Sequence record: NC_047885.1
Reading direction: 5' to 3' (one strand)
Source of the DNA: Escherichia phage chee24
Length of the DNA: 64,000 nucleotides
In this document: piece after piece, positions 1 through 64,000 of the stretch
Layout: the number at the start of each line of letters is the position of its first letter
How positions within the stretch are numbered: position 1 is the first letter of the stretch
Notes under the pieces: model-generated
The model's input: only the letters and a program-made list of their open reading frames with translations
What the model was told of the DNA's origin: nothing
Database searches by the model: none
Program-made: the position numbers and the translations under genes

Positions 1-16
1 ATTTCAACTTTAATTA

Positions 17-751
17 TTACGCAACTTTTAATTTCTCAATATATTGTTGCGGGCTGCAACTATATTCTGCGCGTTCTTCTTCGGTCATACCTTCCCAACA
101 TAATTGCAGGCGGTCGGCTAGGAACTGATAATCATTATCATCCTCAAGAGATTCATCAATAAAGGTTTCACCTATCAATGTCACGCCGATTGATAGAATA
201 TCGTTAACGGCTTGTGCGTCCAGCGTTTTAAATCCGTATGACGCTGCCGCTGATAGCACGCCTTTATGATCATCAATCATTGTAAAATCAGCGTTCGGAT
301 ATAATTGTTTGAATAGCCCAAAATAGTAACTTTTATAAACTGCGTCTTTGCTGTGGTATATCTCGCTAACTTTATCAGCCTCAAAATATTTGTGTAGTGT
401 ATCGCGGGAAAATACACGGATATTACTATCACCACGACCGCGCAAGCCTTGTTTGCGCAAATAATAATAGTCCGACTTGCTCATCAGTCGAGCGGTGCAA
501 ATAATGTTTAATGTATTTGCGTCATTCATGCACTGGCGCATATATGTAACAAGGGGCAATAAAGTATCTTGCATTATTAAATCATGTTTGCAGGCTTCAT
601 TTTTATACTTATTTAAATCTAAATTGCCCTCGCTATCAAAGCAAGGCGCTACACGATGGAAAGAATTAATGATAGTGCCGTCCAGATCCCAAATCATGAC
701 GCGGGAAATATGCGGGAAATTACGGGTAATATTCATTTTAACTTGATTCAT
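17..751 (-). CDS. dmp: 5'-deoxyribonucleotidase (Dmp-like HAD-family phosphatase)
   Basis: 244 aa ORF; N-terminal HAD motif IWDLDGTI; first gene of a T5-type pre-early block; RBS-like GGAGAA upstream. Confidence 0.7.
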   Translation of the reverse strand: MNQVKMNITRNFPHISRVMIWDLDGTIINSFHRVAPCFDSEGNLDLNKYKNEACKHDLIMQDTLLPLVTYMRQCMNDANTLNIICTARLMSKSDYYYLRKQGLRGRGDSNIRVFSRDTLHKYFEADKVSEIYHSKDAVYKSYYFGLFKQLYPNADFTMIDDHKGVLSAAASYGFKTLDAQAVNDILSIGVTLIGETFIDESLEDDNDYQFLADRLQLCWEGMTEEERAEYSCSPQQYIEKLKVA

Positions 752-831
752 TTTGTTACGTTCTCCATTAAAGGGATTAGATTAATTCAGCATTACCCGC
801 TATTTATAAGCGGGTAATAATAAATTAACTA

Positions 832-1224
832 TTAAAGACCATACGCCAACGCATCAGCAATAAAACTAATATCTTCACCAGATACACCGGAACGAATCCC
901 CGCACAAGTATATACCTTTGCGCTGGTCAATTGATCATCGAGGCAAGCGGGGCAAGGTGCGACTACTGCGAAAGCTAAACCAGATTTTACCGCGTCAATA
1001 ATGATGGTTTCTTGTTTCACCGTATCAACATAAACGCCTGCGGCCTTAATGTAACTACTTGCGCGGCCTTGCGTATAGGCAAAGGTAGTAACCTGCAAAG
1101 CGTCATTGAAATCTAATAGGTCATCAATAACGTGCCCCGCCTCGACGTGGTAACGTTCGCCATTAGAATAAACCAGAACAATTGAGGATTGAGCGCGATC
1201 GAATGGAATATTTTGCTTTTTCAT
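832..1224 (-). CDS. hypothetical protein (130 aa; HxE and PCxxC motifs)
   Basis: ORF co-directional with pre-early block; HVEAGH and PCPAC motifs, spacing atypical for a deaminase. Confidence 0.5.
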   Translation of the reverse strand: MKKQNIPFDRAQSSIVLVYSNGERYHVEAGHVIDDLLDFNDALQVTTFAYTQGRASSYIKAAGVYVDTVKQETIIIDAVKSGLAFAVVAPCPACLDDQLTSAKVYTCAGIRSGVSGEDISFIADALAYGL

Positions 1225-1262
1225 ATTTATAAAACTCCAATTAGTTTAATAAGGGGTTTAAT

Positions 1263-1553
1263 TTACTTGATAATAATTTGCATTTGATACGGCGTTAATT
1301 CACCGTTTACGGGTAAATTATTATCGCTTAGCCACTCATAAAAAGCACCATCATCATCAAAAGGGACAATATCGTTATCACGGGAATCGACGGAAATAAT
1401 ACCATCCGTATTAGTTTTGGCGGCTAGGATAGGCCCGAAGCTGTAAACTTTATCAGATTCCATTTCATCCGGTGAAATGAATACTTTTTCGTCCAATGTT
1501 TTGGGTAATGTAACTTTCATTTTTTGACTCCTATAATAGCGGCTATATTTCAA
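1263..1553 (-). CDS. hypothetical protein (96 aa)
   Basis: ORF in pre-early block, tight spacing with neighbours. Confidence 0.45.
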   Translation of the reverse strand: MKYSRYYRSQKMKVTLPKTLDEKVFISPDEMESDKVYSFGPILAAKTNTDGIISVDSRDNDIVPFDDDGAFYEWLSDNNLPVNGELTPYQMQIIIK

Positions 1554-1573
1554 GCCGCTAGGGTATTAATTAT

Positions 1574-3238
1574 TTACGCGAAAAATTTACCGTTTTTAAA
1601 GTCGATCAAAGTGCGCTGACCGTTTGCATAGGTAATAACATGCGTTTGCGTCCAGCTTGACGCGCCAACGTTGTAACCCATGTCCAGACTACCAGACACG
1701 CCAGCGGTGTATACGCCGCCGTAAATGCTGGCGGTATGAGTGTGCCCCGTGTTTAATTTGCCCAATTTCTTAAACTGTTTCGGATTGCCACGGCTCCCGT
1801 TTATGCCATTGTGACCGTGTACGCCGCATTCAATACCTGCAATCTTGAAAGATTGATCAGTGGTCAGAAAAATGGCGTTAAATTCACAACCTGCAACCTT
1901 GCGCAGCGCATAATCTAGCACGTTGAAAGTATCGTCATGATCACCGATTGCCGCGTAAATTGCAGCATTTAGGCGGTGATATAGTTCCGCGTTTGCTGGA
2001 TCGTCTTTAATGTTAGCATTACGATCATCTAACCAGCGGGATAGCGCCAGATCATGATTAGACTCAACAATGATTGTTTGCGAAAAATCGCGCTCCATTG
2101 ACTCCAGCACGCGACCGGTATCGATAAGATCATCCAGAACTTTATCACGTCCGGCGGCATACTGTTTTGCTAGGAATACACCCGAAGCGCGGTTGTGATG
2201 GTTGCGTGATGTAAAGTCGTGAACGTCATGGATAAACTGATATTTTGGTTTAAGAATATCAAGCAAGCTATTTTCGCCAGCCCATGACGCAACGGCGCAA
2301 GCGTCATCCAATTTTTCGGCGTGTACGTCGCCATATTGTAAACCTAAAACGTGCCCCGTTGTTTCATAACATCCGGCGGGAGTGGCGCAAACATTCAGAT
2401 CATAAAACACCCCGCTTTCGTCCATTGTTTCAAGCTGGCGCACAAAAAACTCACCGTCTTCGTCGAACTCAACAATCAGCGCCCCGAAATTATGCAGTGC
2501 TTCCGCTTTCTGTCCTGCTTTCTGCTGAATGTAGTTTTTAAGCGTTGCCGTTCCGGTTGAATACATACGGCGCACAATTTCACCTTTTAAAGCTGGAACG
2601 CTTTCGGCGGTAATTTTTGCCGCTCCAATTGCCAGACCTTCGATATTTAAAGCCGTTGCAGTTTCTGCAAATCCAGAAAGCGGATAATCTGCGGTTGGCA
2701 AAACATTAATTTCAGCCATGAAAGCAAAGCGGCGGTTATTTAAAAACACGTTTTTGCTGCAAATATATTTATCGAACGCGGAATCATATTTGATTCCGTC
2801 GGCGCCCTCGCCATTTTGAAAACCGTTTTTATTATAAATATACTTGCTAACTAGCAAATCAGCACCAATAAATTGGGCGTATTGTTCAAGCGAGGCTAAA
2901 AAGTTTTTATGAGGGAACGTATTATTCTGAATCGATGTAATAATAAAGCGTTTACCCTGCTTTACTTCCCATTGTTCAACCGTGCTAGAAACAATCCCCG
3001 CCGCTTCTGGGCGCTCATCGTTTTTAATGGCTTTTGCTACTTTCGCCGCTTTCGGTTTCGCTGGTTTATTTGCTTCCAGCCAATCGCAAATTGCGGTGGA
3101 GTGTTTTGTTGTATCATAAACCGCTTTAGAAATATCGTCGCACACTTCCAGCTTAGTAGCGCGCAGGCGTTTACCGTAGAAATTGAAATCAGCGGCCATT
3201 TTCAGGATAACGGTTTGTTTTTCTGCGGAAATAACCAT
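1574..3238 (-). CDS. A1: A1-like pre-early protein with calcineurin-like metallophosphoesterase domain
   Basis: 554 aa; phosphoesterase motifs GDVHAE and GHTHT; size and position match T5 A1. Confidence 0.75.
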   Translation of the reverse strand: MVISAEKQTVILKMAADFNFYGKRLRATKLEVCDDISKAVYDTTKHSTAICDWLEANKPAKPKAAKVAKAIKNDERPEAAGIVSSTVEQWEVKQGKRFIITSIQNNTFPHKNFLASLEQYAQFIGADLLVSKYIYNKNGFQNGEGADGIKYDSAFDKYICSKNVFLNNRRFAFMAEINVLPTADYPLSGFAETATALNIEGLAIGAAKITAESVPALKGEIVRRMYSTGTATLKNYIQQKAGQKAEALHNFGALIVEFDEDGEFFVRQLETMDESGVFYDLNVCATPAGCYETTGHVLGLQYGDVHAEKLDDACAVASWAGENSLLDILKPKYQFIHDVHDFTSRNHHNRASGVFLAKQYAAGRDKVLDDLIDTGRVLESMERDFSQTIIVESNHDLALSRWLDDRNANIKDDPANAELYHRLNAAIYAAIGDHDDTFNVLDYALRKVAGCEFNAIFLTTDQSFKIAGIECGVHGHNGINGSRGNPKQFKKLGKLNTGHTHTASIYGGVYTAGVSGSLDMGYNVGASSWTQTHVITYANGQRTLIDFKNGKFFA

Positions 3239-3336
3239 AATAATAAAACTCCATTAAAGGGATTAAAAAACGTTTGTTATTGGCAAATATTGCCAAATAT
3301 AACGCCGCTCATTTACAGCGTTATAATTTGCAACAT

Positions 3337-3582
3337 TTAACTAATTGGCACTAGGCTAGAACTAACACCACAAACAACGGCAGCAATAAAACAAAGTAAG
3401 CCCAAACGCTTTGCTAATTTAGATTTACGTTTAAAATAATACGAATCTAAATCATTTTGAAAATAAGCGAACAATAGGGAGGCCGCTACAATAAATAAGC
3501 CTAAAATTAGCGATTCAGTGGGAAAGAAAACCATTTTAATAACTCCAGTCAAAGGGAAATTATAGTGGGGAATATTCCCCAC
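3337..3582 (-). CDS. small hydrophobic membrane protein (81 aa)
   Basis: ORF with two hydrophobic segments; in pre-early operon. Confidence 0.45.
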   Translation of the reverse strand: MGNIPHYNFPLTGVIKMVFFPTESLILGLFIVAASLLFAYFQNDLDSYYFKRKSKLAKRLGLLCFIAAVVCGVSSSLVPIS

Positions 3583-3591
3583 TAATTAAAT

Positions 3592-3999
3592 TTATTCGCC
3601 TGCGGCTTGTTTTACTTCATCGGCAACGCCTAACAGTTGCGCCACGGCGTCCAGCGTTTCTAATTTTGCGCTTTCCAGCGATGCCAGATCGTCGGCGTCT
3701 TTGATAATGCCGGAATCAATAGCATGTTTAGCGATAACGCGCACATAGTGAGCCTTACGAATTGAACTGCCGCCGCCAACTTTGCGCGGCTTATCGCTTT
3801 TCTGGTACGCTTTTGCGCTGGTCAATTTTGAGCGAACAGACACGGGAGAAGCCGCACCAACTGTTTTTGCGATCTCTTTCAGGCCGTCGCTGTTGGCGAA
3901 CTCCAAGCCGTTTTCATTGATCAACTGTTGATACATGGTAACAGCCTGCTGGGTGTTTTCTTCATTCCAAGAGAATTTTGCGGTTTTAGCGTTAGTCAT
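3592..3999 (-). CDS. A2: A2-like pre-early protein (135 aa)
   Basis: 135 aa ORF immediately downstream of A1 on same strand; size and position match T5 A2; no catalytic motif seen. Confidence 0.55.
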   Translation of the reverse strand: MTNAKTAKFSWNEENTQQAVTMYQQLINENGLEFANSDGLKEIAKTVGAASPVSVRSKLTSAKAYQKSDKPRKVGGGSSIRKAHYVRVIAKHAIDSGIIKDADDLASLESAKLETLDAVAQLLGVADEVKQAAGE

Positions 4000-4097
4000 G
4001 ATTATAACTCCTATTGATTTAATTTAAGGGATAAGATTAACATAATGTTAATCGTTATATACCCCGAACTACTGGGGTATATAAAGTTAACACTAAA

Positions 4098-4349
4098 TTA
4101 TAAAACAGCTTCCCATTTTTCGTTGCGCTGGGCAACCTTTACAACGTCGCCGGATTTAACCCGAACGCTATAAATAGTTTTCCCGTTGTTACTCCGTTCC
4201 GTTTCAGCGTATACCGCATCAATTACATCAAACGGCATAAGCGCCGCGCCTTTAATGCGTTCGGCCTTTCCGGTTAATTCGTCCGTTTTAGTAACGAAAG
4301 GAATAAAAACGGATTGACCAATTTTTGGCGCATTAGTAACGTTTTTCAT
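4098..4349 (-). CDS. hypothetical protein (83 aa)
   Basis: ORF in pre-early block. Confidence 0.45.
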   Translation of the reverse strand: MKNVTNAPKIGQSVFIPFVTKTDELTGKAERIKGAALMPFDVIDAVYAETERSNNGKTIYSVRVKSGDVVKVAQRNEKWEAVL

Positions 4350-4577
4350 GGTATAAACTCCAGTTTATTCAGTGGATTGTTCCGCATTACCTGCTAGAAA
4401 GTAGCAGGTAATAAGCAACAATCCGCTCGCCATTATAATCAATTTAAAGAACTCCACTCAGGCCGCTATATCCCAGTTAGGGGGCGGGACACATTATGGT
4501 AAGTGCCGACCGTCAAATTTTATCAAGTTATCGCTCTCATCGAACTGGGTACATCTTAAAGCCTATCGGCTAGGGTG

Positions 4578-4781
4578 TCAAACAGTTTTTTGCAGTTTTT
4601 TATGATTTTCTTTCAGGTCAATCATAATATTGCGCCAGATCATTTCCAAACCTTGCTGGCGGCCTTTCTTGTACTGCATGAATCTGAATTTTACGGATTG
4701 TTGAGCTATTGTCAACAGCTTTCTAGTATTGCCATCCAATTTTTTGGCGGGTTTACCAGTGATTAATAAAGTTTGTTTCAT
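4578..4781 (-). CDS. hypothetical basic protein (67 aa)
   Basis: ORF with GGAGGG RBS; start ATG overlaps stop of upstream small ORF (ATGA). Confidence 0.45.
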   Translation of the reverse strand: MKQTLLITGKPAKKLDGNTRKLLTIAQQSVKFRFMQYKKGRQQGLEMIWRNIMIDLKENHKKLQKTV

Positions 4782-4936
4782 TCCACGCCCTCCAGTGCAT
4801 ACAGACCTTTACCATCATTACAGAATACAACCGCTTCTGAATGGTTGGCGTGATATTCGTTTGCCGCTTTTACCCATTGCTCGATCTTTTCGATCGTGTC
4901 ATGGGTTGCTGGATGATCGTTATATATTGTTTGCAT
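4778..4936 (-). CDS. hypothetical small protein (52 aa)
   Basis: Hand-translated ORF (below track cutoff) with AAGGAA RBS; translationally coupled to 4578-4781. Confidence 0.35.
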   Translation of the reverse strand: MQTIYNDHPATHDTIEKIEQWVKAANEYHANHSEAVVFCNDGKGLYALEGVE

Positions 4937-5372
4937 ATCTGCGATTCCTTATAATGAATAAGTTTACCGCCGATAGACTTTAAGATATACCCAATTTTTA
5001 AAGAGCGCGGCGGTAAACTTCCCGCCGTGTAGTTCGTCATTGCCGCCCTACGTGATAAATAATAGGGTATTCCCGAAAATGGCGCAACCTTATTTTTGTA
5101 AAGAAACGTAAAGAAAGCAACACGTTCGGCGCTCACCTAAGTTTAAAGGAAACGGGCGCGCGAATACCATAAAACCAAGCAGATAGGCAAGTAATTTTTT
5201 CATTTATATTTGCCTTGCCCTACTTGACAAAATCTAAAAAGCTCGTGGTAGCGATAAACGGCTTATCCCCTTATGATGGGATGGCTAAAAACTTCATCGC
5301 GTTCTAGGACGTTTTAGGCGCATTCTAGCCTTGTTGATAACTTATCCCCAAAAGCAAAAATGAAATTTTCCT

Positions 5373-5410
5373 AGTTATCCACTTGACTTTTATTTTCCAG
5401 TGGATAACTA
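5373..5410. repeat. inverted repeat containing two facing DnaA-box-like sequences
   Basis: AGTTATCCAC ... GTGGATAACT, perfect 10-bp arms. Confidence 0.6.
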
Positions 5411-5720
5411 CTTATTTTATAAAATTAATTAATTGACTTTTATTTGTTAGTGTGTATCGGAAAGATAGCAGACTAATAATTGTTAGGATTATAATCATGC
5501 TGGTGGATTGTAACAGCCTGAACTATTAGCAGACTATTAATCTCGGAAAATCTCATTAGCCAACTAACTATTTCATATTATATAATATACATATAAATTA
5601 ATGAGAAATAATAATTATAAGAAATCGTAACCGATAGAAATAATAACTACAAAAATAATCACCGTTATAATAATAACGATAAGAAACTATCGGCCTAAGT
5701 GAGAACCACTATCATTTAAG

Positions 5721-5813
5721 TTATTCACAAAGTTATCCACAGCACAAAATGATTTGACACGATAGGCGGCGATATAAGGACTTATCCACAGACTTATCCA
5801 CATGTTATCCTAC
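5721..5813. promoter_or_regulatory. cluster of five DnaA-box-like 9-mers
   Basis: TTATTCACA, TTATCCACA (x3), TTATCCTAC within about 90 bp. Confidence 0.6.
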
Positions 5814-5828
5814 TGTATATTTATACAG
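5813..5828. repeat. 16-bp perfect palindrome CTGTATATTTATACAG (copy 1)
   Basis: Exact palindrome adjacent to DnaA-box cluster; identical copy at 9368-9383. Confidence 0.7.
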
Positions 5829-6094
5829 GGTAAAAAGGTAGTGTTAACAACTGCAATCAATTTTAAGCGGCCTAAAACGCTTTCTAACGAGCAAAACGCT
5901 ATAGGGTAATATTAAAGTAAAGCCTCAACGCGTCGCCCTGGTGACTTCGCCGTGTTTTGCTCTTTACTATACCGCTGCGCGTTTAACATAAAAATAAGCG
6001 TTAGGCAAGGAAAATAAAAAGGTAAAATAATATTTGCCCCTAGAAAGAAAATACCTTTATCATTCACTCACCGATTAACGAGGGAGGCCAACAA

Positions 6095-7087
6095 ATGCGG
6101 CTATATAAACCAGATAACGCAACCGTCTTAAAAGGTGCGTTGCGTAACCTGCTGGATGGTAGCAGAACAACCAGCATTAAACATTTTGTTTTCAATATTG
6201 AAACACTTCATCGTAATTTTCTTGATGATTACGATGCTTATAATATGAATAGTTTTCTACCGTTATATAATCAAGGGGCAACGCTTGTTTTATATAATCA
6301 GGAATCTCACTTGCTTACTAGTCGAGGGCCAGATACTGATTTTATTATAGTGAAAGGCAGTACAGTAAAAGCCTATGATGCGGGGGCGGGCTTAGAAGTT
6401 TTCACGATAGAAAATTATGAGCCTTATGATAAGGATCTTTATGACGTAGAAAATTTTCTCGATTCATTTTGGCGTTATTTATCAATTGGGTGGAATCGAT
6501 CAGATTATCACGGGTATCGTTTTGCGGCTATAATGGCTTTTGATGATAACGGTAATTTTTTGCTACCGTCGGAATTATACCCGTATGTATATAATGATTT
6601 AATAGAGGAGGCTGGTTTTACTTTCTGGAAAGATGAAGATCAGCCTATTGACAACACGGAAAAACATGCTGTAAATTCTAACACTCAAAGCGTTAACACT
6701 CAAATTACTGAAAACAAAGGAAAAAATACCATGACCAAGATCGCTAATATCGTTGCCGCCAATAAGTCTGCTGTTGTAAATGCTGCAAAACTGGAAGCGG
6801 GTAAAATTGCATTAACTCAAATCACGAAAGTAGCGGCTAAAAAAGCGCCGTTTATGATTAAAGGTTATATTGATACGCCGATTGGTCGGGTAGTTATTGC
6901 CAACCTGCTGAGCGTAGCGGTTGACCAGTACGCCCCAGCTAACCAGAAAGCGAAAGCGGTAGCAGGTGCAGCTATGGAAGCGGCTATGTTAGAAATGGTG
7001 CAAAGTTTTAACATCGCTGAAATGATCGATGAAATGGTGAAAGGTATTGATATTTCTACTTTTACCACTAGCACCGAAAGCGAGTAA
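6095..7087 (+). CDS. hypothetical protein (330 aa, Ala/Lys-rich C-terminal region)
   Basis: ORF with GAGGGAGG RBS; first gene of rightward cassette bounded by inverted DnaA-box/palindrome repeats. Confidence 0.6.
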   Translation: MRLYKPDNATVLKGALRNLLDGSRTTSIKHFVFNIETLHRNFLDDYDAYNMNSFLPLYNQGATLVLYNQESHLLTSRGPDTDFIIVKGSTVKAYDAGAGLEVFTIENYEPYDKDLYDVENFLDSFWRYLSIGWNRSDYHGYRFAAIMAFDDNGNFLLPSELYPYVYNDLIEEAGFTFWKDEDQPIDNTEKHAVNSNTQSVNTQITENKGKNTMTKIANIVAANKSAVVNAAKLEAGKIALTQITKVAAKKAPFMIKGYIDTPIGRVVIANLLSVAVDQYAPANQKAKAVAGAAMEAAMLEMVQSFNIAEMIDEMVKGIDISTFTTSTESE

Positions 7088-7151
7088 TAATATTAAGCGG
7101 GGATTGTTACCCCGCTTTACTATTCCCTTGTTAATTAATAGGAGGCTAATT

Positions 7152-7646
7152 ATGCCAGAAGAAAAATATGGCTTCTCACTGGGAGAAGTGAGTACGGCTA
7201 AACATGATATGATTGTTTTAGTCGATTGCCATACCGGTTATTGCGGGGAAGGGAATACTGAGGAATATTTTGTTCCTGCTGGTACGGATCTCGACGCTTT
7301 CGCCCATGAAATGGCTGTTGATAATGCTTCTCGTTTTGGTAGCGATGGTTACGAAGACGAAGAAACGGGCGATTGGTATGAGAATGATAATGTATATGCA
7401 AGCCTTTATCATTATCAATTAAGTAAATCCGGCACATATGTAAACGGCGGTGATCCTATTAATTCCGTCATGAAATTAATTATTAAATATGGCGGCGTCG
7501 AGATAGTCGATAACAAAGCGGTAATATATGCAAACCGATTAAAACAGCTTGTTTATATCCCTGATAGTACCCGATGGGAGGAATATGCTGTTTTGCATGA
7601 TGAATTAAAACGATGTTTCAATATTGAAACCTTACAAGTAGTTTAA
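7152..7646 (+). CDS. hypothetical protein (164 aa)
   Basis: In-frame ATG with GGAGG RBS inside track ORF 7047-7646; followed by hairpin plus T-run terminator. Confidence 0.6.
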   Translation: MPEEKYGFSLGEVSTAKHDMIVLVDCHTGYCGEGNTEEYFVPAGTDLDAFAHEMAVDNASRFGSDGYEDEETGDWYENDNVYASLYHYQLSKSGTYVNGGDPINSVMKLIIKYGGVEIVDNKAVIYANRLKQLVYIPDSTRWEEYAVLHDELKRCFNIETLQVV

Positions 7647-7661
7647 TGTAAAGTTTTGTAA

Positions 7662-7690
7662 AGGCCGCCTCTTATGGTGGCCTTTTTTGT
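7662..7690 (+). terminator. rho-independent terminator
   Basis: Hairpin AGGCCGCC..GGTGGCCT followed by TTTTTT. Confidence 0.65.
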
Positions 7691-7754
7691 TATAATGCCT
7701 TTACACCGTTTAAGGACGGTTGAAAATTTTCCCAAAAAATTTTGGAGGCTTATA

Positions 7755-7985
7755 ATGGTTGCTTATTCTTCTTCTGACGCTCTTTTCACTGGAAAAGGCT
7801 GGGTATCAAATCGCTGGATCATTCAAGAAATGGTGCAAGAATATGGCATTGCTAAAACTTACACTACCATTCAGGCGCTTTATGATAATGATCAAATTGA
7901 TCAGCAAACGGCGGGCTTTTTGCTGGATACCCTAAAAGCGGAACACTGCACCAAAAAACAAGCTGCAAAAATTGTTTTAATGTAA
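7755..7985 (+). CDS. hypothetical protein (76 aa)
   Basis: In-frame ATG with GGAGG RBS inside track ORF 7674-7985. Confidence 0.5.
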   Translation: MVAYSSSDALFTGKGWVSNRWIIQEMVQEYGIAKTYTTIQALYDNDQIDQQTAGFLLDTLKAEHCTKKQAAKIVLM

Positions 7986-8181
7986 TTAATAAAGGGGGAT
8001 ACTATATCCCCCACTAACTAGAGAGAATAAAAATGGTTATTTTTCGAGCTATTCTAGCAGGTATCTTGGGCGCTATTTTATCACTTTTTGCAATAGCTTT
8101 CGGCGTTCACGCGGTTATTATTGGCGCGGGGATTGCCGTTTTTTCTTATCTGCTGGGCTGCATGAATAAAGGAGAATAAAA

Positions 8182-8394
8182 ATGATCCGCAACGTTTCCC
8201 TTGCCCGCTCCAAAGGCTTTAAGCTGGTGGACGTTAACACGTTTGAGCGGGAGGATTGTAAAATCGAATATGTAGCACGCAACAAAAATGCCTTTCGTGT
8301 TACAGAAAAGAAATTTGACAAGCGCGGCAACGTGATCGCTGAAACGGTTAAACACTTTGCCACCTTTTACGCTGCGTTTCGTGGGGTGTTATAA
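8182..8394 (+). CDS. hypothetical protein (70 aa)
   Basis: ORF with AAGGAG RBS. Confidence 0.5.
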   Translation: MIRNVSLARSKGFKLVDVNTFEREDCKIEYVARNKNAFRVTEKKFDKRGNVIAETVKHFATFYAAFRGVL

Positions 8395-8395
8395 A

Positions 8396-8740
8396 ATGGT
8401 TATTTATGAGGGCAATCGTTTTGTTGCTAATTGCCGTCCGGCATTACTAGCAAACTATTTAAATCAGGTTTCACCTGAATATAAAGGCGTCATTAATATT
8501 TACGAGGGTAAGGCGCACTATAAAATTAATGCGGTCGTTGCCCGTGAATTAGCATTTCAATTTTTGACCTTTGCATCTTGTGACGTTCAGGTTATGGGTG
8601 AAGCATTAATTGCAGAAAATGAAGATGATTTTATTAATATTTTCCGCAAGATATGCACCGAGCGCCTGATCATGAAAGGCGCATATATTCAATCCACTGC
8701 GGATAGCATTGAAACAGCGTTTCGAAAGGTGGCGCAATGA
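8396..8740 (+). CDS. hypothetical protein (114 aa)
   Basis: In-frame ATG overlapping upstream stop (coupled); inside track ORF 8357-8740. Confidence 0.5.
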   Translation: MVIYEGNRFVANCRPALLANYLNQVSPEYKGVINIYEGKAHYKINAVVARELAFQFLTFASCDVQVMGEALIAENEDDFINIFRKICTERLIMKGAYIQSTADSIETAFRKVAQ

Positions 8741-8913
8741 AAAAGTTTTTAATAGCTGGTATGTTTCCTTTGTTGCCTTATGTAATTTGCTGGGCTTTAT
8801 ACGCTCATGGTGCTAGTGTTCCCGGTGTGGCCTCGTTTGGTGTATCGGCTGGTTTTCTAACCGGACTATTGGCAAGCGTATATCTGCGCAAATAATTAAT
8901 AACGGGAGTTATT

Positions 8914-9108
8914 ATGAGCAATAAAATTGTTGTAACCAAAATCAGTACAATGGTTGACGTTTTTTATGTGCCCGATACGCCGGAAAACCGGCAAGCGGTC
9001 GAGCGTGGCGAGTATGATAAAGTGATTTATGATCACGATGGTTACTATCAACATTTGGTGGATTCCTACGGGGAGGGGGAAAAAATCACGCATCGACTAC
9101 CAGACTAG
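8914..9108 (+). CDS. hypothetical protein (64 aa)
   Basis: ORF with GGGAG RBS; last gene of rightward cassette. Confidence 0.45.
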   Translation: MSNKIVVTKISTMVDVFYVPDTPENRQAVERGEYDKVIYDHDGYYQHLVDSYGEGEKITHRLPD

Positions 9109-9367
9109 TAATCACGGGGGCGCAACTACCAGGGAGTGCCCCCAATTCTCAAATGAGAATGATTCTCATTTGACCGCGCCCGCGATGGTTAGCCTGCTAA
9201 TGATTAGGGTGTTACGTGTCGCCTTGTGTGATCGTTAGCAGGCTAACTAATTTTTAAGCCTCCTCCAATTTTGCCCTTGTTTTAGTATCCCCATCAAAAT
9301 TAAACGCGTTAGAATGCGATTCAGGACGTTTTAGGCCTATATTAGAATTATTCACTACATAGGAGTA

Positions 9368-9383
9368 CTGTATATTTATACAG
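9368..9383. repeat. 16-bp perfect palindrome CTGTATATTTATACAG (copy 2)
   Basis: Identical to 5813-5828; followed by reverse-orientation DnaA boxes. Confidence 0.7.
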
Positions 9384-9405
9384 TAGAATAACCTGGGGAT
9401 AAGTC

Positions 9406-9475
9406 TGTGGATAACGCCTCAAAATGGCTAGGATTCTGTCAAGTCAAATCGTGCTGTTGATAAGTCTGTGGATAA
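9406..9475. promoter_or_regulatory. two DnaA-box-like sequences in reverse orientation (TGTGGATAA)
   Basis: Each within the motif GATAAGTCTGTGGATAAC, mirroring 5781-5803. Confidence 0.6.
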
Positions 9476-9500
9476 CTTAAATAACAGTGTTTCTCACTTC

Positions 9501-9680
9501 CATTTTTAAATGCGAATCATTATCATTTGCATTTCACTGTCTAACTGATAATCATTTCACTTTTTAAATGAGAATCATTTCACTTTTTGAATAGTTCTCA
9601 TTCCGCTTTTTAAATGAGAATAATTATCATTCGCATTTCACTTTTTAAATGAGATTGATTCTCATTATCATTCGCATTTA
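9501..9680. repeat. AT-rich repeat array (five copies of CACTTTTTAAATGAGAAT-like unit with palindromic AATGAGAATCATT cores)
   Basis: Visible repeated units at roughly 20-40 bp intervals. Confidence 0.6.
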
Positions 9681-9709
9681 GGCGAGCAGGGCAATTGCCC
9701 TGCGCTTTT

Positions 9710-9932
9710 GTGCAAATCCGACATTGCTCCACGGGTGTTACGTGCGGGCGTGTATGTGCGAATCCGACAATTTTTGGTAGTGTGCGAATCCGACCCGAAA
9801 AATTTTTATAGTGTGCAAATCCGACAATGAATTTTCCCAAAAACTCCAGCAATCTCGAACTGCGTTCGAATCCTGTGGAATTAGCTAGAATATGTGCAAA
9901 TCCGACATGTGTTGAGATGTGCGAATCCGACA
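9710..9932. repeat. iteron array: six direct copies of GTGC(A/G)AATCCGAC(A/C)
   Basis: Copies at 9710, 9756, 9782, 9813, 9894, 9919; irregular spacing. Confidence 0.75.
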
Positions 9933-10261
9933 AGATTTTTGTGACTTCGATTGGAGGGTGTGTGATTGTATGGGTTTGAGGAGAAGGTGAGAGAGCGAGA
10001 GAAATTTTGGTACTAGAAGGGTGTGGGCGCAGGATTGGTGCGGAGCACCTGATTTGCGGGGATTTTGGGGAAGATGTAAGATAATTTGGGAAGATTTGAG
10101 ATAGGTGCAGAAAAAGTGAAATTTTATTAGCAAAATGGGGCAAAATAGCTTGACAAGTGAAAATTCCTGTGGCTCTAAAAACTCAGGCAATCATGGGCCT
10201 TCGGCCCGAAATAATGCTGCTATTTTCAGGGGAGTAAAAGTTCCTAAAAACTTAGGCGTTT

Positions 10262-10310
10262 GTGCAAATCCGACCATAAATTTCTAGAAATGCAGTGTGC
10301 AAATCCGACA
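10262..10310. repeat. two further copies of the GTGCAAATCCGAC iteron
   Basis: Copies at 10262 and 10297, each followed by a TTCTAGAAA or TTCTGGAAA palindrome-like motif. Confidence 0.7.
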
Positions 10311-10339
10311 GTAATTTCTGGAAATGTGTTTTCAAAAAA

Positions 10340-10440
10340 TGTCTTCTAGAAATAACCGCCCTCCCTATAACCGCCCTGTATTAACCGCCTAGTATATGTT
10401 CCTAGAAACTTAGGAGAACCGCCCACTAGAAGTGTGATAT
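10340..10440. repeat. AACCGCC short direct repeats (four copies) interleaved with TTCTAGAA-type palindromes
   Basis: ATAACCGCC, ATAACCGCC, TTAACCGCC, GAACCGCC seen within 100 bp. Confidence 0.55.
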
Positions 10441-10787
10441 TTCGTGAGAACTCTGGAGTTTCTAGGAAAGTGTTATGCCATCCTAGCAGATGAGCGACAA
10501 CAGGTGTATCATCTTGAATGTAAATTATGTGGACAAAAGTTTTACCTTTTATTTAAATAAAAGATCCCCCAATCTCGTAAGTCTGCTGCTCTAGGCGTTC
10601 AAGATCTGTATGCTAATCCCGTGAAAACTGCTGCAGAATACATCCTAACGCCAGGGGCGCTGGTGTACTCTTCGAGTTGGGATAGCAATAATCTTGTTGC
10701 CTAGAGCTAAAAACAGAAGTTGTTTTTAATCTATGAGATTATTATAACATGTGCCTTAATGAGTTGTCAAGAAGATTTTGTTAACGT

Positions 10788-11519
10788 TTATTCCTTCCGC
10801 TTGTATTTGAGAACGATACCCTTCGAGACCATGAAGAGGAAAGTTGCAAGATAGGAATGTGGGGATTTTAGCGCATCATAATCTACAGTTCCGAAAGAAC
10901 CTTCGCCAAATACCTCAGAGTTCTCAAATGTAGGAAGTAAACGTGCCAATCCTACAGCTCCTATAATCTTAAAGAATTGATCCCAGTCATTTAACATTGC
11001 TTTATGTGCAGACTGTAAGATTAATGGCATCTCTAGGTTCTTTTCGAGACATAGATGAACCTGCGCAATCGTAGAAGCAATCCCTAGCAACACTTCATCT
11101 TTTGTATAAGGGAATCCAGTATCTTTTCTTTGGAGTCTAGGAAGATGATCATATTCACAACGTTTAGGTGGGATGAACTTTTCCTCGGGATATAATTCTA
11201 ATGCAACTCTAACGTTTCCTTCTTTAAATACTGGAAGTTCCTGATCTGCAAAGACATGATATGAATCTGCCTTGAACCCTACAATCTTATCACCAACAGA
11301 ATTGATGATCTTTCTCATTGCAATATAAGAAGGGGATAGAGTTACGAATTTTTCTTCTTTATTATATTTAACAATTCCAGCTTCTGTATAAGCTGCGGGA
11401 TGAAACTCAGAACAGAATGCTACTGCATGAGCTTCATCAGGAGTTAGTTCAGAAACACATTTGCCGTCAGCATTCTTAGCCAGCTTAATAATAGTCTTTA
11501 AATTCTCACTAATACTCAT
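10788..11519 (-). CDS. hypothetical early protein (243 aa)
   Basis: ORF; first in a run of tightly packed leftward ORFs. Confidence 0.6.
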   Translation of the reverse strand: MSISENLKTIIKLAKNADGKCVSELTPDEAHAVAFCSEFHPAAYTEAGIVKYNKEEKFVTLSPSYIAMRKIINSVGDKIVGFKADSYHVFADQELPVFKEGNVRVALELYPEEKFIPPKRCEYDHLPRLQRKDTGFPYTKDEVLLGIASTIAQVHLCLEKNLEMPLILQSAHKAMLNDWDQFFKIIGAVGLARLLPTFENSEVFGEGSFGTVDYDALKSPHSYLATFLFMVSKGIVLKYKRKE

Positions 11520-11875
11520 ATATCGCTCGCTTGTTCTTCTAATGGGTTGGTAGGGGAGGTTTTCTTCTGTTGACTAGGTTTCTTAATTGTACTTGGCTGT
11601 TTACCTCTAGAAGTTTCAGCGTTATAAACATCTGCACCTCTGTTTCTAAGAACACTAGCAATCCCTGCTAGTGTTGGCCAAGCATATTCTGGCATTTCAA
11701 CAATCTGAGAAACAATATCTTCCATAACTAGATCTTCTGTAAATACAATATATTGAGGCCAATCTATATCTATCTCATCCTCTTTCCAATATTTATTAAG
11801 CGTCCAGCCATTTTCAGAGAATCTCTCTATTTTGAACTTTCCTTCTTTAATATAGCTTGTTAACTTTTTATTCAT
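11516..11875 (-). CDS. hypothetical protein (119 aa)
   Basis: ORF overlapping neighbours by 1-4 nt (operon-like). Confidence 0.55.
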   Translation of the reverse strand: MNKKLTSYIKEGKFKIERFSENGWTLNKYWKEDEIDIDWPQYIVFTEDLVMEDIVSQIVEMPEYAWPTLAGIASVLRNRGADVYNAETSRGKQPSTIKKPSQQKKTSPTNPLEEQASDI

Positions 11876-12489
11876 TAACTACCTCTCTTATTCTCGTCAA
11901 TAACAGCTCCCAATGCCTCCATAATAGTATCTTCTAAGCTTCCATGTTTACTAGGATTATTAAAATGAATAGTATAAACAGAGTTCCTAGAAACTCCAGC
12001 ATCCGCAGGTGCTACGCTTCGCATATCAGATTCAAAAGCTTCTTGGGTATGTTGCAGCTGTACAGAAGGGCCGTAATCTTCACCAAACTTATATGACTTC
12101 GTACTACTTACCACACCCCCACAAGGAACATTGTGCATATCCGACATTAATCTTTTATCGGAGTTATTCAGCATTGAGATTGTCCCTGACTGCCACGGAT
12201 CTCTAATAGTCACTGGAGTACTAGGGCGGTTCACCTCAGTCTTCACAAGTTTGTATCCTGCATCGATCAGTGCATTAATCAGGTTATCCGCCGGGATGCG
12301 AGCCGTACCAAAAATCTTACGAGCGTCCTCGAGCTTACCTTCAAGATCTTTACATGCTCTAAGGTCAGTGTGTGCAAATGTTAGCTTCATAGATTTGAAT
12401 TGTACAGTAGCAGTCAAATCTTTAAAGCTATAATCCCATGTGTTCAGTTCATGGTCTGGTACTACTTGAATAGGTTGTTGTGTAAACAT
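11875..12489 (-). CDS. hypothetical protein (204 aa)
   Basis: ORF in leftward operon. Confidence 0.6.
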   Translation of the reverse strand: MFTQQPIQVVPDHELNTWDYSFKDLTATVQFKSMKLTFAHTDLRACKDLEGKLEDARKIFGTARIPADNLINALIDAGYKLVKTEVNRPSTPVTIRDPWQSGTISMLNNSDKRLMSDMHNVPCGGVVSSTKSYKFGEDYGPSVQLQHTQEAFESDMRSVAPADAGVSRNSVYTIHFNNPSKHGSLEDTIMEALGAVIDENKRGS

Positions 12490-12674
12490 TATTTATTCTC
12501 CAGTTTGTCTAATAGTTTATGGGCTGCTAGGTTATATTGCTCAAGTTCACGATTAAGGATTTGGTTTTCACACTTTAGCTCTAGATTCTTATTATTAAGA
12601 ATATTGCAGATCAGTAGAAGTGCTAATATAACTAGCAAGGAACCTACGAGCATTAAAATAAAAAGAGTTTCCAT
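12489..12674 (-). CDS. small membrane protein (61 aa)
   Basis: ORF with N-terminal hydrophobic helix. Confidence 0.45.
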   Translation of the reverse strand: METLFILMLVGSLLVILALLLICNILNNKNLELKCENQILNRELEQYNLAAHKLLDKLENK

Positions 12675-12907
12675 TATTTAATTCCCATATAACGTTTGAG
12701 ATATATGATGAAGTCTTCTGCTGTATGCTCTACGCTACCTTGAGCTACAAATAGCTTGAGGGCTTCACGTTGTAGTTTAAGAGCAGCCAACTCACCACGT
12801 AATTTTATTAGATCTTCTGCTAGTTCTCTAGCTCTACGCATAATAGCAAAAGATACAAGTACTACGATGAATAACATAACTACTAAAATAATTGCTATGA
12901 TTTCCAT
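12674..12907 (-). CDS. small membrane protein (77 aa)
   Basis: ORF with N-terminal hydrophobic helix. Confidence 0.45.
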   Translation of the reverse strand: MEIIAIILVVMLFIVVLVSFAIMRRARELAEDLIKLRGELAALKLQREALKLFVAQGSVEHTAEDFIIYLKRYMGIK

Positions 12908-13185
12908 ATTAACATCCAGCTTTTATCACACATTTGGGCATGATCTATCAGTTCATTCATTGATGTATTGTTATCATAAATGCACTCTAGTATATACCTT
13001 CTGTCAAATTCGTCAACCAAATATTCTACATTATTTATTACTACTTTATACAGATCTGGGACTAGAGAGCATGTATTTGGTATTGGTCGACTGCTTAAGT
13101 CTATTTCATTATAGCCCCATGTTGTTTTAAATAGTTTGTTACTAAGTGCTGCTAATGGATTTGACCATATAATATAGCTACTCAC
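12895..13185 (-). CDS. hypothetical protein (96 aa)
   Basis: ORF in leftward operon. Confidence 0.45.
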   Translation of the reverse strand: MSSYIIWSNPLAALSNKLFKTTWGYNEIDLSSRPIPNTCSLVPDLYKVVINNVEYLVDEFDRRYILECIYDNNTSMNELIDHAQMCDKSWMLIWKS

Positions 13186-13726
13186 TACTTATCTCCATTC
13201 TTAGCTTTGAAAACTTATTATACCAAACTATGTGATTATCGTCAATTACAAATTTATGGTAACATGCTGGTACGGTATAAGTTCCATAATCCGTGACACG
13301 CTGCACAACCTTGTGTGCACACAGTCGACAACCATGACCTTCTAAATGAGATCTAGCAGTTTGCCAGTAATAACCATTATGGTCTGGACAATAGATCTCG
13401 ACTTGCTGTTGCATTGTCTTATAATTTACACGCTCATACCCGAAGAAAGCTCCATGAGCTGCAACAGCTTTCTTGATAAATATAAGGTTTAGCGCTTCTT
13501 GCTGGAAGTCGGGATGTAGTTGCTTAATCTTAGTTCTATTAATAGACCCATCCGATTTTACGAATCTATTTATAGGGAAGTTGTTAGCTTCCTCGATTAA
13601 TAATTCATTTACTTTTTCTCTCATACTAAATAGTCTCACAGCTAAGGTGGAAACATTCGTAAGCATCTCCAGTAAACTCTTTATCTTGTAGTATACACTT
13701 AGCCTGGTCTTCCGGTACTCCAACAT
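13178..13726 (-). CDS. hypothetical protein with Cys/His cluster (possible HNH-type nuclease fold)
   Basis: 182 aa; CPDHNGYYW ... GHGCRLCAHK Cys/His motifs. Confidence 0.45.
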   Translation of the reverse strand: MLEYRKTRLSVYYKIKSLLEMLTNVSTLAVRLFSMREKVNELLIEEANNFPINRFVKSDGSINRTKIKQLHPDFQQEALNLIFIKKAVAAHGAFFGYERVNYKTMQQQVEIYCPDHNGYYWQTARSHLEGHGCRLCAHKVVQRVTDYGTYTVPACYHKFVIDDNHIVWYNKFSKLRMEISSE

Positions 13727-13850
13727 CTAATAATTGTTGTTTACTTGGCTTTTCAGCGAATACTTTTACAAAATACTCACCATCCTGATTATACTCATTT
13801 ATATCTCTAGTAAGAACATACACTTGCATTTGAAGTTCCTTGAAACACAA
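13626..13850 (-). CDS. hypothetical protein (74 aa)
   Basis: ORF; overlaps upstream gene end. Confidence 0.4.
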   Translation of the reverse strand: MCFKELQMQVYVLTRDINEYNQDGEYFVKVFAEKPSKQQLLDVGVPEDQAKCILQDKEFTGDAYECFHLSCETI

Positions 13851-13883
13851 AAGGCCAGAACAATTAAGTCCTGGCCTCTAGAA

Positions 13884-14255
13884 TTAATGAAGTTGTTTAC
13901 CACTTCTTAACATAGTGGCCGTTTCCATAAGACCTAGCGTAGCATCACGCTTATTGATCTGTTTACCAAGTTCATCAGTACGTTTACTGATGTAAGCATT
14001 AATAGCCATATTCATAGCTGTAGCGAGATCTTCTTTGGTTATCTCTTCATCGTCTAAAGCTAATTTAGCCAAAGAATCAAATGTGTTAGAGAGTCCTATA
14101 AGATCTGAGGTTTCTCCAGCCAAAATAGGATTAATATTATCTACTGTTACTTCTAGCATGGAGTTGACAATATCTTCACCGTCTATTAGACCAGTTTCAA
14201 TATTACTCTCCCACTCCTTCATCTGCTCCAATAATGGATTTTTCTTTTCTGTCAT
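13884..14255 (-). CDS. hypothetical acidic protein (about 123 aa)
   Basis: Track ORF 13884-14321; internal ATG (MTEKK) preferred because it avoids overlap with 14203-14664; printed text and track differ by one base near 14220. Confidence 0.5.
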   Translation of the reverse strand: MTEKKNPLLEQMKEWESNIETGLIDGEDIVNSMLEVTVDNINPILAGETSDLIGLSNTFDSLAKLALDDEEITKEDLATAMNMAINAYISKRTDELGKQINKRDATLGLMETATMLRSGKQLH

Positions 14256-14664
14256 GGTAGAGGTTTCCTGTGTCAGTCGGTAAGAAGGATGATTGCGTTT
14301 TAGGTGGATGTTGCTTAGCAATCCAGTTAAGAATCAGCACGCGACTAGGAACAATATCGGTGTTATACCAAAAATCGTGAACCCATTGACGAGCGTCTTC
14401 AAACTTACCAAATTTATATGCTTTCTTAAACAATTCAAATCCAAAACAATCTGGTGTAAAGTCTACTTCGCGATATTGAATTACTTTAGAACCAGTTAGG
14501 TCTTGGATCGCTGCATTAATTTCTGTATGTGAGAATTTTGTTTCATGAAACTTATTAAAGAATCGGTAGTTGAAGCGTCCGTTCGTTTCGACAAACAACT
14601 GGATGAAAAGATCGTTAAATTGGTTATCAAACCAGTAATTCTGTAGTTGTTGTAGTGCTGTCAT
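14203..14664 (-). CDS. hypothetical protein (153 aa)
   Basis: ORF in leftward operon. Confidence 0.55.
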   Translation of the reverse strand: MTALQQLQNYWFDNQFNDLFIQLFVETNGRFNYRFFNKFHETKFSHTEINAAIQDLTGSKVIQYREVDFTPDCFGFELFKKAYKFGKFEDARQWVHDFWYNTDIVPSRVLILNWIAKQHPPKTQSSFLPTDTGNLYHDRKEKSIIGADEGVGE

Positions 14665-14861
14665 TTACGAACCCCGTTAATTGCCATAATGATGCCTTCG
14701 TACATAAAAGGAAGTAACCCAGAAGTATAGAATATATTTTCCGTTATTCCTAGATGTCGAAAAAGTATATTAAATAATGCTGTTAGAAATACAATCTGAG
14801 GCAGTAATACAAAATACTCAGTTACAATCTTTGGTGCCTGATAAACAAGACGTTTTACCAT
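14661..14861 (-). CDS. small membrane protein (66 aa)
   Basis: ORF, hydrophobic. Confidence 0.4.
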   Translation of the reverse strand: MVKRLVYQAPKIVTEYFVLLPQIVFLTALFNILFRHLGITENIFYTSGLLPFMYEGIIMAINGVRK

Positions 14862-14960
14862 TGTTTTTAAGTCTCCTTATTACTTTGGCCTGCTCCACAA
14901 TAATGAAAACTGCGAGCACTAATAGTGCTATTAGTCCCGCAGTAACTGGTACTAGATCAA

Positions 14961-15338
14961 TCATGGTAGACGCCATACATAATTAGCTGTCTGTAGAACT
15001 TCGGAAACACCATCATGTTGCATCACTACAGACGTTGGAGAGTAACTATTCGCCAGTTCTGTACGAACCATCTCACGTTCTTCTCCAGTTTCAATATTTT
15101 TAACAACCACCTTCATTTTGAGAGGTGTCAGTTCAGAGAGCGGTTTCCAAGAGTCCTCAATTTCAATTCCTACCTTTTTCTCGATTACCATGAGAACTTC
15201 TAGTGTGTCATCTGGAATACTAATATTATTATTTACAAACTGTAACAGCTCATGCAAAGTATTTAATTCGTTAAAATTAAGTTTCATCTTTAAGAATATC
15301 CTCAACCATATCACAGGACTGTTGCAATTCGTCAGCAA
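14961..15338 (-). CDS. hypothetical protein (125 aa)
   Basis: ORF. Confidence 0.5.
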   Translation of the reverse strand: MLTNCNSPVIWLRIFLKMKLNFNELNTLHELLQFVNNNISIPDDTLEVLMVIEKKVGIEIEDSWKPLSELTPLKMKVVVKNIETGEEREMVRTELANSYSPTSVVMQHDGVSEVLQTANYVWRLP

Positions 15339-15522
15339 TGCGCTTAATATCGGTCTTCGTCACTTTACCGATTAACATCACCAGTAACATAGAAAGTATA
15401 ATAAGTGGGACTGGAATAACAAATAATGCTACCTTAGCTATATTCTTTGGTGTCCATGTGTGATACTTAGTAACTATAACTCCTACCACGATTAGGTAAA
15501 ATGCTAGAATAAACATCATCAT
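15277..15522 (-). CDS. small membrane protein (81 aa)
   Basis: ORF with two hydrophobic helices. Confidence 0.45.
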   Translation of the reverse strand: MMMFILAFYLIVVGVIVTKYHTWTPKNIAKVALFVIPVPLIILSMLLVMLIGKVTKTDIKRIADELQQSCDMVEDILKDET

Positions 15523-15800
15523 TTTTTAATCTCCGTGATTACCTGTGCACGCATTACTTTAGCAGGTAATTTATTATTCCCGACTATTGCTTCTATACTA
15601 TTTAGTTTTTTCTTAAGAATATCCGAGCGTCTTTGTGCTAATTCAATATCTTGCTCTTGCTCTAGTAAGCGGTGGTGTAGTCCATCATTAGTAATAAGCA
15701 TGCTTTCCATGTTTTTTCGTGCGTTTACAATCCCAATAACTCCACCAATCGCTACTAGCGTAGTAAGAATTAGTAACCCAATAAGAATTTCAATCAACAT
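15519..15800 (-). CDS. small membrane protein (93 aa)
   Basis: ORF with N-terminal TM helix then charged region. Confidence 0.45.
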   Translation of the reverse strand: MLIEILIGLLILTTLVAIGGVIGIVNARKNMESMLITNDGLHHRLLEQEQDIELAQRRSDILKKKLNSIEAIVGNNKLPAKVMRAQVITEIKK

Positions 15801-15963
15801 TAAATATCCTTACATTTTTCATTGTTTGGAACTAGGTTACATAACTCCACATTTAACTCGTGGATAGAATTGTCTAGTTCTGCTAAACGTGTGTGAAGAG
15901 AAACTATACTATATATTAACACTCCTAAAAGGAGTGACAACATAAAAATGGATAGTCTTTCCA

Positions 15964-16233
15964 TTATTTCTTACCTTTCAGTTGTTTAACTTCACGCTCA
16001 AAAGATGCCGCACGACGTTCGGCAGTTGCCTGATGCTCTTTAGCAAAACGTGCTTCTTGTTTTGCAAGGTTGAATGCCATAGCATTCTTGTTAAGAGAAT
16101 CGTACATCTTTTTCATTGCCGGAATAGACATCTTCATGAGCTGTCCTTCAAAACCCTGCATATCGAGGAGAATTGCCAGAACGTTAGCCATTTCATTTTT
16201 AGTCATGTTTTCCATTAGAATTTCCTCTCTCAT
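15964..16233 (-). CDS. hypothetical protein (89 aa)
   Basis: ORF preceded by T5-type promoter at 16248-16276. Confidence 0.5.
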   Translation of the reverse strand: MREEILMENMTKNEMANVLAILLDMQGFEGQLMKMSIPAMKKMYDSLNKNAMAFNLAKQEARFAKEHQATAERRAASFEREVKQLKGKK

Positions 16234-16247
16234 TAATTTATGAACTT

Positions 16248-16276
16248 ATTATACAGAATTTTAAGGCTTAAAGCAA
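16248..16276 (-). promoter_or_regulatory. sigma70-type early promoter (-35 TTGCTT, 17-nt spacer, -10 TATAAT)
   Basis: Reverse complement of ATTATA-N17-AAGCAA; A/T-rich upstream tract. Confidence 0.6.
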
Positions 16277-16293
16277 CTGAATTTTTTAATTAT

Positions 16294-16725
16294 TTACCAA
16301 TCGTTAACAACACCAGAGAACTCAGAAGCAAAAACTTTTTCAAATTTTTCTGCAATTTCAGGATGATCTTTACAGATCAACTCAATACATGCTTCTGGAG
16401 TCATTCCTTCGTCTTCAGGATCACCGTAATATTTGTCCCAAAGATCATCAGGGATGATGTGCTCTGCCAAATCTTGGAAAGAGATTAACTGATAACGTTC
16501 TGCTTCCTCGGCGATAAGGATTTCACAAAGATCTTTACCTATATCGCTACGGTAATCAGCAATTAGCAGGGCATTGCAAGCATGACATTCCCAGACCATC
16601 AAACGTTCAGAGATAGGATTAGACTTATCCTGAACGTAAGACTGGAACAAGGTTCGGAAAGTTGCCTTAACTTGTTCAAACTTATCTGCTGCTGCGAAAA
16701 CTAGAGCTTTATCAACTTTGTTCAT
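16294..16725 (-). CDS. hypothetical acidic protein (143 aa)
   Basis: ORF preceded by promoter at 16756-16784. Confidence 0.55.
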   Translation of the reverse strand: MNKVDKALVFAAADKFEQVKATFRTLFQSYVQDKSNPISERLMVWECHACNALLIADYRSDIGKDLCEILIAEEAERYQLISFQDLAEHIIPDDLWDKYYGDPEDEGMTPEACIELICKDHPEIAEKFEKVFASEFSGVVNDW

Positions 16726-16755
16726 TTTGATTCCTTCTCATCAATTTATAAAGTA

Positions 16756-16784
16756 ATTATACAGAAACTTAAGCATTTTAGCAA
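16756..16784 (-). promoter_or_regulatory. sigma70-type early promoter (-35 TTGCTA, -10 TATAAT)
   Basis: ATTATA-N17-TAGCAA on plus strand. Confidence 0.6.
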
Positions 16785-16892
16785 ATAAAACTTTCAATTA
16801 AAATGCCTAACCCTGTACCAACAGCAATACAAATAATTATAAGTATTGCAACTAATTGTACTACTCGTTTAATAATAGCCTCAGCTATATAC

Positions 16893-17414
16893 TTAGACAT
16901 TTAACATCCAGCTAGTTTTACCATGTGAAGTATACTTACCACTCATGATGTCTTCCAGTCGTACTGGTGATTTTGCATACTCAACACAAATGTTAATATA
17001 ACGAGGGTCTCCCATTAACTCAAAGTGAGTATGCCCATGTAAGTTCTTTTTACCCCTCAGCTCCTCTGGATGTACTGGAGCATGGGAAAGCCAAAAGTTT
17101 TTATATTTAACTAGTGATTGTATGTTATCTACAACTCCTACTAAGTCTTTGAAAGATAATCCTTCTCGCTCTAAGTCGTGGTTCCCCAAAACTAATGTAG
17201 TTCTAACATTGCTAAAGAGTTTTTCGAACTTCTCCAAGCCATTTCTAGATACAAATGCATCTCCTAAAATATAAAATACTGTACGCTTATCTTTCATGGA
17301 TGTAATAGTATCCATAATAAATTCATCATGCTCTTCCATAGTAGAGAAGATTGGTCTGAATTTAGTAATATTTGCATGTCCTAAGTGGAGATCACTCCAA
17401 AAGCAAACTTTCAT
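16893..17414 (-). CDS. metallophosphoesterase (calcineurin-like)
   Basis: 173 aa; motifs DLHLGH, GDAF, LGNHD, GHTH. Confidence 0.65.
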   Translation of the reverse strand: MKVCFWSDLHLGHANITKFRPIFSTMEEHDEFIMDTITSMKDKRTVFYILGDAFVSRNGLEKFEKLFSNVRTTLVLGNHDLEREGLSFKDLVGVVDNIQSLVKYKNFWLSHAPVHPEELRGKKNLHGHTHFELMGDPRYINICVEYAKSPVRLEDIMSGKYTSHGKTSWMLNV

Positions 17415-18289
17415 TAAAGAATCCTCTGTATGCCACAGCTATCTTCTCGAAGCGTGGTAAATGTTGTGATTTTCCCAGTTTCATCATTAACTTGCGCAAC
17501 CGTCAACTGCCCGTTGAAAACACCGCCAGTATCTAAGTAAACACGATTTTGGTGTAAAATAGGGTAAGGTACTCCAGTATGTCCATGAAACACAAAGTCT
17601 ACCCCACTAACTGGAGGTACTTCTACCATGTATTTTTCTTTAAACCCAGAATAACGCTGGAAATAGGGGTGTTCCTCACCATTTTTGGACAAATGGAAGC
17701 CTATTTCTTGTACTACATCTCGATCCCATAAATATGGCTCAACATGGTATCCAGGATGGTCATGTGGGTCTTCCTTAGCTGCTTCTACTTGTGCAATAAG
17801 GTTATCCCATACTGGAGTTTCTACTTCGTTACCACATTCTTTGTATGTAAAAGGTACACCACCATGAACAACACCATACTTCTTGCCACGATGCAGCACA
17901 GTCAGAAATACTGGAAGTTTTTCAGCCATGTCTTCGGCAATATTTTTAATGGTATCTGCGTCCAGCTCATTCATAGCCCACATACCACCATTATACATCC
18001 AGTTAGCCCAATCTCCTACAATCATAAACTGGTCATGATTTCCACGAACGCTACAAAAACGTGGATTATATAAGAATTTAGCTAAAACTTGTAGGTTCTG
18101 CGTGCCTCGATCAATTAAGTCACCAACACATACTACGCAATCTTTCTTGCCGTTATAGCCAGCTAATTGTAGGGCATCTTCTAGCAAATCATTGCATCCA
18201 TGAATATCGCCAACAAAGAATAAGTTAACATCATCAGGTACTACTAGTGTTTTATGCACATTAAATTCTTTTTTCATAATTATTCCCAA
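17414..18289 (-). CDS. serine/threonine protein phosphatase-like metallophosphatase
   Basis: 291 aa; motifs GDIHG, GDLIDRG, GNHD typical of PPP-family phosphatases. Confidence 0.7.
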   Translation of the reverse strand: MGIIMKKEFNVHKTLVVPDDVNLFFVGDIHGCNDLLEDALQLAGYNGKKDCVVCVGDLIDRGTQNLQVLAKFLYNPRFCSVRGNHDQFMIVGDWANWMYNGGMWAMNELDADTIKNIAEDMAEKLPVFLTVLHRGKKYGVVHGGVPFTYKECGNEVETPVWDNLIAQVEAAKEDPHDHPGYHVEPYLWDRDVVQEIGFHLSKNGEEHPYFQRYSGFKEKYMVEVPPVSGVDFVFHGHTGVPYPILHQNRVYLDTGGVFNGQLTVAQVNDETGKITTFTTLREDSCGIQRIL

Positions 18290-18525
18290 ATAACATTTAA
18301 AATAGTTGTGCCATATTCATTAGATAGTTGGAGAGTATAACCCTCTTTATAGAGGGTTTTTATAGCTTCATAACTAATTTCGTCACGATTAAGCTGTACA
18401 AAAGAACCTCCAATCTCTACAGAAGATACTATCCTCCGCTTAACCCATCTATACGTTTTCTTTCGGCTCTTAAGGGACGCGGCTCTATTTATCCTAGCTA
18501 AACGTTTTGCTTGTTCCGCTAACAT
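18280..18525 (-). CDS. hypothetical protein (81 aa)
   Basis: ORF. Confidence 0.45.
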   Translation of the reverse strand: MLAEQAKRLARINRAASLKSRKKTYRWVKRRIVSSVEIGGSFVQLNRDEISYEAIKTLYKEGYTLQLSNEYGTTILNVIWE

Positions 18526-18529
18526 TTAA

Positions 18530-18964
18530 TTATCTCCAATGGTTAGTATGTTTTTCAGCCTCTTCATCATTAGGCTCAAATACTACGTGGCAATCTACAG
18601 CTTCCCAAAAGGCTTCACGGATTAAGGAGTTTTTAGCTGAGATATCTAACTCTTCCCACTCCTCCAAAGTCTCTAAGTCTGTATCAACTTCGGTATCACA
18701 GCCAACCAAACCCAGAGACACAACAAGAGTAAGACGATCTTCACGTTCTTCGGGATAAACCTCAGCATACTCCCAAGCAGCTTCTTCAACATAATATTGT
18801 TGTTCCTTTTCTGGAAGTGACTTATACTTTTCCTCTGTAATACCCATCTCAACAGCGCGAGTACCACAAACTACGTTATTATTAATAATTAGATATGCAT
18901 AGTTCATTGGAATACTCCTATTTCTTGTAGTGCGTAGATAGCCCTTAGTATGACTAGAACCCAT
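18530..18964 (-). CDS. hypothetical acidic protein (144 aa)
   Basis: ORF preceded by promoter at 18998-19026. Confidence 0.5.
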   Translation of the reverse strand: MGSSHTKGYLRTTRNRSIPMNYAYLIINNNVVCGTRAVEMGITEEKYKSLPEKEQQYYVEEAAWEYAEVYPEEREDRLTLVVSLGLVGCDTEVDTDLETLEEWEELDISAKNSLIREAFWEAVDCHVVFEPNDEEAEKHTNHWR

Positions 18965-18997
18965 ACGAAGATAGCCTTCTCATCAATTTATACAAAT

Positions 18998-19026
18998 ATT
19001 ATACCAAAATTTTTAGCAAAAAGCAA
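18998..19026 (-). promoter_or_regulatory. sigma70-type early promoter (-35 TTGCTT, -10 TATAAT)
   Basis: ATTATA-N17-AAGCAA on plus strand. Confidence 0.55.
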
Positions 19027-19067
19027 GTAAAATAAAAGCCTGATCCGCTAAGATCAGGCTTGGTTTA

Positions 19068-19358
19068 TTAATCCTCTGGATTATCATCCAGGAAATTTTT
19101 AATAGCTTCGTGCATAGTTTCTTTACGAAGCTGACGTCCAATCAAAATATGATTAGCTTCTACTCGACCATTAGGTAAGCGATCCGCTAGAACTACTACA
19201 GGAACTTGGCGTACGCCAAATTTCTGCATTAATTCTGTATTATCAGTCTCTTTATGGACTTCCAAATTATACTCATTGACTACTTTATCAAATACTGGCT
19301 CAAACATTTTGCAAGGATTGCAAGTAGAACCTTTCAATAGATATACTAATTTACTCAT
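19068..19358 (-). CDS. thioredoxin/glutaredoxin-like protein
   Basis: 96 aa; CxxC redox motif (CNPC); thioredoxin-fold size. Confidence 0.6.
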   Translation of the reverse strand: MSKLVYLLKGSTCNPCKMFEPVFDKVVNEYNLEVHKETDNTELMQKFGVRQVPVVVLADRLPNGRVEANHILIGRQLRKETMHEAIKNFLDDNPED

Positions 19359-19782
19359 AATTATTAATGGCCTCTAAGAAGTTTTTCATAGTTTTTACGG
19401 TTGCGGTGCTCAGATCAAGATTTACACCCAAACACTCGGTTAATGCTTTCTGATAAGGAGCCTTTAATCTGCCTTCTGGGACTTCTACCTTCTTATATTC
19501 TTTATTTTTGACCTTTTTAATCATAGTCTCTAGTACAAGAAGTGGTAATTTAGCACCTTCAATATCAGTACCCAAAAGTTCAGTTAAAATTTTATTAAGA
19601 TCAAGACGAGTTAACTTTTTGCCCTTAGACATAGATGCACCTACCTTTGTATCAATAGATTTTTCCGCTTTCTTTTCGAGCTTTTTGTACTCAGGAGAGT
19701 CATGATCACGGAGTGCAATGTTTAGCTCGTAATGTGGTATACGAAAATGTTCCGCCATTTGAGTGTAGAAACGATCAGACAT
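19351..19782 (-). CDS. hypothetical protein (143 aa)
   Basis: ORF. Confidence 0.5.
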   Translation of the reverse strand: MSDRFYTQMAEHFRIPHYELNIALRDHDSPEYKKLEKKAEKSIDTKVGASMSKGKKLTRLDLNKILTELLGTDIEGAKLPLLVLETMIKKVKNKEYKKVEVPEGRLKAPYQKALTECLGVNLDLSTATVKTMKNFLEAINNYE

Positions 19783-19857
19783 AATATATACCTCTCTTAA
19801 CTAATTTATGTATATATTATATAATAACTAGGGCTAAAAGTCAACTACTTTTTTATC

Positions 19858-20274
19858 TTAATCTACTGCATGTATAAATCTTTTCCTAACTAGATACATA
19901 GTTATTGGGTAAATTGAGTACATAAGTATCGGGGAGAAAAGGGTGAAATACGCTGTAACTCCCCCAGCTAACATCAAAGGTATTAATGCTAGAGTAAGGG
20001 CCATAAGAATCATACCGAATGAAACAGCCAAAGCTATGGATATAGGATTCTCTAGTTCCATCCATAACCAACAATATTTCGTATCTCTATGGCAATTGCA
20101 TTTACAAACGCCGAATGAACCCATAATTATATACTCTAGTCCGTGAATAACCTTTATTAATAAGCTATTTCGGGTAGTTAATGCAACGATAGTAAAGACT
20201 ATCATTAAAACGAATACTACTAGACTTATTTTCCAGATACCTAGTAGCATCATAGTGAATAGTTCTGCAAACAT
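19858..20274 (-). CDS. multi-pass membrane protein (138 aa)
   Basis: ORF with 3-4 hydrophobic helices; directly downstream of endolysin. Confidence 0.5.
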   Translation of the reverse strand: MFAELFTMMLLGIWKISLVVFVLMIVFTIVALTTRNSLLIKVIHGLEYIIMGSFGVCKCNCHRDTKYCWLWMELENPISIALAVSFGMILMALTLALIPLMLAGGVTAYFTLFSPILMYSIYPITMYLVRKRFIHAVD

Positions 20275-20351
20275 GGCTTTCTCCTATCTTCAAAAGTTAT
20301 TAAAGCCCCCTTTGCCTAAAAAGGCGGGAATATTCCCGCCTAAGTTATTAA

Positions 20352-20765
20352 TTAAACTAGTTCGACATGACCGCCATCATAGGTACCACGTTTTATTTCA
20401 TCGTGATAATCTCCCGAAGCATTCCAATCAGCACCAAAACGAAGTTTAATGCCTAGTTCTTTACCTGCTTGTTCAAAAGCCTTTTTAACTGCCCAAAATG
20501 CTTCTAAATCATTCCAATCAATCTTACCATTAATGTATGGAGCAAAATCAAGAGCATCCCCAGTAATATGCTTGCTTTTACTAGGATCTTTTAAGAATGA
20601 AGTACCATTAGCAATATTCTGGGCACTTTGTGCTACTGTACGAATACCCTGTACGATCGTGAAATCATAAGGAGATAATTCTAAAGCTCTACGAGCTACT
20701 TTTTGTAGCTCTGGCTTAACGGTAGCTAATTGTTTTTCGCTATTTTTACCAAATTTAAAACTCAT
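20352..20765 (-). CDS. lys: endolysin, L-alanyl-D-glutamate peptidase
   Basis: 137 aa; peptidase M15-like residues (H..D..H); size matches T5 endolysin; adjacent holin-like gene. Confidence 0.75.
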   Translation of the reverse strand: MSFKFGKNSEKQLATVKPELQKVARRALELSPYDFTIVQGIRTVAQSAQNIANGTSFLKDPSKSKHITGDALDFAPYINGKIDWNDLEAFWAVKKAFEQAGKELGIKLRFGADWNASGDYHDEIKRGTYDGGHVELV

Positions 20766-21418
20766 ATTGATCTACCTAAAGATCTCTGTTGTGGGGAACA
20801 GAGCTTTGTTAAATACTCGTTAAATTTCTCAGAATCGGCTGCATCTACAGGATTATCTTTCCAAGCAATACCAATATATCCAGCATAGATATTGTTTAGA
20901 TTGAAGTACGGACAAGTGTATATGTAATTAAAAGTAACGTTCTTAAACGCAGGTATATTTAACCCCATGTATTTATTTACTTTTACACTTAAATCCGATG
21001 CGTAGTTAAAGCCGTCTAAGTGACGTCTATATAGCTCAGACGTCTTATTTACCGCTTTATCGGCCAAGTCAGCCCTATCTAATTGCGCATTGCTTTCCCA
21101 TGCAATAATGTTAGAATAATCATTAATGGCATCGGGTTTATACTTGACTACAAAAACAGCATCCGCACCCGTTTGGGAAAAAAGCACCATGCTCTTTTCT
21201 CTAGCTACGTTAGGAAAATTACTTATCCTTTGAGTTTGAACATCCTGTAGAACCGCAGACGTGGAGAAAGTCTTTAAGAACGACATCACCTCACTAGTAT
21301 TACTAACAAATAAGAAAATAATGACAGCAACTAAGATAGTTAGCAGACGTTTAAGAAGCGATGCTGGATCTTTCGCTTCTTGGAGCAGTACCGTTAATAA
21401 TTGTAAGAACTTTTCCAA
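20762..21418 (-). CDS. putative holin (single-TM membrane protein)
   Basis: 218 aa; N-terminal TM helix; overlaps endolysin start by 4 nt. Confidence 0.5.
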   Translation of the reverse strand: MEKFLQLLTVLLQEAKDPASLLKRLLTILVAVIIFLFVSNTSEVMSFLKTFSTSAVLQDVQTQRISNFPNVAREKSMVLFSQTGADAVFVVKYKPDAINDYSNIIAWESNAQLDRADLADKAVNKTSELYRRHLDGFNYASDLSVKVNKYMGLNIPAFKNVTFNYIYTCPYFNLNNIYAGYIGIAWKDNPVDAADSEKFNEYLTKLCSPQQRSLGRSI

Positions 21419-21574
21419 TTGTAACCTCCTCTAACCAGTACCATTATACTAATTTTGGAGGAAAATTACAATGTGTTTTTAAAGATCACTTCTGGAGCAT
21501 AAAATTTTGTCGTTGTCAAGAAGAATTTTAGATAAAAGAAAAGCCAGGGTCGTTAAACCCTGGCTTAAAATTAC

Positions 21575-22174
21575 TTACTCTTCGTTATGCTCCTCGGATT
21601 GAGGTAACTGGGCTTTATTATATTGCTCAGATCGATATTTTGCCAAGATTTCAATACGCTTATGGATTTCTTTGCTATCTAGATAGATATTTTTGTTGTC
21701 TTTTACCATCTCGTCGATTTCGTCTATAGAGAAGAACGGATAGTAGACATCTAGCATCATATCTTCTACGAACTTGTTGTAAGATTCATAAGCTTTCTTG
21801 ATTTCTTGACCCTTCTCACAGAATCCGCCAGAGAACGTGTGTCCCATTAGCGTAGCATGTGGATGTACTACCCATCCATGACAGGATAGGAAAATTGTGC
21901 AGTAAGCAGAAGCACTAGGACCAATCAGGTGTCCTATAACTGTTCCACGGCAATTAGCAATTAAGTTAGATAACTGTGCAGCAGTATCAACATAACCACC
22001 AGGGCCATTAATCATCAGATTAATTTCGTCGTCCTCATTTGCTTGCATAAGTACCATTGATAAATCACGGTATTCATCCGGCGGGCCTAATTCTTCATCA
22101 AAGAAAAAGGTATACTCATTAGATTGGCGAATGGAGTGAAACAGGTTAGTCTTTTCTTCTTTTTTATTAGTCAT
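21575..22174 (-). CDS. ClpP-like serine peptidase
   Basis: 199 aa; ClpP-family motif INGPGG plus Ser/His region. Confidence 0.6.
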   Translation of the reverse strand: MTNKKEEKTNLFHSIRQSNEYTFFFDEELGPPDEYRDLSMVLMQANEDDEINLMINGPGGYVDTAAQLSNLIANCRGTVIGHLIGPSASAYCTIFLSCHGWVVHPHATLMGHTFSGGFCEKGQEIKKAYESYNKFVEDMMLDVYYPFFSIDEIDEMVKDNKNIYLDSKEIHKRIEILAKYRSEQYNKAQLPQSEEHNEE

Positions 22175-22186
22175 AGCGATCCTTGA

Positions 22187-22939
22187 TTATCCAACTAGTG
22201 GTTCTAGCTCTAAGTCACAGAAGTTATAAACTTCTAGTTTAAGGTTATTGATACCATCGAATTTATTAACTAATTCGTGAGTAATATATTTTGCAGGAAT
22301 ACCACTTTCAGATGGATGATCTGATTTAATAGTGAACTTCTGCTCAGCGGGTACTACATTTACTATCAAAGAATCCATATCTAAATGATTTGTTTCTCTG
22401 AGTAACTCTCCTTCATTGGGGAATCTAACATCTGTTATTACGGCGACATCTGGGTCGTCTTTAGCGATGGATTGCTCCAGAATTATGAGCCAAATGCGTT
22501 CATGCACCAGCTGCCTTCCTAGCTCTGTTCCTACGAGCTGTAACATTTTTCTCGGAGAAATAAATAAACTATAAAGTCCGTCTTTTTTATTCTCTGAGAT
22601 AAGTTGTTGAGGATTAAGATATTTTTCCTCAAAAATAGGCCAAACGTACGAGAAGTCTTCAAACTTATCGATACCGTACTTAAACCACACATCTCTGGCT
22701 CGCTCCAGTTGAGATTGTGTGACCGTAAACCATTGGTCAATCTCTTTTCCCCTGCGCTCTCCTAGAAACTCTGGAGTTACACCGAGGATTACGGATGCAA
22801 GTTCATAAACGGGCTTAGCAAAACTATAACGACGGGATAAACACGTTGGATACGTGTCATTACACCAATCGATAATTAATTTTGCAACGGTATCTTTTCC
22901 CGAACCAGCTTCACCATGTAAACCGACTAATACTGACAT
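22187..22939 (-). CDS. deoxynucleoside monophosphate kinase
   Basis: 250 aa; P-loop GEAGSGKDT at N-terminus. Confidence 0.65.
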   Translation of the reverse strand: MSVLVGLHGEAGSGKDTVAKLIIDWCNDTYPTCLSRRYSFAKPVYELASVILGVTPEFLGERRGKEIDQWFTVTQSQLERARDVWFKYGIDKFEDFSYVWPIFEEKYLNPQQLISENKKDGLYSLFISPRKMLQLVGTELGRQLVHERIWLIILEQSIAKDDPDVAVITDVRFPNEGELLRETNHLDMDSLIVNVVPAEQKFTIKSDHPSESGIPAKYITHELVNKFDGINNLKLEVYNFCDLELEPLVG

Positions 22940-23292
22940 TAATCTTTCCTATTGTTAATTGGTGGATAATATACTAAACAACGTTTTTCATGCAAATCTT
23001 GGCGGTAGAAGCAAACCATACTTGTCAGTCGTGAGATATATGAATATTCTGCCTCACGGCATTTTGCCAACATATTCCAATCTTTATATGGTACGACTAC
23101 TACTACGCCATCTTCCCCATCTGTAGCTAATTTCTTTTCAAACTTAAAGTCAAAGCTACAAGGTTGAAGTCCTTTAGGCCAATCTACGTGAGCTGTTGGT
23201 AGCTCATGTGTAGGTTCTGGCTTTATTTCTTGTGCACAGCCTGTGATTGTGATTGCGGCTGCGAGCAGTATTCCAAGTTTCCAGTTAAACAT
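22939..23292 (-). CDS. lipoprotein, candidate o-spanin
   Basis: 117 aa; signal peptide with lipobox ITGC; start embedded in end of upstream TM/coiled-coil gene. Confidence 0.4.
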   Translation of the reverse strand: MFNWKLGILLAAAITITGCAQEIKPEPTHELPTAHVDWPKGLQPCSFDFKFEKKLATDGEDGVVVVVPYKDWNMLAKCREAEYSYISRLTSMVCFYRQDLHEKRCLVYYPPINNRKD

Positions 23293-23672
23293 GCTAATCT
23301 TTCCTCGAACTCCTTACTCTGCTTTTTAGCAATTAATGTAACCAATCCAGGCTTTGCAGCTATAATATCTTGACGACTAAGTGCTTTATCAAGCTGATTA
23401 ATTTTCTTGTCTAGATCTGCTTGCGAAACATTATTCATTGTGAAATACTGATTCATTCTAGTCTCACGAAGTTCGCTTTCAGCTTTCACCTTATTGAGGG
23501 AAGTCTCTAGAGAAGAAATCTTTTTAGTAGCTACCGCAAGATCTCCTGCTAAAGTCTCCACTTTATCTACTAAGTGATAAGCACCGAACCCGATGCCTAT
23601 CGCTAGACCTGCTCCCAGGATATACCACTTACCGTGCCATATTCCTGAAAGAAGTTTTTGTATCAAATCCAT
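23223..23672 (-). CDS. TM plus coiled-coil protein, candidate i-spanin
   Basis: 149 aa; N-terminal TM helix then predicted coiled coil; 70-nt overlap with lipoprotein gene. Confidence 0.4.
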   Translation of the reverse strand: MDLIQKLLSGIWHGKWYILGAGLAIGIGFGAYHLVDKVETLAGDLAVATKKISSLETSLNKVKAESELRETRMNQYFTMNNVSQADLDKKINQLDKALSRQDIIAAKPGLVTLIAKKQSKEFEERLACLTGNLEYCSQPQSQSQAVHKK

Positions 23673-24327
23673 GCGCTGCTAACCTGTCTTTATCTGATAC
23701 TTTAATCATATCAGGCTCACCAGTTCCTAGTACACCGAAGATATACTGTTCGAGAACTTGGTGTAAACGGTATAAGTTACTTTCAATTTCCTGCCACGGA
23801 ATACCGGACTGATGGAAACGAATGTTAGTCTGAATTACGAAGTTACGAACATCATCGTTATCGTTCTTCTTAATACCTTTCACATATGCAATTGGTACAC
23901 GCAGTTCGGATAAGATACGTTCTGCTTTAGGTTTTGCTTCAGCGAGCAAATCACGCATTGTTTCACGAACATCTCCGCGACTCTTATCCATTAAGTAAGA
24001 GCGAGCATGTAATCCCATCTCTTCCATTTTATCGAACATAGTGTCGAGGTTGAACGTTTTGAAGCTAAATGCTGGATGCCAGCAGTATAGCTCGTGTAAC
24101 CAGTAAACTTCACCTGCAACAAATAGTGGGTTTACAAAATATTCGAAATCACCACGGAAAGATAGCGAACCATCACGAAATACCTGGCGACTATGCACGA
24201 TGTTCTTTTCTGCATCATCAGTTACTTTAACTAGTAGCTCTTCAGTTTTACGCTCCCAAACACGATCTGGGTCGAACAAACTGTTCTGCAAATCATACAC
24301 ATCGGCGAACTTAGAAATAATCCTCAT
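23629..24327 (-). CDS. hypothetical protein (232 aa)
   Basis: ORF. Confidence 0.55.
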   Translation of the reverse strand: MRIISKFADVYDLQNSLFDPDRVWERKTEELLVKVTDDAEKNIVHSRQVFRDGSLSFRGDFEYFVNPLFVAGEVYWLHELYCWHPAFSFKTFNLDTMFDKMEEMGLHARSYLMDKSRGDVRETMRDLLAEAKPKAERILSELRVPIAYVKGIKKNDNDDVRNFVIQTNIRFHQSGIPWQEIESNLYRLHQVLEQYIFGVLGTGEPDMIKVSDKDRLAAHGFDTKTSFRNMAR

Positions 24328-24481
24328 ATTTAATCCTCTTGCCTCAATCTATAAACATATTATACAAAAGTTTGGGCATCTAAGCAACTAAAATTTTATT
24401 ATAAAAATAGCCCAGTCGCAAAAGTGCAGGCTGGGCTTTGTCATTATTTGCTTTTGCTAGTAAGCTGACTTAGTGTCAATC

Positions 24482-24862
24482 TTATGTAATATTAGTTTTT
24501 CTAGCTTTGTGCAGTACCCCTGCATTTCTCCATAACTTAATATCGTCTACTGTTTCTTTATAAGGAGCTATGGTAAAACCTAGTGGGCCAGCACTAAATA
24601 ATCCTAAGAATCCTATTGCACGCATATAGAATACGCATTCTTCGCCTGTCATTTCTTCAACTGCTTTTCTTTGTTTTTCGTTTTCAAACTCGTGCTCCTT
24701 GTTGTCTATACGAAGGTGTTTAATGAACCATTCAGCAGAATATTCATCTAAATGTCTAAGTATAGCTACTGCATACCCAGCGCCGATTAAAAACCAAGTG
24801 GTAACAAGAATTAGTACTATAGTCATATAATCTCCAGTTAAGGTCAGCGACCAACTCACCAC
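24482..24862 (-). CDS. membrane protein (126 aa)
   Basis: ORF with hydrophobic helices. Confidence 0.5.
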   Translation of the reverse strand: MVSWSLTLTGDYMTIVLILVTTWFLIGAGYAVAILRHLDEYSAEWFIKHLRIDNKEHEFENEKQRKAVEEMTGEECVFYMRAIGFLGLFSAGPLGFTIAPYKETVDDIKLWRNAGVLHKARKTNIT

Positions 24863-24936
24863 TTACCGCACTAAGGGGCACGACTCCCTTATCCGTAACA
24901 GTTGCAGGTGACGCAACTCGGTCCTACGCGAGTTCT

Positions 24937-25221
24937 TTAATTATTCTGCATTTCTGCTTTAAATTTTTTCATATTACGAGTTTTTCGGTAATAGAAAAAT
25001 ACAGATGCTGGTCCTAGCAGAATATCCATAATAAATATCACAGACATACCACATCTTAATAGTGTTTTATCATCAAGAGGTGCTAGATCTAGTGGACGTG
25101 TTTTATGTATAACATATAAAAGTACATCTTTGTTCTTAGAGATATACAGATCATCAATCAAGCTGTAAATAGCAACTATAGACCCAATGACGAACCAAAG
25201 AGCAAATGGAGAGATAATCAT
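24937..25221 (-). CDS. membrane protein (94 aa)
   Basis: ORF with hydrophobic helices. Confidence 0.45.
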   Translation of the reverse strand: MIISPFALWFVIGSIVAIYSLIDDLYISKNKDVLLYVIHKTRPLDLAPLDDKTLLRCGMSVIFIMDILLGPASVFFYYRKTRNMKKFKAEMQNN

Positions 25222-25514
25222 TTCAGATCCTTTTCATTAACTAGAATATTTGTAAATAATGGAGTATTTCCTAAGCACATGGTAGGCCCAAAGGTTTGCA
25301 TAGCTATCCACAACTGCATAGTAATCATACCATCCTTAATCTCTGGATCTTTATACTCCTCAATACGTTTTTTGGCAAAGGCAACTACATCTGGATTATT
25401 TTTATTTTCCTGAATATAGTCATGCCAAAATTGTGTATTCTCACTACGCAGGAATGTTAAGACATCCTTAGTTGCTGGAATCTGCACTGTGCTATTGATG
25501 TTTAGCTTTTTCAC
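25218..25514 (-). CDS. hypothetical protein (98 aa)
   Basis: ORF. Confidence 0.45.
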   Translation of the reverse strand: MKKLNINSTVQIPATKDVLTFLRSENTQFWHDYIQENKNNPDVVAFAKKRIEEYKDPEIKDGMITMQLWIAMQTFGPTMCLGNTPLFTNILVNEKDLK

Positions 25515-25911
25515 GTTCTTCTCTCCGACGTTTGCATTCTTTCATCATATGAGCTGCTACAACTTCATGGTAGTAGTCATTAATGTTATCTTCTGGCAAG
25601 AAATGCTTAATAGTCTCTAGCTGACAAATAACTCGATGAAGATGGTTATTTGGTAGACACAATTTTATACCTGCAACAAATCCAGAGAAGCCTGGAACAC
25701 TGAACATGGGTTGGGCTTCTACTCTACCTTCAGAGTTGATATTAAGCTCAATTGAGATACCCATTTTCATGCTATAAAGCTGGCAATATTCTCCATTACC
25801 AGACCTTGACCAAACGGTGAAGTCCTCATCAATTTGATCTTGGATTTCTGTAATTGCAAATTTAATTCTAGGATCTAAATTATTCATCTTCACCTTCAAA
25901 GTCGCAATCAT
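25492..25911 (-). CDS. hypothetical protein (139 aa)
   Basis: ORF. Confidence 0.5.
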   Translation of the reverse strand: MIATLKVKMNNLDPRIKFAITEIQDQIDEDFTVWSRSGNGEYCQLYSMKMGISIELNINSEGRVEAQPMFSVPGFSGFVAGIKLCLPNNHLHRVICQLETIKHFLPEDNINDYYHEVVAAHMMKECKRRREEREKAKHQ

Positions 25912-26290
25912 AACGACAAGTAAAAGAACTAGAGCTATTAGTACGTTGAGTAGTTATCTCACCACGTTTGCTAACAGTAACAGCCGGAGTAGAGAAGTTT
26001 TTATTAGTATATATTTCTACTTTGCCGTTACGTTCCTTAACATCACGCACTTTACCATACTCAGTAATGATGCCGTTTTGTTGGACTTTAACATTGCCGT
26101 TTTTCATAAAAACTTTGGTAGATGCTAGAGAACCGAAACTAACTGCCGAAACCATCAGTGCAATAATAAACTTATTCATCATGATCTTCCTCATTACAGT
26201 CACGGCATACATCATAATCGTTGAAGGAATGTTCGTGAGCTTCACACCACCAAGAACAAGAATCACAGAGGAATATTTCGGTTTTCTCAA
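25880..26290 (-). CDS. secreted/periplasmic protein (136 aa)
   Basis: ORF with signal-peptide-like hydrophobic N-terminus. Confidence 0.45.
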   Translation of the reverse strand: MRKPKYSSVILVLGGVKLTNIPSTIMMYAVTVMRKIMMNKFIIALMVSAVSFGSLASTKVFMKNGNVKVQQNGIITEYGKVRDVKERNGKVEIYTNKNFSTPAVTVSKRGEITTQRTNSSSSFTCRYDCDFEGEDE

Positions 26291-26453
26291 GTGCTTGGCC
26301 TAAAAGATCATCAGCTTCCTCAGCAGTAATCTTCAATCCACACACATCTGCCACACGTTCTTTAATTAAGCGACCTGCTTCATGGTAAGACATACAGGTT
26401 CCAACAACACTATGCTCGACAACGTGAATAGCACAGTCTAGACGAGTTTTCAT
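26172..26453 (-). CDS. Cys-rich zinc-finger-like protein (93 aa)
   Basis: ORF with CxxC..CxxC arrangement; promoter at 26484-26512. Confidence 0.45.
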   Translation of the reverse strand: MKTRLDCAIHVVEHSVVGTCMSYHEAGRLIKERVADVCGLKITAEEADDLLGQALEKTEIFLCDSCSWWCEAHEHSFNDYDVCRDCNEEDHDE

Positions 26454-26483
26454 TTCAAACCTCTCTCATCAATTTATATAAAT

Positions 26484-26512
26484 ATTATAACAAGAAAAGA
26501 GAGGTTTAGCAA
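26484..26512 (-). promoter_or_regulatory. sigma70-type early promoter (-35 TTGCTA, -10 TATAAT)
   Basis: ATTATA-N17-TAGCAA; shares 27-nt core AATTTATATAAATATTATAACAAGAAA with two other sites. Confidence 0.6.
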
Positions 26513-26529
26513 ATGAATTATTTCAGAAA

Positions 26530-26877
26530 TTAGTCATAGCACCACCATAATCCACGCTTACGCATGTCATGATCGCGATTATAGTCGTAATTTTCTGGAT
26601 CTTTCATCACGCGGTGGAGTTCTTGACGATTTCCTTGACGAACCATTTTATTAGAATGCCACTTAACATTCTTACTAATGGAATTCCAGTTATAACCATC
26701 CTTTTTCTCATTACGAATGGTTGCTTCCTTCATTTCTTTTTTGATGTCGTCCCAGGATTTAGCATAAGTAACACGAATCCAGTAGCCATTTTCTTTGAGG
26801 AAAGAATATTCTTGAGAGAATTGTTCTTTAGACTTCCACCACTGATCACCAGATTGTTTACGATAAGTACGGCTCAT
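26530..26877 (-). CDS. hypothetical protein (115 aa)
   Basis: ORF. Confidence 0.5.
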   Translation of the reverse strand: MSRTYRKQSGDQWWKSKEQFSQEYSFLKENGYWIRVTYAKSWDDIKKEMKEATIRNEKKDGYNWNSISKNVKWHSNKMVRQGNRQELHRVMKDPENYDYNRDHDMRKRGLWWCYD

Positions 26878-26998
26878 ATTACCTCCATTAAGTCTTTTAA
26901 ATTAACCTAATGTGGATGAATTTTATTATACATAAATTATTTACCTGTATATAGAAAAACCCCAGACTACTTATTCAATAGCTGGGGTTTGTTGTTAA

Positions 26999-27313
26999 TT
27001 ACAGATCGGGGTGGTCATCTTCGAAACAGCCTGAGCTAATTCCTTCTCCGAATCCTACGAAGCCATCAAATTCATCATTTGAAATATCCGTAATCATTGC
27101 TTCCATTTTCCTAATCTCCGAGGTTTTCATCCCTGCTTTACTATTCTTAAAGTGTTTGCGAGGATTCCCGCACATCCAACAAGAACAGATACAAGGAGTA
27201 GTAGTGATAATACCTAACCGTTTAGGGCTTTCTTCATGTGGGAAGACTGTCCAATACTTCTTGCGGTTGTTCTTTACACGTTGCCGGTGATGACGTCTTA
27301 ATGCTCGATCCAC
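26999..27313 (-). CDS. Cys-rich protein (104 aa)
   Basis: ORF with CICSCWMC Cys cluster. Confidence 0.45.
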   Translation of the reverse strand: MDRALRRHHRQRVKNNRKKYWTVFPHEESPKRLGIITTTPCICSCWMCGNPRKHFKNSKAGMKTSEIRKMEAMITDISNDEFDGFVGFGEGISSGCFEDDHPDL

Positions 27314-27394
27314 ACATTTCTCCTAAAACTTGGGAGATAAATGGAGTTTGCTCGACTACCTTACGTAGTTCGTAGAAACCGTATCCAAGCCCCA

Positions 27395-27763
27395 TTACAT
27401 CGCCTGAGTAAATGTACGACTAATAACGTCGTTCTGCTGTTCACGCGTCAGTGAGTTAAAACGTACAGCATACCCTGAAACACGGATAGTTAATTGAGGG
27501 TATTTTTCAGGATGTTTCTGTGCATCCAAAAGCTGATCACGACTTAACACATTGACATTTAGGTGCTGACCTCCCTCGATTTGAGGAACTACTTCCACCT
27601 TGACTTCACGGAAGGATTCGGGGTCAAAATGTGGTGTGATACCTTCTAGATCCTCAACTAGAACTTTTTGTTTAAGTTCACCATCTTTAGAGTACAGTTG
27701 AATAATCTGATTATCATGAACAAGATTAATTACGCCAGACTTAAGATTTTGATATGCTTTCAT
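27395..27763 (-). CDS. grcA: autonomous glycyl radical cofactor (GrcA/YfiD-like)
   Basis: 122 aa; C-terminus [11 protein letters not shown]...[32 protein letters not shown] closely matches GrcA as recalled, including the RVSGYA glycyl-radical motif. Confidence 0.8.
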
Positions 27764-27805
27764 TAGCTCTCCCCGATGTTAGAAATTGGCTCAGCTCTTT
27801 ATTCT

Positions 27806-28000
27806 TTATAGTTTACCACGATATACAGAAACTGTCTTACCAGTTTGGTTCATAACGTATGCTACTTCATCTTCTTTTAAGAAGATTGCTTGATCTATTC
27901 CAGAAATAGCTATGCTTTTATTTCTGGGATTAAACCCTACGCTTTTACCAACATGAATCTGCTCACCACCATCAGTGGACATTATTTTAACTGTTAACAT
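27806..28000 (-). CDS. hypothetical protein (64 aa)
   Basis: ORF. Confidence 0.4.
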   Translation of the reverse strand: MLTVKIMSTDGGEQIHVGKSVGFNPRNKSIAISGIDQAIFLKEDEVAYVMNQTGKTVSVYRGKL

Positions 28001-28027
28001 AATTGCTCCTATATTTAGCTATCTCTA

Positions 28028-28104
28028 GCTCTTTTAATGGTAGTTAGTAGTGGATTTGAACCACTATAGTCGCTCCGTATGAAGGAGGTGCATAACCACT
28101 CTGC
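28028..28104 (-). tRNA. tRNA-Met (anticodon CAT; could be fMet, Met or Ile2-type)
   Basis: Hand-folded cloverleaf: 7-bp acceptor, T-loop GGTTCAAATCC, anticodon loop TTCATAC, encoded CCA. Confidence 0.7.
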
Positions 28105-28209
28105 CAACTAACTATTATGTTTTACTAGACTAAGTAAGTATTCTTTGTACTCTTTAGGCCAATTAGCTTTTTTAAACTTTCCTGGACGCATAGTCTTAAT
28201 TCCTAAATT

Positions 28210-28286
28210 TGGTACTCCGGGAGGGATTTAAACCCCCGATCTCTCGGTTATCAGCCGAGTGCTTTAGATCGCTAAGCTACCGAAGC
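28210..28286 (-). tRNA. tRNA-Ile (GAT)
   Basis: Hand-folded; anticodon loop CTGATAA; acceptor with G-U pairs; CCA encoded. Confidence 0.65.
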
Positions 28287-28287
28287 A

Positions 28288-28494
28288 TTAATATTTGGTT
28301 GCAGAACGTTTACCATTTCTAGGCGCACCGGGAAGTCGGGCACATTCCGCCATTTTTCTTTTTATTTTGCGGATGTTTTCAGGTGTTTGATCTTCTGGTT
28401 TTAGGCCAGATACATTACACCATAGTTTACCCTCCCATGCTGTAATGATCATTACGCCGTTACACATAATCTTTTCTGTAAAAGAAATTCTCAT
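28288..28494 (-). CDS. hypothetical protein (68 aa)
   Basis: ORF between tRNA genes. Confidence 0.4.
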   Translation of the reverse strand: MRISFTEKIMCNGVMIITAWEGKLWCNVSGLKPEDQTPENIRKIKRKMAECARLPGAPRNGKRSATKY

Positions 28495-28787
28495 TATCGT
28501 ATCTCGTTTAGGTAAGAAGTATAATGGAATTTAGCTTCTCCAGTCTTATCTATTTCTACCTCAGTTCGTGGTACTTGACGAACTACATCATGAATCATCT
28601 TATAGCGAATGCCTTTAGCTGGTTCATGATCTTTTGGAAATACCTGTTTAACCGTTACTACTTTATACTCTTCACGCGGTGTTAACACAACTACTTGATC
28701 ACCTTCTTTGATTTTCCAAGAAGATGGAAATTCATAGGTATATCTTTGGCCACCAGTTTGGAATACTACAGAAAGATAACGCTTCAT
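28494..28787 (-). CDS. hypothetical protein (97 aa)
   Basis: ORF preceded by promoter at 28818-28846. Confidence 0.5.
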   Translation of the reverse strand: MKRYLSVVFQTGGQRYTYEFPSSWKIKEGDQVVVLTPREEYKVVTVKQVFPKDHEPAKGIRYKMIHDVVRQVPRTEVEIDKTGEAKFHYTSYLNEIR

Positions 28788-28817
28788 TTGGTTTCCCTCC
28801 CATTAATTTATATAAAT

Positions 28818-28846
28818 ATTATAACAAGAAATAAGAGAGAAGGCAA
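28818..28846 (-). promoter_or_regulatory. sigma70-type early promoter (-35 TTGCCT, -10 TATAAT)
   Basis: ATTATA-N17-AGGCAA; same 27-nt conserved core. Confidence 0.55.
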
Positions 28847-28861
28847 ATGAATTTTTAAATT

Positions 28862-28936
28862 TGGTGCTCCCACCAGGAATCGAACCCGGTTCAGATGCTT
28901 ACAAGGCAACTGCATCGCCAGCAATGCTTTAGGAGC
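28862..28936 (-). tRNA. tRNA-Thr (TGT)
   Basis: Hand-folded; T-loop GGTTCGATTCC; anticodon loop CTTGTAA. Confidence 0.65.
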
Positions 28937-29103
28937 GATAATCCCATTATTTCAATGGGATTTCTTTTTCAAATACAGGGGATTTATCTGACATTACTGT
29001 CATTGCCAACTGCTGAAGAAACTCGAAAGTTAGCTTTAAACGTTCTTCGCCTAATTCAATCTCAACGTATTTCTTTTGTTTGTCAACCTTTAATTTTAGG
29101 TTA

Positions 29104-29325
29104 TCAGCCATCTTCGGATTCTCGTTGCTTGGCTACTGCTAGCCAGTCTGGTAAAAGAAACTTAGTACGAAACTCTTCATACGTTTCTTCTGGGTAAAAG
29201 CTAAAACCTCCTTTCTCATCATTCAAGATAACAGAGCCGTCAGTTTGTTCATAAGCTCGGTATGTTTCCCCAATAATGATAACTCGTTTATCGGTACTTT
29301 TATTACGAAACTCAAAAACGTGCAT
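29104..29325 (-). CDS. hypothetical protein (73 aa)
   Basis: ORF between tRNA genes. Confidence 0.4.
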   Translation of the reverse strand: MHVFEFRNKSTDKRVIIIGETYRAYEQTDGSVILNDEKGGFSFYPEETYEEFRTKFLLPDWLAVAKQRESEDG

Positions 29326-29339
29326 AGAGATTCCTTATT

Positions 29340-29414
29340 TGGTGCGGGATACGAGAGTCGAACTCGTGTCTACTGGTTGGAAGCCAGTTATTCTAACCAC
29401 TGAACTAATCACGC
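29340..29414 (-). tRNA. tRNA-Gly (TCC)
   Basis: Hand-folded; anticodon arm ACTGG-CTTCCAA-CCAGT; T-loop TTCGACT. Confidence 0.65.
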
Positions 29415-29421
29415 ATTAATT

Positions 29422-29497
29422 TGGCTGGAGAAGGAGGAATCGAACCTACCATTAACGGAGTCAAAGGCCGTTGTGCTAACCGTTACACTACTCTCCA
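29422..29497 (-). tRNA. tRNA-Gln (TTG)
   Basis: Hand-folded; anticodon loop CTTTGAC; T-loop TTCGATT. Confidence 0.6.
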
Positions 29498-29503
29498 ATA
29501 ATT

Positions 29504-29579
29504 TGGCTGGGATGCCACGGATCGAACGTGGAACCTTCGGAGTCAGAGGCCGACGATCTGCCAATTGATCTACATCCCA
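29504..29579 (-). tRNA. tRNA-Gln (CTG)
   Basis: Hand-folded; anticodon loop CTCTGAC; perfect T-stem CCACG/CGTGG. Confidence 0.65.
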
Positions 29580-29592
29580 ATAATTCTTTACT

Positions 29593-29787
29593 CTACGGAA
29601 GTGGAGTAGTTGGCTCAGGTTCTTCAAGGCGCTTACCTTCATGATCTACTCGAATGACTCCGCATCCTTCGCAAACCACAACTGCACCATAACCTTCTTT
29701 GACTTCGGCTTCTGTAATCAGACCAGATAAGTCACCAGTATCTCTGCCCCACATATCAAGGGAGCATTGCTTGCAGAAATCAGCCAT
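29593..29787 (-). CDS. Cys-rich small protein (64 aa)
   Basis: ORF with CxxC..CxxC; between tRNA genes. Confidence 0.4.
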   Translation of the reverse strand: MADFCKQCSLDMWGRDTGDLSGLITEAEVKEGYGAVVVCEGCGVIRVDHEGKRLEEPEPTTPLP

Positions 29788-29811
29788 ATTTTATTTCCTA
29801 TTTAAGTTAAT

Positions 29812-29889
29812 TTGGGGTGGCTAGTGGAATTCGAATCCACATAGGCCTGATTCACAATCAGGATCATTAACCAATTATGATATAGCCAC
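29812..29889 (-). tRNA. tRNA-His (GTG)
   Basis: Hand-folded; anticodon arm CCTGA-TTGTGAA-TCAGG; extra 5' G typical of tRNA-His. Confidence 0.7.
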
Positions 29890-30117
29890 AATTGAAAACT
29901 CGCAGGGTTAGCGAAACCATCCTCAATTAGCATGTTCTAGAATACTAATCAAGTTATCTCCTATTGCACGCAGCTCAAGACGAGTACGAATTTTCAATTG
30001 TGGCGGCTCTCAGAAACTCTTCTATTCTAGCCCCAGAAGCTTACCCCCGAACGCATGTCGGGAAAGTCTTTCCAAGCGCATCAAATAGCACCGTTACACT
30101 TTGAGCCATTGATATAT

Positions 30118-30203
30118 CAAGGAACAGAAGGAGTTGAACCTTCACGAGATAGACCATTTATCTCAACCGCTTTTAAGGTATATTTCTAGGAGTGGATGTT
30201 CCT
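30118..30203 (-). other. tRNA-like element (perfect acceptor and T-arm, non-canonical D/anticodon region)
   Basis: Acceptor AGGAACA/TGTTCCT, T-arm GAAGG-TTCAACT-CCTTC, internal hairpin GAGATA..TATCTC; no standard anticodon loop found. Confidence 0.35.
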
Positions 30204-30257
30204 AGTAAACCTATTCGGCAGTCCCGTCTACCAATTCCGGCATATTCCAAGAATTTT

Positions 30258-30431
30258 TTATAAACCAGCAGAAGCCTCATTTAAAGCATCAACAATAGCT
30301 TCACGCTGGGTCATTCCGTACCCGGTGGAATCTAGGTGCGGCAAATAAGCCATCCACCCCTTATCTGTTTCATGAAGACATGCTTTAAATTTTTTACCAT
30401 CCTTCATTGTTACAGTAACTGTTTTGCTCAT
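30258..30431 (-). CDS. hypothetical small protein (57 aa)
   Basis: Hand-translated ORF with AAGGAAG RBS. Confidence 0.35.
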   Translation of the reverse strand: MSKTVTVTMKDGKKFKACLHETDKGWMAYLPHLDSTGYGMTQREAIVDALNEASAGL

Positions 30432-30451
30432 AAGACTTCCTTATAGTTAAT

Positions 30452-30541
30452 TGGCAGAAGATAATGGAGTCGAACCATCACCGTATCACTACAGCGGGCT
30501 GGTTTTCAAGACCAGTTACGTACCACTACGTCCTATCTTCT
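30452..30541 (-). tRNA. tRNA-Ser (TGA), class II
   Basis: 90 nt; anticodon arm CTGGT-CTTGAAA-ACCAG; long variable arm. Confidence 0.65.
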
Positions 30542-30554
30542 AGTATTTATTATA

Positions 30555-30902
30555 CTAATAGTCACTCGTACTAGTGAAATCTTCTACTTTTCCACAAATT
30601 TTACAAGTCCTACGATGATAGTAGGTAATTTTTACTTTAGACCAGCCATCGTGATCATTACCTAGGTTTTCTGTTACTCCCCAAGTATGGGAACACTCAT
30701 TTTCAATTTGCTTAGTAAGAGCGTTATAGCGAGTATAAAACTCCTCCTGGGCAATAGCAAACTCTTTCTGTAGTTTATCACGAGCAATAATAGCACGTTC
30801 CAGATATGTTAAATCGGGCATTCCAGCTTTTTCAGCAGCATCTATAACCTTATCTTCATCTAAAGATGCTAAAAACTCTAGAGCTTTATCTTTTGCTAAC
30901 AT
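30555..30902 (-). CDS. hypothetical protein (115 aa)
   Basis: ORF. Confidence 0.5.
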   Translation of the reverse strand: MLAKDKALEFLASLDEDKVIDAAEKAGMPDLTYLERAIIARDKLQKEFAIAQEEFYTRYNALTKQIENECSHTWGVTENLGNDHDGWSKVKITYYHRRTCKICGKVEDFTSTSDY

Positions 30903-30924
30903 TATTATTATTACCTCAAGTGTT

Positions 30925-31015
30925 TGGCGGAAGAGGAGAGATTTGAACTCTCAAGCCGTTTTACCAGTCAGCCACTTTCCAAGCGGTTTTCGTCGCCAAT
31001 TCGATTTGCTCTTCC
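30925..31015 (-). tRNA. tRNA-Ser (GGA), class II
   Basis: 91 nt; perfect T-arm GAGAG-TTCAAAT-CTCTC; anticodon loop TTGGAAA; long variable arm; resembles E. coli tRNA-Ser architecture. Confidence 0.55.
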
Positions 31016-31127
31016 AATAATAAGATGATGCCTCTATCACGCCAGACAGTTACGCCTCGCTGGGATTCGAACCCATTAAAACAGCTCAACCGAGATAGTA
31101 GGTTTAATTTACTCTGACCATCAAATT

Positions 31128-31204
31128 TGGTGCGTGACAAGGGATTCGAACCCTCAAAACCCGACTTCTAAGGACGGTATGTATGCCAATTCCATCAATC
31201 ACGC
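31128..31204 (-). tRNA. tRNA with anticodon TAG (Leu-type anticodon, class I shape)
   Basis: 77 nt; 7-bp acceptor, T-loop TTCGAAT, anticodon loop CTTAGAA, discriminator A; short variable arm. Confidence 0.5.
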
Positions 31205-31209
31205 GTATT

Positions 31210-31288
31210 TGGTGGAGGATAACGAATTCGAATCGTTCTGATGTCCTCGGTGCAAGCGAGGTGTCCACTCCCAGCAGACCCATCCCCC
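31210..31288 (-). tRNA. tRNA-Ala (TGC)
   Basis: Hand-folded; anticodon arm CCTCG-CTTGCAC-CGAGG; G3-U70 pair in acceptor stem. Confidence 0.65.
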
Positions 31289-31546
31289 AAAATCTTTAGT
31301 TTACTAAGGCTATTAGCTCGGCGTAACTACAGCACCTTCGCTTCGAGCGGAAGGAACTGCGTCATCTCGCAAACCCGATACACTATTCAGTTGCCATGAA
31401 TCTAGTGGACTAATCTAGAACTTCTCCCAAATCGTAGGGATCGTGCTTTTTGGCAGCCAGTCCTAGGTCGAGCTAATACCTTAGTGAACTATGATGAGGA
31501 TTTCTCCCCATCAATTTATATAAATATTATAACAAGAAATTAAGCA

Positions 31547-31906
31547 TTAAGCAAGTACATTTTTGCAGATTTCTTGTAATTCCTTTACATCACGAACGTA
31601 AAGGTAGTCTGAACTTCCAGAGTGCATACTTTGCATAAACACACCCTCATCTGGCGCAGTATCCTTCAGAGTAATTCCTAACCAAAAAGCGGCAAAACGA
31701 GGTGTTACCTCACCTTGACTTGCCTTGAATACATCGGCTTCTGTGATCTCCTGACCAGTAGAAAGTCCCATATACGGTACGTTCAGATCAATATCTTTGT
31801 AGAATTCAGCTAGGTCTTGTTCGAAGTCCCAACCTTTAGAGATAGCGAACTCTATTGTTACATGACCGAAATAGCCTTGAACCTTGCTTGATAATTGCAT
31901 TTGCAA
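31547..31906 (-). CDS. hypothetical protein (119 aa)
   Basis: ORF. Confidence 0.5.
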   Translation of the reverse strand: MQMQLSSKVQGYFGHVTIEFAISKGWDFEQDLAEFYKDIDLNVPYMGLSTGQEITEADVFKASQGEVTPRFAAFWLGITLKDTAPDEGVFMQSMHSGSSDYLYVRDVKELQEICKNVLA

Positions 31907-31925
31907 TTCCTTATTTTGAGTTAAT

Positions 31926-31999
31926 TGGTACTCGGTGATAGAATCGAACTATCGCAACCGCCGTGTAAAGACGGGGTTCTCCCATTAAACTAACCGAGC
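31926..31999 (-). tRNA. tRNA-Val (TAC)
   Basis: Hand-folded; perfect T-arm GATAG-TTCGATT-CTATC; anticodon loop TTTACAC. Confidence 0.6.
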
Positions 32000-32132
32000 A
32001 AAAGATTTGCTACTAAAAATGCTTCGAACAGAAATTCACAAAATCCCGCTAAAAACATACCTATTGTAAAATCGGCAGAAAATACATAGGAATCTTTTAT
32101 TTTCTGCTTCATTAAGTAAAACCAGATAGTCA

Positions 32133-32450
32133 TTAAAATCTCTCCATTCTAAAGCCAATGAAGTAAGGTGCATTACACGGAACATGCTTAAGATCTTTAA
32201 GAGTAATTTTACGTCCTAAGCGTCGTTCCATACAAGTGAAACATAGAACAATATCTTTGGGCTGCTCTTTTCTTATCTGATCCCAGACCCAATCTTCAAC
32301 CATACACATTTCATGGTATTGTTCACAGTCTCGACAATAATGACACTGATGTTCTGGTACTTTTTGATTTTTAATACACAGTTCAGTAAAGCGTTTTCCG
32401 GCTCTGCCAGACATTTCTGATATTGTTTCTAGAACTTTGTTAATATTCAT
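32133..32450 (-). CDS. Cys/His-rich protein (105 aa)
   Basis: ORF with several Cys/His clusters. Confidence 0.45.
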   Translation of the reverse strand: MNINKVLETISEMSGRAGKRFTELCIKNQKVPEHQCHYCRDCEQYHEMCMVEDWVWDQIRKEQPKDIVLCFTCMERRLGRKITLKDLKHVPCNAPYFIGFRMERF

Positions 32451-32467
32451 AACAAATTCCTTTAAAT

Positions 32468-32546
32468 TGGTAGATCGCCTGGGACTCGAACCCAGAACCT
32501 TCCGATTAAAAGTCGGATGCTACTAAACCTATTGAGCTAGCGACCT
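32468..32546 (-). tRNA. tRNA-Lys (TTT)
   Basis: Hand-folded; anticodon arm TCCGA-CTTTTAA-TCGGA; T-arm CTGGG-TTCGAGT-CCCAG. Confidence 0.7.
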
Positions 32547-32739
32547 ATTAGTAGCCATTATATACTTCTTTAATAGAATAGACTTTTAGGTAAGAATGAT
32601 TAATCCCAAACTCCGCCATTACTTCTTTTTCATTTTTTCCATAATGTGCAAGTAAGAATCTTGAGGTATTATTACCTAAACGTTTGTCACTTACTACTAA
32701 TCGAAATACTTTCATTTCGAAATCCTCTATTAAAAGGGA

Positions 32740-32813
32740 AGCGGGTGCAGGAATCGAACCTACCTCTTTCTAGCTTATGAGACTAGCGATCTCTACCAGA
32801 GATCTAACCCGCA
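32740..32813 (-). tRNA. tRNA-Met/Ile2 (CAT)
   Basis: Hand-folded; anticodon arm CTAGT-CTCATAA-GCTAG; CCA not encoded; acceptor register uncertain. Confidence 0.55.
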
Positions 32814-32819
32814 ATTGTT

Positions 32820-32895
32820 TGGTCAGTGCGGCAGGACTCGAACCTGCGACCCGAAGCATCCAAGGCTCCCACGCTACCAACTGCGCTACGCACTG
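32820..32895 (-). tRNA. tRNA-Pro (TGG)
   Basis: Hand-folded; perfect acceptor; D-arm GCGC-AGTTGGTA-GCGT; anticodon loop CTTGGAT. Confidence 0.7.
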
Positions 32896-33347
32896 TTAAT
32901 TTTGTTAACTCACTTTATAAGATATATTATACAGAGAATTAAGTAAAATAGCAAATGAATTTTTAATAAATTTACTTATTATGTAGGCCGCCTGGAGGCT
33001 ACCAACCCCACGGCTGACAAAGAAGTTTGCGAGACTTCTCTTAAAAGCCAGAATAGACCCGCCGGTCTATCGGAACCTACATAATAAGTAAACTTTATAG
33101 TGTCATTCTAGGCAGGACTCGAACCTGCTATCACTTGTGCGGACTTACGAGAACCATTCTTTCACTCGAATCGAACGAGCTTCTGCCCTCGCCAAGCTGG
33201 TTTCCCCCATCAACCACGCTAGAATGTTAGATTGTTTTCAGTGCAAGAGTCCGAGTCTTGGACACGACCGCTTCGCAAGTACATAGGCAGCTTATCATGA
33301 GTCAGCACTTCCGAATTGCTAGCTCCGTGTTCTGCACTGAAATTTTA

Positions 33348-33695
33348 TTAGTTTAATCGTAAAGTATTATCTACTTCACCATTAATTGTTCGGCATTCCT
33401 CTGGAATTGCCGGGGTGGCCTTGTATTCCCACCATTCAGCACCGTCATATTCCCCACGTTCTAGCCAAGTTCCATCGGCAAACCATACATTACCATAAAG
33501 TAATTGTCCGCCGTATCCAGAATCATATTCAAAGTCTAGGTTATTAAGAAAATCCTCAATATCTTCTTCTGTATAGCCTAAAGGTAATACCCAGACTTTT
33601 TTGTCCCCATAATACCCAAATTCTATTTTAATACACTTAACTTCAGAATTAGTATTTTTTAAGGCAAGTAACAGCTCTTCTTTAGCATTACGCAT
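33348..33695 (-). CDS. hypothetical protein (115 aa)
   Basis: ORF. Confidence 0.5.
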   Translation of the reverse strand: MRNAKEELLLALKNTNSEVKCIKIEFGYYGDKKVWVLPLGYTEEDIEDFLNNLDFEYDSGYGGQLLYGNVWFADGTWLERGEYDGAEWWEYKATPAIPEECRTINGEVDNTLRLN

Positions 33696-33720
33696 AATAT
33701 ATTCTCATACTGAATTAATT

Positions 33721-33797
33721 TGGCGCGACCGATGGGATTTGAACCCACATTCTCTCCCGTGACAGGGGAGTACCATTACCAAGCCAGCCCCGGTCGC
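33721..33797 (-). tRNA. tRNA-Asp (GTC)
   Basis: Hand-folded; anticodon arm CTCCC-CTGTCAC-GGGAG; T-loop TTCAAAT. Confidence 0.7.
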
Positions 33798-33806
33798 ATA
33801 ATTTAT

Positions 33807-33992
33807 TTACTCAGCTTTGAGTTTTTCAATAGCTGCATTAAGTTCTTTAAGAAACTCTTTTCGTACATTAAGACGATTGAGACTTACTAGTATATCATGT
33901 TTAAGTTCTTCGATGTATTTCTTCTCAACTTCAATATTGTTGATAGTACTATCACGATGAACTTCTAGCTGCGCAATCACATTCTTGGACAT
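33807..33992 (-). CDS. hypothetical protein (61 aa)
   Basis: ORF. Confidence 0.4.
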   Translation of the reverse strand: MSKNVIAQLEVHRDSTINNIEVEKKYIEELKHDILVSLNRLNVRKEFLKELNAAIEKLKAE

Positions 33993-34094
33993 GCTTGTTT
34001 CCTCAGTTATTAATGAAAATGGTATCTGTGGCTGAATTCGATGTCAGCAATGATAGCTGGTTGGCTACCGGTTTACTTAACTCTACACAGAATT

Positions 34095-34172
34095 TGGCGG
34101 TTCCTGCTGGATTCGAACCAGCAACCCTCAACTTAACAAGATGCCGCTCTAACCAATTAGAGCTAAGGAACC
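34095..34172 (-). tRNA. tRNA-Asn (GTT)
   Basis: Hand-folded; perfect T-arm GCTGG-TTCGAAT-CCAGC; anticodon loop TTGTTAA; anticodon stem imperfect. Confidence 0.55.
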
Positions 34173-34667
34173 ATATAAGTCAGAACTAGAGTTAATACGT
34201 CCTAGATATTTACTAAGATCCCTAGAATTTATACTAAACCACTCATGTTCTTTTAAATCTTTGAAATACTGGTGAATTAGTTTTTCACCTTTTCGTTTGT
34301 CAAACCAAAAAGACCAATGCTCTAACTTATAATCCCTATAGGGGGAATAAGTCTGATATTGAGCTAATCTCTCTTTTGGATTTTGACTCATACCTATTTT
34401 ATACTGATTTTTCCATGCAGGATTACTAATACAGTATACAAAACCTTCGGAAATAGGAAGTTTATTTTCCTGCTTAAACTTTATAAAGGAAAGTGCAGCA
34501 AGTTTTCTTGAATACATAGTATTCGTATTCTTTTTGGTATTACCATTGGTTCCTGAAAGATTTATATATTCTTCTATAAATCTCTGGATTAGTTCTGCGG
34601 TTATATAGAAGGGCTCATTAGTAACAACGCCTTTCTTTACCAAACTATCAAAAACTTTTGTATGCAC
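34149..34667 (-). CDS. T5orf172-domain (GIY-YIG-like) protein
   Basis: 172 aa; the Pfam T5orf172 family is named after a 172-aa ORF of phage T5; 3' end overlaps tRNA-Asn call by about 24 nt. Confidence 0.6.
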   Translation of the reverse strand: MHTKVFDSLVKKGVVTNEPFYITAELIQRFIEEYINLSGTNGNTKKNTNTMYSRKLAALSFIKFKQENKLPISEGFVYCISNPAWKNQYKIGMSQNPKERLAQYQTYSPYRDYKLEHWSFWFDKRKGEKLIHQYFKDLKEHEWFSINSRDLSKYLGRINSSSDLYGSLALIG

Positions 34668-34688
34668 TACTTCTTTCCTTTAGTAATT

Positions 34689-34764
34689 TGGACGACCGCA
34701 TGAGATTTGAACTCACATAAAAAGGATTTGCAATCCTTCGCCTAAGCCATTCAGCCAACGGTCG
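34689..34764 (-). tRNA. tRNA-Cys (GCA)
   Basis: Hand-folded; anticodon arm AAGGA-TTGCAAA-TCCTT; T-loop TTCAAAT. Confidence 0.7.
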
Positions 34765-34942
34765 ATTTATCTTGTTTTTCGAGATCTTCAAATTCTAAAT
34801 CATTGAAGTTCCCTAGAGTACGGGAGTAGAACCCGTCTCCTACGTCATAGCCTGATTTACCACAATCACACATTTTAAACTCTCTATAACGAGTGAAAAT
34901 ATGTTCAGAACCACAACACTTAAATTTAACTAACATTTTCAT
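34751..34942 (-). CDS. Cys-containing small protein (63 aa)
   Basis: ORF. Confidence 0.4.
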   Translation of the reverse strand: MKMLVKFKCCGSEHIFTRYREFKMCDCGKSGYDVGDGFYSRTLGNFNDLEFEDLEKQDKSTVG

Positions 34943-35181
34943 TTAACACGCTCCGGTAAATCTTCGAGTTTATATTGGGTAGCCACATTAGCAGCATCTA
35001 GTAACAAACCCATATGTTTAAGAATCCTGGTGATAGCCTCGCCTTCTGCTTCTTCTACAAAGCAACGTAGATTAACGAAGTCAATACCACCATCCATACC
35101 AGAGAAAATGTTTAGTAAGCGAAACATTACCAGCTTACGTTCTTTCAATTCTTGTTCTGTCATGTTGCTTCTCCAGTTCAA
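34939..35181 (-). CDS. hypothetical protein (80 aa)
   Basis: ORF. Confidence 0.45.
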   Translation of the reverse strand: MNWRSNMTEQELKERKLVMFRLLNIFSGMDGGIDFVNLRCFVEEAEGEAITRILKHMGLLLDAANVATQYKLEDLPERVK

Positions 35182-35213
35182 TTTATGTAATTATTATATA
35201 GAACTTTTGGAAA

Positions 35214-35501
35214 CTAAGCAACTACATTTTTTAGGAATTTGATCCCTTTCTTTTTCTTCTTATATTTCCACGTTAATGGATTCTGTCGATTATGAACGCT
35301 TGAGATCTTTGTCTCGTCAAAGTTCTTCAATATCATGTAATCACAGGATAATTGTTCTAGTGGAATGTGATCACCGTCAAAAGCGTATACATAAGGCTGT
35401 TGACTAGCACGATAATGATAGACTTTGTTAATTCTACGTTTCAGCGACTTATCCGCGCAGTAAATAAAGAAGTTTTCAGGATGCATCAGCATCTCCTTCA
35501 A
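35214..35501 (-). CDS. hypothetical protein (95 aa)
   Basis: ORF. Confidence 0.45.
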   Translation of the reverse strand: MKEMLMHPENFFIYCADKSLKRRINKVYHYRASQQPYVYAFDGDHIPLEQLSCDYMILKNFDETKISSVHNRQNPLTWKYKKKKKGIKFLKNVVA

Positions 35502-35503
35502 TT

Positions 35504-35578
35504 TGGTGCACCCTGTTCGTATCGAACGAACCTCTCAAGCTCTTCAGGCAAGCGCTAATCCATCTCAGCTAAAGGTGC
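35504..35578 (-). tRNA. tRNA-Phe (GAA)
   Basis: Hand-folded; anticodon loop CTGAAGA; T-arm GTTCG-TTCGATA-CGAAC; anticodon stem has mismatches. Confidence 0.5.
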
Positions 35579-35584
35579 AAATTT

Positions 35585-35660
35585 TGGCAAACCCACTAGG
35601 ACTCGAACCTAGACCGTACGGTTTTGGAGACCGACATGCTGTCCAGTAACACTCTAGGAA
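35585..35660 (-). other. tRNA-Trp-like 3' portion (anticodon CCA) lacking a pairing 5' acceptor strand
   Basis: T-arm CTAGG-TTCGAGT-CCTAG, CCA end and CGGTCTCCAAAACCG anticodon region resembling tRNA-Trp; no complementary 5' acceptor found. Confidence 0.35.
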
Positions 35661-35669
35661 TGCAGAAAT

Positions 35670-35763
35670 TGGTACACCCACGGAGAATTGAACTCCGATT
35701 CTCAGATTGAACTCCGATTCTCAGATTGAAATCCTGATGTCCTAGCCATTAGACGATAGGTGT
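35670..35763 (-). tRNA. tRNA-Glu (TTC) carrying a 19-nt tandem duplication
   Basis: 94 nt; acceptor, D-arm and anticodon arm TCAGG-ATTTCAA-TCTGA intact; unit ATTGAACTCCGATTCTCAG repeated at 35687-35705 and 35706-35724. Confidence 0.5.
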
Positions 35764-35771
35764 ATTAAATT

Positions 35772-35859
35772 TGGTGGGCGTTAATGGAGTCGAACCACTC
35801 GAGTCGCAATGACCAGGGATTTACAATCCCCTCCGCTACCACTTACGGAATAAACGCCC
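35772..35859 (-). tRNA. tRNA-Tyr (GTA), class II
   Basis: 88 nt; anticodon arm GGGGA-TTGTAAA-TCCCT; long variable arm; perfect acceptor. Confidence 0.65.
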
Positions 35860-35987
35860 ATATTTAGAAGCATTCAAATACTTGTTTAAACACTTTTAAA
35901 TATGTTTCCGAATTAGATAACTATTATACCAAGTTTTAAGGCACTGAGCAAGTCAAATTTTAAAGAACTTGCTCAGTGCTGTATTAG

Positions 35988-36263
35988 TTAGTCGAACTTA
36001 GGAGTGATAGTTAAGGAGAACGGAAGTTCGAAAACTTCTTCGCCCTCATTACTAACGGTAACTACACGACCTTTAAGTTCAGACATTAAAATATCAATAT
36101 CAGCTTTTGCATCTGGAGCCATGCCAGCTTCAATACATTTAGCTTTAACTTCCGGTAAAAGCTCTACGTTATAGAGATAGAGCCACTCAATCTCACCTTC
36201 CCAGTCTTCCCAGGATTTGCAGATTGCACTTTCAATACCAGTTGCTACAACACGATTTTGCAT
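35988..36263 (-). CDS. hypothetical protein (91 aa)
   Basis: ORF. Confidence 0.5.
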   Translation of the reverse strand: MQNRVVATGIESAICKSWEDWEGEIEWLYLYNVELLPEVKAKCIEAGMAPDAKADIDILMSELKGRVVTVSNEGEEVFELPFSLTITPKFD

Positions 36264-36353
36264 TAATTAACTCCTTCATCAATTTATATAACTATTATAC
36301 CAGAAATTTAAAGTAAAAGGCAAGTACATTTTTAAAAATTCTGTTTGGAGGAG

Positions 36354-36560
36354 CTAAACTCCAGATTTTTCGGCCAAGTCTAGACTAATAAGAGTTATAG
36401 CCATAATTGCTGCACCGTGTTCTTTTTCTCCGGTGTTTTTAGCAGAGTCTATAATATCCTTAATCTGTTCGTAATAACTTTTTACTTCTTGTTCAATGCC
36501 TGCCTCGGCTATCATGCCTTTAGCCATGAATCGTTGCATGGTAATTTCAGGATTAGCCAT
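36354..36560 (-). CDS. hypothetical protein (68 aa)
   Basis: ORF. Confidence 0.4.
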   Translation of the reverse strand: MANPEITMQRFMAKGMIAEAGIEQEVKSYYEQIKDIIDSAKNTGEKEHGAAIMAITLISLDLAEKSGV

Positions 36561-36735
36561 GTTGTTTCTCCAGTTTCATTTTTAATAGTTTACAGATGAA
36601 ATCAACGTCTTCATCTGTGCCTAAGTCTCTATCCTCAAGGGTCGCCTTGAAGTTTTTCGTCAATTCCATGAGGATGACTTCCCTAGAACGACGTGTTGGC
36701 GGAGGTGGATGTCTATACATCTTATTTCCTTAATT

Positions 36736-36812
36736 TGGTAGGGGTGGTGGGATTCGAACCCACAAAACCTGAATTTTAAGTCCAGTACCTATGCCAATTC
36801 GATTACACCCCC
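36736..36812 (-). tRNA. tRNA with anticodon TAA (Leu-type anticodon, class I shape)
   Basis: Hand-folded; acceptor GGGGGTG/CACCCCT, T-arm GTGGG-TTCGAAT-CCCAC, anticodon arm CTGGA-CTTAAAA-TTCAG, discriminator A. Confidence 0.5.
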
Positions 36813-37107
36813 ATGTAATCAGTTTATTAGTTGATACATATTATAGCCTAAAGAAAACCCTACTACTAATCCTACGAACCAACCAATATAATAATCTTTT
36901 AATTTCACGGGTGTCAACCTCGTTCAATATCTAGAGAAATACCACAGGTAGGATTAATGCCTGTGCCTTTGCACGTCGGACAAACCCAGATATTACAGAA
37001 TGTATCCCCTGCTTCTGCATCAGAACTTTTCCAACTCCTAGACAGTTAGGACAGGCACATTCTTCTAGCTCTTGCTTGAGTTCTTGAAACTTAGACATAT
37101 AGTTTCC

Positions 37108-37296
37108 TTATTCAATTACTTTTGAGGCTTCAAGGGAGTCGATATAGTGTACGTTTTCTACCATGATCATATAATCTGCCACTTTATCCATAGCCTGAGC
37201 TTCAGAGGTAGCCCTGGCTAACCTATATCCTTTTTTATATTCATCCGGGTATTCCCTATCTGGAATAAACACAACACAAACTAGGTATAGTTCCAC
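37108..37296 (-). CDS. hypothetical protein (62 aa)
   Basis: ORF. Confidence 0.4.
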   Translation of the reverse strand: MELYLVCVVFIPDREYPDEYKKGYRLARATSEAQAMDKVADYMIMVENVHYIDSLEASKVIE

Positions 37297-37317
37297 TTGT
37301 AACCTCTCTAATCAAGA

Positions 37318-37395
37318 TGGTGGCTCCCCGAGGATTCGAACCTACGTACCTTCCGGTTATGAGCCGGATGCTCATACCATATGAGCTTGAGAACC
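37318..37395 (-). tRNA. tRNA-Met/Ile2 (CAT)
   Basis: Hand-folded; perfect anticodon arm TCCGG-CTCATAA-CCGGA; D-arm GCTC..GAGC; T-stem weak. Confidence 0.6.
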
Positions 37396-37401
37396 AGAAT
37401 T

Positions 37402-37490
37402 TGGCGGAAGAAGTGGGAATCGAACCCACAAGGCTATATTTCAAACCGACAGATTAGCAATCTGCTGCAATACCGTTATGCTATTCTTCC
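37402..37490 (-). tRNA. tRNA-Ser (GCT), class II
   Basis: 89 nt; perfect acceptor GGAAGAA/TTCTTCC; anticodon arm GCAGA-TTGCTAA-TCTGT; long variable arm. Confidence 0.65.
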
Positions 37491-37511
37491 GAATTTATAA
37501 GATATATTATA

Positions 37512-38030
37512 TTAGAAATTTAGCTTCATAGCAAGAAAATTTTTCAAGTTTTCGGTAGACATCTCATCCACATCTACAGGAGAAACAAATCCATTTAATT
37601 GTCTAGCAAATTTTTCACCAGCAGGATCATTATCCCCAACAGCTACCAATTTAAAAGGTAGTAATTTCAATTGCTTTAACAACGCTTTTCCTGGAGAAGA
37701 ACCCAACATTGCCAGGGCTGGATAACCAGCGTTATGTAATGCTACGGCCTTAAATACAGATTCCGCAACCAATACTACTTTTTCATCCCCATTGAGAGTT
37801 TCCAGCCCCCATACACACTGTGTAGTAGAATAAGTAAAATACTTAGCTTCAAAAGGAGATTTACCATGACCTTTTGGAGCAGAAGGATTATAAGTCTGAT
37901 AGCCTCTCAACATCCCAGAGAAGTCATACAATGGGACTGTTAGCCATCCTTCCGGACTTAACCAGCAATGATATTTATCTGTATCAAACCCTCTAGATAA
38001 GAGATGTTCTGTTAGTTCATCAACAGTCAT
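37512..38030 (-). CDS. Toprim-like domain protein
   Basis: 172 aa; VVLVAES ... VAVGDNDPAGEKFARQL resembles Toprim acidic motifs; promoter at 38059-38087. Confidence 0.5.
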   Translation of the reverse strand: MTVDELTEHLLSRGFDTDKYHCWLSPEGWLTVPLYDFSGMLRGYQTYNPSAPKGHGKSPFEAKYFTYSTTQCVWGLETLNGDEKVVLVAESVFKAVALHNAGYPALAMLGSSPGKALLKQLKLLPFKLVAVGDNDPAGEKFARQLNGFVSPVDVDEMSTENLKNFLAMKLNF

Positions 38031-38058
38031 ATTAGATTCCTCTCAAATTTATAAATAT

Positions 38059-38087
38059 ATTATACAGAGGATTTAGCATTCAAGCAA
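38059..38087 (-). promoter_or_regulatory. sigma70-type early promoter (-35 TTGCTT, -10 TATAAT)
   Basis: ATTATA-N17-AAGCAA; drives 37512-38030. Confidence 0.6.
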
Positions 38088-38203
38088 TTGAATTTTTTAA
38101 CTTTTTAGAGGAAAATCACAGGATGCTTACGGGTAGCAGGTAAGTGGTCAGGACCGAAATTTGTGACCCCACTAAAAATCTGGGGTCAATTTTTAAAGAC
38201 CCC

Positions 38204-38232
38204 TTGACATTTTTGCCGGGGTAGTGTAAAGT
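38204..38232 (+). promoter_or_regulatory. sigma70 promoter (-35 TTGACA, 17-nt spacer, -10 TAAAGT)
   Basis: Consensus -35; preceded by overlapping GACCCC/GGGGTC hairpins. Confidence 0.55.
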
Positions 38233-38294
38233 ATATGTTATGGATGAGTGATCAAAGAGACACACATTTTCTATATACTAGGAGGTGTCAAAAA

Positions 38295-39275
38295 ATGACA
38301 GAAGAAGTAGCTAAGAGTCCTGAAACCGTCGCTAGCGTAGCAGCAGAACTGCATCGTCACGAGGAATCAGATAAGAAAAAGTGGGAGAAAGTCAAAGCCT
38401 ACGAAGAAGAACATCGTGAACACGATGATAAAGATGAAGAAGATGACGATGATGAACATTGTCATAAATATGGAAAACATAAAATGCAAGAACCAGTAAA
38501 CGTATTTACTAATGGCTTCCCTGGCATGGGTGCATTCCCAGCTAACGCAAGTGCTTTCGGTGGAGAAGGTATGGGTCTATTCGGAGCTATCCTAATCGGT
38601 GCTCTATTAACAGGCGGATTTGGTGGTTTTGGTGGTTTTGGCCGTGGTGCTGGCGTTGCCGCTGAAGGGACTGCTGTGGACGCGATCCTTTCTAACCAAG
38701 ATACTGCAAGTATTCTAGCTGCAATCAATACTACTCGTACAGAAGCTAACCAGGGCACTGGGGCTGTTCTAAGCGCAGTAAACGGTGTGGGAGCTGCTCA
38801 AGCTGCTAGCACTCAGCAAGTTCTGACTACTATCTACGGTACAGGTGCTAATCTGTCAAACCAGATCTGTGCTGAAACTCGTAACGTTATTCAGGGTCAG
38901 TTCGATCTTTCTCGTCAGATGGATCAATCTTTCGCTGCTAACCAGATCGCACGTGCTCAAGATAAGTTTGACTCTGCTCAGATTGCTTTCCAGCAGTCTA
39001 TTCAGACCAATAACCAGTTTGCCGCTGTTCAGGCTCAGATGTGTGCTAACCAGAATGCTATAGAGCGTCAGCTTGCTGAATGTTGCTGTGAACTTCAGAC
39101 TGCGATCGCTGGTGTAACTACTGCGCGTATCCAGGACGAACTGAATGAATGCCGTCTGCGTGAAGCAATCGCTCAAGGTAGTGGTGCTAACGGTCAGGTA
39201 ATTAACCAAATCGCTGTAAGTCTTGGTGCTATCACTCAGACTCTGGCTGGTCTGCAGGCTAAACTGCCGGCTTAA
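38295..39275 (+). CDS. low-complexity protein: acidic N-terminus, Gly-rich hydrophobic segment, Gln/Ala-rich C-terminus
   Basis: 326 aa from ATG with AGGAGG RBS inside track ORF 38235-39275; consensus promoter at 38204-38232. Confidence 0.6.
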   Translation: MTEEVAKSPETVASVAAELHRHEESDKKKWEKVKAYEEEHREHDDKDEEDDDDEHCHKYGKHKMQEPVNVFTNGFPGMGAFPANASAFGGEGMGLFGAILIGALLTGGFGGFGGFGRGAGVAAEGTAVDAILSNQDTASILAAINTTRTEANQGTGAVLSAVNGVGAAQAASTQQVLTTIYGTGANLSNQICAETRNVIQGQFDLSRQMDQSFAANQIARAQDKFDSAQIAFQQSIQTNNQFAAVQAQMCANQNAIERQLAECCCELQTAIAGVTTARIQDELNECRLREAIAQGSGANGQVINQIAVSLGAITQTLAGLQAKLPA

Positions 39276-39296
39276 AATTAAGGGGAGGAGCCCATT

Positions 39297-39713
39297 ATGA
39301 GTAAATATGGTTTTGTAAACAACGGATTTAATCAACAAATGGGCTCCCAGCAGCCCGTTCCGGGTCTGGATAATCCTTACCTACAACAGTTGCAACAGCG
39401 TTTAGCAGAAGCGCAACAGATGCAGCAACAACTCCAGCAAAACCCTGGAAGTGTGAGTCCTATGCAAATGATGCAGCAAATGAGCGGGCAGTCGCAAATG
39501 CCTCAACAAATGCAGCAACAGGTGCCTCAGCAGCAAGTTCAGCAACAAACCCAACAACCGCAGGTTTCTGCGGAAGGACAGGCAGTACTAGCTCTTTTCG
39601 AAGATTTCGCAAAGACAGAGGATGGGAAACAGCTTGTATCACTTATGGGTAAGTTTAATAGCTTCTGCCAAAGCCAGGTTGCAAAAGCTCAAAATGGTGA
39701 TAATAACTCCTAA
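39297..39713 (+). CDS. glutamine-rich protein (138 aa)
   Basis: ORF with GGGGAGGAG RBS; second gene of rightward operon. Confidence 0.55.
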   Translation: MSKYGFVNNGFNQQMGSQQPVPGLDNPYLQQLQQRLAEAQQMQQQLQQNPGSVSPMQMMQQMSGQSQMPQQMQQQVPQQQVQQQTQQPQVSAEGQAVLALFEDFAKTEDGKQLVSLMGKFNSFCQSQVAKAQNGDNNS

Positions 39714-39722
39714 GGAGGAATT

Positions 39723-39917
39723 ATGTGTTGCAGAAAATCTGTTTCGTGCTGCCCAATGCCTGTAGCACGTTGTTGCTCTCCAGCAATGTTTACACAAATA
39801 CCGGCGTTCAATCCCTTTGCCTTTAAGCCTACTCTTATCCTGCCCCCTAGAGTAGATTTTCAGTCAAGATTGGCCTCCCGTATGGGTGGTTGCTGTAACA
39901 AGAGTATATGGTTCTAA
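39723..39917 (+). CDS. Cys-rich small protein (64 aa)
   Basis: ORF with AAGGAGG RBS; contains 8 Cys including CC pairs; followed by hairpin terminators. Confidence 0.5.
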   Translation: MCCRKSVSCCPMPVARCCSPAMFTQIPAFNPFAFKPTLILPPRVDFQSRLASRMGGCCNKSIWF

Positions 39918-39933
39918 AGAACCAATAATAAAA

Positions 39934-39968
39934 AGCCCCTAGTCGAAAGACTTAGGGGCTTTTCTCTT
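39934..39968 (+). terminator. rho-independent terminator (possibly bidirectional)
   Basis: Hairpin AGCCCCTAGTC..GACTTAGGGGCT flanked by AAAA upstream and TTTT downstream. Confidence 0.65.
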
Positions 39969-39984
39969 ATCTTAAATACAGAAA

Positions 39985-40016
39985 AGCCCTGCGCTCTCCA
40001 GGGAACGCAGGGCTTA
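39985..40016 (-). terminator. rho-independent terminator for leftward SPFH gene
   Basis: Hairpin AGCCCTGCG..CGCAGGGCT with T-run on minus strand. Confidence 0.6.
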
Positions 40017-40038
40017 CTTCGAATATTACGTGTGGGTA

Positions 40039-40986
40039 TTACTTGTTACGCATATCCATAATCATCTGGCCATCATAACCAGTGCCAACCACAGTCTGCG
40101 GTACACCACCTTGATACTTCTGAGCACGAATCATTTCAACTTCTAGTTGCTTCCAGCGAATCATCTCAGGAGTAATGGTACGTTGCAGAGCAGCGTTAGC
40201 TTCAGCTTCTTTCTTAGCTGCATACAGTTTAGCATCTGCATCACGTTCGTTTGCAATAGCTTGGTTGTTACGAGCTTCACGATCTGCTTCTGCTTGTTTA
40301 ACCTTCTGCTGTGCTTCTTGTTCAACGCGAGCTAATTCAGCTTTCGCAGCATTAACTTGTTCTTCGCGAACTTTGGTATTCTGTACCTGTTCCATAATTA
40401 CCGGTGGCAATGTAATATCCTGAAGGAACACTTGCTTAACTGTGTAACCATAGGGGCGTGCATACTCTTCAACTTCCTGTTGAATTGCAGTTTGCAATTG
40501 TGCTTGAATTTTAGCATCAAACAAATCTTGTGCTTTAGGTACAGACTTACCAAACTCACGAATAGTAGACAGTAATTTTTCAGTTACATACTTATCTAGA
40601 GCCTGATCTTGAGTACCCGCATTAATACGGTTGATCGGTGCCTTAGAACCATCAAACTGCAACATAACAGTCAGGTCAACAGTGGATTTAAACTTATCCT
40701 GGCTAGGAACCTGAAGTTTATCTAATTTTACAGCAATATCTTTTGTACTAAAAGTATCGAAAGATGCAAATGGGTTTACAAGATGGAAACCAGGTAATAC
40801 TGGGTTAGGATCTACTTTACCTAGAAATGTTTGGGTTTTAACCGTACCATCAGAAACAATAGTATATGAATTAAAAGCTAGGATTAAACCTGCTAAACCA
40901 ACTACAGCACCAATACTCCAACGTTTAATAGTGCGAATTACTTTTTGCTCAGAAGTCAGTTCTTTCATATTTTTAGTATTAGACAT
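40039..40986 (-). CDS. SPFH/band-7 (prohibitin/HflC-like) membrane protein
   Basis: 315 aa; N-terminal TM helix, SPFH-like core, charged coiled-coil C-terminus. Confidence 0.6.
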   Translation of the reverse strand: MSNTKNMKELTSEQKVIRTIKRWSIGAVVGLAGLILAFNSYTIVSDGTVKTQTFLGKVDPNPVLPGFHLVNPFASFDTFSTKDIAVKLDKLQVPSQDKFKSTVDLTVMLQFDGSKAPINRINAGTQDQALDKYVTEKLLSTIREFGKSVPKAQDLFDAKIQAQLQTAIQQEVEEYARPYGYTVKQVFLQDITLPPVIMEQVQNTKVREEQVNAAKAELARVEQEAQQKVKQAEADREARNNQAIANERDADAKLYAAKKEAEANAALQRTITPEMIRWKQLEVEMIRAQKYQGGVPQTVVGTGYDGQMIMDMRNK

Positions 40987-41020
40987 ATATTTCCTTTGTT
41001 TTAGTTACAGTTAATAAAAT

Positions 41021-41095
41021 TGGCCGAGGTGACAGGATTCGAACCTGCATAAAGGAATTTAGAAGACTCCTGCCTCTCCCTTAGACTACACCCCG
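41021..41095 (-). tRNA. tRNA-Arg (TCT)
   Basis: Hand-folded; anticodon arm GGAGT-CTTCTAA-ATTCC; T-arm GCAGG-TTCGAAT-CCTGT. Confidence 0.65.
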
Positions 41096-41597
41096 TTTAA
41101 GTATTTTTAAGAACTCTCGTAAAAACTCTTAAAAATACAGACGATACCGGGAGAGTCATAAGTCTCACTCATTAAGTATTTCAAGACAAAATACAGTAAC
41201 GTCTATTATTTTCCAGTTTAAGTCAAGGTGACTTAGTGGTTATGTCCTGCGGTATACTGAGGACTAGGTTAGGTTAGGGTCATGACTCCCCACCTTTTTG
41301 CTGCTACTCAACAGGAGTTATCGCGAATTACCTGTGCTATTGTGCACCATTAGTGGCATCTCTCATGCCAGCATTTCCCACTTTGTGGATAGTTTGAAAA
41401 ACTACTCCGATATGGAGAAAGAACTTCACTATCCTAGAATACCTTCTAAAGTTCTTCTTTAGCCTGGACATAGTTAAATCGTAATAAAACTATTCAGCAG
41501 ACTGGTTGGTTAGTCTGGAACCAACTACCGCGTGGTTTAGGCAGTGCGCAACTAACCTCGGAAGCTTTTACATTAAAAGCACCAGTTATCCAGTTCT

Positions 41598-41670
41598 TAC
41601 CGACCGTAGGATTCGAACCTACATCTTCCACCAGTTACGGCTTGATAATACCGTTTTATACTAGATCGGC
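41598..41670 (-). other. tRNA-like element (acceptor and perfect T-arm; anticodon arm unresolved)
   Basis: T-arm GTAGG-TTCGAAT-CCTAC and acceptor GCCGATC/GGTCGGT; CCA not encoded. Confidence 0.35.
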
Positions 41671-41893
41671 AGTGTTACTACATAAGTGATTTCCACACCC
41701 CACTATCAGTAAATTAGAGAAGAGTTTAGGGGAGAGGTTTCAGACGCCCCATTTTACACGTTCTAGCCACTAACCGGGATTGCCGCCCCCTGTGTACTAG
41801 TTTTCCAACTAACCCACCGACTCTATTCAATGCGCTCCGGTTGGGATTCTGCACTCAGCGTAATCGGCTCGCTGTTCTCTAATTTATGAATAT

Positions 41894-41922
41894 ATTATAC
41901 AGAATTTATAAGCATTTAGCAA
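41894..41922 (-). promoter_or_regulatory. sigma70-type early promoter (-35 TTGCTA, -10 TATAAT) facing an ORF-free region
   Basis: ATTATA-N17-TAGCAA; downstream leftward region 41100-41880 has no ORF of 60 aa or more. Confidence 0.6.
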
Positions 41923-41930
41923 ATAAATTT

Positions 41931-42374
41931 TTAATTAAATTCGCCAGCAATCTGAGCAGCAGTACCACCATCATAACGCCCAGGAAATTCTTCCTTAATC
42001 GCTTTCATCAGCATACCTTTTGTAATTCCAGGGTTTAGCTTAACTAATTCTGCAAAGTATTTACGAATCTCAGTATCAGATAACTGAGGAGGCAGATACT
42101 CCTGCAACCACTTATTTAGAATGTATTCATACTGAGTGGACTGCAAGCTATAACTATCAAGATCTTGACCATGAAGTTTAGCTTTCATCTGGTTAATGCT
42201 TTTTAGTTGAGCTTTGAGATAAGACACAAATTGTTCAGAAGTGATGAAATCTTTATCAATACGCTGAAGATCCCCGATTATGGTCTGATAGCTTTTAGCG
42301 ACTTCTTTATCAGAACCATTAAACTTAGAATCCTGCAAAGCTCTACGCAAAACATCTAAAATATTCTCTTCCAT
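41931..42374 (-). CDS. hypothetical protein (147 aa)
   Basis: ORF; T5-type promoter motif upstream near 42560-42600. Confidence 0.5.
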   Translation of the reverse strand: MEENILDVLRRALQDSKFNGSDKEVAKSYQTIIGDLQRIDKDFITSEQFVSYLKAQLKSINQMKAKLHGQDLDSYSLQSTQYEYILNKWLQEYLPPQLSDTEIRKYFAELVKLNPGITKGMLMKAIKEEFPGRYDGGTAAQIAGEFN

Positions 42375-42612
42375 TATTTCATTCCTAACGCTTGGTTAAA
42401 AGATTGTTCTGTCATAACTGCTGAGACTTTGGCGAAATCAAACTTTTTAGGGTTCGTAGTGATCTCAGCAACGTTGGAAGTTTTAACAGTTTTCGTAGTA
42501 CGAATACCGCGAGTATTAACACCAATAATTACAACTGATTTCATATTTCGCTTCCTCTCATTAATTTATGAAAGTATTATACAGAAGTTTAAGTATTTAA
42601 GCAAATAAATTT

Positions 42613-43080
42613 TTAAGTTTTAGTGACAACAGGCTTATAAAATGTATGTCCCTTAATCTTAGTTGTTTTCTTAAACTTCTTTGTCCAGTATGGTTTATCT
42701 TTACCACTATGGAAGTATAAAGCTCCATGTGTAGGATCTTGTGGTAAATCAACGTAGTATATCACTCTAGCTAAATTCTTGGCGGTTTGCCAAGCCTCAT
42801 CAGTTTTATCAACTTTTGGTCTCTTAGATACCCAAGAGAACTGGTTAGACTGATATACTACTTTACAGTAGGAATCTGGGAATTTACCGGAGTTTACACG
42901 GTTTTTAGTAACATGTGCAATCGCCGTCATTCCCTTTATGCCCTCACCACGACTTTCGAAATAGATATTTTTAGCAATGCAATCTATTTCTTTTGCATCG
43001 TGCGATGCCTGACTACTAAAGCTGAAGGTAAGGGCAGCTACTAAAAGCAAAGCTGCCTTCATTCTTTTTACTCCTGCCAA
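42613..43080 (-). CDS. secreted cell-wall hydrolase (SleB-like)
   Basis: 155 aa; signal peptide; SleB-like hydrolase signature. Confidence 0.6.
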   Translation of the reverse strand: MAGVKRMKAALLLVAALTFSFSSQASHDAKEIDCIAKNIYFESRGEGIKGMTAIAHVTKNRVNSGKFPDSYCKVVYQSNQFSWVSKRPKVDKTDEAWQTAKNLARVIYYVDLPQDPTHGALYFHSGKDKPYWTKKFKKTTKIKGHTFYKPVVTKT

Positions 43081-43385
43081 TCATATTCAACACGATTGGG
43101 ATTTTCTTTATACCCTAAGTCAAGCAAATCATTACGCATAGTTTGCTTAGCTACGGGATTCGAGGTTACTAGTACCACTTTCTTTGGTCTCTGCCCAAAT
43201 TCTAAGAGTAAACGAAGAATTTGATAACCTTCCATACCATCTACAGCCAAGTCATTATCCATATAAACAAAGTGGCCTGTGGTATCAGTTTTATTCAGAA
43301 ACTCGACAGCGGCTTCTGGGGTTCGAATGATAATGTCCATTCCATGAAGATTACGCACATCATCAATCAAAATATGAAAAGTCAT
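43068..43385 (-). CDS. receiver-like domain protein (105 aa)
   Basis: ORF; ILIDDV ... DGMEGYQIL resembles CheY-like receiver fold. Confidence 0.45.
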   Translation of the reverse strand: MTFHILIDDVRNLHGMDIIIRTPEAAVEFLNKTDTTGHFVYMDNDLAVDGMEGYQILRLLLEFGQRPKKVVLVTSNPVAKQTMRNDLLDLGYKENPNRVEYDWQE

Positions 43386-43827
43386 AATAGCCTCGTTTCA
43401 TCAATTTAAAAATATATTATACAGAAAACTTAATAAATTAGCAAATACATTTTTAAATTGTGAAACTAGTAAACCGATAAACAGCCTAGAGGCGCCACAG
43501 GCCATATCTTACGAGCCATGTACCTTTGATCTAGGGTTTGAATCATCAACGAATACTTTGCATCTTTTAGCTTTAGAAGTTTAGAAGTTTGAGTTCTTTA
43601 AACTTTTCAGCTTTCATACTTAAATGTTGATCTTTGAAGTTGTGTCGGTAATATCAACGACGCTTTGTTTTTACGTGTCAGATTAAATGTCTGATGTAAT
43701 AAACATAATCTCCAATAGATTATACTTTATAGTATGGTCAGCGGTCTTATTTAACCTCGTATTTCAACCGCTGCTGCGAGGTAAGATGCTTGGGCTTTCG
43801 TCTACCGATTTACTAGCTTTTAAATTA

Positions 43828-44466
43828 TTACTCTACTTCAATGAAGGTAGAGGCGTTAGACTCGGACAGAACAAAGTCAACATTTGTTGCAAAGTCCTGA
43901 TATTCCTCGTCATGCTGCTTAATCAGCTTCTCCAGTTCCAGCGGATCAATCAAGAATGGAGTATTCTTGAGTTCCAGCAGGTTGAGCTGCATTTTAACTT
44001 CATCTTCGGAAGTTTTCTTATCGCGGGTAGCCATGCTATCCTGCAAACGCTCATATTTAGCATCAAACTGTGCTTTCTGCGTATTAAACTTAACCGTAGC
44101 GGCATGGAACTGCTTACGCATGTTAGCCAGCAGCTGAGCTTTAAGCTCCATAGAACGCTTAGCTTCAATTGCTTCCGCAACAGTCATCTTACGAGAACCA
44201 ATCTCAACTACTGTTTCCGCATTGCTCTTAATCAGAGCAGCTTTGATACGATCACGCTTGGACATCATATCCATGAGAGATTGGAAATCTGCCTTAATAC
44301 GTGCAGACAGATCGTCTACTTCGATTGCAGCGCCAACTACAACCTTATTTTTATCCTTACCTTCACCAACAGCGATCAGAAGCTGTTGTTCAGTAGCTTT
44401 ACGGATTTTAGCTTCCAGAGATTTGATAGTTGCCAGAGCGCGAGTTTTAGAGATACGAGTAGTCAT
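43828..44466 (-). CDS. hypothetical coiled-coil protein (212 aa)
   Basis: ORF with protein-like composition; antisense ORF 43687-44499 rejected. Confidence 0.55.
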   Translation of the reverse strand: MTTRISKTRALATIKSLEAKIRKATEQQLLIAVGEGKDKNKVVVGAAIEVDDLSARIKADFQSLMDMMSKRDRIKAALIKSNAETVVEIGSRKMTVAEAIEAKRSMELKAQLLANMRKQFHAATVKFNTQKAQFDAKYERLQDSMATRDKKTSEDEVKMQLNLLELKNTPFLIDPLELEKLIKQHDEEYQDFATNVDFVLSESNASTFIEVE

Positions 44467-44519
44467 TATTTGCTTCCTTATATGAAGTTTGAGATTTGAA
44501 TTTGTTTAAATTTGGTATA

Positions 44520-44702
44520 TTACAGACCAATTGCCAGCAGAGTGCGCAGAACAGTATCATTACTGTTATCAATTTTAGGATTAGCACGATTTAACAGATC
44601 AAAGATTTTCTGGATACCTGATTGACGTTCAGCCATACGACGTATACCAAGATTACGAGTAGCTTTCTTACCATTTTTACGAACATTTTTAGATACTGGC
44701 AT
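44520..44702 (-). CDS. hypothetical basic protein (60 aa)
   Basis: ORF; promoter at 44743-44771. Confidence 0.4.
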   Translation of the reverse strand: MPVSKNVRKNGKKATRNLGIRRMAERQSGIQKIFDLLNRANPKIDNSNDTVLRTLLAIGL

Positions 44703-44742
44703 ATTTGTTTTCCTTTTATTGTTTTCTCAAATTTATGAATAT

Positions 44743-44771
44743 ATTATACAGAATTTTGGAGCCGGAAGCAA
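44743..44771 (-). promoter_or_regulatory. sigma70-type early promoter (-35 TTGCTT, -10 TATAAT)
   Basis: ATTATA-N17-AAGCAA. Confidence 0.6.
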
Positions 44772-44772
44772 A

Positions 44773-45474
44773 TCAAATTTTCATTTTTTCGATCATAGCT
44801 GCAACACAATAGCTTTCAACTAAGGCATCAAATGCAGGATCATGCTTAACCGGATATATCCCATAACGAATGGTGTCCATCTTCTCCATTTTAGCTATTG
44901 CCCAGCTAACACCTTCGGTCTCTAGAGCCTTATAACTGTATCCAGCTTGCATCCAGAGATTACGAAGAGATCGAACATTACCCAAATTCCAGAATTTCCA
45001 CGGAACTACCTCTTCATTGGTTCCAGCATGGAACGTGTTTGCAGAGTAGATAGTCATATCAAACTCTGGGCCATTGCCATAATACAAAGCATTTTCGCCT
45101 AGAGCCAACTCCATAATATTTTGGGCCATAGAGAAGGCAGCATAGTTTGAGCCTAATTTATTAGTGCAATGATGTTTACCATTTTGGAAGGCAATCAGTT
45201 TTGGATTACGTTCCTTCATAGCTTCCATAATATGTAGAGCTGATGGGCTATTCTTAGCTTGATCCATCCAGAATGCTAGAGTAGATGCCGTAACTTTAGC
45301 TCCAGAATTAAGCTGATCCTGCACATCCAAAGTAACAAATACTAAGTCAGGGTCTTTATCAATCCCATGCATAGCCACAAAAGCGAAAGAAGGCATTGCG
45401 ATATGAGTAGTACCACAATCTCCTGGAGTTCCTAGAGATTCAATATCTAGCATACCAAATGGTTTTACTTTCAT
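44773..45474 (-). CDS. DEDD-type 3'-5' exonuclease-like protein
   Basis: 233 aa; N-terminal MLDIESLG resembles DnaQ-like Exo I motif. Confidence 0.5.
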   Translation of the reverse strand: MKVKPFGMLDIESLGTPGDCGTTHIAMPSFAFVAMHGIDKDPDLVFVTLDVQDQLNSGAKVTASTLAFWMDQAKNSPSALHIMEAMKERNPKLIAFQNGKHHCTNKLGSNYAAFSMAQNIMELALGENALYYGNGPEFDMTIYSANTFHAGTNEEVVPWKFWNLGNVRSLRNLWMQAGYSYKALETEGVSWAIAKMEKMDTIRYGIYPVKHDPAFDALVESYCVAAMIEKMKI

Positions 45475-45502
45475 AACTTATCCTTTATTGTGTAGAAAAC
45501 TA

Positions 45503-45739
45503 TTAAAGAGCTGTCTCTTTAATAGACTCCCACTTCTTGGGGTCTTTAAAACCAGGAAGCATATCCTCACTGACATCCCAGTTCTCTTCCATAGAGAAGT
45601 CGGGCCATTCATTCCAGCTACCTTCCAGCTCTTCATAACAGGTATCCATTACCTCATGACTAGAAAGTCGTGTATAATCCCTAGCTGACTTATGGGTGCT
45701 AGCACGGTTAAAATCATTCTTTGCTACAAAATTACGCAT
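45503..45739 (-). CDS. hypothetical protein (78 aa)
   Basis: ORF. Confidence 0.45.
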   Translation of the reverse strand: MRNFVAKNDFNRASTHKSARDYTRLSSHEVMDTCYEELEGSWNEWPDFSMEENWDVSEDMLPGFKDPKKWESIKETAL

Positions 45740-45780
45740 AGTTTCTCCAAATAAGAGGGGCTTTCGCCCCCTGATTTAAA

Positions 45781-45996
45781 TTACTTGCCCAGCAGTTTAA
45801 GGATATTTTCCATAATAGTTTGGGCAGATTTTTCACTCTTGTTGGTTTCAGCCAACTTTAAAGCGAGTTCTTCCTGCTGTTTCTGAATATCCGCAGCAAT
45901 TTTTTGATCAGCCTCAATACGAGCTTGAAGCTCATCAGTGATAGTGGTAAAGGAAGCAACGATTTCAGTAACGGAACGTGGTTTCTTAGAGAACAT
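45781..45996 (-). CDS. hypothetical protein (71 aa)
   Basis: ORF. Confidence 0.45.
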   Translation of the reverse strand: MFSKKPRSVTEIVASFTTITDELQARIEADQKIAADIQKQQEELALKLAETNKSEKSAQTIMENILKLLGK

Positions 45997-46060
45997 AAAA
46001 AATATCCTTGATTAGTTAGAGAATCAGTAGATTCTAGGGGCTCTCGCCCCTATTTATCTA

Positions 46061-46576
46061 TTACTTCGCTTTACGCTTGCGAGCTGGTTTAGCAGATTTA
46101 CGAGCAGAATCACCCGTGAACTTAATGCCTACACCGTAACACAGAGCACGAACATTATCTTTACTATACTCTACGCCAAAGATATTTGGCTTAACAGAAC
46201 CAAACTGTCCACGAGTATCACGCAATACATCTGCTGTTGGTTTACGCTTCTGGTTAACTGCCTTCTCATAGTCTTTCATAGACATACCATTACGAGAGAA
46301 CAATTCAGCCCCAGCGTTGAAGCTCAGGGAAACTGGGACAGATTTGTGGCCGTAATTTTCTACATACATAACCATTTTGTAGGATTTACGGGTAGCATTT
46401 TTAGCTTTAGGCTTCTGACGAATCGGAGCCGGATTATTCAGTGCTTGCGCAGCCTGAGCATCGGTAGGATGCTTACGCAGGTGACGTTCCAGGCGAGCTT
46501 TGCGATTAGCCTCAGTCTTCGGGAAAGTTTTAACTGCCGGAGCTGCTTGAGTTTTTGCGTTTTTCTGCTTAGCCAT
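46061..46576 (-). CDS. hypothetical basic protein (171 aa), possible nucleic-acid binding
   Basis: ORF with Lys/Arg-rich termini. Confidence 0.5.
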   Translation of the reverse strand: MAKQKNAKTQAAPAVKTFPKTEANRKARLERHLRKHPTDAQAAQALNNPAPIRQKPKAKNATRKSYKMVMYVENYGHKSVPVSLSFNAGAELFSRNGMSMKDYEKAVNQKRKPTADVLRDTRGQFGSVKPNIFGVEYSKDNVRALCYGVGIKFTGDSARKSAKPARKRKAK

Positions 46577-46659
46577 TATTTATTTTCCTTTTTGTTTATC
46601 AATTTATGAAGTATATTATACGAGAATTTGAAGCGTTTAGCAACTGAATTTTTTAAAAA

Positions 46660-46938
46660 TTATCTACCAACCATCTTGGCTTGTTCTGCATCGGAAACAT
46701 ATTGATACGCTCCTTTATTATACGCTGGAGCAGTACACATTTTCTTACGCTCAATCTCTTCTTGAGCTTTTCTTTCGCGTTCAGCTAATTCTTCATCCAG
46801 ATAAACTAAACGTTGTTCTGGAGGAGGTGGAAGACGTGTTTCTGGCTCACCAATATTAGCCTTTCTTATTTGACGAGGTGATTGTGCACGTTTTCTCAAC
46901 GGTTTAAATCCTAATGAATTTGAGTTATAAATTCGCAT
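46660..46938 (-). CDS. hypothetical protein (92 aa)
   Basis: ORF. Confidence 0.45.
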   Translation of the reverse strand: MRIYNSNSLGFKPLRKRAQSPRQIRKANIGEPETRLPPPPEQRLVYLDEELAERERKAQEEIERKKMCTAPAYNKGAYQYVSDAEQAKMVGR

Positions 46939-47014
46939 AAAGCCCTCCTCACTTTCAATACGAATATTATACTAAATTAGAGGGCTTTAAGCAAGAAGAT
47001 TTTTAATTTATTTA

Positions 47015-47503
47015 TCACATCTCGGCCATTTCAGCTTCAGTAATAACTGTGTTACACAGTGCATCTACAGCTTCATTACCACTAATACCAGAATGTCCTT
47101 TAACCTTAATAAAGGTAGGATTAGTATTATGAAAGTTGATATACTTCTGTGTTAATTTAAATGCTTCCTGCCAAAGTTCTAGATTAAGAGGAACTTCACC
47201 ATCTGCTTTCTTCCAGCCTTTCCTTTGCCAAGAAAACATCCAACTTTCCATACCATTTTTGCAATAAGCAGAGTCAGTATAGATAATAATTGGTCTATTA
47301 TCTTTTTTAACGGACCAACGTAGAGCTTCTACAATAGCTGTGAGTTCCATCTCATTATTTGTAGTTTTAGGACTATAACCAGATTTAGAGCCTAAACGAT
47401 CATCGTTATCATCATAGACAATAAAGCCCCAAGCACCCGGGCCAGGGTTGGACTTACAAGCACCATCTGTGTAAATGTGGAAAACCGACATTATACCTCC
47501 CAA
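47015..47503 (-). CDS. rnhA: ribonuclease H
   Basis: 162 aa; RNase HI motifs YTDGAC, ELTAI, YTDS, GHSG. Confidence 0.8.
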   Translation of the reverse strand: MGGIMSVFHIYTDGACKSNPGPGAWGFIVYDDNDDRLGSKSGYSPKTTNNEMELTAIVEALRWSVKKDNRPIIIYTDSAYCKNGMESWMFSWQRKGWKKADGEVPLNLELWQEAFKLTQKYINFHNTNPTFIKVKGHSGISGNEAVDALCNTVITEAEMAEM

Positions 47504-47772
47504 CTAATTTTAAGACCCATGTCTACAAAGGCGGCTTCTCGGTAGTATTGTGAGAGATGATACCCCTTATCCGATAAGGTTTTTAGTACCGATTTAGCGG
47601 CTCCTGGCATTTCTCTAGGATTATATAGCCACCTAGCGTAAGGATTATCTCGAATAATTACTTCTGTATTTCCAGACTTAGCAGCTTCTACAATCTTTTC
47701 TTCTATAAACTTTAGAAATGCGGGTACTTCTGTTAATCCTGCAAGTTCTTGGGCTTCTTTGGCTGAAATCAT
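47491..47772 (-). CDS. hypothetical protein (93 aa)
   Basis: ORF. Confidence 0.45.
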   Translation of the reverse strand: MISAKEAQELAGLTEVPAFLKFIEEKIVEAAKSGNTEVIIRDNPYARWLYNPREMPGAAKSVLKTLSDKGYHLSQYYREAAFVDMGLKISWEV

Positions 47773-47865
47773 TGTATACCTCCAATTTATAAAATATATT
47801 ATATTTAAATTTCACTAAATAAGCAAATGAAATTTAAATATAATAGCCCCGAAGGGCTATTTAAG

Positions 47866-48705
47866 TTAAGAGGACATTTTAGCTTTAAGAGCTGGATGAG
47901 GATCGTACCCCTCTAAATGGAATGACCATGCTGCCGTATTATTTTCTAGTAAGTCGTAAAGATCTACAAACTCTGGCATTACTAGAGTTGGCAGAGGGCG
48001 TGGCTTGCGTTTTACCTGTTCTTCTACCTGTTCCATGTGGTCATTATAGATATGAGTATCACCGCCACTAAAGATAAGATAACGAGGTTTTAATCCTGTC
48101 AGTTTTGCTAATATATGCGTTAATAAAGCATAACTAGCAATATTGAAAGGTAAACCGAGGAAACAATCCACAGAGCGTTGTGTCCATTTAAGATCTAGGT
48201 ATCCATCGTTACTTACATAGCACTGGAAGCCATAGTGACACGGTGGTAGTGCCATTTTATCAAGTTCAGCTACGTTCCACGCAGAAACTAGGTGTCTACG
48301 ACCATGTGGATTATTCTTGAGTCCCTCAATGAGTTCTAAAATCTGATCTCGTCCGCCAAAGTTGCGCCATTGTTTACCATATACTGGTCCTAGATTACCA
48401 TTGTCATAACCCATGCTTATAGCTTGGTCTTCATAATTTGGGGTCCAGATAGTCCACTGTCCTTCGTCACGCCCAAATGTGAATATACGCAGATCATGGA
48501 GATTTGTAGACCCAGATAGGAACCATAAGAGTTCTCCAACTACCGATTTCCAAGCTAGACGTTTAGTGGTTACGGCAGGGAATCCCTCACGTAGATCGAA
48601 CTTAGCATAGGAATCAAAAATTGAAACTGTGCCTGTTCCTGTACGGTCATTACGGGGTTCACCTAGTAAAATTACATCTGTCAAAATTTTTAAGTATTGT
48701 TGCAT
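47866..48705 (-). CDS. thyA: thymidylate synthase
   Basis: 279 aa; ThyA N-terminal signature NDRTGTGT and conserved core. Confidence 0.9.
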   Translation of the reverse strand: MQQYLKILTDVILLGEPRNDRTGTGTVSIFDSYAKFDLREGFPAVTTKRLAWKSVVGELLWFLSGSTNLHDLRIFTFGRDEGQWTIWTPNYEDQAISMGYDNGNLGPVYGKQWRNFGGRDQILELIEGLKNNPHGRRHLVSAWNVAELDKMALPPCHYGFQCYVSNDGYLDLKWTQRSVDCFLGLPFNIASYALLTHILAKLTGLKPRYLIFSGGDTHIYNDHMEQVEEQVKRKPRPLPTLVMPEFVDLYDLLENNTAAWSFHLEGYDPHPALKAKMSS

Positions 48706-49238
48706 TAATAAGTAACCAATTCCTGTACAAATCGCAGGCTGTTATCACTGTTTGCGCCAACTGCATAGACTAATCGAGTGGATTCATAGTTATAATCCAG
48801 TATCATACTATCTAGGTATGTATCTGCCTCTAGCTTCTGTTCGCTAAAGATTGTAGATACAAAAGCACTTTCAATATGCCCATGTTGGTACATTTCTAGA
48901 AGAAGATTAGCTCCACCTAGAACTACTGTTTGCTGATCTTTTAGAAAAGTAGGTAATGTATCACCTATCATTGATATGGGAGTGTAAATATCGTGTGTAA
49001 TATCATCTGGCAGTGGACGATCAGCACGAATAAATAGGTCAGAAGCTCCAATCATACGTTCCCTAACGGCGTATGGAAGAGCTAAATAAGTACCTGCCCC
49101 AATAATAATATTATCAGGATTTAGTACATCTAATTGTGAATAAAAAGCATCTAGTTCTTCTTTAAAAGAACCCCAGGGAAGCTTACCTCGGAGGCCGAAC
49201 TCCCCATTCGGCCCAACTGCATACATTGCTGTAATCAT
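48705..49238 (-). CDS. dihydrofolate reductase
   Basis: 177 aa; DHFR-like GKLPW and VLGGANLL motifs; between thyA and nrdB. Confidence 0.7.
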   Translation of the reverse strand: MITAMYAVGPNGEFGLRGKLPWGSFKEELDAFYSQLDVLNPDNIIIGAGTYLALPYAVRERMIGASDLFIRADRPLPDDITHDIYTPISMIGDTLPTFLKDQQTVVLGGANLLLEMYQHGHIESAFVSTIFSEQKLEADTYLDSMILDYNYESTRLVYAVGANSDNSLRFVQELVTY

Positions 49239-50380
49239 AGGAAATCTCCAAATTCATTGCCCAGATCTTTCAGAGTATCAGTAGAGGTCTCAGTTACCTG
49301 ACCTACACGGTAAGCTGCACCAATCTGGATTTCTTGTGGAGCAGGCTGTAGAGAAGTAGTATCCAACCAGTTCATGATCCACGGAATAGGGTTTTTGGTG
49401 ATTACTGGTAAGTGACTAGGCCATTCTACACCAATGTGCATAAATGCGTTACGTCCCACAAAGTACAAGTATTCTTCTAGAAGTTCTGCATTCAAACCAA
49501 TCAGACTACGACCTTTGAAGATGAAATGACCCCATTCAATTTCAGTTTTCAGAGTTTTCAGGAGCTGTGCTGGTGCTTTAGCCACTGCTTCATCTACCAG
49601 ATCTTTGTCAAACTGCTGGAACATAATCTGGATGATTGTTTTAGACATCTGAGTATGTAGGGCTTCATCTTTAGCAATCAATTGCAGATTTTTAGCAATA
49701 CCTTGCAGAATATCGTTCTCTGCTAACGCAAAGGTACATGCAAAGGATGCGTAGAACTGCATTGCTTCCAGACCGTAGATTGCAAAATAAGCATCTAACA
49801 GTTTAGCCTGAGTTTCACGCTTAACTTCAGGGAACTCAGTTTCTGGATATGTATTGTCACCACGATGATCACGTACTGCAATGAAATACTGACCTAACTG
49901 GTACAGTTCATCAAACAGTTCAACAGAATCTGCGATACGTGCAAATGCTTCTTGGTTTTTAGTTACAGAATCAATAAATTCTGCCGGATCAGTCAGCACA
50001 TTACGGATAATGTTGCTATACGCACGGCTATGCAGGTCTTCGAAGTAGCTCCACTGTTTTAGCATTCCTTCCAGTTCAGGGCGGCTTACAAGCGGCATAA
50101 TAGCTGCTTCAGGCGCTCGACTGATAAAGGAATCAGTTTGAGTCTGCCATGCTAAGTTCAGGAGTGTAATTTCCTGAATTTCACGTGGGAGGTTAGGCCA
50201 TTGTTTCTTATCTGCTTCCAGACTGATTTCAGTTTCAGTCCAAAATTGAGAGCGTTGCAGAAGTGCCAGACGCTCTAATTCTGGATGTGCTACACGTACA
50301 TAATCTGCGATACCTAGAGAATCGCCCAGGAAAAGATCAGCGTTAGTATGATCCCAATTCAGGTTTAGTAAAGTAGTCAT
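49235..50380 (-). CDS. nrdB: ribonucleotide reductase class Ia small subunit
   Basis: 381 aa; ferritin-like R2 fold; adjacent to nrdA. Confidence 0.85.
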   Translation of the reverse strand: MTTLLNLNWDHTNADLFLGDSLGIADYVRVAHPELERLALLQRSQFWTETEISLEADKKQWPNLPREIQEITLLNLAWQTQTDSFISRAPEAAIMPLVSRPELEGMLKQWSYFEDLHSRAYSNIIRNVLTDPAEFIDSVTKNQEAFARIADSVELFDELYQLGQYFIAVRDHRGDNTYPETEFPEVKRETQAKLLDAYFAIYGLEAMQFYASFACTFALAENDILQGIAKNLQLIAKDEALHTQMSKTIIQIMFQQFDKDLVDEAVAKAPAQLLKTLKTEIEWGHFIFKGRSLIGLNAELLEEYLYFVGRNAFMHIGVEWPSHLPVITKNPIPWIMNWLDTTSLQPAPQEIQIGAAYRVGQVTETSTDTLKDLGNEFGDFL

Positions 50381-50487
50381 TGATTTTCCTCTTTCTCACT
50401 ATTTCAGGAATATTATAGCAAATCAGGTAGCGATTAGCAAGTAAAATTTCAAAGAAAAAGGAGACCCGAAGATCTCCTTGTTTTTTA

Positions 50488-52818
50488 TTATAACTGGCAA
50501 CCACCAGAAGCACAACCCGCTGCTTCTTCACCAGCTCCTCCACCATTCGCAGTGTTAAAGTTAGCATAATACCAAGTTTTTATACCGTACTTAACAGCAG
50601 TCATGAAATCACGAACTACTACTGGGCCAGGGATGATTTCATTCTCGAATTTAGAGTAATCATAATACATCTGGAAACTTGATGACTGATTCAAGAATTT
50701 TTGGTAAACGGCGTTCCACTTGATCCACTCAGTGCGATCAATATCATAGGCCAGTTTATAGCTCATGAGAGTATCCCAATCGGTTGCACCTGGAGCAATT
50801 GCAATTACTTTATTCACTGCACTACCCTTGATAGATACAATCTTACGAGGTGGCTCAATTGAGTTGGTAACACCCAATAGTACAGAAGAGCTTTCTCCCG
50901 GCATCTGCGCAGTCAGAACAGAGTTACGCATACCGTATTTCAGAATATCTGCACGCAGAGATTCCCAGTCCATTTCTAGACCTACGGATACCAGTTCATC
51001 AACAGTTTTCTTGTACGTGTCGATTACCAGAGTTCCTTTAGATGGTTTAGTACGATCGAACCATTCACATGCACCTTGCTCTTTGGCTAGACGTACAGAG
51101 GCTTTATGCAGGAAGTAAGACAGTTTTTCAGCCTCACGATGAATCCAGTTACGTGCTTCAACACCTTCGTAGGCCAAACCTTCCGCCGCCATTGCACCTG
51201 CTGCGTTCATCAGACCAATACCAACATTACGACGTTTCTTAGCCGTATATTCCATAGTTGGGAACGGATAATCCTGAATTTCAATGATGGTATCAACGAA
51301 TTTCAGAAGAATATAGCAAGTCTTTTCCCACTCAGCCAGAGATTCCATGCGTCCTAGTACAACACCACCTAAGTTACACAGAGATACTTCCCCAATATCC
51401 TCCGGCTTCATTTGATCAAGTTGTTCTTTTGTTTTATACAGCTCTGTAATGTGGTGGAATGGGCGTGTAGGCTGAGTAATTTCAACACAAAGGTTTGTCA
51501 TACGGATTGGATCAAGGAAGTTACCGTGACGATTAGATTCCCCGATGTGGTGCGCATACATACGTCCTGTTTCCATTCGGATACGTAGCCAGGTATCTAG
51601 GATTTCTTTTGCAGAGACTTTAGGAGCTGCTGGAACTGTTTTTCCTTCGTGGTCGATCTTTGTAAGAGATGCCACACGTTTCTCCGCTGCCACATAAATT
51701 TCTTCAAATTTAGCCTCGTCATCACTATAAAACGCTTCATGAACTTCTGGAGCATAGAAGTATGACATTAGCGTAATATCTTCATTTTTCAGATAACGTT
51801 TTAACAAAAGATTGTTGAAGCTCAGAGAATAATCCATCTTATCGATTTTATTCTCGTCTGTAGCACGTTGTTGCTTAACCTGCATCAACTGGATGATTTC
51901 AGGGTCAAAGTAAGGATAGGATACAGTAGCAGAACCACCACGAGTTTGCTGAGTATTAGCCTTTACTGATCGGTCAATGTGTCGATAATATGGCAGTTTT
52001 CCGGAATGCGGGAATGCCCCATTTCGCACCGGATCAGCAATTGATCGGCTTTCAAGATGATACCCGATTCCCGCTCTGGCTGCGACCATTTTAAAAACGA
52101 TGTGCTCGGCTGTGTCGATTGAATCCAATGTGTCAGTGGAATCAACGAGGCAACAACTAGCAAATCCACGATCACTAGAGCGCAAGCCAACCAATGGCGG
52201 CGTAGGAACGTTGATCTTGTGGAGCGACATTGCATTGTAGAGATCGATTGCATCTAGAATTGTCCAGTTAGGTTGAGATAACATCGCCATTGCCATACCC
52301 ATATAGGCGAATTGCGGAGTTTCGTAAATTTCTCCAGTTGCTATATTACGGCGAGAATACTTATCAAAGAATTGTTTCAGTCCTCCACTAGTGAAAAGAC
52401 GGTCACGATCATGGTCAATAACCTGATTCAAAGCCTCAAACTGCTCATCGGTAATCCATGCACTCATGTCTTCCCATGCACCTACACTAACCATATGATC
52501 ATGGAAGAAGCGTAGAGAAGGTGGTTCAAAGGAATCATAAAGGCGTTTACGCATCTGCGCAAGACGTAATTCCTTTGCTGGCACGTCGTATGCTGGATTA
52601 TCTTTGATAAGACTTTCAGCAGCCTTAATTAAAGCATCCATCAGAGTGTCGGAATCTACAACCCCTTTGGGCAGAGTTTTTTGAGCAGCCATAGTAATGG
52701 CTGACCAACTTACATCAACTGTTTTGCAACCATACTCCGCCCAACCATTGAGTTTTTCAGGAGCAAAGTCTTCTACAGTACCGTCACGTTTAATTACTTT
52801 TTCAATGCGATGGCTCAT
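50488..52818 (-). CDS. nrdA: ribonucleotide reductase class Ia large subunit
   Basis: Start at internal ATG (MSHRIEKVIKRDG, ATP-cone) with AAGGAAA RBS; track ORF extends to 52923; C-terminal Cys pair. Confidence 0.9.
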   Translation of the reverse strand: MSHRIEKVIKRDGTVEDFAPEKLNGWAEYGCKTVDVSWSAITMAAQKTLPKGVVDSDTLMDALIKAAESLIKDNPAYDVPAKELRLAQMRKRLYDSFEPPSLRFFHDHMVSVGAWEDMSAWITDEQFEALNQVIDHDRDRLFTSGGLKQFFDKYSRRNIATGEIYETPQFAYMGMAMAMLSQPNWTILDAIDLYNAMSLHKINVPTPPLVGLRSSDRGFASCCLVDSTDTLDSIDTAEHIVFKMVAARAGIGYHLESRSIADPVRNGAFPHSGKLPYYRHIDRSVKANTQQTRGGSATVSYPYFDPEIIQLMQVKQQRATDENKIDKMDYSLSFNNLLLKRYLKNEDITLMSYFYAPEVHEAFYSDDEAKFEEIYVAAEKRVASLTKIDHEGKTVPAAPKVSAKEILDTWLRIRMETGRMYAHHIGESNRHGNFLDPIRMTNLCVEITQPTRPFHHITELYKTKEQLDQMKPEDIGEVSLCNLGGVVLGRMESLAEWEKTCYILLKFVDTIIEIQDYPFPTMEYTAKKRRNVGIGLMNAAGAMAAEGLAYEGVEARNWIHREAEKLSYFLHKASVRLAKEQGACEWFDRTKPSKGTLVIDTYKKTVDELVSVGLEMDWESLRADILKYGMRNSVLTAQMPGESSSVLLGVTNSIEPPRKIVSIKGSAVNKVIAIAPGATDWDTLMSYKLAYDIDRTEWIKWNAVYQKFLNQSSSFQMYYDYSKFENEIIPGPVVVRDFMTAVKYGIKTWYYANFNTANGGGAGEEAAGCASGGCQL

Positions 52819-53161
52819 TTGGCTTTCCTTTTTATGGTTATCAGGATTTAAGGAATATTCTACTTTATTATTGGTCATTAGGCAAATAAAATTTTCTGAT
52901 AGAAAAGGCCCGAGTATTTTCATACCCAGGCCTTCTGTGTTGTCAGTCTAGTTTTTGGCCACTTAAGTTCTCAGCAGAATATCTATTGAGGTACTTAGTT
53001 CATTATAATTGAAGGGCCGATTTGGATTTGAGGTTACAATTTTCCACGCTAGGGTAGTCTTAGGACTTTCTTCCCCTTCCTTACGTGTAATCATATTAGC
53101 AGCACTCAGTGAAGTACGATGTATTTTAGTTTTACGGTGTAGATGTACAACGTCTCCCATA

Positions 53162-53923
53162 TTACACCTTCCCCATGTCTTTAAAAATATCGTAGAATGC
53201 TTTAGACTCAACAGAACGAACGTTATCAATCAATTCGATCATTGAGAATGGAGCATTTTCATATTTCTCATAAACTTCCATAAGAAGTGCTAGACCTGAG
53301 TCACCTTTAATGTCTTTCTGAGCTATATCCCCGCAGATAATTAAACGGCAGTCTTGTCCTACACGAGTTAGGAGACAAATCATTGCCTCAACGGAAATAT
53401 TCTGAGCTTCATCGACAATTACATAGGAGTTGTTGAAAGTTCTGCCACGAGCATGTTCTATAGCCAAAAATTTAATTTTCTGACGTTCGACATACCCCTT
53501 ATAGGCATGATCACCGATGGCCCATTTCATACCATCAGCTATTGGCTCTAACCAAGGCTCTAGCTTTTCTGCTAGATCACCAGGAAGCATACCAAGAGAC
53601 TTACCTAGAGGTTCATTAGGACGTACGAGGATCACTTGCTCAATATCTGAGTGAATGTCTACGAGTTCCTGAGCTGCAAGAACAGACGGGATAAAGGTTT
53701 TACCAGTACCTGGCTCACCAATACCCACAGTCACTGTGTTGTTCTTGATCATATTGATATATGATTTTTGCTCTCGGTTTTTACCTACTAGGGATTTAGC
53801 AACTGGGTTAGCGTAATCATTAGAAAAATCAGCCTGAATTACGTTATTCTCATATTTGTTGCCACGCTTTCTTGAACCATTGCGGTTCTCTCTTTTTTGA
53901 CGTGCTTTTCCCATAAATAACAC
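53162..53923 (-). CDS. phoH: PhoH-like ATPase
   Basis: 253 aa; Walker A GEPGTGKT and PhoH-like core. Confidence 0.8.
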   Translation of the reverse strand: MLFMGKARQKRENRNGSRKRGNKYENNVIQADFSNDYANPVAKSLVGKNREQKSYINMIKNNTVTVGIGEPGTGKTFIPSVLAAQELVDIHSDIEQVILVRPNEPLGKSLGMLPGDLAEKLEPWLEPIADGMKWAIGDHAYKGYVERQKIKFLAIEHARGRTFNNSYVIVDEAQNISVEAMICLLTRVGQDCRLIICGDIAQKDIKGDSGLALLMEVYEKYENAPFSMIELIDNVRSVESKAFYDIFKDMGKV

Positions 53924-54226
53924 TCCTATAGTGTACTTCGCTAACAGAGGATCAACAAAAAGATCTTGTTTATCAACTTACAAATATATTATACCAGTAT
54001 ATGCAGTAAAAAGCAACTACAATTTTAAATAAGCCTATGATATTGCATTTAAATAAAAAATTTGCTTGCTTTTAACGGGAAATGTATGGTATTAGATAAT
54101 CATTTTATACCGCGTACATAGGCGCGTGATTATACTATTTTAAGTACAAAATAGCAAATAAATTTTTTAACAATTTGCTAACCTTTTAGCACAGATCAAA
54201 ATACAATATCTAAGAGAAAAATTATA

Positions 54227-54255
54227 TTGACATTTGCCCTTGAATAAGCTATAAT
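54227..54255 (+). promoter_or_regulatory. consensus sigma70 promoter (TTGACA-N17-TATAAT) for nrdD
   Basis: Perfect -35 and -10 hexamers with 17-nt spacer, about 30 nt upstream of nrdD ATG. Confidence 0.75.
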
Positions 54256-54284
54256 AGTAGTCTTAGTTAGAGAAGGAGAGTATA

Positions 54285-56159
54285 ATGAATCGTAATGAAG
54301 AACTAAAGTATAAAGAAATGCAGGCGTTAATTAGAAACTGCAAAGAGATTATCGAAGGATCAGCAGATGAAGAGCTGCTGTTTAATAATGCCAATAAACC
54401 CTCAGAACGTTTCCCTACACAAAGGGATATGCTTGCAGGTGAATTGAGTAAGTATCTGATTCTAGAAGAAATGCCAATTCAGATTCGAAATGCTCATATG
54501 ATTGGGGATATTCATTTCCATGATGCTGATTATGCCGCGTTAGGCATGACTAACTGTTGTCTGGTAGCTCTGGAAGATATGTTGAAGAATGGTATGAAGG
54601 TTGGTAATGCTGAAATTAGCACTCCAAACTCTATCACTACTGCTGCTGCTATTACAGCTCAGATTATCACACAGGTTAGCTCCCATCAGTATGGTGGTAC
54701 TTCTGTAGACCGATTAGATGAAGTATTAGCCCCTTATGTTCGTAAGTCCTATGATAAAAATCATGCGTTTGCAAAACGTTGGACTAAGGATGAAGCCAAA
54801 GCATCCGTAATGGCTACGGAGATGACTGAAAAAGAAGTCTATGACGCTTGTCAGGGTTTAGAATATGAAATCAATACCATGTTCAACTCTAATGGTCAGA
54901 GTCCATTTATTACCTTTGGTTTTGGTCTAGGAACTTCTTGGGAAGCACGTCTAGTACAGAGGGCAATACTGAAAGTACGCATGGATGGTTTAGGTATCAA
55001 TAAACGTACAGCTATCTTTCCTAAACTGGTATTTGTACTTCGTGATGGCGTAAATATGAAACCAGGAGATGTTAATTATGACATCAAGAAGTTAGCTATG
55101 AAATGTACTGCTGAACGTATGTATCCAGATTATATCAGCTATGACAAAGTTGTAGAAGTTACTGGAGACTACAAAGTTTCTATGGGCTGCCGTTCATTCC
55201 TAGCTGCTGCAGAAGATGGTGAAACTGCTGGCCGTAATAACTTAGGTGTTGTTTCTGTAAACTTGCCTAGAATTGCTATCGAAGCTGAAGGAAATATTGA
55301 TCTATTCTTTGATTTGCTTGAGCTACGTGTGGATACAGCGTTAAAAGCATTGGAGTGGAGAGTTGATCGCTTAAAATACATCCAAGCTAAAGCTGCACCC
55401 ATCCTCTATATGTCAGGAGCCTTTGGGTTACGCTTGGAGCCTGATGAATATGTATTTGATCATTTTTATAACCGTGCTTCTGTATCTCTGGGGTATATTG
55501 GTTGCCATGAAATGCTACAGTTCATGTTTGGCAAAGATGTAGACACAATGTCCGAGACCTGCATCAAGTTTGTTCAGCGTGTATTGCAGTACATGCGGGA
55601 TAGAGTCGATCAGAAGAAGGAAGAAACTAAGTTAGGTTATAGCCTGTATGCTACACCATCAGAATCCCTATGTGACCGTTTTTGTCGTCTAGACCGTGAA
55701 TATTTCCCGGAGCATGAAGATATTCTGTCCAAAGGATACTACACTAACTCTCACCACCTTGATGTGGAACGTAAAGTTGCTCCTAACGTGAAATTTGATT
55801 ATGAATCTAATTTTACTCCAATTGCATCTGGTGGGTGTATTTCCTACGTGGAATTACCAGACATGAAACGATTCCCGGATGCACTGGAATGGGTTATTAA
55901 CTATGCTGCTAGTAAGGTTCATTACTTTGGTATTAATACTCCAGTGGATTCTTGTGGTAAATGTGGATTCTTGGGTGAGACAGTAGCATCCGAAGATGGA
56001 TTTAAGTGCCCTATCTGTGGTAATCATGACCCTGAAACTCTTGAAGTAACTCGTCGAGTTTGTGGGTATCTTGGAAATCCAGGCGCTCGTCCGTTTAACC
56101 CAGGCAAACAACATGAGGTTATGGGCAGGGTGAAACATCAGGATATTCGAGCTAAATAA
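54285..56159 (+). CDS. nrdD: anaerobic ribonucleoside-triphosphate reductase (class III)
   Basis: 624 aa; C-terminal Cys cluster and glycyl-radical motif RRVCGY; consensus promoter and RBS upstream. Confidence 0.85.
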   Translation: MNRNEELKYKEMQALIRNCKEIIEGSADEELLFNNANKPSERFPTQRDMLAGELSKYLILEEMPIQIRNAHMIGDIHFHDADYAALGMTNCCLVALEDMLKNGMKVGNAEISTPNSITTAAAITAQIITQVSSHQYGGTSVDRLDEVLAPYVRKSYDKNHAFAKRWTKDEAKASVMATEMTEKEVYDACQGLEYEINTMFNSNGQSPFITFGFGLGTSWEARLVQRAILKVRMDGLGINKRTAIFPKLVFVLRDGVNMKPGDVNYDIKKLAMKCTAERMYPDYISYDKVVEVTGDYKVSMGCRSFLAAAEDGETAGRNNLGVVSVNLPRIAIEAEGNIDLFFDLLELRVDTALKALEWRVDRLKYIQAKAAPILYMSGAFGLRLEPDEYVFDHFYNRASVSLGYIGCHEMLQFMFGKDVDTMSETCIKFVQRVLQYMRDRVDQKKEETKLGYSLYATPSESLCDRFCRLDREYFPEHEDILSKGYYTNSHHLDVERKVAPNVKFDYESNFTPIASGGCISYVELPDMKRFPDALEWVINYAASKVHYFGINTPVDSCGKCGFLGETVASEDGFKCPICGNHDPETLEVTRRVCGYLGNPGARPFNPGKQHEVMGRVKHQDIRAK

Positions 56160-56166
56160 GCTAATC

Positions 56167-56200
56167 AGCCGGGTTGCTAGTCGACCTGGCTTTTATTTTA
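56167..56200 (+). terminator. rho-independent terminator after nrdD
   Basis: Hairpin AGCCGGG..CCTGGCT followed by TTTTATTTTA. Confidence 0.55.
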
Positions 56201-56201
56201 T

Positions 56202-56230
56202 TTGCTTTCAGCTAAAAATATATGTATAAT
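56202..56230 (+). promoter_or_regulatory. sigma70 promoter (TTGCTT-N17-TATAAT)
   Basis: Upstream of 56258 ORF; preceded by A/T tract. Confidence 0.6.
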
Positions 56231-56257
56231 AGATTTATAAATTTGAGAGGAGGGTAT

Positions 56258-56617
56258 ATGGAACTAAAACCATTTATTGTTGTATCTAAGTTAGGACATT
56301 ATCACTTAGGAGTAGATACTATTCAGGAAGCTATTTTTGCTGCTACAGGTGATTACTCATTACTAGAAGGTATTGGATATCCTACATTACTAGGTGACTT
56401 TGTAGAGCAAGAATTAGATATTACTGTCTATAATCCTATATATGAAGAACCTGAAGACTTAAAAGAGACTCTAGAATTTGTATATTGGAACCACTTACAA
56501 GTATTTAATGTTACCACCAATGGCACAGAGGATTTCTCTTCTGCTATTAAATATCATATTAAGCAAGTTTACTACGATTACTTCTATGAGGATATTGGAG
56601 CGGAGCTAAAAGTATGA
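56258..56617 (+). CDS. hypothetical acidic protein (119 aa)
   Basis: ATG (MELKPF) with GAGAGGAGGG RBS inside track ORF 56222-56617; promoter at 56202-56230. Confidence 0.55.
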   Translation: MELKPFIVVSKLGHYHLGVDTIQEAIFAATGDYSLLEGIGYPTLLGDFVEQELDITVYNPIYEEPEDLKETLEFVYWNHLQVFNVTTNGTEDFSSAIKYHIKQVYYDYFYEDIGAELKV

Positions 56618-56844
56618 AAAACGTAAAACATCTTAAATATCGCTTAATCTATAACGGACGTATGGAAACTGAAGAGCTAGCTCAATTAGCTATTAACTCT
56701 AATGAGGTTATGGTGCGTGCGCTGGCAATTGAAAAGTTGCGGGCTTCTTATGAAAGCCGTATTATGCGGCTGGAGGAAACCCTTTATGGACTTCTTGAAT
56801 CAGAAGCTAAAAGCAACCCAGAGGACAGGCCTACTAAGCAATAG
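56614..56844 (+). CDS. hypothetical protein (76 aa)
   Basis: ORF overlapping upstream stop by 4 nt. Confidence 0.45.
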   Translation: MKNVKHLKYRLIYNGRMETEELAQLAINSNEVMVRALAIEKLRASYESRIMRLEETLYGLLESEAKSNPEDRPTKQ

Positions 56845-56898
56845 AAGGTATGCATATAGGGAATAATTTTACTCCCAAAACATTATCGAAGGATTTAA

Positions 56899-57738
56899 GT
56901 GAGGAATTGTACAGTGCGTAGATTAATTATTATCAGTGGTGCAGGTTTGAGTGTTGAAAGTGGTGTACGAGCCTTCCGTACTGATACTGCTAGTGGTAAA
57001 GCATTGTGGGATGATTATGACTTAGAAGAGGTATGTAATATTCATGCCTTTCGTGGTAACTTTTATCATAAAACCCATATGTTTTACAACAAGCGACGTG
57101 AAGAGCTAGAAACTGTTGAACCTAACCTTGCGCATCTTCGTATTGGTGAGTGGTATAAGAAATATCCGGGTCAAGTAGTAAATTTGACTACTAACGTTGA
57201 TGACCTTATTGAGCGTGCTGGTGTTCCCCATAATGATATTCTCCACATTCATGGATACTTAAAGGAGGTTGTTGTAGCTGATAGCTATAATAGTAGCAAT
57301 AAACGAGTTATTGATGTTGGGTATAGCTCTATTGACCCAGATGATTATAAATGGGTTAAACCTAATGTAATCTTCTTTGGTGAGCATGCTCCAGCGTACG
57401 CAGAAATGTACAATATTTTTGATGGTATTACTAGTCAAGATATGATCGTTGTAGTTGGTTGCTCTAACCAAGTAATTAATTTCTACTGGGAATTATTTCC
57501 TATTCTTAACCGTACTGCTGCGAAACTTATGGTGGTTAACTACTACGATAGTGCCCTAGCGGCAGAACCAGGCTATCAAGGTATGACTCGTAGTGATATG
57601 TACCAGTTGGAAGATCGTGGTATTCCTTACTGGAGTAAAGGTGCGGTAGATGCTTTCAGTGATCCTGGTTTTATTGCTCGTGTAGAAGCTCATCTAGAGG
57701 GTAGACCTTATATGCCGGGAAAACAAATATGTCCATAG
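56899..57738 (+). CDS. Sir2-family NAD-dependent deacetylase/ADP-ribosyltransferase-like protein
   Basis: 279 aa; N-terminal Rossmann motif GAGLSVESGVRAFR matches sirtuin GAGIS.ESG..FR; true start may be GTG at 56914 (RBS GAGGAA). Confidence 0.7.
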   Translation: MRNCTVRRLIIISGAGLSVESGVRAFRTDTASGKALWDDYDLEEVCNIHAFRGNFYHKTHMFYNKRREELETVEPNLAHLRIGEWYKKYPGQVVNLTTNVDDLIERAGVPHNDILHIHGYLKEVVVADSYNSSNKRVIDVGYSSIDPDDYKWVKPNVIFFGEHAPAYAEMYNIFDGITSQDMIVVVGCSNQVINFYWELFPILNRTAAKLMVVNYYDSALAAEPGYQGMTRSDMYQLEDRGIPYWSKGAVDAFSDPGFIARVEAHLEGRPYMPGKQICP

Positions 57739-57897
57739 TTAAATCTGTATATACACATCCCGATGATATATTTGTATGGGCGGATGGTAGTTGGTGCTAT
57801 CGATGTGAGCTATGGGAAATGGACTATAAATCCGATGACTATGGTGTCATATATGTTGATACGGTTGAGTATGATACGTTCTTAGAAAGGGACAAAA

Positions 57898-58404
57898 ATG
57901 GAAATAAGTAATACTCCAATTATTTTTCTAGATATTGATGGGGTGCTCAACTCTAGCATCTCCCATCACCATGCACCTGATGATGAGAAGATTTTCTTCG
58001 GAAGTGACTGGGTTTTTAAGCCGCTTCTCAAGGCTTTTCAGGACTTTATTCGTCCTTCTCCAATAATGATTGTTGGGGTATCTTCATGGTTCTCTGTCAG
58101 GAATGAGATGGAGAACGTTCAGATTATGACCGGATTAGATCTTATCGATCGTTTTCTTGGTACAACGGATTTTACTGGTGGTGGGCTATCTAGGGGTAAT
58201 TCTGTTCTTCGCTTCGTTGAAAAGCATAAGCTCAAACATTGGTGTGTGCTGGATGACGCTGGTGCTATGATGTATCAGTATCCAACGGTTATAGTCAACG
58301 GTAGAACTGGAATAAATCTTCAAGATTTAAGAGCTGTTAGCTATATGTTAGAATTTAGTCCAGATCTTGAAATGTGTAAAGCCCTACAACAATTTAAGGT
58401 GTAA
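57898..58404 (+). CDS. HAD-superfamily phosphatase-like protein
   Basis: 168 aa; N-terminal motif IIFLDIDGVLN (DxDG) and C-terminal WCVLDD. Confidence 0.6.
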   Translation: MEISNTPIIFLDIDGVLNSSISHHHAPDDEKIFFGSDWVFKPLLKAFQDFIRPSPIMIVGVSSWFSVRNEMENVQIMTGLDLIDRFLGTTDFTGGGLSRGNSVLRFVEKHKLKHWCVLDDAGAMMYQYPTVIVNGRTGINLQDLRAVSYMLEFSPDLEMCKALQQFKV

Positions 58405-58406
58405 AT

Positions 58407-58835
58407 ATGTTCAATAATGTATTTTCTAAAGAAGCTAACCCAATATTGGTTAATTTTTGGCGTACTCTTCCAGCCAATCTGTACAATGAGGCTATTAACT
58501 CCTTGAAAATATGGTGTGAGAATAACGAAATCTCCTTTGCTTTTAAAGATGATATTGATGAGGCTCCCTGTATTGGTTTAATTGTTCAGGTAGAGGAGGG
58601 TCTTGAAGAAATTGTCGGTTGGAAAGAGTTAGATGAAATGGGCTTAGTTTTTGCGTTAAACTATAAGCTGTTTATGCCTGCTAAGCATCGCCTCGTTGTT
58701 AACTATAAAACTAGTGAATCTCCTGGTTTTCAGGTTAATGAACGTTATGGTTGGTCTTACTCACCGGAAGAAGTAAATGAGGGGATTCAGAAACTTCGAC
58801 ATTTCGGGTATATGATCCCAGGTTTAACTGCTTAA
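58407..58835 (+). CDS. hypothetical protein, paralog A (142 aa)
   Basis: ORF; shares DDxPCIG, ELxxMGLxxALN, YxPGL motifs with the next ORF. Confidence 0.55.
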   Translation: MFNNVFSKEANPILVNFWRTLPANLYNEAINSLKIWCENNEISFAFKDDIDEAPCIGLIVQVEEGLEEIVGWKELDEMGLVFALNYKLFMPAKHRLVVNYKTSESPGFQVNERYGWSYSPEEVNEGIQKLRHFGYMIPGLTA

Positions 58836-58844
58836 GGAGGCAGA

Positions 58845-59237
58845 ATGGAACAAGTATATTGGCGTCAGATTGACCCTAGTTTGGTGAAACGTGCGGAGAA
58901 GCTGCTACAACGTTGGTTGGGGGTAAGACAAGTCTCCTTCACTTTTCCGGAGCAGCAAACGGATGATCCATGCATTGGCGTTTTCCTGTCTGGATATGCC
59001 GGGGAATGGGAATTGGATTGGAATGAATTGTCTGCTATGGGCTTGATTGTTGCCCTAAACTTCTCTTTGTTCCATCCACGTGGTTTGGCCATATGTCGTG
59101 TGCCTGATGATGGTTGTTCGCCCCATCTTTTACAGGTGGAAGATGATATTTGGGAGTACACTCCAGATATTCTCACAGAAGCTAAAGAACAATTAAATCG
59201 TGTTGGGATTTATGTTCCGGGCTTAAATGATGAATGA
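58845..59237 (+). CDS. hypothetical protein, paralog B (130 aa)
   Basis: ORF with AAGGAGG RBS; paralog of 58407-58835. Confidence 0.55.
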   Translation: MEQVYWRQIDPSLVKRAEKLLQRWLGVRQVSFTFPEQQTDDPCIGVFLSGYAGEWELDWNELSAMGLIVALNFSLFHPRGLAICRVPDDGCSPHLLQVEDDIWEYTPDILTEAKEQLNRVGIYVPGLNDE

Positions 59238-59328
59238 TTTTTATTAGCTGAACTCTGATTACCGAGTCATTTTGGCTCGGTTTTATCCGTACTCAAGACC
59301 AATGATAGCACCATCCGGAAAATTTTAC

Positions 59329-59357
59329 TTGCATGATGCCCAAAATCTTGATATAAT
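59329..59357 (+). promoter_or_regulatory. sigma70 promoter (TTGCAT-N17-TATAAT)
   Basis: Starts a 500-nt ORF-poor leader upstream of the helicase-like gene. Confidence 0.55.
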
Positions 59358-59856
59358 ATTTATATTGAATTGAGAGACATTAGTAAAAATTGATTTTGCT
59401 AATTTTTCTTGTTTACAATCCGCGATACGGAACAGTTAGGCTGCCCCATTAAGGGTTGTTTTAACTGTTACGTGTTAGTTTTTAAACAAATAGTTAATAG
59501 AATACTTAGCGATCTGCGTCCCGTAGGAACCCTGGTAAGGCCTCGAAGCAACCTAGATAGAGGTGGTTGTGAAGTGAGACGGGAGGAGTGAAAAACTCCG
59601 AGACGTGATTCTGTAAGTTATATTGCATCTAGTATGAGCTAGTATATGAAGCATTAGGTGAGCAAATCTGGCTTAGCGGCCATCCTCAAGGATTTGTGCG
59701 GTATAGCAAAGCAGCAGCGCAGCGTGAAAGTGGAAGTTGCCACCCCACTTCAGTATTTGCGATTAATTTGTTGAGAAATTGACAGTAACAGTTGTTCTAT
59801 TCTTTCTGAATAGTCCTAAAGAAAACTTATTTCATTTCCAACACAGGAGTATTGTT

Positions 59857-62646
59857 GTGTTTTCAATCCTACAAGGTCATGCAGGATTTCATCGCGATTT
59901 AGCCACAGGCAATTGGCGAGAAGTTAAAGCAGAAGATTATCTTTTTGCTAAAAGATTTTCCTCAAAGCATCCTGAAGGTAAACCAGCTTCAATGCCCTTC
60001 AAGTTTGATGTAATTGACGAAGTTGATCCTCAAACCCTAGTAGAAATGCTTCCTCTTATGAGACGTTTAACGTCTGACCCTCATATCGTTGCGGTACGAG
60101 GTCGATGTCTTGCACCTAAAAATAATGTGCGACGTAAGAAGGGCAACTTTAATGTATCTAATCCAAGTCATATAATCGCAATGGATGTGGATGGTATTGT
60201 AGATACAGGAGGTTGTAACAAGTTTGATCTTGTTGGCATGGCGCGTCATATTATTAGGATGTTGAATAGTATTAGTGAGGATATGTTTCCTCTTGATGCA
60301 GGGTTTATTGCTCATGCATCATCTTCGGCTGGACTAAAACCAGGTATCCGAATGCACTTAATACTAGAATCTAATGTTAAAGTTACACAGGGCCAGATCA
60401 AGTTCTTATTTACATCTATCAACGAAAGTAGTAGACAAAAGTATGGTTTTGATATTGCCGACTTAGCTTATTACTCTTCCGTACAGCTCCACTATTTTGC
60501 AGATCCTTTATTTACTGATGGTATAGTTGATCCGTTTAAAGCGGAGAGTGCTTCACGTCTGGTATTTGTTAAAGGCTCAAAAGTAAATTTACCTAATAAT
60601 CTAGTTGACTATGAAACAACTAGAGGAGAGTTTAAAGAGGAATTCTACTCTTTACTCGATCAAATTAAAGGTAAAAAAGCTGCCTCTGATAAAGTAGAGG
60701 AAACTATCAGTGAGCTAGAAGAGGCTGATGATGGGGTATACTTACGTATTATTCCAAAGCTATATCACCGAGCGTTAGAGGATGGGGTAGATTTTGGTTG
60801 GCTAGAGAAAGAAATCCGCCCAGCTTTATCAGAATATATTGCAACTAAAGATAATAGCCGTAATATTCAGGATTATTTCAATAACGGACGGAAGCAGGCA
60901 TTAAAAGCCTTTGTGAATAACTCTAAGCGTGAGATCCCTGAAGTATTAAAAGGTATCCCCCTTAAAAAGCTAGAAACTAACTCACTAGAGACCGACAACT
61001 TCTTGAAATTAAATACTGTACCACCAGAAGGCTATATGACTTTTGTAAAAGCAAGTCTAGGTACAGGTAAAACCACGGCTGTTGTTCGTTGGCTGGATTC
61101 AGGGGTTATTAAAGGTAATTTCTTAGCAATTACCAATACTAGGGCACTAGTGTCTTCAAATGCTAAGAAATTTAGCGCAGGTCAATATGATAAATCTGTA
61201 GATATGCTCAACTTTAAACGTGGGGCTATTGATCGTATGTCCACAACCATTCACTCTTTGCATAAGTTTAAGAGTTTTATTGGTCAAATTGATGCAATCT
61301 TTATAGATGAATGTGATGCAGTAATGAATGACCTATTATTCGCCCCGGTTGTTAAGCAACGTCGCGAGTGTATTCAGGTTCTTCGAGATATTCTTGCAAC
61401 TGCAAAAATAATTATATTATCTGATGGAGATATTAGTGCAGAAACAATTGAAGCATATGGTTCTTTGATTGAGTTTGATAAACCAGTTGCATTTTACAAT
61501 CACCACCGTAAAATGTTATCAAAGGCTCATGCTTATGAGTTTCCTGATGAATCCAGTATTTGGGTTGCACTTCAAACATCACTAGAGATGGGTGAGAAAT
61601 CTATTCTAGTATCTGATTGTGGCCCTGATGAGCTGAATGAGAAGGGTATGGCACTACGTCGTAATACTGGTGCGTTAGTTAAGGAAATCCATTCAAACTC
61701 TACCTCAGATGTGGATATTCGACGTATTCTGGATTATACAACTAATGAGCTAATTGATCAACAAATTGATTGCTTATTATGTAGTCCATCCGTAACGAGT
61801 GGTGTTGACTTCAACTATTTTGATAACGTATTCGTTATTACTAGAACCAGTAATCAAGCGCCAAACATGCGTTTTCAAGCAATCAGGCGCGACCGTGGTG
61901 CTCAGAACATCTATTATTTTATTGATAAATCCACTAGTGGATTCTCCGCAGGTTCTGAACAATATAATATTGATGAAGGTTGGCTGGAGTTAGCACAGCA
62001 ATTATACGCACGTCGCAGGGAGCTGGAATCTAGAAACTATACTAGTACCTTACGTTATTACTTGCTTGATCAGGGTGCAACTATTGATATTTTCAGCGAA
62101 AGCTGGGGAACTATTGAAGGTGCTGGTAAAGAGTACACAGAAGAGCGAATCAAAGCTATTCTACATTCAACCCCGGATTATTGTGCTCCACGTCATGCGG
62201 ATGCGTATGAAGCTAAACTACTTCTTGTTCGCTATTATCATCTTGAGTCTATTAAAGATGTAACAGTTGAGCATGTTGAACAATATATCAAAGATAAACC
62301 GAATGATCGAGCTGCATTCTTCCATAAGATGCACGAGATGTTCTGGGAAGATATTAAGAAGTGTTCAAATATAACCATTAAACCATTCATAGAAGCTCTA
62401 AAAGGTAAGAAAAAGGACTTCTTCCTTAAAACAGGTCAGAGTGCTAACCCAAAATATGCTAGAATGTATCTTGGTATGATGGGTATCGGTAAGGATATGA
62501 ACACTGAAAATATCGTAGACTGGTATAGAACCTACTGCAAAATCGAGTGTATGCCAATTCCTTATAAGTTCATGACTGATGAGGAAAAACATATGCACGA
62601 TGAAGCAATGTCAGAACTAGGTGCTAGAAATGACAGTGAAGAATAA
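59857..62646 (+). CDS. P-loop NTPase/helicase-like protein (candidate replication origin-binding helicase)
   Basis: GTG start with AGGAG RBS inside track ORF 59779-62646; Walker A GTGKTT and Walker B FIDECD in central region. Confidence 0.65.
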   Translation: MFSILQGHAGFHRDLATGNWREVKAEDYLFAKRFSSKHPEGKPASMPFKFDVIDEVDPQTLVEMLPLMRRLTSDPHIVAVRGRCLAPKNNVRRKKGNFNVSNPSHIIAMDVDGIVDTGGCNKFDLVGMARHIIRMLNSISEDMFPLDAGFIAHASSSAGLKPGIRMHLILESNVKVTQGQIKFLFTSINESSRQKYGFDIADLAYYSSVQLHYFADPLFTDGIVDPFKAESASRLVFVKGSKVNLPNNLVDYETTRGEFKEEFYSLLDQIKGKKAASDKVEETISELEEADDGVYLRIIPKLYHRALEDGVDFGWLEKEIRPALSEYIATKDNSRNIQDYFNNGRKQALKAFVNNSKREIPEVLKGIPLKKLETNSLETDNFLKLNTVPPEGYMTFVKASLGTGKTTAVVRWLDSGVIKGNFLAITNTRALVSSNAKKFSAGQYDKSVDMLNFKRGAIDRMSTTIHSLHKFKSFIGQIDAIFIDECDAVMNDLLFAPVVKQRRECIQVLRDILATAKIIILSDGDISAETIEAYGSLIEFDKPVAFYNHHRKMLSKAHAYEFPDESSIWVALQTSLEMGEKSILVSDCGPDELNEKGMALRRNTGALVKEIHSNSTSDVDIRRILDYTTNELIDQQIDCLLCSPSVTSGVDFNYFDNVFVITRTSNQAPNMRFQAIRRDRGAQNIYYFIDKSTSGFSAGSEQYNIDEGWLELAQQLYARRRELESRNYTSTLRYYLLDQGATIDIFSESWGTIEGAGKEYTEERIKAILHSTPDYCAPRHADAYEAKLLLVRYYHLESIKDVTVEHVEQYIKDKPNDRAAFFHKMHEMFWEDIKKCSNITIKPFIEALKGKKKDFFLKTGQSANPKYARMYLGMMGIGKDMNTENIVDWYRTYCKIECMPIPYKFMTDEEKHMHDEAMSELGARNDSEE

Positions 62647-62863
62647 AAAATGGGAAACAAGGAAGTTTCCAGTGAAAGAGCGTAAAGTTCCTGTTTATGA
62701 TACTTCGGAAAAGCTATGTAGGGTGGTACCACATAGATTAGCTGGTATCCCTAACATATCCGAGTGGTTACTTAAACAACGGAGGACTAACGTATCTCTT
62801 CGCATAGGGTTTGAGTTAGATAAAGTATATGCTGAACTTTCTTCTTTGCTCAAGGAATCGTAA
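62621..62863 (+). CDS. hypothetical protein (80 aa)
   Basis: ORF overlapping end of helicase-like gene. Confidence 0.4.
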   Translation: MLEMTVKNKKWETRKFPVKERKVPVYDTSEKLCRVVPHRLAGIPNISEWLLKQRRTNVSLRIGFELDKVYAELSSLLKES

Positions 62864-62871
62864 AAATTTAT

Positions 62872-62900
62872 TTGCTTTCAGGAAAATTTTTCTGTATAAT
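62872..62900 (+). promoter_or_regulatory. sigma70 promoter (TTGCTT-N17-TATAAT)
   Basis: Near-identical to promoter at 56202-56230 including flanking AAAATTTATTTGCTTTCAG. Confidence 0.6.
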
Positions 62901-62931
62901 AGATTCATAAATTTGAGAGAGGAGTTTAAAT

Positions 62932-63636
62932 ATGGCTGGTTCTCGCAGAAAGAAACATATCCATGAAATCCCTGATGAAGTCTTTAAAAAAGTTATAGAG
63001 CATCTGGAGAACGGTGGTACCAAGAAAGCAGCTTGTGAAATGCTCGGCGTATCATCCAATCCAACTATGGAAAGGATGATTGAAGAATGGCAAGATCGCC
63101 AAATTCAAGTTGCCGAGATGAAGAAAAAGAAACGTGGTACACTCATTGAAGGTATTGAGTTGGCCAACGTTATTGAACAGTATCTATCTGGCGATTCTTT
63201 TGAAGAGATTGCCGATCGTAATTACCGCTCTGTAGCAATGGTTAAATCTGTTCTGGAACGATATGGTGCTCTACTTCGTTTGAACGATATTGTAGACCCA
63301 TTGAATCCTCCAATTATCCCTGACGATGCTGTAGCAGAAGAATTTGAAGTTGGAGAACTAGTTTGGGTTCCTGGATACCAGTGTATCGGTGAAATCAAAA
63401 AAGCAATGGATAATCCTGTTGGTTGTTATCGAGTCTGGTTACTATCGGAAGGAAAACAACAGAACGTTCATTATATGAATTACGAGCTGGCTTCTGTTAA
63501 ACATCTGGAAAAGTTAGGGGTTGACGTAAAATCTCTGGGGTACAAGTGGACTCGTGAAGAAGTTATTACGTTGATTAATGAAGCTGTTAAGGCTGCCTTG
63601 AAACTTGATAAAGAAAAAGGAAAACGCCGTGAGTAG
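62932..63636 (+). CDS. putative DNA-binding protein with helix-turn-helix (234 aa)
   Basis: ORF with GAGAGGAG RBS; HTH-like segment KKAACEMLGVSSNPTMERMI; promoter at 62872-62900. Confidence 0.55.
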   Translation: MAGSRRKKHIHEIPDEVFKKVIEHLENGGTKKAACEMLGVSSNPTMERMIEEWQDRQIQVAEMKKKKRGTLIEGIELANVIEQYLSGDSFEEIADRNYRSVAMVKSVLERYGALLRLNDIVDPLNPPIIPDDAVAEEFEVGELVWVPGYQCIGEIKKAMDNPVGCYRVWLLSEGKQQNVHYMNYELASVKHLEKLGVDVKSLGYKWTREEVITLINEAVKAALKLDKEKGKRRE

Positions 63637-63880
63637 ACTAACTGATTTACTTAAAGATGGAGAAGTAAAAACTCTGTATCGTAGAAGCTGGGATAATGAT
63701 AATAATGGCTTAGTGTTACTAACTTTAGATGCTGACTCGGATGTAGCTACTCAGCATACCTGGGTAGCCGGTAACTATCCATATAGCGAGGTTGTTTCAT
63801 TAACAGTATGCGAAGCTATTGCAGACGATTGGGAGGTTGCCAGCATCGAGGATATGCTCGCTGTTGGCCTGGTGGAGTAA
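63605..63880 (+). CDS. hypothetical protein (91 aa)
   Basis: ORF overlapping upstream gene end. Confidence 0.45.
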   Translation: MIKKKENAVSRLTDLLKDGEVKTLYRRSWDNDNNGLVLLTLDADSDVATQHTWVAGNYPYSEVVSLTVCEAIADDWEVASIEDMLAVGLVE

Positions 63881-63897
63881 CTACTTAAAAATTTCAG

Positions 63898-63926
63898 TTG
63901 CTTAATCCTATAATTCTTGATATAAT
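63898..63926 (+). promoter_or_regulatory. sigma70 promoter (TTGCTT-N17-TATAAT)
   Basis: Upstream of ATG at about 63984, start of a gene running off the window. Confidence 0.55.
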
Positions 63927-64000
63927 ATTCTCATAGTTTGAAAGAACTATTCTGTTTAATTCTTAATTAAGGAAATATAAAATATGACTACTCCAACTCA

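What the first reader, a model, noticed from the sequence alone, without database searches (positions are those of the whole stretch)
5370..9480. Inverted DnaA-box/palindrome modules bracket a 3.5-kb opposite-strand gene cassette
Two modules, each a 16-bp perfect palindrome (CTGTATATTTATACAG) abutting DnaA-box-like 9-mers (TTATCCACA), sit in mirror orientation at 5781-5828 and 9368-9414. Together with five more DnaA-like boxes (5373-5813) they flank the only rightward genes in the pre-early region (6095-9108). The arrangement resembles a host-DnaA-titrating or DNA-transfer pause element, or the scar of an inverted-repeat-bounded insertion.
Basis: partly seen in the sequence, partly recalled or inferred. 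Interest (0 to 1): 0.6.

Follow-up and report, generated by a model that had tools for sequence, protein, structure and literature searches.

The report
T5 injection-stop repeats carrying LexA boxes
These are the already-described inverted repeats with DnaA boxes that flank a variable gene cassette in the first-injected end of T5-like phages; the one apparently new point is that their "palindrome" is a near-consensus binding site for the host SOS repressor LexA, conserved across the whole phage family.

Summary
The window is the left 64 kb of T5-like phage pork29 (Tequintavirus chee24). The two mirror modules are real. They are the inner ends of a 132-nt inverted repeat (5697-5828 / 9368-9499), the ortholog of T5's annotated IRC-spacer-IRD and IRD'-spacer-IRC'. 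Those repeats, their eight DnaA boxes and their proposed role in the injection stop signal are already published (Heusterspreute 1987 as cited by Davison; Wang 2005 annotation; Davison 2020). The chee24/pork group was in Davison's comparison, so the finding is already known. Corrections: the 16-mer is not a perfect palindrome, and each arm holds two DnaA-box pairs. Additions from this work: (1) the palindrome (T5 "palindrome D") is a near-consensus LexA SOS box (19/20 right, 17/20 left). These are the only two in about 114 kb scanned, and the element is kept beside DnaA boxes in Klebsiella, Pectobacterium, Proteus, Aeromonas and Vibrio relatives. I found no paper noting this. (2) The cassette varies in content and length (1.5-4.6 kb) and lies fully inverted between the arms in My1-type and one Klebsiella phage. 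The function is untested. The best reading is a landing pad for host DnaA and LexA that controls two-step DNA transfer.

The parts
5697..5828 (.). Left (A1-proximal) arm of the 132-nt inverted repeat; ortholog of T5 IRC-spacer-IRD (T5 6022-6152)
   Evidence: the repeat finder I1; T5 annotation; sequence comparison with T5
5721..5741 (+). Outer DnaA-box pair of the left arm (TTATTCACA aag TTATCCACA)
   Evidence: (D20)
5782..5802 (+). Inner DnaA-box pair of the left arm (TTATCCACA gac TTATCCACA), followed by a weak third box TTATCCTAC at 5806-5814
5811..5830 (.). Left LexA/SOS-box-like 20-mer TACTGTATATTTATACAGGG (17/20 to consensus; heterology index 3.78)
5332..5407 (.). Additional one-mismatch DnaA-like boxes in the upstream non-coding region, including a head-to-head pair at 5375-5383 / 5399-5407 inside a 15-bp inverted repeat
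   Evidence: I18
5869..5879 (.). Inner conserved element GGCCTAAAACG; its inverted partner is at 9327-9337. A CGTTTTAGG-type motif sits at this position relative to the palindrome across genera
6095..9108 (+). Variable pre-early cassette: DUF7566 protein (6095-7087), 164-aa ORF (7152-7646), 76-aa ORF (7755-7985), T5.015-type Ung-dependent nickase homolog (8182-8394), 114-aa ORF (8396-8740), and two unannotated ORFs (8737-8895, 8914-9108)
9188..9247 (.). 17-bp-stem hairpin after the cassette; equivalent of T5 palindrome C / putative terminator
   Evidence: I13; T5 annotation
9327..9337 (.). CGTTTTAGGCC, inverted partner of 5869-5879
9366..9385 (.). Right LexA/SOS-box-like 20-mer TACTGTATATTTATACAGTA (19/20 to consensus; heterology index 0.82); equivalent of T5 'palindrome D'
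9368..9499 (.). Right (stop-proximal) arm of the inverted repeat; ortholog of T5 IRD'-spacer-IRC' (T5 9332-9462)
9394..9414 (-). Inner DnaA-box pair of the right arm (TGGGGATAA gtc TGTGGATAA)
9455..9475 (-). Outer DnaA-box pair of the right arm (TGTTGATAA gtc TGTGGATAA)
   Evidence: (D16)
9491..9680 (+). Adjacent AAATGAGAAT-type direct repeats (T5 DRC/DRE equivalents), part of the candidate injection-stop region
   Evidence: D1, D4, D6, D8

Best explanation
This is the pork29/chee24 copy of the T5-family inverted repeat pair IRC-spacer-IRD / IRD'-spacer-IRC'. These are conserved non-coding modules of the first-step-transfer (pre-early) DNA. Each arm is a composite landing pad for host proteins that are already present when the DNA enters: a near-consensus LexA box at the cassette-side end, then, 8 nt away, two pairs of same-orientation DnaA boxes 61 bp apart.

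The right arm lies just inside the point where DNA transfer halts. It is the better-conserved core. It most likely takes part in controlling the pause and resumption of two-step DNA transfer by assembling a DnaA/LexA nucleoprotein complex on the trailing end of the first-step DNA.

The left arm is a weaker duplicate. With the right arm it brackets a dispensable, variable accessory cassette that has inverted between the arms during evolution.

Shown here: the identity with the T5 element; the sequence matches to both consensus motifs; their genome-wide uniqueness; family-wide conservation; cassette variability and inversion.

Inferred, not shown: that LexA and DnaA actually bind, and that binding causes or modulates the stop.
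For: Identity: the window is 100% identical to MF431732.1 positions 5000-9800. The repeat arms align with those annotated in T5 AY587007. Davison's comparison of 25 T5-like phages describes the 131-bp arms with paired DnaA boxes 3 bp apart and names the chee24/pork group.

LexA box: the published consensus is TACTGTATATATATACAGTA. The right box matches 19/20 and has HI 0.82, better than all 25 E. coli training sites. The left box has HI 3.78. About 0.12 sites with HI<=9 are expected per random 64 kb. No other site with HI<=9 exists in 113,900 bp.

Conservation: in all A1-anchored enterobacterial loci the only HI<=6.5 sites in 13-21 kb are at the arms. Eight distant Demerecviridae loci (A1 32-42% identical; Vibrio, Aeromonas and Proteus hosts) carry 13 sites with HI<=8 against 0.16 expected, all in the cassette-flanking stretch upstream of A2, and 11 of the 13 have DnaA-type boxes within about 110-130 bp. 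blastn matches to Klebsiella and Vibrio phages begin exactly at the TACTGT.

The central AA/TT varies freely between phages and between arms, as expected for a symmetric dimer site.

The stop-proximal box is always the stronger one (HI 0.82-3.6 against 3.78-7.28) in the Tequinta/Epseptima-type loci.

Position: the right arm is 0.2-0.3 kb left of the equivalent of T5's 7.9% nick and shear point. A minor first-step band of about 5.8 kb was reported near T5's left arm.

Dispensability: the T5 mutant deleted from hegG through 017 is viable with small plaques.
Against: No binding data exist for LexA or DnaA on this DNA, and no mutational test of the stop signal has been reported.

The LexA boxes do not overlap a convincing promoter (and inspection), so they are not classical operators.

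A protein bound on the cytoplasmic side does not obviously stop DNA that is being pushed in from the capsid.

From my own knowledge, T5 plates on recA strains such as DH5-alpha, so LexA cleavage cannot be required for second-step transfer.

All hosts of the family share the same LexA motif, so covariation between host and motif could not be tested.

The heterology-index matrix was built from E. coli sites recalled from memory. Only its consensus was checked against a paper.
Confidence: 0.6

Rival explanations
1. The palindrome is recognised by phage proteins (A2, a dimeric DNA-binding protein, and/or A1), for example as the release or cleavage site that lets second-step transfer resume, as in Davison's restriction-site model, which lists PalD among candidate sites. 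On this view the resemblance to a LexA box is incidental or reflects competition with LexA.
For: A1 and A2 are essential for second-step transfer and are conserved in every phage that has the module. Davison names PalD as a possible cleavage site. The palindrome conserves more than the minimal LexA requirement (CTGTAT...ATACAG).
Against: A 19/20 match to the LexA consensus including the flanking TA is very unlikely by chance. The half-site stays invariant while A2 diverges to 35-41% identity, which suits a slowly evolving host protein better. The A2 model (pLDDT 84.5) is all-helical with no significant structural match, and LexA appears only at rank 22 with E=3.7. Transfer stops without phage protein synthesis (established knowledge), so some pre-existing factor must read the region.
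Confidence: 0.2
2. The LexA boxes are transcriptional operators or roadblocks. They would make cassette expression, or an antisense or read-through transcript at the cassette ends, respond to the host SOS state, independently of DNA transfer.
For: The boxes sit at both cassette borders in all genera. A weak leftward promoter-like site (9374-9347) overlaps the right box. The cassette encodes toxic, DNA-directed functions such as the Ung-dependent nickase homolog.
Against: The left box lies about 200 bp upstream of the promoter-like sequence before the first cassette gene, and the equivalent T5 promoter (T5P4) is likewise about 180-260 bp away. The promoter-like site at the right box has no counterpart at the left box. 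The stronger, better conserved box is the one downstream of the cassette. The cassette can be inverted without any change in the boxes.
Confidence: 0.15
3. The arms are only a structural by-product: a scar of an inverted-repeat-bounded insertion, or a substrate for inversion. The motifs would be chance, or would serve only to titrate DnaA.
For: The cassette is variable, dispensable and found in both orientations between the arms. Some T5-like phages reportedly lack the left arm.
Against: There is no transposase or recombinase domain and no target-site duplication. Motif enrichment is extreme and specific across the genome. The order palindrome / 8 nt / DnaA pair is kept across genera whose flanks no longer align. 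There are too few boxes to titrate DnaA.
Confidence: 0.04

Closest known systems
T5 inverted repeats IRC-spacer-IRD (6022-6152) and IRD'-spacer-IRC' (9332-9462) with 'palindrome D', in Repeat Regions 2 and 3 of the left terminal repeat (AY587007 annotation; Heusterspreute 1987 and Wang 2005 as cited by Davison; Davison 2020 bioRxiv 10.1101/866236)
   Same: The same element: position in the terminal repeat, about 131-132-nt arms, four DnaA-box pairs with 3-bp gaps and 61-bp pair spacing, the palindrome at the inner ends, a variable opposite-strand cassette between the arms, and DRC/DRE repeats and the 7.9% nick to the right.
   Different: Only sequence details differ (central TT against AA in the palindrome; T5 has an HNH gene inserted to the left). 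Reading palindrome D as a LexA box, and the cassette inversion in My1-type and Klebsiella phages, are not in that literature as far as I could search.
LexA (SOS) boxes of gamma-proteobacteria, consensus TACTGTATATATATACAGTA (for example the sulA, recN and umuDC operators)
   Same: 19/20 and 17/20 matches to the consensus. The heterology index is within, or better than, the range of functional E. coli boxes.
   Different: There is no evident overlap with a promoter or transcription start. The boxes sit on a strictly virulent phage, at a fixed 8 nt from DnaA-box arrays. Binding is untested.
Chromosomal DnaA-box clusters (oriC, datA, DARS)
   Same: Clusters of consensus R-type boxes in the same orientation with short fixed gaps.
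   Different: No replication role is expected: T5 origins map mid-genome, and replication genes arrive only with the second step. No DNA-unwinding element was identified. The boxes are too few for titration.
Invertible DNA segments bounded by inverted repeats (Mu G segment/Gin, Salmonella hin)
   Same: A 1.5-4.6 kb segment between inverted repeats occurs in both orientations among relatives.
   Different: There is no recombinase gene. The arms are only 78% identical. In the window the central dinucleotide of the two palindromes has the same polarity (both TT on the + strand). There is no evidence of switching within a phage population.

Membership tests
T5-family IRC-spacer-IRD / IRD'-spacer-IRC' repeats (candidate injection stop signal) | About 131-bp inverted repeat pair inside the terminal repeat, flanking the variable cassette | tested here: met
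   132-nt arms at 5697-5828 / 9368-9499 within the left terminal repeat 1-9968. They align with the arms annotated in T5.
T5-family IRC-spacer-IRD / IRD'-spacer-IRC' repeats (candidate injection stop signal) | Eight DnaA or DnaA* boxes in four pairs separated by 3 bp, at fixed positions in the arms | tested here: met
   Pairs at 5721/5733, 5782/5794, 9394/9406 and 9455/9467, each with a 3-bp gap and 61-bp pair spacing in both arms.
T5-family IRC-spacer-IRD / IRD'-spacer-IRC' repeats (candidate injection stop signal) | Right arm immediately left of the DRC/DRE repeats and the roughly 7.9% stop/nick region | tested here: met
   Repeat families D1, D4 and D6 at 9491-9680 follow the arm; the order matches the T5 annotation.
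T5-family IRC-spacer-IRD / IRD'-spacer-IRC' repeats (candidate injection stop signal) | Actually halts DNA transfer (cis-acting stop) | not testable with these tools
   No experimental test is reported even for T5.
LexA SOS box | CTGT-N8-ACAG core and a close match to the 20-bp consensus | tested here: met
   19/20 and 17/20 matches; HI 0.82 and 3.78; the only two such sites in about 114 kb scanned.
LexA SOS box | Overlaps or adjoins the promoter or transcription start of a regulated gene | tested here: inconclusive
   Only a weak promoter-like match overlaps the right box. None overlaps the left box. The cassette promoter region is about 200 bp away.
LexA SOS box | Bound by LexA; derepressed on RecA-mediated cleavage | not testable with these tools
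   Needs EMSA, footprinting or ChIP.
DnaA-box cluster (oriC/datA-like) | Multiple 9-mers matching TTWTNCACA, clustered | tested here: met
   6 strict boxes in 670 bp against 0.08 expected. All 5 exact TTATCCACA of the genome are here.
DnaA-box cluster (oriC/datA-like) | Functions in replication initiation or DnaA titration | not tested
   Considered unlikely on published grounds; not testable here.
Site-specific invertible segment (Gin/Hin type) | Adjacent or internal serine or tyrosine recombinase gene | tested here: not met
   No recombinase domain in any cassette or neighbouring ORF.
Site-specific invertible segment (Gin/Hin type) | Crossover-site cores in inverted polarity | tested here: not met
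   Both palindromes read TT at the centre on the + strand in the window. The polarity varies among relatives.
Transposon or IS-type insertion bounded by inverted repeats | Transposase gene and target-site duplication at the outer repeat ends | tested here: not met
   No transposase. No shared direct k-mer longer than 4 nt at the outer flanks.

The most novel reading that the evidence does not exclude
Host LexA, acting together with DnaA on the composite palindrome/DnaA-box module, is a host factor of the T5 injection stop or its release. This is the missing cis/trans pair of a question open for more than 50 years. Unlike dnaA, lexA can be deleted in a sulA background, so the model can be tested directly. 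A weaker version is that virulent Demerecviridae use LexA occupancy of their first-entered DNA to sense the SOS state of the cell.
Probability: 0.15. Interest if true: 0.8.

Novelty: already known. Interest (0 to 1): 0.38.

Why it matters
How T5 stops DNA entry at about 8% and later resumes is a classic unsolved problem. As of 2023-2026 papers still state that the role of these repeats has not been tested. The finding itself re-discovers published anatomy and a published hypothesis. What this analysis adds is a second, non-essential host protein (LexA) as a candidate reader of the element, supported by family-wide conservation. It also gives a clear ranking of the two arms: the right arm is the core, and the left arm is weaker and apparently dispensable. 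Together with current T5 genome-engineering methods, this makes the stop-signal model cheaply testable.

Tried and rejected
1. Host/motif covariation. A1-bearing phages of hosts outside the gamma-proteobacteria (Rhizobium RHph_N1_10; 26 metagenomic A1 loci) lack the T5-type pre-early layout, have no DnaA-box clusters and show no enrichment of alternative LexA motifs. The test was uninformative.

2. A2 as a LexA mimic. A2 has no match in the local Pfam search and no PDB sequence hit. The AF2 model (pLDDT 84.5) gave no Foldseek hit below E=0.8.

3. Oriented recombination core. The central AA/TT polarity is inconsistent among phages and arms, and there is no recombinase.

4. Hairpin or terminator. 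The palindrome forms only an 8-bp AT-rich stem of about -7 kcal/mol with no T-run.

5. Known RNA families. None in 4800-10500.

6. Transposon scar. No target-site duplication and no transposase.

7. Classical LexA operator. The promoter scan found no convincing promoter overlapped by both boxes.

8. 'SOS induction releases the stop'. Rejected on prior knowledge that T5 grows on recA hosts. This was not tested here.

9. Davison 2015 (Bacteriophage 5:e1086500) could not be retrieved. Heusterspreute 1987 and Wang 2005 are not in the held library, so I cannot exclude that one of them mentions LexA.


Full report
**What the window is.** Positions 5000-9800 are 100% identical, at the same coordinates, to Bacteriophage T5-like pork29 (MF431732.1) and its near-identical siblings, species Tequintavirus chee24. 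The record annotates a left terminal repeat at 1-9968. It holds leftward dmp, A1 and A2 genes and a block of rightward hypothetical genes at 6095-8740. The finding therefore lies in the pre-early, first-step-transfer DNA of a T5-like phage.

**Checking the observation.** CTGTATATTTATACAG occurs exactly at 5813-5828 and 9368-9383, with 0.08 matches expected by chance. It is not a perfect palindrome. The reverse strand matches with two mismatches, so the structure is CTGTATA-TT-TATACAG.

- Exact TTATCCACA boxes lie at 5733, 5782 and 5794 (+) and at 9406 and 9467 (-). They are the only five in 113,900 bp of the genome.
- Six boxes fitting TTWTNCACA fall in 670 bp of module sequence, against 0.08 expected.
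- The two modules are the inner ends of a 132-nt inverted repeat, 5697-5828 / 9368-9499, 78% complementary.
- Each arm has two same-orientation box pairs with 3-bp gaps, 61 bp apart.
- Similarity continues inward to GGCCTAAAACG (5869-5879 / 9327-9337).
- The ORFs between the arms (6095-9108) are the only rightward genes of the terminal repeat.

The two corrections are the 'perfect' palindrome and the missing second box pair on the right.

**It is already known.** The T5 record AY587007 annotates inverted repeats C and D (6022-6060, 6112-6152), D' and C' (9332-9372, 9424-9462) and 'palindrome D' (9330-9349) at the homologous places. Davison's preprint (10.1101/866236) reports several relevant points:
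- Heusterspreute et al. 1987 had already noted DnaA boxes there.
[quoted passage not shown] - The comparison names chee24 as representative of the pork27, saus47N, saus111K and poul124 group.
- It proposes that membrane-bound DnaA holds these boxes to stop injection.

Later papers repeat this as an untested idea.

**What the palindrome is.** With its flanks it reads TACTGTATATTTATACAGTA on the right and TACTGTATATTTATACAGGG on the left. The published LexA consensus is TACTGTATATATATACAGTA (PMC8072944), so the matches are 19/20 and 17/20.

The right box scores 0.82, better than every training site, and the left box scores 3.78. About 0.12 sites with HI<=9 are expected per random 64 kb. No other site with HI<=9 occurs in 1-113,900 of the genome.

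T5's palindrome D is TACTGTATAAATATACAGTA. Davison's text contains neither 'LexA' nor 'SOS'. Four full-text searches found no paper linking T5 or T5-like phages to a LexA box. Older subscription papers could not be read.

**Conservation.** I anchored on A1 rather than on the motifs and fetched 64 viral-contig loci.
- In loci with A1 at least 66% identical (L005-L042), the only sites with HI<=6.5 in 13-21 kb are at the two arms beside DnaA boxes. L024 is the exception, because that contig ends before the region.
- In the Tequinta/Epseptima-type loci (A1 92-97% identical), the stop-proximal box is always the stronger one (HI 0.82-3.6). The A1-proximal box is weaker (3.78-7.28) and has a broken half-site (CCTTG, TCTTG) in several phages.
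- The central AA/TT differs between phages and between arms. This suits a symmetric dimer site and argues against an oriented crossover core.
- blastn of the right arm finds 541 phage records. The alignments to Klebsiella and Vibrio phages start exactly at the TACTGT.
- In eight distant Demerecviridae loci (A1 32-42% identical) there are 13 sites with HI<=8, against 0.16 expected. The loci are Vibrio PG07, phi 3, ABurr, KIT04, D254 and 70E37-5, Aeromonas AhSzw-1 and Proteus phage 1. All 13 sites lie in the cassette-flanking stretch upstream of A2, and 11 have DnaA-type boxes within about 110-130 bp.
- The order 'CGTTTTAGG-type element / about 25-30 nt / palindrome / about 8 nt / DnaA pair / spacer / DnaA box(es)' recurs in the enterobacterial, Pectobacterium, Klebsiella, Vibrio PG07 and Proteus modules. 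The other Vibrio modules and the Aeromonas modules keep the palindrome and nearby DnaA boxes but with a longer gap. Some genera repeat a degenerate palindrome directly against the second DnaA box.

Such invariance of CTGTAT...ATACAG, while A2 falls to 35-41% identity, fits a host-protein site better than a phage-protein site.

**The cassette.** It encodes a DUF7566 protein, a homolog of the T5.015 Ung-dependent nickase (phrog_4227) and small proteins of unknown function.
- Its content is patchy among relatives. The distance between the two boxes ranges from about 1.5 to 4.6 kb.
- In all 34 loci with A1 at least 92% identical that hold cassette genes, the cassette is on the strand opposite to A1.
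- In the My1-type loci (L038-L040) the homologous genes are on the A1 strand in reversed order, still between the two boxes. In Klebsiella phage Boggle, DUF7566, the one homolog detected, is likewise on the A1 strand and sits at the opposite end of the cassette. This indicates at least one inversion across the arms.
- No recombinase or transposase domain is present, and there is no target-site duplication.
- A 2026 preprint reports a viable, small-plaque T5 mutant deleted from hegG through 017. By gene order that deletion should include the left arm, but the boundaries are not stated, so this is an inference.
- Davison also notes that some T5-like phages lack the left arm.

The right arm is therefore the core, and the left arm plus the cassette are accessory.

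**How it most likely works.** The shown facts are these: a composite of near-consensus sites for two host proteins, unique in the genome, conserved across the family, with the stronger copy 0.2-0.3 kb inside the expected 7.9-8% stop and nick region.

Established knowledge is that the first-step stop does not need phage protein synthesis. A reader of the signal must therefore pre-exist in the cell or in the virion.

The inference is that DnaA and LexA occupy the arm as it enters and form a nucleoprotein complex that takes part in pausing or in licensing resumption by A1/A2. A reported minor first-step fragment of about 5.8 kb near T5's left arm fits both arms acting as pause sites.

The weaknesses are:
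- there are no binding data;
- a cytoplasmic anchor does not obviously resist capsid pressure;
- the boxes are not at an evident promoter;
- T5 grows on recA hosts (my own knowledge), so LexA cleavage cannot be the release trigger.

**Rivals.**
- The palindrome is read by A2 or A1 (Davison's cleavage model). A2's predicted fold is all-helical with no significant structural neighbour, and LexA appears only at E=3.7. This gives no support for the rival and does not refute it.
- The boxes are SOS-responsive operators or roadblocks for cassette or antisense transcription.
- The arms are a mere recombination scar, or serve DnaA titration. This is largely excluded by the conservation and by the small number of boxes.

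**Verdict.** The feature is real and is correctly located apart from one descriptive error. It is a published element with a published hypothesis. The LexA-box identity of 'palindrome D', its conservation across the family and the cassette inversion are modest additions. They make the old injection-stop question easier to test.

Noticed in passing
window 8737-8895 and 8914-9108 (+): Two small ORFs (52 and 64 aa) are not annotated in MF431732.1, but they match PHROG families strongly (phrog_35622 E=9e-39; phrog_6973 E=3e-42) and are conserved in relatives. They are probably real cassette genes.
   Followed up: partly
window 9610-10143 (-): The annotated CDS P29_0014 (177 aa) has no PHROG or Pfam match. 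It lies over the DRC/DRD repeat arrays and the terminal-repeat boundary (9968), a region treated as untranslated in T5. It is probably a spurious gene call.
   Followed up: partly
window 9707-10317: Seven to nine copies of TGTGC(A/G)AATCCGAC (the T5 'DRD' equivalent) straddle the end of the terminal repeat. Their function is unknown.
   Followed up: no
window 6190-6205 and 7614-7629: A 16-bp exact inverted repeat is built around the 14-bp perfect palindrome TTTCAATATTGAAA. It occurs once inside the DUF7566 gene and once at the end of the 164-aa ORF.
   Followed up: no
window 5754-5759 (+) and 9435-9440 (-): A perfect TTGACA sits in the spacer of each arm, pointing inward toward the cassette. 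It is also present in T5, Klebsiella and My1-type arms as GTCAAG/TTGACA. No properly spaced -10 element follows it.
   Followed up: partly
L038-L040 (My1-type) and L004 (Klebsiella phage Boggle_ER46): The cassette homologs (DUF7566, the 164-aa ORF and the 64-aa ORF in the My1-type loci; DUF7566 alone detected in Boggle) are inverted as a block relative to Tequintavirus, while the flanking palindrome/DnaA arms keep their orientation.
   Followed up: yes
L069 (Vibrio phi 3), L072 (ABurr), L075 (KIT04), L039 (My1): A second, degenerate copy of the palindrome (for example ATGTATAAATATACAGT) lies inside the spacer, directly against the next DnaA box. The palindrome-plus-DnaA-box unit is therefore itself repeated in some genera.
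   Followed up: partly
window 9300-9365 and the homologous inner flanks in all genera: A conserved AGAATAWT...CTAC stretch and a CGTTTTAGG-type motif lie at a fixed distance inside the palindrome, even in Vibrio and Aeromonas phages. This may be a further protein-binding site or promoter element.
   Followed up: no
window 3592-3999 (-), A2 protein: The large protein database has a precomputed Pfam family (PF26822) for all A2 homologs, but the local Pfam copy reports no family for A2. The AF2 model is confidently all-helical with no structural neighbour in the PDB.
   Followed up: partly

What the first reader, a model, noticed from the sequence alone, without database searches (positions are those of the whole stretch)
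6095..9108. Rightward cassette of unknown small proteins inside the pre-early block
At least six rightward ORFs with good RBSs, plus two short hydrophobic peptides below the ORF-track cutoff (8033-8179, 8737-8892), lie on the strand opposite dmp/A1/A2 and end with a clean terminator at 7662-7690. None shows a recognisable catalytic motif. Pre-early products are the first phage proteins made in a host, so this is a plausible site for host-takeover or anti-defence functions.
Basis: inference. Interest (0 to 1): 0.55.

Follow-up and report, generated by a model that had tools for sequence, protein, structure and literature searches.

The report
Known T5-type pre-early rightward operon
This is the already described rightward "pre-early" operon of a T5-like phage: eight small, real, expressed genes, three of whose T5 counterparts are known host-toxic takeover factors. 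It is an ordinary, known feature, with two genes that have never been studied.

Summary
The window is the left end of T5-like phage pork29 (Tequintavirus chee24). Region 6095-9108 lies inside the left terminal repeat and is the counterpart of T5 genes T5.011-T5.017.

All eight rightward ORFs are real genes. They have Shine-Dalgarno sites, fill 92% of the span, and show dN/dS of 0-0.3 against up to nine relatives. The two short hydrophobic peptides are included.

The terminator at 7660-7690 is real, but it lies inside the cassette, not at its end.

Published T5 work shows that:
- 011, 013 and 015 are toxic to E. coli.
- 015 is an Ung-dependent nickase that cuts abasic sites.
- The block from hegG to 017 can be deleted without losing viability.
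- In phage Bas33 the syntenic genes are transcribed.

So "unknown proteins" is out of date, while "host takeover" is supported. An anti-defence role is untested.

What T5 lacks:
- A 164-aa acidic gene (7152-7646) follows 011 in phages of three genera across two Demerecviridae subfamilies, plus an unclassified Klebsiella T5-like phage. Its model is confident (pLDDT 88.5) but has no structural match in the PDB.
- A 52-aa two-hydrophobic-segment peptide (8737-8895) sits in a hypervariable slot.

Side result: RefSeq and PHROGs put the nickase name on the 70-aa ORF, whereas UniProt and the T5.015 locus tag point to the 114-aa ORF.

The parts
5697..5828 (.). Left arm of the 132-nt inverted repeat that brackets the cassette. 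It carries TTATCCACA (DnaA-box) motifs and corresponds to 'IRC-spacer-IRD' of the T5 literature.
   Evidence: pair I1, 78% complementary to 9368-9499. (cross-match to T5 9411-9542). Described for T5 in bioRxiv 10.1101/866236.
6011..6094 (+). Promoter and 5' leader of the operon: A/T-rich upstream tract, -35 TTGCCC (6034-6039), 18-nt spacer, -10 TATCAT (6058-6063), SD gagggagg.
   Evidence: Nearly identical to the promoter annotated at T5 6411-6489. The T5 promoter upstream of 011 is reported as experimentally characterised.
6095..7087 (+). Orthologue of T5.011 (330 aa, DUF7566). It has a variable N-terminal alpha/beta domain (about 1-180), a low-confidence linker (186-228), and a C-terminal helical domain of about 110 aa that is highly conserved across the family.
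7152..7646 (+). 164-aa acidic protein (pI 4.4; here called X164, phrog_6741). It has no counterpart in T5.
7660..7690 (+). Intrinsic-terminator-like hairpin plus U-run, internal to the cassette. It corresponds to the terminator annotated in T5 at 7534-7559.
   Evidence: The stem keeps pairing through G-C to G-U changes, one on each arm, between the window and T5.
7688..7696 (+). Candidate extended -10 promoter (TGnTATAAT) directly after the terminator U-run. It could re-start transcription for 012-017. This is an inference.
   Evidence: TG and TATAAT are invariant in 8 phages while the middle base varies. The whole 7640-7760 intergenic stretch has 88% mean column identity, above what synonymous sites show.
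7755..7985 (+). Orthologue of T5.012 (76 aa). Function unknown; not toxic in T5 screens.
   Evidence: 98.7% identity. dN/dS 0.03-0.17. The longer upstream start at 7674 is not kept in frame in relatives.
8033..8179 (+). Orthologue of T5.013 (48 aa, two hydrophobic segments). It lacks 11 residues of the T5 loop.
   Evidence: 71% identity with a gap. Hydropathy. dN/dS 0.08-0.18. T5.013 caused lysis-like cell damage when expressed. Not annotated in the GenBank record.
8182..8394 (+). Orthologue of T5.014 (70 aa, basic, pI 10). It is the most conserved gene of the cassette. RefSeq and PHROGs label it as the Ung-dependent nickase, probably wrongly.
   Evidence: 100% identical to T5.014, with 19 synonymous and 0 non-synonymous differences. 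phrog_4227. It is called 'ORF015' in another T5 record.
8396..8740 (+). Orthologue of locus tag T5.015 (114 aa). By locus tag and UniProt name, this is the published Ung-dependent nickase that cuts abasic sites.
   Evidence: 94.7% identity. UniRef name 'DNA-(apurinic or apyrimidinic site) endonuclease'. PMC8201957. The toxicity of 015, but not 014, was repeated with NC_005859.1 numbering.
8737..8895 (+). 52-aa peptide with two hydrophobic segments (phrog_35622) in the hypervariable '016 slot'. It is unrelated to T5.016, and its start overlaps the 015 stop (ATGA).
   Evidence: No T5 hit. Found in 41 phage records. pN/pS 0-0.05. Other phages carry unrelated ORFs in this slot. Not annotated in the GenBank record.
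8914..9108 (+). Orthologue of T5.017 (64 aa, acidic). Function unknown.
   Evidence: 87.5% identity. dN/dS 0.05-0.17. Not annotated in the GenBank record.
9186..9255 (+). Long hairpin followed by UUUUU, after the last gene. It is the likely end of the transcription unit and lies at the start of the injection-stop region.
   Evidence: dG -37.9 kcal/mol, z -7.4. Inverted repeat I9.
9368..9499 (.). Right arm of the bracketing inverted repeat with DnaA boxes ('IRD'-spacer-IRC'').

Best explanation
Region 6095-9108 is the rightward transcription unit of the first-step-transfer (pre-early) DNA of a T5-like phage.

Shown: it is the syntenic counterpart of T5 genes T5.011-T5.017. It lies inside the left terminal repeat, between the two DnaA-box inverted repeats and just left of the injection-stop region.

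[quoted passage not shown] It transcribes 011 and the 164-aa gene up to an internal terminator at 7660-7690. Read-through, a conserved extended -10 element just behind the terminator, or both then serve 012-017.

The products are small accessory host-takeover effectors, not essential replication or injection functions:
- 011 disturbs the nucleoid.
- 013 is a membrane-damaging peptide with two hydrophobic segments.
- 015 binds host Ung and nicks the abasic sites that Ung creates in uracil-containing host DNA.
- 012, 014, 017, the 164-aa protein and the 52-aa peptide have no known activity.

Gene content differs between relatives (the 164-aa gene is missing in T5, and the 016 slot is hypervariable), as expected for an accessory cassette.
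For: - Identity and position: the window is 100% identical to pork29 (MF431732) at the same coordinates, and the left terminal repeat spans 1-9968.
- Orthology to T5.011-017: 71-100% identity, in the same order.
- Bracketing inverted repeat with DnaA boxes, as described for T5.
- The promoter leader is almost identical to the annotated T5 promoter. That promoter is cited as experimentally characterised.
- Real genes: Shine-Dalgarno sites, dN/dS 0-0.3, matching GC skew.
- Function of the orthologues: toxicity of 011 and 015; toxicity of 011, 013 and 015 with cell phenotypes; the Ung-dependent nicking mechanism; a viable T5 mutant lacking hegG-017.
- Expression: Bas33 RNA-seq shows the syntenic genes at roughly 3540 (011), 2363 (012) and about 430-600 for four distal genes of the sizes of 013, 014, a 53-aa 016-slot ORF and an 86-aa ORF. 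Genes were matched by order and length, and units are taken to be TPM. Ten pre-early proteins were detected.
- Internal terminator and conserved TGnTATAAT element.
Against: - No transcript or protein data exist for this phage itself.
- Bas33 and T5 both lack the 164-aa gene, so its expression is only inferred from its position inside the first transcription unit and from purifying selection.
- The second promoter is a conservation-based inference and has no -35 element.
- The window's 013 lacks 11 loop residues of T5.013, so its toxicity may differ.
- Which ORF (70 aa or 114 aa) is the published nickase is contradictory between databases.
- Five of the eight products have no assigned activity, so 'host takeover' is an extrapolation for them.
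Confidence: 0.85

Rival explanations
1. Anti-defence cassette. One or more of the uncharacterised products (012, 014, 017, the 164-aa protein or the 52-aa peptide) neutralise host nucleases or restriction-modification systems. That would explain the long-known but unassigned pre-early protection of T5-like phages against restriction and RecBCD.
For: T5-like phages resist Type I/II/III restriction when the recognition sites lie outside the terminal repeat. First-step-transfer genes also protect against RecBCD, and no gene has been assigned to either effect (PMC10644984). The 164-aa and 017 proteins are acidic (pI 4.4 and 4.95). The authors of the T5 deletion study say these genes may matter in hosts with other defence systems.
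Against: No match to any Pfam, NCBIfam or PADLOC family other than DUF7566. There is no structural match for the 164-aa protein. A T5 mutant lacking hegG-017 still grows. T5 lacks the 164-aa and 52-aa genes yet is restriction-insensitive. Epseptimaviruses, reported as not sharing the insensitivity, carry 011, the 164-aa gene, 012, 014 and 015, and Stitch also carries 017.
Confidence: 0.12
2. 011 and the 164-aa gene form a functional pair in which the 164-aa protein modulates or tempers the toxic 011 protein. T5 would then be an exceptional lineage that lost the partner.
For: The 164-aa gene directly follows the 011 homologue in Tequintavirus, Epseptimavirus (Stitch, STWB21) and Pectobacterium My1; in Klebsiella Roth37 it is close by, with one other ORF between them. 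In the window the two genes share one promoter-to-terminator unit. Wild-type T5 011 could not be cloned.
Against: 011 occurs in 506 phage records and the 164-aa gene in only 344. T5 and Bas33 carry 011 alone and are fully viable. Phage EC148 combines a T5-type 011 with the 164-aa gene, so the two do not co-vary. No interaction was tested.
Confidence: 0.1
3. The small ORFs, especially the two hydrophobic peptides and 017, are chance reading frames in A+T-rich spacer DNA between the two DnaA-box repeats. On this view only the DNA spacing matters.
For: Three of them (013, the 52-aa ORF and 017) are not annotated in the GenBank record of this phage. The distance between the two repeats varies widely among T5-like phages.
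Against: Synonymous changes far outnumber non-synonymous ones in every ORF. Start codons and SD sites are intact. PHROG families exist for all eight. The syntenic genes are transcribed in Bas33. T5.013 has a phenotype when expressed.
Confidence: 0.02

Closest known systems
Bacteriophage T5 pre-early genes T5.011-T5.017 (right-hand operon of the first-step-transfer DNA, NC_005859 6495-9157)
   Same: Same position in the terminal repeat, same orientation and same gene order. The promoter leader, the internal terminator and the bracketing DnaA-box inverted repeats are also shared. Six of the eight proteins are 71-100% identical.
   Different: The window has an extra 164-aa gene between 011 and the terminator. 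It has an unrelated 52-aa peptide in place of T5.016. Its 013 is shorter by 11 residues, and the hegG homing endonuclease is absent upstream.
T5.015, the Ung-dependent nickase that cuts abasic sites (Mahata et al. 2021, PMC8201957)
   Same: ORF 8396-8740 is 94.7% identical to locus tag T5.015, and UniProt names the family 'DNA-(apurinic or apyrimidinic site) endonuclease'.
   Different: RefSeq and PHROGs attach that function to the neighbouring 70-aa ORF (8182-8394). Neither protein has a recognisable nuclease domain or a solved structure. The activity was not tested for this phage.
Early host-takeover gene sets of other virulent coliphages (for example T7 class I genes such as 0.4, used as the toxic control in PMC8201957)
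   Same: They are small, mostly non-essential proteins made first from the leading end of the genome by host RNA polymerase. Several are toxic when expressed alone (general phage knowledge).
   Different: There is no sequence or fold relationship. The T5-type cassette is expressed during a programmed pause in DNA entry and is duplicated in both terminal repeats.

Membership tests
T5-type first-step-transfer right-hand operon | Lies inside the long terminal repeat, left of the injection-stop repeats, on the strand opposite dmp-A1-A2 | tested here: met
   The left terminal repeat spans 1-9968. dmp, A1 and A2 are on the minus strand and the cassette is on the plus strand. The injection-stop repeat arrays lie at 9495-10311.
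T5-type first-step-transfer right-hand operon | Orthologues of T5.011-T5.017 in the same order | tested here: met
   011, 012, 013, 014, 015 and 017 are 71-100% identical and collinear. T5.016 is replaced and one gene is added.
T5-type first-step-transfer right-hand operon | Bracketed by the ~131-bp inverted repeats carrying paired DnaA boxes | tested here: met
   Arms at 5697-5828 and 9368-9499 are 78% complementary and carry TTATCCACA motifs. The T5 equivalents are described.
T5-type first-step-transfer right-hand operon | Pre-early transcription from the promoter upstream of 011 | not testable with these tools
   The promoter sequence is conserved with the annotated T5 promoter. Expression evidence comes only from the relatives T5 and Bas33.
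DUF7566 (PF24450) | Full-length match above the Pfam gathering score | tested here: met
   ORF 6095-7087: E 1.7e-112, 376.8 bits against a cut-off of 27; residues 2-330 align to profile positions 5-336.
T5.015 Ung-dependent nickase at abasic sites | Sequence orthology to the protein characterised by Mahata et al. | tested here: inconclusive
   The 114-aa ORF is 94.7% identical to locus tag T5.015, and the 70-aa ORF is 100% identical to T5.014. Databases disagree on which one is the published protein. An attempt to settle this through accession EFG4537521.1 failed.
T5.015 Ung-dependent nickase at abasic sites | Binds host Ung and cleaves abasic sites; toxicity depends on ung | not testable with these tools
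   These are biochemical and genetic properties reported for T5 only.
Known anti-defence or defence protein families | Significant match to a curated family model | tested here: not met
   Pfam, NCBIfam and PADLOC gave no significant hit for any of the eight proteins apart from DUF7566. No dedicated anti-defence library was available.
Small membrane-disrupting phage peptides (as T5.013) | Two hydrophobic membrane-spanning segments in a peptide of about 50 aa | tested here: met
   013 has a maximum 19-residue hydropathy of 2.54, and the 52-aa peptide 1.84. Each sequence shows two hydrophobic stretches. Membrane damage is shown only for T5.013.

The most novel reading that the evidence does not exclude
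The 164-aa acidic protein (7152-7646) is a new type of pre-early effector. It is an old partner of 011 in several Demerecviridae lineages and has been lost from the model phages T5 and Bas33, so it has never been examined. Its fold is confidently predicted but has no counterpart among solved structures. It could be an inhibitor of a host defence or repair protein, or a regulator of 011 toxicity.
Probability: 0.15. Interest if true: 0.5.

Novelty: already known. Interest (0 to 1): 0.2.

Why it matters
For a genome scan, this removes a false lead. The cassette is the known pre-early right operon of T5-like phages, and its T5 counterparts have already been screened by expression and deletion.

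Three practical points remain:
- T5 is not representative of its family here. It has lost a conserved 164-aa gene that 344 phage records in the collection searched still carry, so T5-based screens have missed it.
- The public record of this phage leaves three real genes unannotated (013, the 52-aa peptide and 017).
- RefSeq and PHROGs on one side, and UniProt on the other, attach the only known biochemical function in the cassette to different ORFs. Annotation pipelines are now spreading that error.

Tried and rejected
- **'DNA N-6-adenine methyltransferase' labels** on 011 or 013 homologues in some records. Rejected: there is no methyltransferase family hit.
- **'Putative virion structural protein' and 'endonuclease' labels** in phage HMD-P5 for 011 and 012. 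No support was found.
- **Longer 103-aa start for 012 at 7674.** Rejected because indels break the frame in relatives.
- **Promoter-like hit at 7729-7756**. Rejected: its -10 overlaps the 012 start codon and is not conserved.
PGAP numbering in other assemblies is inconsistent about whether 013 is called.
- **Rfam.** Nothing meaningful in 4900-10800.
- **AlphaFold database fold search.** The library was unavailable.
- **Structure of 011.** The model has only moderate confidence (pLDDT 66), and fold search gave only generic helical hairpins.
Full report
**What the window is.** A megablast of 5200-10800 hits five T5-like phages isolated from meat (pork29, saus47N, saus111K, poul124, pork27) at 100% identity and at the same coordinates. 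The window is therefore the first 64 kb of a Tequintavirus chee24 genome. Its left terminal repeat is annotated as 1-9968. It holds dmp, A1 and A2 on the minus strand. The finding thus lies in the first-step-transfer, or pre-early, DNA of a T5-like phage.

**Checking the observation.**
- Each starts with ATG behind a purine-rich Shine-Dalgarno-like run. Two junctions are tightly coupled: TAAAATG and an overlapping ATGA.
- The ORFs fill 92% of the span.
- GC skew is positive only between about 6000 and 9250 and negative on both sides, where genes run leftward.
- I compared each ORF with its counterpart in up to nine relatives: slur09, T5, Lindwurm, HMD-P5, EASG3, Stitch, STWB21, Roth37 and My1. 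Synonymous changes greatly outnumber non-synonymous ones everywhere, with dN/dS from 0.0 to 0.3. The 70-aa ORF differs from T5 by 19 synonymous and no non-synonymous changes.
- The 52-aa peptide shows 5-12 synonymous against 0-2 non-synonymous differences.
- The ORFs, including both short hydrophobic peptides, are therefore real genes. Three of them (8033-8179, 8737-8895, 8914-9108) are not annotated in the GenBank record.

**The terminator.** The hairpin and U-run at 7660-7690 is the only canonical intrinsic-terminator-like site on the plus strand inside the cassette. It aligns with the terminator annotated in T5 at 7534-7559. After the last gene there is a much stronger hairpin with a U5 tail at 9186-9255.

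The intergenic stretch 7640-7760 has 88% mean column identity across eight phages, including an Epseptimavirus whose coding regions are saturated at synonymous sites. Within it:
- The terminator stem keeps pairing through G-C to G-U changes, one on each arm, between the window and T5.
- A TGnTATAAT element at 7688-7696 is invariant except for its middle base.

I read that element as a candidate extended -10 promoter that restarts transcription for the six distal genes. This is an inference from conservation only.

**What the genes are.** Comparison with T5 (NC_005859) gives the following mapping:

| Window ORF | T5 counterpart | Identity |
|---|---|---|
| 6095-7087 | T5.011 | 77% |
| 7152-7646 | none | - |
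| 7755-7985 | T5.012 | 98.7% |
| 8033-8179 | T5.013 | 71%, with an 11-residue deletion |
| 8182-8394 | T5.014 | 100% |
| 8396-8740 | T5.015 | 94.7% |
| 8737-8895 | none | - |
| 8914-9108 | T5.017 | 87.5% |

The leader 6011-6094 is almost identical to the promoter annotated upstream of T5.011, which the T5 literature treats as experimentally characterised. The cassette is bracketed by a 132-nt inverted repeat (5697-5828 and 9368-9499) with DnaA-box motifs. This is the IRC-spacer-IRD / IRD'-spacer-IRC' pair already described for T5-like phages, and the distance between the arms is known to vary.

**What is known about function.**
- Mahata et al. cloned 13 T5 genes of unknown function, including T5.011-T5.017. 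They found 008, 011 and 015 toxic. They showed that 015 binds Ung and nicks the abasic sites that Ung makes in uracil-containing DNA.
- A 2026 preprint using NC_005859.1 numbering found 011, 013 and 015 toxic among this cassette's genes. Gene 011 gave uneven nucleoids, 013 gave lysis-like cell damage, and 015 gave elongated cells with condensed nucleoids.
- The same preprint reports a viable T5 mutant that lacks hegG to 017 along with most of the left arm. That mutant forms smaller plaques.
- In Tequintavirus Bas33, RNA-seq shows the syntenic genes expressed, and ten pre-early proteins were detected by proteomics.
- In the supplementary table of that paper, the genes I matched by order and length read about 3540 for 011 and 2363 for 012. 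Four distal genes, of the sizes of 013, 014, a 53-aa 016-slot ORF and an 86-aa ORF, read 430-600. I take the units to be TPM. The pattern fits partial termination along the operon. The matching to Bas33 is my inference.

**Searches run here.**
- Pfam recognises only DUF7566 in 011. NCBIfam and PADLOC find nothing.
- No protein has a relative in the PDB by sequence.
- In 011, the N-terminal half is variable and the C-terminal ~110 residues are highly conserved, even in Pectobacterium phage My1.

**What T5 does not have.**
- *The 164-aa gene.* It is found in 344 phage records. It directly follows the 011 homologue in other Tequintaviruses, in Epseptimaviruses and in My1; in the Klebsiella phage Roth37 one other ORF lies between them. 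It is absent from T5 and, by gene spacing, from Bas33. It is therefore an old member of the cassette that the model phages have lost.
- The protein is acidic (pI 4.4) and has invariant glycine-rich loops and one invariant cysteine.
- In the viral structure library it matches only uncharacterised proteins; the four named among the top five are from T5-like phages.
- A profile search of 1.84 billion representative proteins finds only 31 clusters, none longer than 261 aa and so none fused to a large extra domain. Its function stays open.
- *The 52-aa peptide.* It occurs in 41 records. It sits in a slot where other phages carry unrelated small ORFs or nothing.

**A database conflict.** RefSeq and PHROGs (phrog_4227) give the name 'endonuclease nicking abasic sites generated by host uracil glycosylase Ung' to the 70-aa protein, whose locus tag is T5.014. 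UniProt names the 114-aa protein, locus tag T5.015, 'DNA-(apurinic or apyrimidinic site) endonuclease'. The 70-aa protein is called 'ORF015' in another T5 record, which may explain the mix-up.

Evidence for the 114-aa ORF:
- Mahata's list of cloned genes fits NC_005859 numbering.
- The 2026 preprint, which uses that numbering explicitly, repeats the toxicity of 015 but not of 014.

Evidence for the 70-aa ORF:
- It is basic (pI 10) and has 8 lysines among its 70 residues.
- The non-toxic mutant in Mahata et al. carries three lysine substitutions.

I favour the 114-aa ORF at roughly 3 to 1, but I could not settle the question.

**Verdict.** The host-takeover interpretation is supported by published work on orthologues, and the anti-defence idea remains untested. 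The feature is already known. The only parts with open biology are the 164-aa gene, the 52-aa peptide and the unassigned 012, 014 and 017.

Noticed in passing
window 8182-8394 versus 8396-8740: RefSeq and PHROGs (phrog_4227) attach the Ung-dependent nickase name to the 70-aa ORF. UniProt and the T5.015 locus tag point to the 114-aa ORF. The 70-aa protein is 'ORF015' in another T5 record, which is a likely source of an off-by-one mislabel that is now spreading into new phage annotations.
   Followed up: partly
window 5697-5828 and 9368-9499: A 132-nt inverted repeat (78% complementary) with TTATCCACA DnaA-box motifs and the palindrome TACTGTATATTTATACAG brackets the whole cassette. It is already described for T5 as IRC-spacer-IRD / IRD'-spacer-IRC'.
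   Followed up: yes
window 9495-9660 and 9709-10311: Injection-stop region: six copies of a 27-nt repeat (CATTTCACTTTTTAAATGAGAATCATT) and eight copies of TGTGCAAATCCGACA. The record's CDS P29_0014 (9610-10143, minus strand, 177 aa) lies across these repeats. T5 annotates no gene there, so it is probably spurious.
   Followed up: partly
window 8033-8179, 8737-8895, 8914-9108 (and 3337-3582): Three conserved genes of the cassette are missing from the GenBank annotation of this phage. An unannotated minus-strand ORF with hydrophobic stretches at 3337-3582 lies between A1 and A2, where T5 has T5.005, a two-transmembrane membrane protein.
   Followed up: partly
window 6838-6843 (L013, pork27 record 6095-7086): The sibling isolate pork27 has one A fewer in an A6 run inside 011. 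This splits 011 into 253-aa and 77-aa ORFs and cuts off the conserved C-terminal domain. It is either a natural knockout of a dispensable toxic gene or a homopolymer sequencing error.
   Followed up: partly
window 5437-5698: The HNH homing endonuclease hegG (T5.010) found in T5 between the two upstream repeat regions is absent here. About 900 nt upstream of 011 (5204-6094) has no convincing gene.
   Followed up: partly
window 7640-7760: The intergenic region between the 164-aa gene and 012 is more conserved than the neighbouring coding DNA (88% mean column identity across two genera). Downstream of the terminator and the TGnTATAAT element there is a small hairpin, CACCGT...ACGGT here and CACC...GGTG in slur09. 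There is also a CCAAAA/TTTTGG palindrome next to the 012 Shine-Dalgarno site.
   Followed up: partly
L005, L008, L011, L012, L004 (between the 014 and 015 homologues): Several relatives have an insert of about 120 nt between 014 and 015, where the window and T5 have directly abutting genes. In STWB21 it is annotated as a 40-aa ORF. In Bas33 the corresponding 126-nt ORF shows almost no reads.
   Followed up: no

What the first reader, a model, noticed from the sequence alone, without database searches (positions are those of the whole stretch)
9501..9680. AT-rich repeat array with palindromic AATGAGAATCATT cores
Five copies of a unit related to CACTTTTTAAATGAGAATCATT occur within about 180 bp. 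Several contain GAATCATTATCATT, which resembles half of the enterobacterial Fur-box consensus as recalled. This may be chance in AT-rich DNA or a binding array for a host or phage protein.
Basis: seen in the sequence. Interest (0 to 1): 0.4.

Follow-up and report, generated by a model that had tools for sequence, protein, structure and literature searches.

The report
Fur-box array in T5 injection-stop region
The AT-rich repeats are the long-known but unexplained repeats beside the DNA "injection stop" of a T5-like phage, and by sequence they are a dense cluster of top-quality binding sites for the host iron regulator Fur, which gives a directly testable lead on how T5 pauses DNA entry.

Summary
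The repeat array is real. There are six 23-nt-register units at 9495-9660, against zero expected by chance.

The window is the left 64 kb of a T5-like phage (100% identical to pork27/chee24). The array is the already annotated DRC/DRE repeats and palindromes E-I of T5 "Repeat Region 3". This region lies in the untranslated end of the left terminal repeat, next to the candidate injection stop signal and the 7.9% nick. Its function is unknown in the literature I could search.

I built a Fur matrix de novo from 15 E. coli K-12 Fur-regulated promoters. The five best sites in the 64 kb all fall at 9152 and 9509-9672, at 20.8-27.2 bits, as good as the best chromosomal operators. They overlap in the 6-bp register typical of Fur. 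In 5000 shuffles, no shuffle had more than one site of at least 20 bits; four were observed.

All 38 enterobacterial T5-like loci keep the cluster, and variation sits at positions that carry little Fur information. Unrelated myoviruses (phi92, Phapecoctavirus) carry the same cluster. Serratia, Proteus and Vibrio relatives lack it.

A near-consensus LexA box and DnaA-box pairs sit immediately to the left.

Best reading: a host Fur-binding array. Binding and any role in the injection stop are inferred, not shown.

The parts
9495..9680 (.). The repeat array: six units in 23/35-nt register (9495-9521, 9530-9556, 9553-9579, 9576-9602, 9599-9625, 9634-9660). It equals T5 direct repeats C1-C4, the 66-bp DRE1/DRE2 repeats and palindromes E-I.
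   Evidence: homology to T5 AY587007 9468-9637 and its GenBank annotation
9509..9533 (.). Composite Fur-like operator A: two overlapping 19-mers 6 bp apart. AATGCGAATCATTATCATT scores 24.1 bits and AATCATTATCATTTGCATT scores 17.9 bits.
9544..9602 (.). Three single units carrying weaker Fur-like sites: 9544 (11.2 bits), 9567 (13.1 bits) and 9584 (8.5 bits, core inverted).
9613..9637 (.). Composite Fur-like operator B: AATGAGAATAATTATCATT scores 27.2 bits (the best site in the 64 kb) and AATAATTATCATTCGCATT scores 19.2 bits, 6 bp apart.
9648..9678 (.). Composite Fur-like operator C: three overlapping 19-mers at 6-bp steps, scoring 22.1, 20.8 and 10.9 bits.
9152..9170 (.). Isolated perfect 9-1-9 palindrome AATGAGAATGATTCTCATT, a Fur-like site of 25.6 bits, 357 bp left of operator A. 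A site at this offset is kept in most T5-like loci, but not in T5 itself.
9366..9385 (.). TACTGTATATTTATACAGTA (T5 palindrome D), a 19/20 match to the LexA SOS-box consensus. An identical CTGT-N8-ACAG core lies at 5813-5828 in Repeat Region 2.
   Evidence: the consensus is from established knowledge
9394..9475 (-). Two DnaA-box pairs separated by 3 bp within each pair: TGGGGATAA-GTC-TGTGGATAA at 9394-9414 and TGTTGATAA-GTC-TGTGGATAA at 9455-9475. This is T5 IRD'-spacer-IRC'.
   Evidence: Davison preprint
9686..9704 (+). G+C-rich hairpin GCAGGGCAATTGCCCTGC followed by GCTTTTG (T5 palindrome J). CCCTGCGC at 9697-9704 is homologous to the site that T5 GenBank annotates as 'major single-stranded nick 1, 7.9%'.
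9710..9932 (+). Six copies of GTGC(A/G)AATCCGACA (T5 direct repeat D), with further copies at 10261 and 10297 beyond the end of the terminal repeat (about 9967).

Best explanation
The array is a cluster of operators for the host ferric uptake regulator Fur, embedded in the conserved untranslated right end of the T5-type terminal repeat. Three composite operators (9509-9533, 9613-9637, 9648-9678) each offer 2-3 overlapping 19-bp Fur sites in 6-bp register. Three weaker single units lie between them, and one isolated perfect palindrome lies at 9152. What is shown is sequence-level identity with Fur operators, conservation of that identity, and its recurrence in unrelated phages. What is inferred: when this stretch enters the cell, which is the last part of the first-step-transfer DNA to do so, Fe-Fur dimers coat about 190 bp. 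Together with LexA at palindrome D and DnaA at the two box pairs, they would build a large host-protein/DNA complex at the boundary where T5 DNA entry pauses. The downstream role of that complex is a weaker inference. It could hold or gate the DNA at the injection stop. It could instead insulate the boundary of the terminal repeat.
For: (1) A palindromic 19-bp matrix was learned de novo, from phage-independent seeds, on 15 E. coli K-12 Fur-regulated promoter regions. It converged on AATGATAATNATTATCATT.
(2) The five best scores in the 64-kb window are at 9613 (27.2 bits), 9152 (25.6), 9509 (24.1), 9648 (22.1) and 9654 (20.8). The natural training sites span 11.6-27.8 bits.
(3) In 5000 dinucleotide shuffles of 9490-9685 the maximum score averaged 8.1 bits (sd 3.4). 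P(max >= 24 bits) was 4e-4, and no shuffle had more than one site of at least 20 bits, against four observed.
(4) The sites come in pairs or triplets 6 bp apart. Chen et al. 2007 (PMC2189734) describe this as the signature of Fur clusters.
(5) The result survives retraining without the four promoters that contain ATTCTCATT half-sites. The array still holds the top three sites and six of the top ten, seven with the 9152 palindrome.
(6) All 38 A1-anchored enterobacterial T5-like loci have 3-7 sites of at least 15 bits within 250 bp, except L036, whose flank is too short to reach the region. None of the 26 distant A1 loci has such a cluster.
(7) Across 28 distinct arrays, column entropy is anticorrelated with Fur-matrix information (Spearman -0.43, p = 9e-4). 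Variation concentrates at the centre and at positions +/-4 and +/-5.
(8) The same clusters occur in non-coding regions of unrelated myoviruses: five sites of 19.9-27.6 bits in phi92 and four of 17.9-24.7 bits in nieznany. A2 homologues were found only in T5-type phages.
(9) Palindrome arms show almost no compensatory change: 2, 0 and 0 double-change cells against 23, 40 and 37 complementarity-breaking cells. This fits independently conserved half-sites.
(10) The neighbours are also host-protein sites: a LexA-like box and DnaA boxes.
Against: There are no binding data. Each unit also conserves a non-Fur spacer (TTCAC-TTTTT-AA) and a 23-nt period, which chromosomal Fur operators do not have. Something beyond Fur therefore constrains the sequence. 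C at matrix position 5 (AATGCGAAT) is common in the phages but makes up only 8% of the E. coli model. No promoter signal rises above shuffles, whereas 83% of E. coli Fur clusters overlap a promoter. Serratia phage Slocum keeps the DnaA boxes, the nick motif and the D repeats but has a different repeat in place of the array. Proteus and Vibrio relatives lack the array too. So it is not indispensable to the conserved core of the region. The aligned phages are related, so the entropy test overstates independence. From my own knowledge, no T5 host-factor study reports dependence on fur.
Confidence: 0.6

Rival explanations
1. The units are binding sites for a phage-encoded protein, and the likeness to Fur boxes is incidental. 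Candidates are the pre-early DNA-binding protein A2, or A1, both of which are needed to restart DNA transfer.
For: The array sits at the candidate injection stop signal, and A1/A2 act there genetically. The conserved non-Fur spacer and the strict 23-nt register suggest a constraint beyond Fur. C at position 5 departs from the E. coli Fur model.
Against: The same motif clusters occur in Stephanstirmvirinae myoviruses, while A2 homologues were detected only in T5-type phages. The motif does not co-vary with A1 divergence from 97% down to 66% identity. The D repeats, not this array, are the element kept where the array is lost (Slocum). That makes the D repeats the better candidate for a phage-protein site.
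Confidence: 0.15
2. The array works as DNA structure. Its palindromes would extrude hairpins or cruciforms, or phased A-tracts would bend the DNA, and this would mechanically stall passage through the tail or envelope channel next to the 7.9% nick.
For: The single strand folds far better than shuffles (-33.2 against -15.3 kcal/mol, z = -6.6). The region is dense in palindromes and lies 17-25 bp from the nick motif. Davison proposes knots or bending in this region.
Against: Palindromy is expected for operators of a dimeric protein. Across 28 arrays the arms show 2, 0 and 0 compensatory cells against 23, 40 and 37 cells that break complementarity. Variation tracks Fur-matrix information, not stem pairing. 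From my own knowledge, nick-less T5 mutants still show two-step transfer.
Confidence: 0.12
3. The array is part of a replication origin or a packaging / terminal-repeat processing site, with host-factor sites acting as architectural elements, as IHF sites do in lambda cosB.
For: The layout (DnaA boxes, then an AT-rich repeat block, then iteron-like D repeats) resembles iteron origins. The D repeats straddle the end of the terminal repeat. The phi92-type clusters also sit beside iteron-like repeats.
Against: No initiator gene is adjacent. According to the literature cited, T5 origins were mapped near the middle of the genome. This reading is compatible with Fur binding rather than opposed to it.
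Confidence: 0.08
4. The array is a chance or neutral AT-rich tandem repeat with no function.
For: The region is AT-rich (28% G+C), and unit copy number varies between phages.
Against: Zero of 100 shuffles produce even one match to the unit. The array is conserved across phages whose adjacent coding DNA is not conserved. Fur scores lie far outside the shuffle distribution.
Confidence: 0.02

Closest known systems
Bacteriophage T5 Repeat Region 3: direct repeats C and E and palindromes E-I, next to the injection stop signal (Heusterspreute 1987; Wang 2005, GenBank AY587007; Davison 2015/2020)
   Same: It is the same element by homology: 92% identity over 341 bp to T5. It has the same neighbours in the same order: palindrome D, the DnaA-box inverted repeats, the array, palindrome J with the 7.9% nick, then the D repeats.
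   Different: None as an element; only the reading differs. The literature I could search treats the block as repeats and palindromes of unknown function and never mentions Fur or LexA. Here the repeats resolve into Fur-type operators.
Chromosomal Fur operator clusters of E. coli, for example yoeA, fhuF, entC and fecI (Chen et al. 2007, PMC2189734)
   Same: The 19-bp sites score in the same range. They overlap at 6-bp steps, and several sites together cover tens to more than 100 bp. The ATTCTCATT half-site is found in the natural gpmA, ryhB and fhuA sites.
   Different: No overlapping promoter was detected. The operators are embedded in a 23/35-nt tandem unit with a conserved spacer. The location is a phage terminal repeat rather than an iron-uptake promoter. 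Binding is untested.
Fur-like motif clusters in non-coding regions of Stephanstirmvirinae phages (phi92, Phapecoctavirus such as nieznany)
   Same: The motif is the same, including an identical 28-mer TAAATGCGAATCATTATCATTTGCATTT. There are 4-5 strong sites within about 110 bp, in a long non-coding region beside other AT-rich repeats.
   Different: The phage family is unrelated. No LexA-like or DnaA boxes lie nearby. There is no 23-nt unit structure. Function is also unknown.
Iteron-type plasmid or phage-plasmid replication origins (P1 oriR, pSC101)
   Same: DnaA boxes, an AT-rich repeat block and a run of short direct repeats appear in that order.
   Different: No adjacent initiator gene is present. 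T5 origins are mapped elsewhere. The AT-rich block is made of Fur-type palindromes, not 13-mer unwinding repeats.
Host-factor sites in phage DNA-handling signals (IHF sites in lambda cosB; from established knowledge)
   Same: This is the same idea of a phage cis-acting DNA signal built partly from binding sites for abundant host DNA-binding proteins.
   Different: The proteins are different (Fur, LexA and DnaA instead of IHF). The IHF consensus is absent here. The process served is not established.

Membership tests
T5 terminal-repeat Repeat Region 3 (DRC/DRE/palindromes E-I; candidate injection stop signal) | Lies in the untranslated right end of the left terminal repeat of a T5-like genome | tested here: met
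   The window is 100% identical to T5-like pork27/pork29. The terminal repeat is annotated 1-9967. No conserved ORF covers the array.
T5 terminal-repeat Repeat Region 3 (DRC/DRE/palindromes E-I; candidate injection stop signal) | Sequence homology to T5 9468-9637, with the same flanking elements in the same order | tested here: met
   92% identity to AY587007 over 341 bp. The DnaA-box pairs lie to the left, and palindrome J, the nick motif and the D repeats lie to the right.
T5 terminal-repeat Repeat Region 3 (DRC/DRE/palindromes E-I; candidate injection stop signal) | Acts in cis to stop first-step DNA transfer | not testable with these tools
   This needs infection experiments. Even for T5 the exact signal is not mapped.
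Fur operator cluster | 19-bp sites matching a Fur weight matrix at the level of proven sites | tested here: met
   Scores are 20.8-27.2 bits, against 11.6-27.8 bits for the E. coli sites chosen in the training promoter regions. The result is robust to retraining.
Fur operator cluster | Scores above composition-matched background | tested here: met
   5000 dinucleotide shuffles gave a mean maximum of 8.1 bits (sd 3.4). No shuffle had more than one site of at least 20 bits, against four observed.
Fur operator cluster | Overlapping sites in 6-bp register (multi-dimer binding) | tested here: met
   Sites lie at 9509/9515, 9613/9619 and 9648/9654/9660. The criterion comes from Chen et al. 2007.
Fur operator cluster | Overlap with a sigma-70 promoter (true of 83% of E. 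coli clusters) | tested here: not met
   Only weak 9/12 matches were found. Five promoter-like sites were found in 9000-10900, against 4.9 expected from shuffles. This is a usual feature, not a defining one.
Fur operator cluster | Binding of Fe/Mn-Fur in vitro or in vivo | not testable with these tools
   Requires gel shift, footprinting, a Fur titration assay or ChIP.
Iteron-type replication origin | Iterons adjacent to the gene of their initiator protein | tested here: not met
   No such ORF flanks 9100-10780. The 177-aa ORF at 9610-10143 is not conserved in T5.
IHF binding site | Core consensus WATCAANNNNTTR | tested here: not met
   There are five matches in the 64 kb and none in 9100-9720.
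Structured RNA or known RNA family | Match to an Rfam covariance model | tested here: not met
   The only hit was noise: 16 bits against a gathering score of 627.

The most novel reading that the evidence does not exclude
The injection stop signal of T5-type phages would be a nucleoprotein lock made of host regulators. Fur on this array, LexA on palindrome D and DnaA on the box pairs would seize the last-entering part of the first-step DNA and so cause or stabilise the pause. Phage genome delivery would then be gated by host transcription factors, and possibly by iron status. The same Fur module would have been adopted independently by phi92-type myoviruses.
Probability: 0.15. Interest if true: 0.85.

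Novelty: new member of a known kind. Interest (0 to 1): 0.55.

Why it matters
[quoted passage not shown] If most of that complexity is a set of operators for three named host proteins (Fur, LexA, DnaA), the question becomes testable with standard tools: fur, lexA and dnaA hosts, a Fur titration assay, footprinting, and operator-scrambled phage. The same Fur-type cluster in an unrelated family of large virulent coliphages suggests a more general, unrecognised use of the host iron regulator by lytic phages. If Fur does not bind, the result still documents a strongly conserved cis element.

Tried and rejected
- **Iteron plasmid origin.** This was my first impression from the DnaA boxes, AT-rich block and iterons. 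I dropped it because there is no initiator gene, the window is a T5-like phage, and the literature maps origins elsewhere.
- **Promoter cluster or Fur-regulated promoter.** The promoter scan was not above shuffles.
- **Small RNA.** Rfam gave only noise.
- **Coding.** The 177-aa minus-strand ORF at 9610-10143, annotated in MF431731, is broken up in T5.
- **IHF.** No consensus match.
- **Cruciform or hairpin selection.** Folding z = -6.6, but almost no compensatory changes.
- **BLAST of the array against E. coli genomes and plasmids**, to catch natural Fur operators. This gave only insignificant short hits and was uninformative.
- **Terminal-repeat annotation for the phi92-type cluster.** One record has only an unexplained 38-bp repeat feature.
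- **Davison 2015 and the supplement of Chen et al. 2007.** Neither could be read. I therefore cannot exclude that an older subscription paper noted the Fur likeness.
- **Aerobactin (iucA) operator.** My recollection that it contains AATGAGAATCATT was not verified.

Full report
**Observation**

The sequence at 9495-9680 contains six copies of a unit related to CATTTCACTTTTTAAATGAGAATCATT. They start at 9495, 9530, 9553, 9576, 9599 and 9634, with spacings of 35, 23, 23, 23 and 35 nt. They group into two 66-nt super-repeats, 9491-9556 and 9595-9660. TRF reports periods of 23 and 35 nt.

The 13-mer core with at most 2 mismatches has 16 matches in the 64 kb, and 11 of them lie in 9152-9666; 4.1 were expected.

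**What the window is**

Megablast shows the window is 100% identical to five T5-like phages (pork27, pork29 and others; Tequintavirus chee24). It starts at the left genome end, and the left terminal repeat is annotated 1-9967.

The T5 GenBank record AY587007 annotates the homologous stretch (92% identity) as follows:
- direct repeat C, copies 1-4;
- palindromes E, F, G, H and I;
- then palindrome J;
- then 'major single-stranded nick 1, 7.9%';
- then direct repeat D, copies 1-9.

Davison's preprint (10.1101/866236) calls this Repeat Region 3. It lists the 66-bp DRE1/DRE2 repeats and the adjacent DnaA-box inverted repeat as the likely injection stop signal. It notes their extreme conservation and states that their function cannot be guessed.

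[quoted passage not shown] The repeat array as such is therefore already known and annotated. Its function is not known.

**The Fur test**

I fetched 15 promoter regions of Fur-regulated E. coli K-12 genes. They were chosen from the footprinted or gel-shifted sites in Chen et al. 2007 (PMC2189734). I then ran a palindromic 19-bp expectation-maximisation search from 147 seeds. The best-ranked seeds reached essentially the same likelihood (143.3), and the refined top seed gave the motif AATGATAATNATTATCATT. No phage sequence entered the model.

Scanning the 64-kb window gave these five best sites:

| Position | Score (bits) |
|---|---|
| 9613 | 27.2 |
| 9152 | 25.6 |
| 9509 | 24.1 |
| 9648 | 22.1 |
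| 9654 | 20.8 |

- The E. coli training sites range from 11.6 to 27.8 bits.
- Seven of the 13 sites of at least 15 bits lie in 9152-9672.
- Sites occur in 6-bp register at 9509/9515, 9613/9619 and 9648/9654/9660. Chen et al. describe this arrangement as typical of Fur clusters.

In 5000 dinucleotide-preserving shuffles of 9490-9685, the maximum score averaged 8.1 bits (sd 3.4). P(max >= 24 bits) was 4e-4. No shuffle had more than one site of at least 20 bits, against four observed.

I retrained without the four promoters whose chosen sites contain ATTCTCATT. The array still holds the top three sites and six of the top ten, or seven counting the 9152 palindrome. A plain count against the classical consensus gives the same picture.

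**Comparative evidence within T5-type phages**

Loci anchored on the A1 protein fall into two groups:
- All 38 loci with A1 at 66-97% identity have 3-7 sites of at least 15 bits within 250 bp, several kb upstream of A1. The one exception is L036, whose upstream flank is too short to reach the region.
- None of the 26 loci with A1 at 36-49% identity has any site of at least 18 bits.

Other relatives were checked separately:
- Klebsiella Sugarlandvirus phages keep 3-5 sites.
- Serratia phage Slocum keeps the DnaA boxes, the nick motif and the D repeats, but has a different two-copy repeat in place of the array.
- Proteus phage 1 and two Vibrio T5-type phages lack the array.

An alignment of 28 distinct arrays shows gain and loss of units. 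At the three strong operators, variation is concentrated at positions that carry little Fur information: the centre and positions +/-4 and +/-5. The Spearman correlation between column entropy and matrix information is -0.43 (p = 9e-4). The sequences are related, so this p-value is optimistic.

**Evidence from unrelated phages**

A sensitive BLAST of the array also hit Stephanstirmvirinae myoviruses. In phi92 and in Phapecoctavirus nieznany, a 0.8-1.3 kb non-coding region carries strong sites within about 110 bp. Phi92 has five (19.9-27.6 bits) and nieznany has four (17.9-24.7 bits). They include a 28-mer identical to window 9507-9534.

The region is conserved in about 140 such phages. It has no LexA-like or DnaA boxes. 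A2 homologues were detected only in T5-type phages.

The perfect palindrome AATGAGAATNATTCTCATT occurs in more than 119 viral contigs. Several of these have clusters and are unrelated to either family by megablast. A motif that works in unrelated phage backgrounds argues for a host factor rather than a T5-specific protein.

**Surroundings**

From left to right, the untranslated block reads:
1. The Fur-like palindrome at 9152-9170.
2. A long inverted repeat with a T-run at 9188-9257.
3. TACTGTATATTTATACAGTA at 9366-9385. This is T5 palindrome D and a 19/20 match to the LexA SOS-box consensus (the consensus is from established knowledge).
4. Two DnaA-box pairs at 9394-9414 and 9455-9475.
5. The array at 9495-9680.
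6. The palindrome J hairpin and nick motif at 9686-9704.
7. Six D repeats at 9710-9932.
8. The end of the terminal repeat at about 9967.
9. Two more D repeats.

An identical LexA-like core and four consensus DnaA boxes lie at 5721-5828 in Repeat Region 2. LexA-like and DnaA boxes are kept more widely than the Fur array, including in the Vibrio and Proteus relatives. The region therefore looks like an assembly of operators for abundant host DNA-binding proteins.

**Rivals tested**

- Promoter-like matches are not above shuffles.
- Rfam gives nothing.
- The annotated 177-aa ORF is not conserved in T5.
- The IHF consensus is absent.
- The single strand folds much better than shuffles (z = -6.6). 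However, the palindrome arms show 2, 0 and 0 compensatory cells against 23, 40 and 37 complementarity-breaking cells. Selection therefore appears to act on half-sites, not on stems.
- Against a pure Fur reading: the conserved spacer, the 23-nt register, the frequent C at position 5, the lack of a promoter, and the loss of the array in Slocum.

**Mechanism**

Shown:
- the array is indistinguishable by sequence from a multi-dimer Fur operator cluster;
- that property is conserved;
- it recurs in unrelated phages.

Inferred, with about 0.6 confidence: host Fur binds it in the infected cell.

More weakly inferred, with about 0.15-0.25 confidence: together with LexA and DnaA, this complex takes part in holding or gating the DNA at the first-step boundary. 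The 7.9% point falls inside or just right of the array. Alternatively, the complex acts as an architectural or insulating element at the end of the terminal repeat.

I consider Fur titration to derepress host genes unlikely. T5 destroys host DNA within minutes.

**Novelty**

The repeats themselves are known. The Fur reading, and in passing the LexA reading of palindrome D, was not found in any searchable paper. I could not read the 1987 and 2015 papers.

I file the array as a previously unrecognised member of a known kind, a Fur operator cluster, in an unusual place. Interest is moderate to high, because it turns an old open question into simple experiments.

Noticed in passing
window 9366-9385 and 5811-5830: TACTGTATATTTATACAGTA (T5 'palindrome D') is a 19/20 match to the LexA SOS-box consensus, and an identical CTGT-N8-ACAG core lies in Repeat Region 2. 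One or two such boxes occur in nearly all T5-like loci and also in the Vibrio and Proteus relatives. I found no mention of LexA in the searchable T5 literature.
   Followed up: partly
L003 1486-1597 (phi92 FR775895.2, about 136991-137102); L004 1480-1585 (nieznany NC_052659.1, about 57847-57952): Unrelated Stephanstirmvirinae myoviruses carry a cluster of 4-5 strong Fur-like sites in a 0.8-1.3 kb non-coding region. The cluster sits next to iteron-like AT-rich repeats and a TTGACA...TATACT promoter followed by a G+C-rich stretch with no Rfam match. The region is conserved in about 140 phage records.
   Followed up: partly
L205 1600-1760 (Serratia phage Slocum MN095770.1): Slocum keeps the DnaA-box pairs, the CCTGCGC nick motif and the D repeats, but the Fur-like array is replaced by two copies of AATAACGTAAGGTGAYTAATGATT. 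The array therefore behaves as an exchangeable module.
   Followed up: partly
window 10741-10770, minus strand: A perfect extended sigma-70 promoter (TTGACA, 18 nt, TG-TATAAT; 12/12) points leftwards from just beyond the first early genes. It faces 1 kb of non-coding DNA that holds the D repeats and then the array. Its transcript and purpose are unknown.
   Followed up: no
window 9610-10143, minus strand: The 177-aa ORF annotated as a hypothetical protein in MF431731 (P27_0015) overlaps the array and the D repeats. It is broken into 57- and 87-aa pieces in T5, so it is probably not a gene.
   Followed up: yes
viral contigs L150 (1810, 1840, 1870), L166, L090, L170, L117 and L112: The perfect palindrome AATGAGAATNATTCTCATT occurs in more than 119 IMG/VR contigs. 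Several contigs unrelated to T5 or phi92 have clusters, including one with three identical copies 30 bp apart and one with 59% G+C.
   Followed up: partly
window 124-142 and 1266-1284: There are two further Fur-like sites: ACTGATAATCATTATCATC (20.0 bits) inside the dmp coding region near the left genome end, and CTTGATAATAATTTGCATT (17.0 bits) between two small pre-early ORFs. A site at a matching distance downstream of A1 recurs in many T5-like loci.
   Followed up: no
window 10261-10326 and 10350-10420: Just beyond the terminal repeat lie a 34-nt tandem repeat containing two more D repeats and several copies of AACCGCC(C). These are further unexplained repeats of Repeat Region 3.
   Followed up: no
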